4,509 nt of DNA from a virus. Taxonomy: Duplodnaviria > Heunggongvirae > Uroviricota > Caudoviricetes. Positions 1 to 4,509 of the stretch are shown here, one piece after another. The notes under the pieces were generated by a model, which worked only from the letters and a program-made list of their open reading frames with translations, had not been told where the DNA came from and made no database searches. The stretch is taken from the IMG/VR virus record IMGVR_UViG_3300014846_000030, positions 1 to 4,509 of that record; one strand, written 5' to 3'. The translations under genes and the position numbers were made by a program. Numbering within the stretch: position 1 is the first letter of the stretch; each line of letters opens with the position of its first letter.

Positions 1-93
1 CGGGATTATTTCATCCTCAGAGAACGGTTGATGACAATGCAGAAGCAGGTGGAAGGGGCGCAGGAATATATCCGCACTCAGTGTATTAACTAG
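1..93 (+). CDS. Rz: Rz-like i-spanin, C-terminal fragment (5' end outside window)
   Basis: Frame 1 reads RDYFILRERLMTMQKQVEGAQEYIRTQCIN then TAG at 91-93. This closely matches the C-terminus of lambda Rz as I recall it (...AERDYFTLRERLITMQKQLEGTQKYINEQCR). It sits immediately upstream of cos, as in lambdoid phages. Confidence 0.85.
   Translation, partial: RDYFILRERLMTMQKQVEGAQEYIRTQCIN
2..31 (+). CDS. Rz1: Rz1-like o-spanin, C-terminal fragment embedded in Rz in the +1 frame
   Basis: Frame 2 reads GIISSSENG then TGA at 29-31, matching the lambda Rz1 C-terminus (...GIISPSERG). The nested-gene arrangement inside Rz is typical of lambdoid spanins. Only 10 codons are visible. Confidence 0.7.
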   Translation, partial: GIISSSENG

Positions 94-116
94 TATTTTT
101 GTTATCCGGAGAATGC

Positions 117-341
117 ATGAAGAAATTACTGGTAACCGTAAAGCCTTTTCAGGGAACAATTCTGTTCCGTATTTTGCAGCGTGGCCGTGTTCTTGTTGAA
201 GGTTCGTTCAGTGGTAAATGTATGCAATTACACTCCCGGACCTTTCAGGTGAATGCCACGAATGAAGAGCTAACCGTTGAGTGTACGATGAATACCGCTA
301 AATGCCGCATGGTATCCGCTGCATTACAGCGAGTGTGTTGA
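117..341 (+). CDS. hypothetical small protein (74 aa), function unknown
   Basis: ATG at 117 is preceded by GGAG at 107-110 (6-nt spacer); the ORF runs to TGA at 339-341. The ORF track starts it at a TTG at 99, but the ATG with the RBS is the more plausible start. It contains 4 Cys. I do not recognise the product, and it is not a Bor homologue as far as I can tell. Confidence 0.4.
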   Translation: MKKLLVTVKPFQGTILFRILQRGRVLVEGSFSGKCMQLHSRTFQVNATNEELTVECTMNTAKCRMVSAALQRVC

Positions 342-607
342 GCGACCTTATTATCCATGCGCGGTATTGTCGCCGTATCCCCGCATTAACAGAGACCGCA
401 GCCCGACCGGGAGACTCCTCTGCGCGAGTGTGCGGGGATAATCAAAAACGATACACACCGGGGTTTACCGCGTTAACGGAGCGCGGCGTTGTCCCCTCAT
501 AGTCGCCTGTCCGGTGCGATGGTGGAAGAAACCGAACGTTCATTTCTCGTTATTTTTCATGCTGGCCGGGCGCAGATGCGTTGCATCTGTTGCCAGCCTT
601 CTCCTGC

Positions 608-631
608 NNNNNNNNNNNNNNNNNNNNNNNN
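608..631. other. Run of 24 N (assembly gap or masked bases) coinciding with the predicted cosN nicking site
   Basis: N characters are directly visible. The sequence resuming at 632 (TTTTCGCTATTTATGAAAATTTT) is nearly identical to lambda bases 19 onward, so the gap covers the expected 12-nt cohesive end plus flanks. Confidence 0.95.
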
Positions 632-781
632 TTTTCGCTATTTATGAAAATTTTTAGGGAAAAATCAGATCCGTTCTTCTTCTTTTTAACTGATTGATTA
701 TCAATAGAATTTTAAAAATATAAAAGGATCTGACAAAGGCTGTTTTTGTTAGAAAACGCCATTTTCAGATCCTTTCTGGTT
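632..781 (+). promoter_or_regulatory. cos: cos site, cosB portion: terminase-binding R3, IHF site I1, R2 (inverted), R1
   Basis: 632-655 matches the lambda left-end sequence. R3 (TCAGATCCGTTCTTCT, 665-680) is at the same offset as lambda R3 (GCGTTTCCGTTCTTCT). R2 (AAAAGGATCTGA, 722-733) is an inverted copy of R1 (TCAGATCCTTTC, 766-777). An exact match to the IHF consensus WATCAANNNNTTR lies on the minus strand at 687-699, between R3 and R2. This is the same order as lambda cosB, placed directly upstream of Nu1. Confidence 0.8.
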
Positions 782-794
782 CCCGGGGGAGTGT

Positions 795-1343
795 ATGAAC
801 GTCAATAAGAAAAAACTGGCCGATATTTTTGGCGTTGATGTCAGGACCATCACCGCCTGGCAGAGTCAGGGGTTACCACTAGTTTCTGGTGGAGGGAAAG
901 GGACTGAATCAGTTTTTGATACAACTGCTGCCATTCAGTGGTATGCGCAGAGGGAAGCTGATATTGAAAACGAAAAACTCCGTAAAGAGATCGAGGATTT
1001 GAGGGCTGCCAGCGAATCAGACCTTCAGCCCGGCACCATTGATTACGAACGTTACCGACTGACGAAGGCACAGGCCGATGCACAGGAGCTGAAAAATGCT
1101 CGTGAGGAAGGCCTTGTCCTCGAGACGGAGTTATTTACCTACATCTTTCAGCGAGTGGCACAGAATATATCAGGGATCCTTGTCCGTGTCCCTCAGACAC
1201 TGCAGCGTAAATACCCTGATATATCACCCGTACATCTTGATGCTGTGAAAACTGAAATCGCGAAAGCATCCGATGTGGCTTCTGAAGCCGGTGAGAATGT
1301 GCGCAGGTGGATTGATGATTTCAGACGAACTGAGGGCGGCTAA
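795..1343 (+). CDS. nu1: terminase small subunit (gpNu1 family), 182 aa
   Basis: The translation [42 protein letters not shown]...[27 protein letters not shown] aligns along most of its length with lambda Nu1 (MEVNKKQLADIFGASIRTIQNWQEQGMPVLRGGGKGNEVLYD...). RBS GGGGGAG at 784-790. It lies immediately downstream of cosB. Confidence 0.93.
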
Positions 1344-3243
1344 TTCTGCAGGAGCGATAGCAACCGGCCTCCTTGCGCTAAAAATTCCTGTCCCTCTGAC
1401 GACAGTTCAGTGGGCAGATCGACATTATTACCTTCCGAAAGAGTCATCTTACACCCCGGGGCGGTGGGAAACACTGCCGTTTCAGGTTGCCATCATGAAC
1501 AGCATGGGGAATGACCGGATCCGCACTGTTAATCTGATTAAATCTGCCCGTGTTGGTTATACAAAGATGTTGCTGGGAGTGGAGGCTTATTTTATTGAGC
1601 ATAAATCACGCAACAGCCTTCTTTTCCAGCCCACGGATTCTGCTGCTGAAGATTTTATGAAATCTCATGTGGAACCCACGATCAGGGATGTGCCGGTTTT
1701 ACTCGATCTTGCACCGTGGTTTGGGCGTAAACATCGTGATAATACCCTCACGCTGAAACGTTTTTCATCGGGCGTGGGCTTCTGGTGCCTGGGCGGGGCT
1801 GCCGCTAAAAACTACCGTGAAAAATCCGTGGACGTGGTCTGCTATGACGAACTTTCCTCGTTCGAACCGGATGTCGAAAAAGAGGGTTCGCCAACCCTGC
1901 TTGGGGATAAACGTATTGAGGGCTCTGTATGGCCCAAATCCATTCGCGGCTCGACGCCTAAAATCAAAGGCACCTGCCAGATCGAAAAAGCGGCCAACGA
2001 GTCGGCGCATTTCATGCGTTTTTATGTGCCCTGCCCACACTGTGGGGAGGAGCAGTATCTGAAATTTGGCGATGAATCCACGCCTTTTGGCCTTAAATGG
2101 GAGAAGGACAGCCCCGAAAGCGTTTTCTACCTCTGTGAACATCATGGCTGCGTGATCCATCAGTCTGAGCTTGACCAGAGCAACGGGCGGTGGATCTGTG
2201 AAAACACGGGGATGTGGACCCGTGACGGTCTGACGTTTTTCAGCGCCGCGGATAATGAAATTCCGCCGCCGCGCTCCATCACGTTCCATATCTGGACGGC
2301 GTACAGTCCGTTCACCACCTGGGTACAGATAGTCTATGACTGGCTGGATGCACTGAAAGATCCCAACGGCCTGAAAACCTTTGTGAACACCACGCTGGGC
2401 GAGACCTGGGAAGAGGCCGTGGGCGAAAAACTCGATCACCAGGTACTGATGGATAAGGTCGTGCATTACACGGCGGCGGTGCCAGCCCGGGTGGTTTATC
2501 TGACGGCGGGCATTGACTCGCAGCGAAACCGTTTTGAGATGTATGTCTGGGGATGGGCACCGGGAGAGGAAGCTTTTCTGGTGGATAAAATCATCATTAT
2601 GGGCCGTCCCGATGAGGAAGAGACGCTGTTACGTGTGGATGCGGCGATCAACAAAAAATACTGCCATGCAGACGGAACCGAAATGACCATTTCCCGTGTC
2701 TGCTGGGACACCGGGGGGATCGATGGTGAAATTGTCTATCAGAGGTCAAAAAAACACGGTGTTTTCCGGGTGCTGCCGGTAAAAGGCGCATCTGTCTATG
2801 GCAAGCCGGTGATCACCATGCCGAAAACCCGCAATCAGCGGGGCGTGTATCTGTGTGAAGTGGGGACGGACACCGCAAAAGAAATTCTCTATGCCCGTAT
2901 GAAAGCCGATCCCACGCCTGCGGATGAAGCCACGTCGTATGCCATCCATTTTCCTGATGATCCGGAGATTTTTTCGCAGACAGAGGCGCAGCAACTGGTC
3001 GCGGAAGAGCTTGTGGAGAAGTGGGAAAAAGGAAAGATGCGTCTGCTGTGGGATAACAAAAAGCGGCGTAACGAAGCGCTGGACTGCCTGGTGTATGCCT
3101 ATGCGGCATTACGTGTGTCCGTGCAACGCTGGCAGCTTGATCTGGCTGTACTGGCAAAATCCCGGGAAGAAGAGACGACCCGGCCAACCCTTAAAGAACT
3201 GGCAGCGAAGCTGTCCGGAGGAGTGAATGGTTACAGTCGCTGA
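1315..3243 (+). CDS. A: terminase large subunit (gpA family; ATPase/translocase plus cos endonuclease), 642 aa
   Basis: Strong colinear similarity to lambda gpA: [40 protein letters not shown] (P-loop-like, 1540-1563), [32 protein letters not shown] and [10 protein letters not shown] all have lambda counterparts. The start is placed at ATG 1315 (RBS AGGTGG at 1305-1310) because it gives an N-terminus the same length as lambda gpA; the ORF-track start at 1273 and an ATG at 1297 are alternatives. Overlaps Nu1 by 29 nt. Confidence 0.93.
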
Positions 3244-3433
3244 ACTGCAGGCGCTGCGTCAGGCGCGCCTTGATTTATTAACCGGTAAACGGGTGGTGTC
3301 TGTCCAGAAAGATGGTCGCAGAATTGAATATACGGCGGCTTCTCTGGATGAGCTTAACCGGGCGATCAATGATGCGGAGTCGGTACTGGGGACAACCCGA
3401 CGTCGCCGTCGTCCGCTGGGAGTGAGGTTATGA
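3227..3433 (+). CDS. W: head-tail joining / head completion protein (gpW family), 68 aa
   Basis: The translation [43 protein letters not shown]... matches lambda gpW ([43 protein letters not shown]...) and has the same 68-aa length. RBS GGAGGAG at 3217-3223. Overlaps the end of A by 17 nt. Confidence 0.9.
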   Translation: MVTVAELQALRQARLDLLTGKRVVSVQKDGRRIEYTAASLDELNRAINDAESVLGTTRRRRRPLGVRL

Positions 3434-4434
3434 AACGAACGCCTGTCCTGATTGATGTGAACGGCGTTCCGCTTCGTGAGAGTCTCAGCTACAACGGGGG
3501 CGGCGCAGGATTTGGCGGGCAAATGGCGGAGTGGTTGCCACCGGCGCAGAGTGCCGATGCAGCCCTGCTGCCTGCGTTGCGTCTGGGGAATGCCCGGGCA
3601 GATGATCTGGTGCGCAATAACGGGATAGCGGCTAATGCGGTGGCCCTGCATAAGGATCATATTGTCGGGCATATGTTTCTGATCAGCTACCGTCCGAACT
3701 GGCGCTGGCTGGGGATGCGGGAGACTGCGGCAAAAAGTTTTGTCGATGAGGTGGAGGCGGCCTGGTCAGAATACGCAGAAGGGATGTTTGGCGAGATCGA
3801 CGTGGAAGGGAAACGCACGTTTACGGAATTTATCCGTGAAGGTGTGGGCGTTCATGCGTTTAACGGCGAAATCTTTGTGCAGCCGGTCTGGGATACGGAA
3901 ACCACGCAGTTATTCCGTACGCGTTTTAAAGCCGTGAGTCCGAAACGGGTGGACACGCCAGGACGCGGTATCGGGAACCGTTTTCTGCGGGCCGGTGTGG
4001 AGGTTGATCGATATGGCCGTGCCGTTGCGTACCATATCTGTGAGGATGATTTTCCTCGCTCCGGGAGTGGACGATGGGAACGGATCCCGCGTGAACTACC
4101 CACCGGGCGTCCGGCCATGCTGCATATTTTCGAGCCGGTGGAGGACGGGCAGACCCGTGGGGCCAATCAGTTTTACAGCGTCATGGAACGGCTGAAGATG
4201 CTCGATTCCCTGCAGGCAACACAGCTTCAGTCGGCCATAGTGAAGGCGATGTATGCAGCGACGATTGAAAGTGAACTGGATACCGAAAAGGCCTTTGAAT
4301 ATATCGCCGGTGCGCCGCAGGGGCAGAAGGATAATCCGCTTATTAATATTCTGGAGAAGTTCTCCAGCTGGTATGACACGAATCACGTGACGCTGGGCGG
4401 TGTCAAAATTCCGCACCTTTTCCCTGGTGGGTAA
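3430..4434 (+). pseudogene. B: portal protein (gpB family), N-terminal 334 codons only; truncated by IS1 insertion
   Basis: The translation matches the lambda gpB N-terminal region (GGGSGFGGQ, GNARADDLVRNNG, FEPVEDGQTRGAN, TQLQSAIVKAMYAATIESELDT, GGxKxPHLxPG). Lambda gpB is 533 aa; here the frame runs straight into the IS1 terminal repeat and stops at a TAA supplied by the IS1 end (4432-4434). Its ATG overlaps the gpW stop (ATGA). Confidence 0.9.
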
Positions 4435-4509
4435 TGACTCCAACTTATTGATAGTGTTTTATGTTCAGATAATGCCCGATGACTTTGTCATGCAGCTCCA
4501 CCGATTTTG
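4430..4509 (-). mobile_element. IS1: IS1 terminal 80 bp (IRR end, element on minus strand); remainder outside window
   Basis: GGTAATGACTCCAACTTATTGATAGTGTTTTATGTTCAGATAATGCCCGATGACTTTGTCATGCAGCTCCACCGATTTTG matches, from memory, the reverse complement of the IS1 right end including the terminal inverted repeat GGTAATGACTCCAACTTATTGAT. The junction is ambiguous by 1-2 nt because of shared G residues. Confidence 0.9.
4445..4509 (-). CDS. insB: IS1 transposase InsB, C-terminal fragment (5' end outside window)
   Basis: The minus strand reads ...HYLNIKHYQ then stop (reverse complement of 4445-4447 is TAA), which is the expected insB C-terminus inside the IS1 right end. Confidence 0.75.
   Translation of the reverse strand, partial: KSVELHDKVIGHYLNIKHYQ

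What the first reader, a model, noticed from the sequence alone, without database searches (positions are those of the whole stretch)
608..631. The 24-N gap falls exactly on the cosN nicking site
Lining up the conserved bases at 632-655 and the R3 offset with lambda puts the 12-nt cohesive end and its flanks entirely inside the N-run. A gap at exactly this spot is unlikely to be chance. One possible cause is that many templates in the library ended at cos (linear virion DNA with cohesive ends from an induced, co-resident or helper-packaged phage), so the assembler broke contigs there and scaffolding rejoined them. Another is that the site was masked. If free cos-ended DNA exists, that conflicts with the IS1-disrupted portal and would imply a second related phage or helper-dependent packaging.
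Basis: partly seen in the sequence, partly recalled or inferred. Interest (0 to 1): 0.6.

Follow-up and report, generated by a model that had tools for sequence, protein, structure and literature searches.

The report
Assembly gap over a prophage cos site
The 24 unknown bases are most likely an ordinary short-read assembly gap in a repeated stretch of a defective lambda-like prophage. The phage's DNA-cutting site almost certainly lies in the unresolved stretch, but the gap is not evidence that cut phage DNA was present.

Summary
The N-run is real (608-631, 24 N, the only one in the window). Its right flank registers perfectly with lambda: 632-654 equals lambda 19-41 (23/23), and R3 sits at the same offset. 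Anchored on that side alone, the 24 bases would read GTTACG|GGGCGGCGACCT|CGCGGG. Three gap-free metagenome contigs of the same element show exactly this sequence. They are 100% identical to the window over 632-4509, including the IS1::portal junction.

The left flank is not a cos flank. Bases 535-607 are the 3' end of a ylcI/DUF3950 gene, 100% identical to a different prophage type. The cosQ element is missing where it should be. The resolved copies have 84 nt where the window has 73 + 24 N = 97. In complete genomes that carry ylcI upstream of a lambda-type cos, 329-357 nt separate the two flanks. No public sequence searched joins the two flanks 10-40 nt apart.

So the N-run is best read as a scaffolding gap at a mosaic, multi-copy region. 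The cos core occurs in 4,208 of 5,426 complete E. coli genomes, up to 8 copies each. The contig ends do not coincide with the nick positions, so the virion-end hypothesis is not supported. Interest is low.

The parts
1..93 (+). 3' end of an Rz-like lysis gene (stop TAG at 91-93)
   Evidence: It corresponds to the L008 gene at 3-335, which carries PF03245 Phage_lysis. The window is 100% identical to L008 over 1-507.
117..341 (+). 74-aa conserved hypothetical ORF between the lysis genes and cos
   Evidence: It is called as a gene in L007, L008, L001 and L006. It has no Pfam family.
224..534 (.). Stretch shared by two prophage types: the lambda-type packaging module (L008) and the HK97-type packaging module (L006). 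This is the mosaic or repeat region where the assembly path switches.
   Evidence: The window is 100% identical to L008 over 1-507 and 100% identical to L006 over 224-607. The 357-534 part matches 1,988 of 5,426 genomes, at up to 10 places per genome. There is no Rfam hit and no unusual folding.
535..607 (-). Off-path left flank of the gap: the last 22 codons (540-607) and stop of a ylcI/ynfO (DUF3950) gene plus 5 nt downstream. It is not homologous to the cos left side.
   Evidence: It is 100% identical to E. coli 2018-166, where it continues into ylcI, then HNH endonuclease, then an HK97-like terminase. It differs from L007-L009 from base 535 onwards. It is 20/80 identical to the lambda right end.
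608..631 (.). Run of 24 N, best read as a scaffold or assembly gap. The true content almost certainly includes cosN (GGGCGGCGACCT) and, with the mis-pathed 535-607, replaces 84 nt of cosQ-cosN sequence.
   Evidence: Searches show the N-run. Searches show the resolved identical elements.
632..654 (+). Conserved segment immediately right of cosN (lambda bp 19-41)
   Evidence: It is 23/23 identical to lambda and identical in all relatives.
666..677 (+). cosB R3-like terminase small-subunit binding box (CAGATCCGTTCT)
   Evidence: The pattern CAGATCCKTTYT gives 3 matches in the window against 0.07 expected. This box sits at the same offset as lambda R3.
687..699 (-). IHF consensus (I1-like) between R3 and R2
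   Evidence: It matches WATCAANNNNTTR. There are 2 matches in the window against 0.13 expected.
721..732 (-). cosB R2-like box, inverted
   Evidence: 1 mismatch.
766..777 (+). cosB R1-like box
   Evidence: 0 mismatches.
795..1343 (+). Terminase small subunit (Nu1), intact
   Evidence: PF07471 Phage_Nu1, E = 1.6e-86.
1315..3243 (+). Terminase large subunit (gpA), intact, 642 aa
   Evidence: PF05876 GpA_ATPase and PF20454 GpA_nuclease.
3227..3433 (+). gpW head-tail joining protein
   Evidence: PF02831 gpW.
3430..4429 (+). Lambda-family portal gene (gpB) truncated after about 333 codons. The ORF runs 2 codons into IS1 and stops at 4432-4434.
   Evidence: PF05136 Phage_portal_2, profile positions 2-290 of 354. 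Homology to intact portal genes stops at 4429.
4430..4509 (-). Terminal 80 nt of IS1. The window ends inside the insertion sequence.
   Evidence: It is 100% identical to ends annotated as IS1 family transposase in thousands of plasmids. The other contigs of this element stop 53-125 nt into IS1.

Best explanation
The N-run is an assembly or scaffolding gap, not a biological signal. It is probably not a length-true mask either.

The window looks like a complete short-read scaffold of a defective lambda-type prophage. Two contigs were joined by the scaffolder. The right contig (632-4509) is the true cosB-Nu1-A-W-portal::IS1 segment. The left contig (1-607) runs through a stretch shared with another lambdoid prophage type (224-534). 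It then follows that paralogue's branch, the 3' end of ylcI, for 73 nt before stopping.

The real sequence of this element between 534 and 632 is most likely the 84 nt seen in the identical resolved copies. That stretch holds a variable spacer, cosQ (GGGTCCT), and GTTACG|GGGCGGCGACCT|CGCGGG. The 24 N would then be a paired-end gap-size estimate. The true distance past the mis-pathed overhang would be 11 nt.

A less likely variant is that the source really carries ylcI upstream of cos, as E2348/69 and AZ146 do. The gap would then hide about 330-360 nt.

Either way cosN lies in the unresolved stretch simply because it adjoins cosB. The break is there because cos and its surroundings are conserved, multi-copy, mosaic sequence.

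Shown: flank identities, the length mismatch, the absence of cosQ, and the repeat copy numbers. Inferred: the assembler behaviour.
For: 1. Window 632-4509 is 100% identical (3,851-3,878 nt) to three independent gap-free metagenome contigs, L007, L008 and L009. These carry the same IS1::portal junction. All three read ...GGGTCCTTTCCGGCGATCCGGGCCGTTACG|GGGCGGCGACCT|CGCGGG before TTTTCGC.
2. Window 1-507 is 100% identical to L008, and window 224-607 is 100% identical to a different prophage type in E. coli 2018-166 (L006). There the sequence continues AGGCTTCAATAACCC... into ylcI, then HNH and an HK97-like terminase.
3. The lengths disagree: 97 positions in the window against 84 nt in L008. E2348/69 has 329 nt and AZ146 has 357 nt between the same two flanks.
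4. cosQ is absent at 584-590 but present in every resolved relative.
5. No sequence with the two flanks 10-40 nt apart was found in GTDB representative genomes, IMG/VR or JGI metagenomes. No complete E. coli genome covers the junction.
6. The region is repeated. The cos core is found in 4,208 of 5,426 genomes, at 7,738 places and up to 8 per genome. The left-flank repeat is found in 1,548-1,988 genomes, at up to 9-10 places each.
7. The window ends 80 nt inside IS1. The three other contigs of this element end 53, 55 and 125 nt inside IS1, and the last is a MEGAHIT k127 contig. This is the signature of de Bruijn contigs stopping in repeats.
8. The truncated portal protein is on record only from JGI/IMG and ENA metagenome assemblies.
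Against: - The source assembly and its reads could not be found or inspected. The scaffold-gap origin is therefore inferred, not observed.
- I have no specific reason why the right contig starts at exactly 632.
- With the right-flank anchor, the 24 N cover a symmetric 6 + 12 + 6 around the cohesive end. That neat figure is also what a deliberate mask of cosN would look like.
- Metagenome contigs L007-L009 could themselves be chimeric, although three assemblies made by different assemblers agree.
Confidence: 0.8

Rival explanations
1. This is a length-true mask or low-confidence consensus over a genuinely recombinant junction. In the source DNA, a ylcI fragment really lies 24 nt from TTTTCGC. 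The prophage would then have cosN and cosB but no cosQ, or might have lost part of cosN.
For: With the right-hand anchor, the 24 N cover exactly 6 + 12 + 6 around the cohesive end, which looks designed. The tool notes say some stretches in one collection are masked as N. Recombination between co-resident lambdoid prophages at shared segments such as 224-534 is plausible in principle.
Against: - No public sequence searched has the two flanks 10-40 nt apart.
- A crossover into the ylcI branch needs a second crossover back within 24 nt. The HK97-type partner has no homology there: L006 continues AGGCTTCAATAACCC....
- The ylcI-plus-lambda-cos type would bring in 329-357 nt, not 24.
- The otherwise 100% identical element has ordinary cosQ-cosN in three assemblies.
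Confidence: 0.08
2. Many library templates were linear cos-ended phage DNA, so the assembler broke at cos and scaffolding rejoined the ends. That would imply an active related phage or helper-dependent packaging.
For: The gap adjoins cosB, and the terminase genes Nu1 and A are intact. cosN must lie just left of 632.
Against: - Ends of mature DNA would place the right contig start at GGGCGGCGACCT (equivalent to 614) and the left contig end at ...GTTACG, with or without the filled-in 12 nt.
- The observed ends are 18 nt inside the left end, and in unrelated ylcI sequence lacking cosQ.
- Extra termini add reads without removing the spanning reads from integrated or concatemeric DNA. They would not normally break a de Bruijn contig (general knowledge).
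- The portal is destroyed by IS1 in all copies seen.
Confidence: 0.04

Closest known systems
Bacteriophage lambda cos (cosQ-cosN-cosB) with the Nu1/gpA terminase
   Same: - The gene order is the same: cos, Nu1, A, W, B.
- The bases right of cosN are identical to lambda 19-41.
- cosB has the same layout: R3 direct, an IHF site, R2 inverted, R1 direct, all upstream of Nu1.
- In identical resolved copies, the cohesive end GGGCGGCGACCT, its flanks and cosQ GGGTCCT match lambda exactly.
- The roles of the subsites are as described in PMC4669245.
   Different: - The R boxes have a different core (CAGATCCKTTYT) from the lambda R3 sequence at the same offset.
- In the window itself, cosN is unread and cosQ is absent from its expected position.
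- The portal gene is cut by IS1, so the prophage cannot package DNA on its own.
Scaffold gaps at paralogous prophage repeats in short-read assemblies
   Same: - The N-run joins two segments whose junction is not found in any resolved genome.
- One flank follows a paralogue's path.
- The length disagrees with the resolved copies.
- The scaffold ends inside an IS element.
   Different: Nothing found here sets it apart. The only curiosity is that the gap's right edge lies 6 nt beyond the right-hand cosN nick.
E. coli E2348/69 and Ecol_AZ146 prophages (ylcI upstream of a lambda-type cos)
   Same: They contain both flanks of the gap in the same order and orientation. AZ146 is 100% identical to the window over 632-2500.
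   Different: The flanks are 329 and 357 nt apart, not 24. Their ylcI segments are only about 85-97% identical to window 535-607.

Membership tests
lambda-type cos site | cosN: a 12-nt cohesive-end sequence flanked by conserved CG at the nick positions | not testable with these tools
   The bases are N in the window (608-631). The feature is present as GTTACG|GGGCGGCGACCT|CGCGGG in three contigs 100% identical to window 632-4509.
lambda-type cos site | cosB: R3, an IHF site (I1), inverted R2 and R1 between cosN and Nu1 | tested here: met
   There are three R-like boxes at 666-677 (+), 721-732 (-) and 766-777 (+), against 0.07 expected by chance. An IHF consensus lies at 687-699. R3 sits at the lambda offset.
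lambda-type cos site | cosQ (GGGTCCT) 24-30 nt upstream of the left nick | tested here: not met
   Window 584-590 reads CATCTGT. Every resolved relative has GGGTCCT at that distance. The failure reflects the mis-pathed left flank rather than the biology of the element.
lambda-type cos site | Cognate terminase genes (Nu1 and gpA) immediately downstream | tested here: met
   PF07471, PF05876 and PF20454 match full-length ORFs.
assembly or scaffold gap | The flanks are not contiguous in resolved copies of the same element, and the N count disagrees with the resolved length | tested here: met
   The window has 97 positions against 84 nt in L008. The left flank diverges from L007-L009 at 535. No match with the flanks 10-40 nt apart was found in three collections, nor in complete E. 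coli genomes.
assembly or scaffold gap | The gap lies in multi-copy sequence, and the scaffold ends in repeats | tested here: met
   The cos core occurs at 7,738 places in 4,208 genomes. The left repeat occurs at up to 10 places per genome. The window ends 80 nt inside IS1.
assembly or scaffold gap | Read pairs bridge the gap but no reads span the joined sequence, or the assembly record lists a gap | not testable with these tools
   The source record and its reads are not available. The source was not found in any searchable collection.
contig break caused by physical cos termini | Contig ends coincide with the two nick positions, 12 nt apart | tested here: not met
   The right contig starts 18 nt inside the mature left end. 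The left contig ends in ylcI sequence, not in ...GTTACG.

The most novel reading that the evidence does not exclude
The gap is length-true and the junction is real. In that case a defective prophage has intact terminase genes and a cosN-cosB initiation site fused to a ylcI fragment, and it has lost the cosQ termination signal. Alternatively, the break reflects real cos-cut DNA in the sample. Such an element could start helper-assisted packaging that cannot terminate at its own cos.
Probability: 0.05. Interest if true: 0.35.

Novelty: not a real feature. Interest (0 to 1): 0.07.

Why it matters
It matters little. The result warns against reading biology into the position of N-runs. Conserved multi-copy phage sites such as cos sit at mosaic junctions, which is where short-read assemblies break. 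A gap over a functional site is therefore expected and is not a sign of free phage ends. The underlying element is an ordinary lambda-type packaging module inactivated by IS1. Had the cos-end reading been right, it would have implied an active helper or second phage in the sample. The evidence does not support that.

Tried and rejected
- **Finding the source record.** I tried to inspect its other gaps. Two scans of GTDB representative genomes and two of JGI metagenomes did not find it. They returned only OAWU01001897.1, which is L007.
- **Finding a resolved sequence with the two flanks 10-40 nt apart.** There were none in genomes, viral contigs or metagenomes. None of the complete E. coli genomes covers the junction. 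These pattern scans need exact 20- and 21-nt flanks, so variants with a SNP would be missed.
- **Finding a complete E. coli genome with the same IS1::portal junction.** There is none.
- **Checking whether the conserved non-coding stretch 350-540 is a structured RNA.** There is no Rfam hit at E <= 0.1. Folding z-scores are 0.00 and 0.16. Rejected.
- **Deriving the assembler's k-mer size from the overhangs.** The overhangs are 80 nt into IS1, 73 nt into the ylcI branch, and a contig start at 632. I found no single k that explains all three, so I make no claim.
- **A microhomology-mediated join between the ylcI branch and cosN.** The shared GTTAC would give a 49-nt interval, not 24. Rejected.

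Full report
**What is in the window**

The 4,509-nt window is the late-region start of a lambda-type prophage.
- The end of an Rz-like lysis gene occupies 1-93.
- A 74-aa hypothetical ORF occupies 117-341.
- About 450 nt of non-coding sequence follows, holding the only N-run (608-631, 24 N).
- Then come Nu1 (795-1343), gpA (1315-3243), gpW (3227-3433) and a lambda-family portal gene.
- Homology to intact portal genes stops at 4429.
- The last 80 nt are an IS1 end.

**The observation**

Window 632-654 equals lambda 19-41 (23/23). After 14 divergent bases, the R3 box lies at the same ungapped offset (14/16).

The cosB layout is lambda-like. R-like boxes lie at 666-677 (+), 721-732 (-) and 766-777 (+), three matches against 0.07 expected. 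An IHF consensus lies at 687-699.

In all resolved relatives, the 24 nt preceding TTTTCGC are G(T/C)TACG|GGGCGGCGACCT|CGCGGG, matching the lambda junction read from NC_001416. So cosN does belong immediately left of 632.

The left flank is not a cos flank.
- Compared without gaps to the lambda right end, window 528-607 is 20/80 identical, which is chance level.
- The 7-bp cosQ element GGGTCCT lies 24-30 nt upstream of the nick in lambda and in every resolved relative. The window has CATCTGT at 584-590 instead.
- Window 535-607 is the last 22 codons and stop of a ylcI/ynfO (DUF3950) gene on the minus strand. Window 224-607 is 100% identical to E. coli 2018-166, where the sequence continues AGGCTTCAATAACCC... 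into ylcI, an HNH endonuclease and an HK97-like terminase. That is a different packaging module.

**The same element, resolved elsewhere**

I looked up the IS1-truncated portal protein by exact sequence. It is found in metagenome contigs only. Three contigs, made by different assemblers, are 100% identical to window 632-4509 over 3,851-3,878 nt, including the IS1 junction. None of them contains an N.

L008 is also 100% identical to window 1-507. Between the equivalents of 534 and 632, these contigs carry 84 nt. That stretch holds a short spacer and then GGGTCCTTTCCGGCGATCCGGGCCGTTACG|GGGCGGCGACCT|CGCGGG. The window has 73 nt of ylcI branch plus 24 N, which is 97 positions. The N-run therefore cannot be a like-for-like replacement of the missing bases.

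Some complete genomes do have ylcI upstream of a lambda-type cos. In E2348/69 and Ecol_AZ146, the two flanks are 329 and 357 nt apart.

No sequence with the flanks 10-40 nt apart exists in GTDB representative genomes, IMG/VR or JGI metagenomes. None of 5,426 complete E. coli genomes covers the junction.

**Most likely explanation**

The window is a short-read scaffold.
- It ends 80 nt inside IS1. The sister contigs end 53, 55 and 125 nt inside IS1, and the last is a MEGAHIT k127 contig. Contigs from de Bruijn assemblers typically stop this way in repeats.
- The region around the gap is multi-copy and mosaic. The 101-nt cos core occurs in 4,208 of 5,426 complete genomes, at 7,738 places and up to 8 per genome. 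The stretch to its left occurs in 1,548-1,988 genomes, at up to 9-10 places each.
- That left stretch is shared at 100% identity between the lambda-type and HK97-type modules over at least 224-507.

I infer the following. The left contig ran through this shared stretch and followed the paralogue's ylcI branch for 73 nt. The scaffolder then linked it to the true cosB-Nu1 contig with an estimated gap.

If the true sequence is L008-like, the real distance beyond the overhang would be 11 nt. An estimate of 24 is within ordinary paired-end error. An E2348/69-like truth would require an error of about 305 nt, so I rank that variant lower. This paragraph is inference. The reads and the assembly record were not available.

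**Why the cos-end hypothesis is not supported**

Fragments from mature cos-ended DNA start at GGGCGGCGACCT. After end repair, they end at ...GTTACG plus the filled-in 12 nt. This is established knowledge of lambda ends, and the subsite roles are given in PMC4669245.

Contigs broken by such ends would start at window-equivalent 614 and end in cosQ-containing right-end sequence. The observed right contig starts 18 nt further in. The observed left contig ends in sequence that is not part of this phage's right end. The apparent conflict with the IS1-disrupted portal therefore disappears.

**Why a deliberate or length-true mask cannot be fully excluded**

With the right anchor, the 24 N cover a symmetric 6 + 12 + 6 around the cohesive end. 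I could not find the source record.

A mask would require a real junction seen nowhere else. It would also need a double crossover for which the HK97-type partner offers no homology within 24 nt. I give this 0.08.

**Comparison with known systems and verdict**

The underlying feature is a standard lambda-type cos with its Nu1/gpA terminase. Its R boxes have a different core (CAGATCCKTTYT) from the lambda R3 sequence at the same offset. From general knowledge of lambdoid phages, such a difference suggests a different cosB/Nu1 packaging specificity. This was not tested here.

The gap itself is an artefact. The placement is non-random for a mundane reason: it falls in repeat and mosaic structure. 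Novelty: not a real feature. Interest is about 0.07.

Noticed in passing
window 4420-4509; L007, L008, L009: This exact IS1 insertion in the portal gene is on record only in human-gut metagenome contigs. The sources are JGI/IMG and ENA, with 4-5 contigs of at most 5.3 kb. No junction-spanning match was found in 5,426 complete RefSeq E. coli genomes. The host lineage is therefore not represented among finished genomes.
   Followed up: partly
window 666-777: The cosB R boxes share the core CAGATCCKTTYT. The lambda R3 sequence at the same offset begins differently. The Nu1 ORF nevertheless matches the Phage_Nu1 family over its whole length. This suggests a packaging specificity distinct from lambda. 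The same cosB is widespread, being 100% identical in AZ146 and 09-02E.
   Followed up: partly
window 224-534: A non-coding stretch after the 74-aa ORF is shared at 100% identity by prophages with lambda-type (Nu1/A) and HK97-type (HNH plus terminase) packaging modules. It looks like a mosaic recombination joint. It has no Rfam match and no unusual predicted folding.
   Followed up: yes
window 117-341: A conserved 74-aa ORF between Rz and cos has no Pfam family. It is annotated 'hypothetical protein' in complete genomes.
   Followed up: partly
L007 793-1150, L009 191-547 versus window 1-356: The three sister contigs differ from each other upstream of position 357. L007 has 17 mismatches, and L009 lacks the 74-aa ORF region. 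Downstream they are identical. So position 357 is a second mosaic or assembly breakpoint.
   Followed up: no
window 4441-4453: A perfect IHF consensus (TATCAATAAGTTG, minus strand) lies inside the IS1 terminal inverted repeat.
   Followed up: no

What the first reader, a model, noticed from the sequence alone, without database searches (positions are those of the whole stretch)
4420..4509. IS1 insertion truncates the portal gene, so the prophage is probably packaging-defective
The gpB reading frame is conserved with lambda up to ...GGVKIPHLFPG and then runs directly into the IS1 terminal inverted repeat, which supplies the stop codon at 4432-4434. About 200 C-terminal codons of a lambda-type portal are therefore separated from the N-terminal part. 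A portal is essential for procapsid assembly and DNA packaging, so unless it is complemented this element cannot form infectious particles. This is a typical domestication or decay event in IS1-rich Enterobacteriaceae such as Shigella.
Basis: partly seen in the sequence, partly recalled or inferred. Interest (0 to 1): 0.6.

Follow-up and report, generated by a model that had tools for sequence, protein, structure and literature searches.

The report
IS1 insertion splitting a prophage portal gene
A common jumping gene (IS1) has landed in the portal gene of a lambda-like prophage of gut E. coli and cut the protein short; this is a recent and ordinary example of prophage inactivation.

Summary
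Window 4430-4509 is the right-end inverted repeat and the insB 3' end of IS1. It is 80/80 identical to IS1 in at least 5000 plasmid records, with the transposase on the minus strand. The ORF 3430-4434 is the first 333 codons of a 530-aa lambda-family portal (58% identical to lambda gpB). The break lies at 4429|4430, and IS1 supplies one Gly codon and the TAA stop.

The window ends inside IS1, as do the five metagenome contigs that carry the same junction. I therefore searched for the predicted far junction and found it on one metagenome contig. That contig starts with 55 nt of the IS1 left end, followed by a 9-bp target duplication (TCCCTGGTG), after which the portal resumes. Joining the two halves rebuilds a known 530-aa E. 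coli portal exactly. Flanking DNA differs from an intact E. coli prophage by one synonymous base in 7.3 kb, so the insertion is recent.

The truncation removes the end of the clip, the second stem helix, the second wing segment and the crown of the portal. The prophage therefore cannot make its own portal. Rescue by a co-resident lambdoid prophage is possible.

Nothing points to Shigella, and the nearest relatives are E. coli. The IS1 body and the linkage of the two junctions in one genome are inferred. This is ordinary biology.

The parts
795..1343 (+). terminase small subunit (Nu1), intact
   Evidence: PF07471 Phage_Nu1, E = 1.6e-86. Identical region in E. coli prophages is annotated terminase small subunit.
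1315..3243 (+). terminase large subunit (gpA), intact, 642 aa
   Evidence: PF05876 GpA_ATPase and PF20454 GpA_nuclease. There is one synonymous difference (2916 G/T, Thr534) from the APEC E12049 prophage.
3227..3433 (+). gpW head-tail adaptor, intact, 68 aa
   Evidence: PF02831 gpW, E = 1.2e-22.
3430..4434 (+). truncated portal gene: 333 portal codons, one IS1-completed Gly codon (4429-4431), then the TAA stop from IS1 (4432-4434)
   Evidence: PF05136 Phage_portal_2 covers profile positions 2-290 of 354 only, against 2-354 in the intact protein. It is 58% identical to lambda gpB residues 7-336. DNA up to 4429 is 100% identical to intact 530-aa portal genes in three E. coli genomes.
4421..4429 (.). 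left copy of the 9-bp target-site duplication TCCCTGGTG
   Evidence: The same 9 bp follow the IS1 left end on contig OAWU01000720.1 (L091 56-64), before the portal resumes.
4430..4509 (-). IS1 right end (IRR and subterminal sequence); the window ends inside the element
   Evidence: 80/80 identity to IS1 in at least 5000 plasmids and to nt 1-80 of the 768-bp R100 IS1 in this orientation.
4445..4509 (-). 3' end of insB / insAB' (last 20 codons and the stop)
   Evidence: Translation is KSVELHDKVIGHYLNIKHYQ*. This matches the end of the R100 IS1 transposase frame and the CDS offset in R100.

Best explanation
A single IS1 element (768 bp, transposase on the minus strand) transposed into codon 334 of the portal gene of a lambda-like prophage in a human-gut E. 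coli lineage and made the usual 9-bp target duplication (TCCCTGGTG). The IS1 right end completes one Gly codon and supplies a TAA stop. The gene now encodes a 334-aa fragment. By alignment with lambda gpB, this fragment lacks the last residues of the clip domain, the second stem helix, the second wing segment and the crown. Such a fragment cannot be expected to form the dodecameric portal channel. The prophage on its own should therefore fail to build packaging-competent procapsids, although its terminase, gpW and downstream head genes are untouched. The event is recent, because both flanks are virtually identical to intact prophages. Shown: IS1 identity, orientation, exact break point, truncation, existence of the complementary junction with the duplication, and lack of other mutations. 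Inferred: the unseen 588-bp middle of IS1, linkage of both junctions in the window's genome, and the phenotype.
For: IS1 end: 80/80 identity, E = 6e-34, in at least 5000 records; orientation and InsB C-terminus. Break point at 4429|4430. The same left junction is 100% identical over window 632-4509 on independent ENA gut-metagenome contigs, each ending 53-125 nt into IS1. Right junction on OAWU01000720.1: 55 nt of IS1 IRL end (0 mismatches to R100 IS1), TCCCTGGTG, then portal. L091 56-3549 is 100% identical to the intact prophage L004 7022-10515, and the N-terminal and C-terminal halves together give exactly the 530-aa WP_001403608.1 portal. Window 632-4429 differs from that prophage by one synonymous base. 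Pfam coverage is cut at profile position 290 of 354. Lambda gpB domain limits are wing 24-249 and 368-452, stem 250-279 and 343-367, clip 280-342, crown 453-511 (PMC10721106). The break corresponds to lambda residue 336. IS1 is 768 bp and gives 8- or 9-bp duplications (PMC12428005).
Against: No single contig spans the whole IS1. Its central 588 bp were never seen next to this portal. The right junction comes from a different contig, and probably a different sample, than the window. The phenotype is untested. Many E. coli carry several lambdoid prophages with near-identical head genes (median 2 and up to 12 matching places per genome). Such prophages complement head defects in O157 Sakai (PMC2669165).
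Confidence: 0.88

Rival explanations
1. The IS1 end marks a larger structure or a rearrangement rather than a simple 768-bp insertion. One possibility is an IS1-flanked composite transposon (Tn9-like, direct IS1 copies). Another is a later IS1-IS1 recombination (deletion or inversion) in the window's genome, so that the portal C-terminal half is no longer adjacent.
For: All contigs stop within 125 nt of the IS1 end, so nothing beyond that is seen. A composite element with direct IS1 copies would give the same two junctions and the same 9-bp duplication. IS1 is multicopy in most E. coli (median 10 matching places per genome for a query that combines the portal part and the IS1 end).
Against: Single IS1 insertions are far more common than composite ones (general knowledge). 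Both junctions exist with a perfect 9-bp duplication and flawless flanks, which is the signature of an unrearranged primary insertion.
Confidence: 0.07
2. The junction is an assembly artefact, a chimeric join of a portal contig to a repeat.
For: The window ends in a multicopy repeat and contains an N run and a mosaic join at 545-631, so it is an imperfect assembly.
Against: The identical junction was assembled independently in at least three ENA samples with different assemblers and k-mer sizes (L002 is a k127 contig). The reciprocal junction carries exactly the 9-bp duplication expected from transposition. A chimera would not create a target duplication.
Confidence: 0.02
3. The insertion is real but has little consequence, because a co-resident lambdoid prophage supplies a compatible portal in trans or repairs the gene by recombination. 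The element would then still be packaged and transferred.
For: E. coli genomes often carry several near-identical lambda-type packaging and head modules. Head-defective Sakai prophages Sp9 and Sp15 were still released as DNase-resistant particles (PMC2669165). Terminase and the right side of cos are intact here.
Against: The host genome is unknown, so no helper has been shown. Even with a helper, the prophage itself is genetically defective.
Confidence: 0.3

Closest known systems
IS1 (IS1A/IS1B type, as in plasmid R100 and E. coli K-12)
   Same: The right end is 80/80 identical and the left end 55/55 identical (on L091). The InsB C-terminus is identical, and there is a 9-bp target duplication.
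   Different: Nothing differs in what is visible. Only 80 nt lie in the window, and the element's body is unseen. The insertion site, portal codon 334, is absent from 5,426 complete E. coli genomes and 85 IMG/VR contigs.
Bacteriophage lambda portal protein gpB (PDB 8K38; PF05136)
   Same: The gene order is the same (Nu1-A-W-B). The first 333 residues are 58% identical, and the intact relative aligns over lambda residues 7-527, E = 1.4e-213.
   Different: The protein is truncated at the position equivalent to lambda residue 336. It lacks the second stem helix, the second wing segment and the crown.
IS-disrupted lambdoid prophages of E. coli O157 Sakai (for example Sp4, with nu1 disrupted by an IS)
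   Same: An IS insertion knocks out one packaging or morphogenesis gene in an otherwise lambda-like prophage, and complementation by sibling prophages is possible (PMC2669165).
   Different: The IS (IS1), the target (portal) and the host lineage all differ. Only a single lesion is seen here, and the flanks are otherwise pristine.

Membership tests
IS1 family insertion sequence | Terminal inverted repeats of IS1 (IRR GGTAATGACTCCAACTTATTGAT; IRL GGTGATGCTGCCAACTTACTGAT) | tested here: met
   IRR lies at window 4430-4452 within an 80/80 match. IRL is on the partner contig L091 1-55, with 0 mismatches to R100 IS1.
IS1 family insertion sequence | 768-bp body with insA, insB and the A-run -1 frameshift giving InsAB' | not testable with these tools
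   The window holds only 80 nt. The longest contig reaches 125 nt into IS1. The InsB C-terminal 20 residues are present on the minus strand. The middle 588 bp were never observed at this site.
IS1 family insertion sequence | 8- or 9-bp direct target-site duplication | tested here: met
   TCCCTGGTG lies at window 4421-4429 and at L091 56-64. The expected size comes from PMC12428005. The two copies are on different contigs.
Lambda-family portal protein (PF05136 Phage_portal_2) | Profile match above Pfam's gathering score | tested here: met
   239.2 bits against a cut-off of 32.9, but only profile positions 2-290 of 354 are covered.
Lambda-family portal protein (PF05136 Phage_portal_2) | Complete portal fold: wing, stem, clip and crown, needed for the dodecameric channel | tested here: not met
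   The protein ends at the equivalent of lambda residue 336. Residues 343-367 (stem), 368-452 (wing) and 453-511 (crown) are missing. It is a gene fragment, not a functional member.
Lambda-type (cos) packaging module | Gene order cos - nu1 - A - W - B | tested here: met
   Pfam assignments and the same order in lambda NC_001416. The sequence to the right of cosN is conserved.
Lambda-type (cos) packaging module | Intact cosN and cosQ-side flank | tested here: inconclusive
   Window 608-631 is a run of N where relatives have cosN. The 65 nt to its left differ from lambda-type relatives.

The most novel reading that the evidence does not exclude
The insertion may not be simple decay. It could be a maintained, reversible 'off' state. 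The disrupted allele occurs in several people's gut metagenomes with no secondary mutations. Precise excision between the 9-bp repeats would restore the exact portal, so the lineage would keep an otherwise perfect prophage locked but recoverable. Alternatively, it could persist through helper prophages.
Probability: 0.03. Interest if true: 0.35.

Novelty: already known. Interest (0 to 1): 0.08.

Why it matters
The finding matters little beyond annotation. It shows that this contig is a prophage with a single recent knockout lesion in an essential head gene, so it should be annotated as a disrupted (pseudo) portal followed by IS1. It should not be read as a short novel portal. It also explains why the contig ends where it does: the assembly breaks in a multicopy IS. 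For surveys of gut E. coli prophages it is one more example of an IS1 hit as the first step of prophage inactivation.

Tried and rejected
(1) I tried to extend the window directly. This is impossible, because the window and all five contigs that encode the identical 334-aa product stop 53-125 nt inside IS1.

(2) I scanned GTDB representative genomes with a degenerate 49-mer that matches the left junction, the intact site and the right junction. It gave 0 hits. The pattern was validated on local loci. The source genome and this portal allele are therefore not among the species representatives.

(3) I ran the same pattern on IMG/VR. It gave 85 contigs, all intact at this site.

(4) I searched complete E. 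coli RefSeq genomes with a 70-nt junction probe. No true junction was found. The only hits covering at least 80% of the probe were 88%-identity chance extensions next to other IS1 copies.

(5) I considered a fusion protein reading from IS1 into the portal C-terminal half. The frame is open for 32 codons upstream but holds no ATG, GTG or TTG until 36 codons into the portal part. I rejected this idea.

(6) An Rfam scan of the window found nothing.

(7) Shigella origin has no supporting evidence. The exact truncated protein is recorded only from JGI/IMG and ENA metagenome sources.

Full report
**Observation**

The end of the window reads ...CCGCACCTTTTCCCTGGTG|GGTAATGACTCCAACTTATTGATAG....

Window 4430-4509 is 80/80 identical (E = 6e-34) to IS1 in at least 5000 plasmid records, where it lies under genes annotated as IS1 family transposase. 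In plasmid R100 the 80 nt are the first 80 nt of a 768-bp IS1, read so that the transposase is on the opposite strand. The minus strand of window 4445-4507 translates to KSVELHDKVIGHYLNIKHYQ*, the InsB C-terminus. The window therefore ends inside the IRR end of IS1, with insA/insB on the minus strand.

**The interrupted gene**

Window 3400-4429 is 100% identical to portal genes in three complete E. coli genomes, and the alignments stop exactly at 4429. In E. coli APEC E12049 that gene is 1593 nt, or 530 aa (WP_001403608.1). It sits in the lambda order terminase small, terminase large, head-tail joining, portal, S49 peptidase, decoration, major capsid.

Pfam gives Phage_Nu1, GpA_ATPase with GpA_nuclease, gpW and Phage_portal_2 for the four window genes. 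The portal profile is covered only to position 290 of 354 in the window protein, against 354 of 354 in the intact one. The fragment is 58% identical to lambda gpB residues 7-336 and ends at PHLFPG / PHLMPG. The intact relative matches the solved lambda portal (8K38) with E = 1.4e-213.

The window protein has 333 portal residues and lacks 197. Codon 334 (GAT in the intact gene) became GGG, with its first base from the portal and the next two from IS1.

**Extending beyond the window**

Direct extension is not possible. The exact 334-aa product is on record on five metagenome contigs, of which three human-gut ENA assemblies are shown. They are 100% identical to the window from 632 onward, and all end 53-125 nt inside IS1. 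This is a typical assembly break in a multicopy repeat.

I predicted the far junction as the reverse complement of the IS1 IRL tip, followed by an 8-10 bp duplication and then the next portal bases. I scanned the metagenome collection for it. One contig, OAWU01000720.1 (17,496 nt), begins ...ATCAGTAAGTTGGCAGCATCACC|TCCCTGGTG|ATGATCTGAAACTGCAG.... That is 55 nt identical to the IS1 left end, then a 9-bp copy of window 4421-4429, then the portal.

The rest of the fetched locus (3.5 kb: portal C-terminal part, S49 peptidase, decoration protein, start of the capsid gene) is 100% identical to the intact APEC prophage. Window 3430-4429 joined to this contig after the duplication translates to the 530-aa portal with no differences.

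IS1 length and the 8- or 9-bp duplication are as described in PMC12428005.

**Age and distribution**

Window 632-4429 differs from the intact APEC prophage at one synonymous position (2916, Thr534 of the large terminase), and the downstream 3.5 kb differs at none. The insertion is therefore recent.

The junction is absent from the other collections searched:
- 5,426 complete E. coli genomes
- GTDB species representatives (pattern validated)
- 85 IMG/VR contigs with this portal, all intact at the site

The truncated protein is known only from JGI/IMG and ENA metagenome sources. This is a rare allele of a common E. coli prophage. Nothing points to Shigella, although Shigella chromosomes were not in the collections I could search.

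**Consequence**

According to the lambda virion structure paper, gpB has these domains: wing 24-249 and 368-452, stem 250-279 and 343-367, clip 280-342, crown 453-511 (PMC10721106). The break, equivalent to lambda residue 336, leaves the first wing segment, one stem helix and most of the clip. It removes the second stem helix, the second wing segment and the crown.

It is established knowledge that gpB is essential for lambda procapsid assembly and packaging. A fragment without half of the channel-forming fold is expected to be non-functional (inference). No start codon allows a fusion from IS1 into the C-terminal part.

Downstream head genes may suffer polarity, although Q-antiterminated late transcription should read through. 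This rests on general knowledge and was not tested.

The prophage is genetically portal-defective. Whether it is phenotypically dead depends on helpers. Many E. coli carry several near-identical lambda-type modules, and head-defective prophages of O157 Sakai are still packaged (PMC2669165).

**Rivals**

An assembly chimera is very unlikely. The junction was assembled independently in several samples, and the reciprocal junction carries a target duplication.

A composite IS1 transposon, or a later IS1-mediated rearrangement in the window's own genome, cannot be excluded, because no contig spans the element. I give these about 7% together.

**Comparison and novelty**

Every component is known: IS1 identical to the R100/K-12 type, a portal identical to a RefSeq protein, and the phenomenon of IS-disrupted lambdoid prophages. 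Only the insertion site is new. The finding is correct and ordinary.

**Other things seen**

The 24-N run at 608-631 sits where relatives have cosN. The 65 nt to its left belong to a ylcI/ynfO-type gene from a different (HK97-type) module, and not to the lambda-type flank on the cosQ side. This is either a mosaic join that may also affect cos, or a scaffolding artefact.

Noticed in passing
window 608-631: A run of 24 N lies exactly where three related prophages carry GTTACGGGGCGGCGACCTCGCGGG, the lambda-type cosN cohesive-end site. The sequence to its right (TTTTCGCTATTTATGAAAATTTT...) is the conserved start of the lambda left arm.
   Followed up: partly
window 1-607, especially 545-607: The left 607 nt are collinear (96%) with the lysis-to-ylcI/ynfO module of an HK97-type prophage (E. 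coli 2018-166, L093 972-1578). Positions 545-607 are the 3' end of a YlcI/YnfO-family gene on the minus strand, cut off at the N run. Relatives with lambda-type cos have about 65 nt of unrelated sequence there, the flank on the cosQ side. This is either a natural mosaic join or deletion that could impair cos, or a scaffold join.
   Followed up: partly
window 99-341 (+), probably 117-341: A small ORF (74-80 aa) lies between the Rz-like lysis gene end and cos. It has no Pfam match and is annotated as a hypothetical protein in E. coli STEC434 and 2018-166.
   Followed up: partly
L001-L003 against window 1-544: Contigs sharing the identical IS1-portal junction differ by 0.4-3% and by indels in the lysis-side 540 nt, while being 100% identical from cos onward. 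Either the disrupted packaging module sits in several mosaic prophage backgrounds, or metagenome assemblers mixed co-resident lambdoid prophages.
   Followed up: no
cluster of the truncated portal: P0006, P0011: Other shortened portal products (378 aa on a 367-kb E. coli contig, 350 aa on a 116-kb contig) sit inside long contigs. This suggests that independent portal truncations recur in E. coli prophages.
   Followed up: no
window 4426-4429 plus the intact sequence L004 7027-7036: The target reads GGTGATGATC at the insertion point. Its first 7 bases equal the tip of the IS1 left inverted repeat (GGTGATGCTG). This is probably chance.
   Followed up: no
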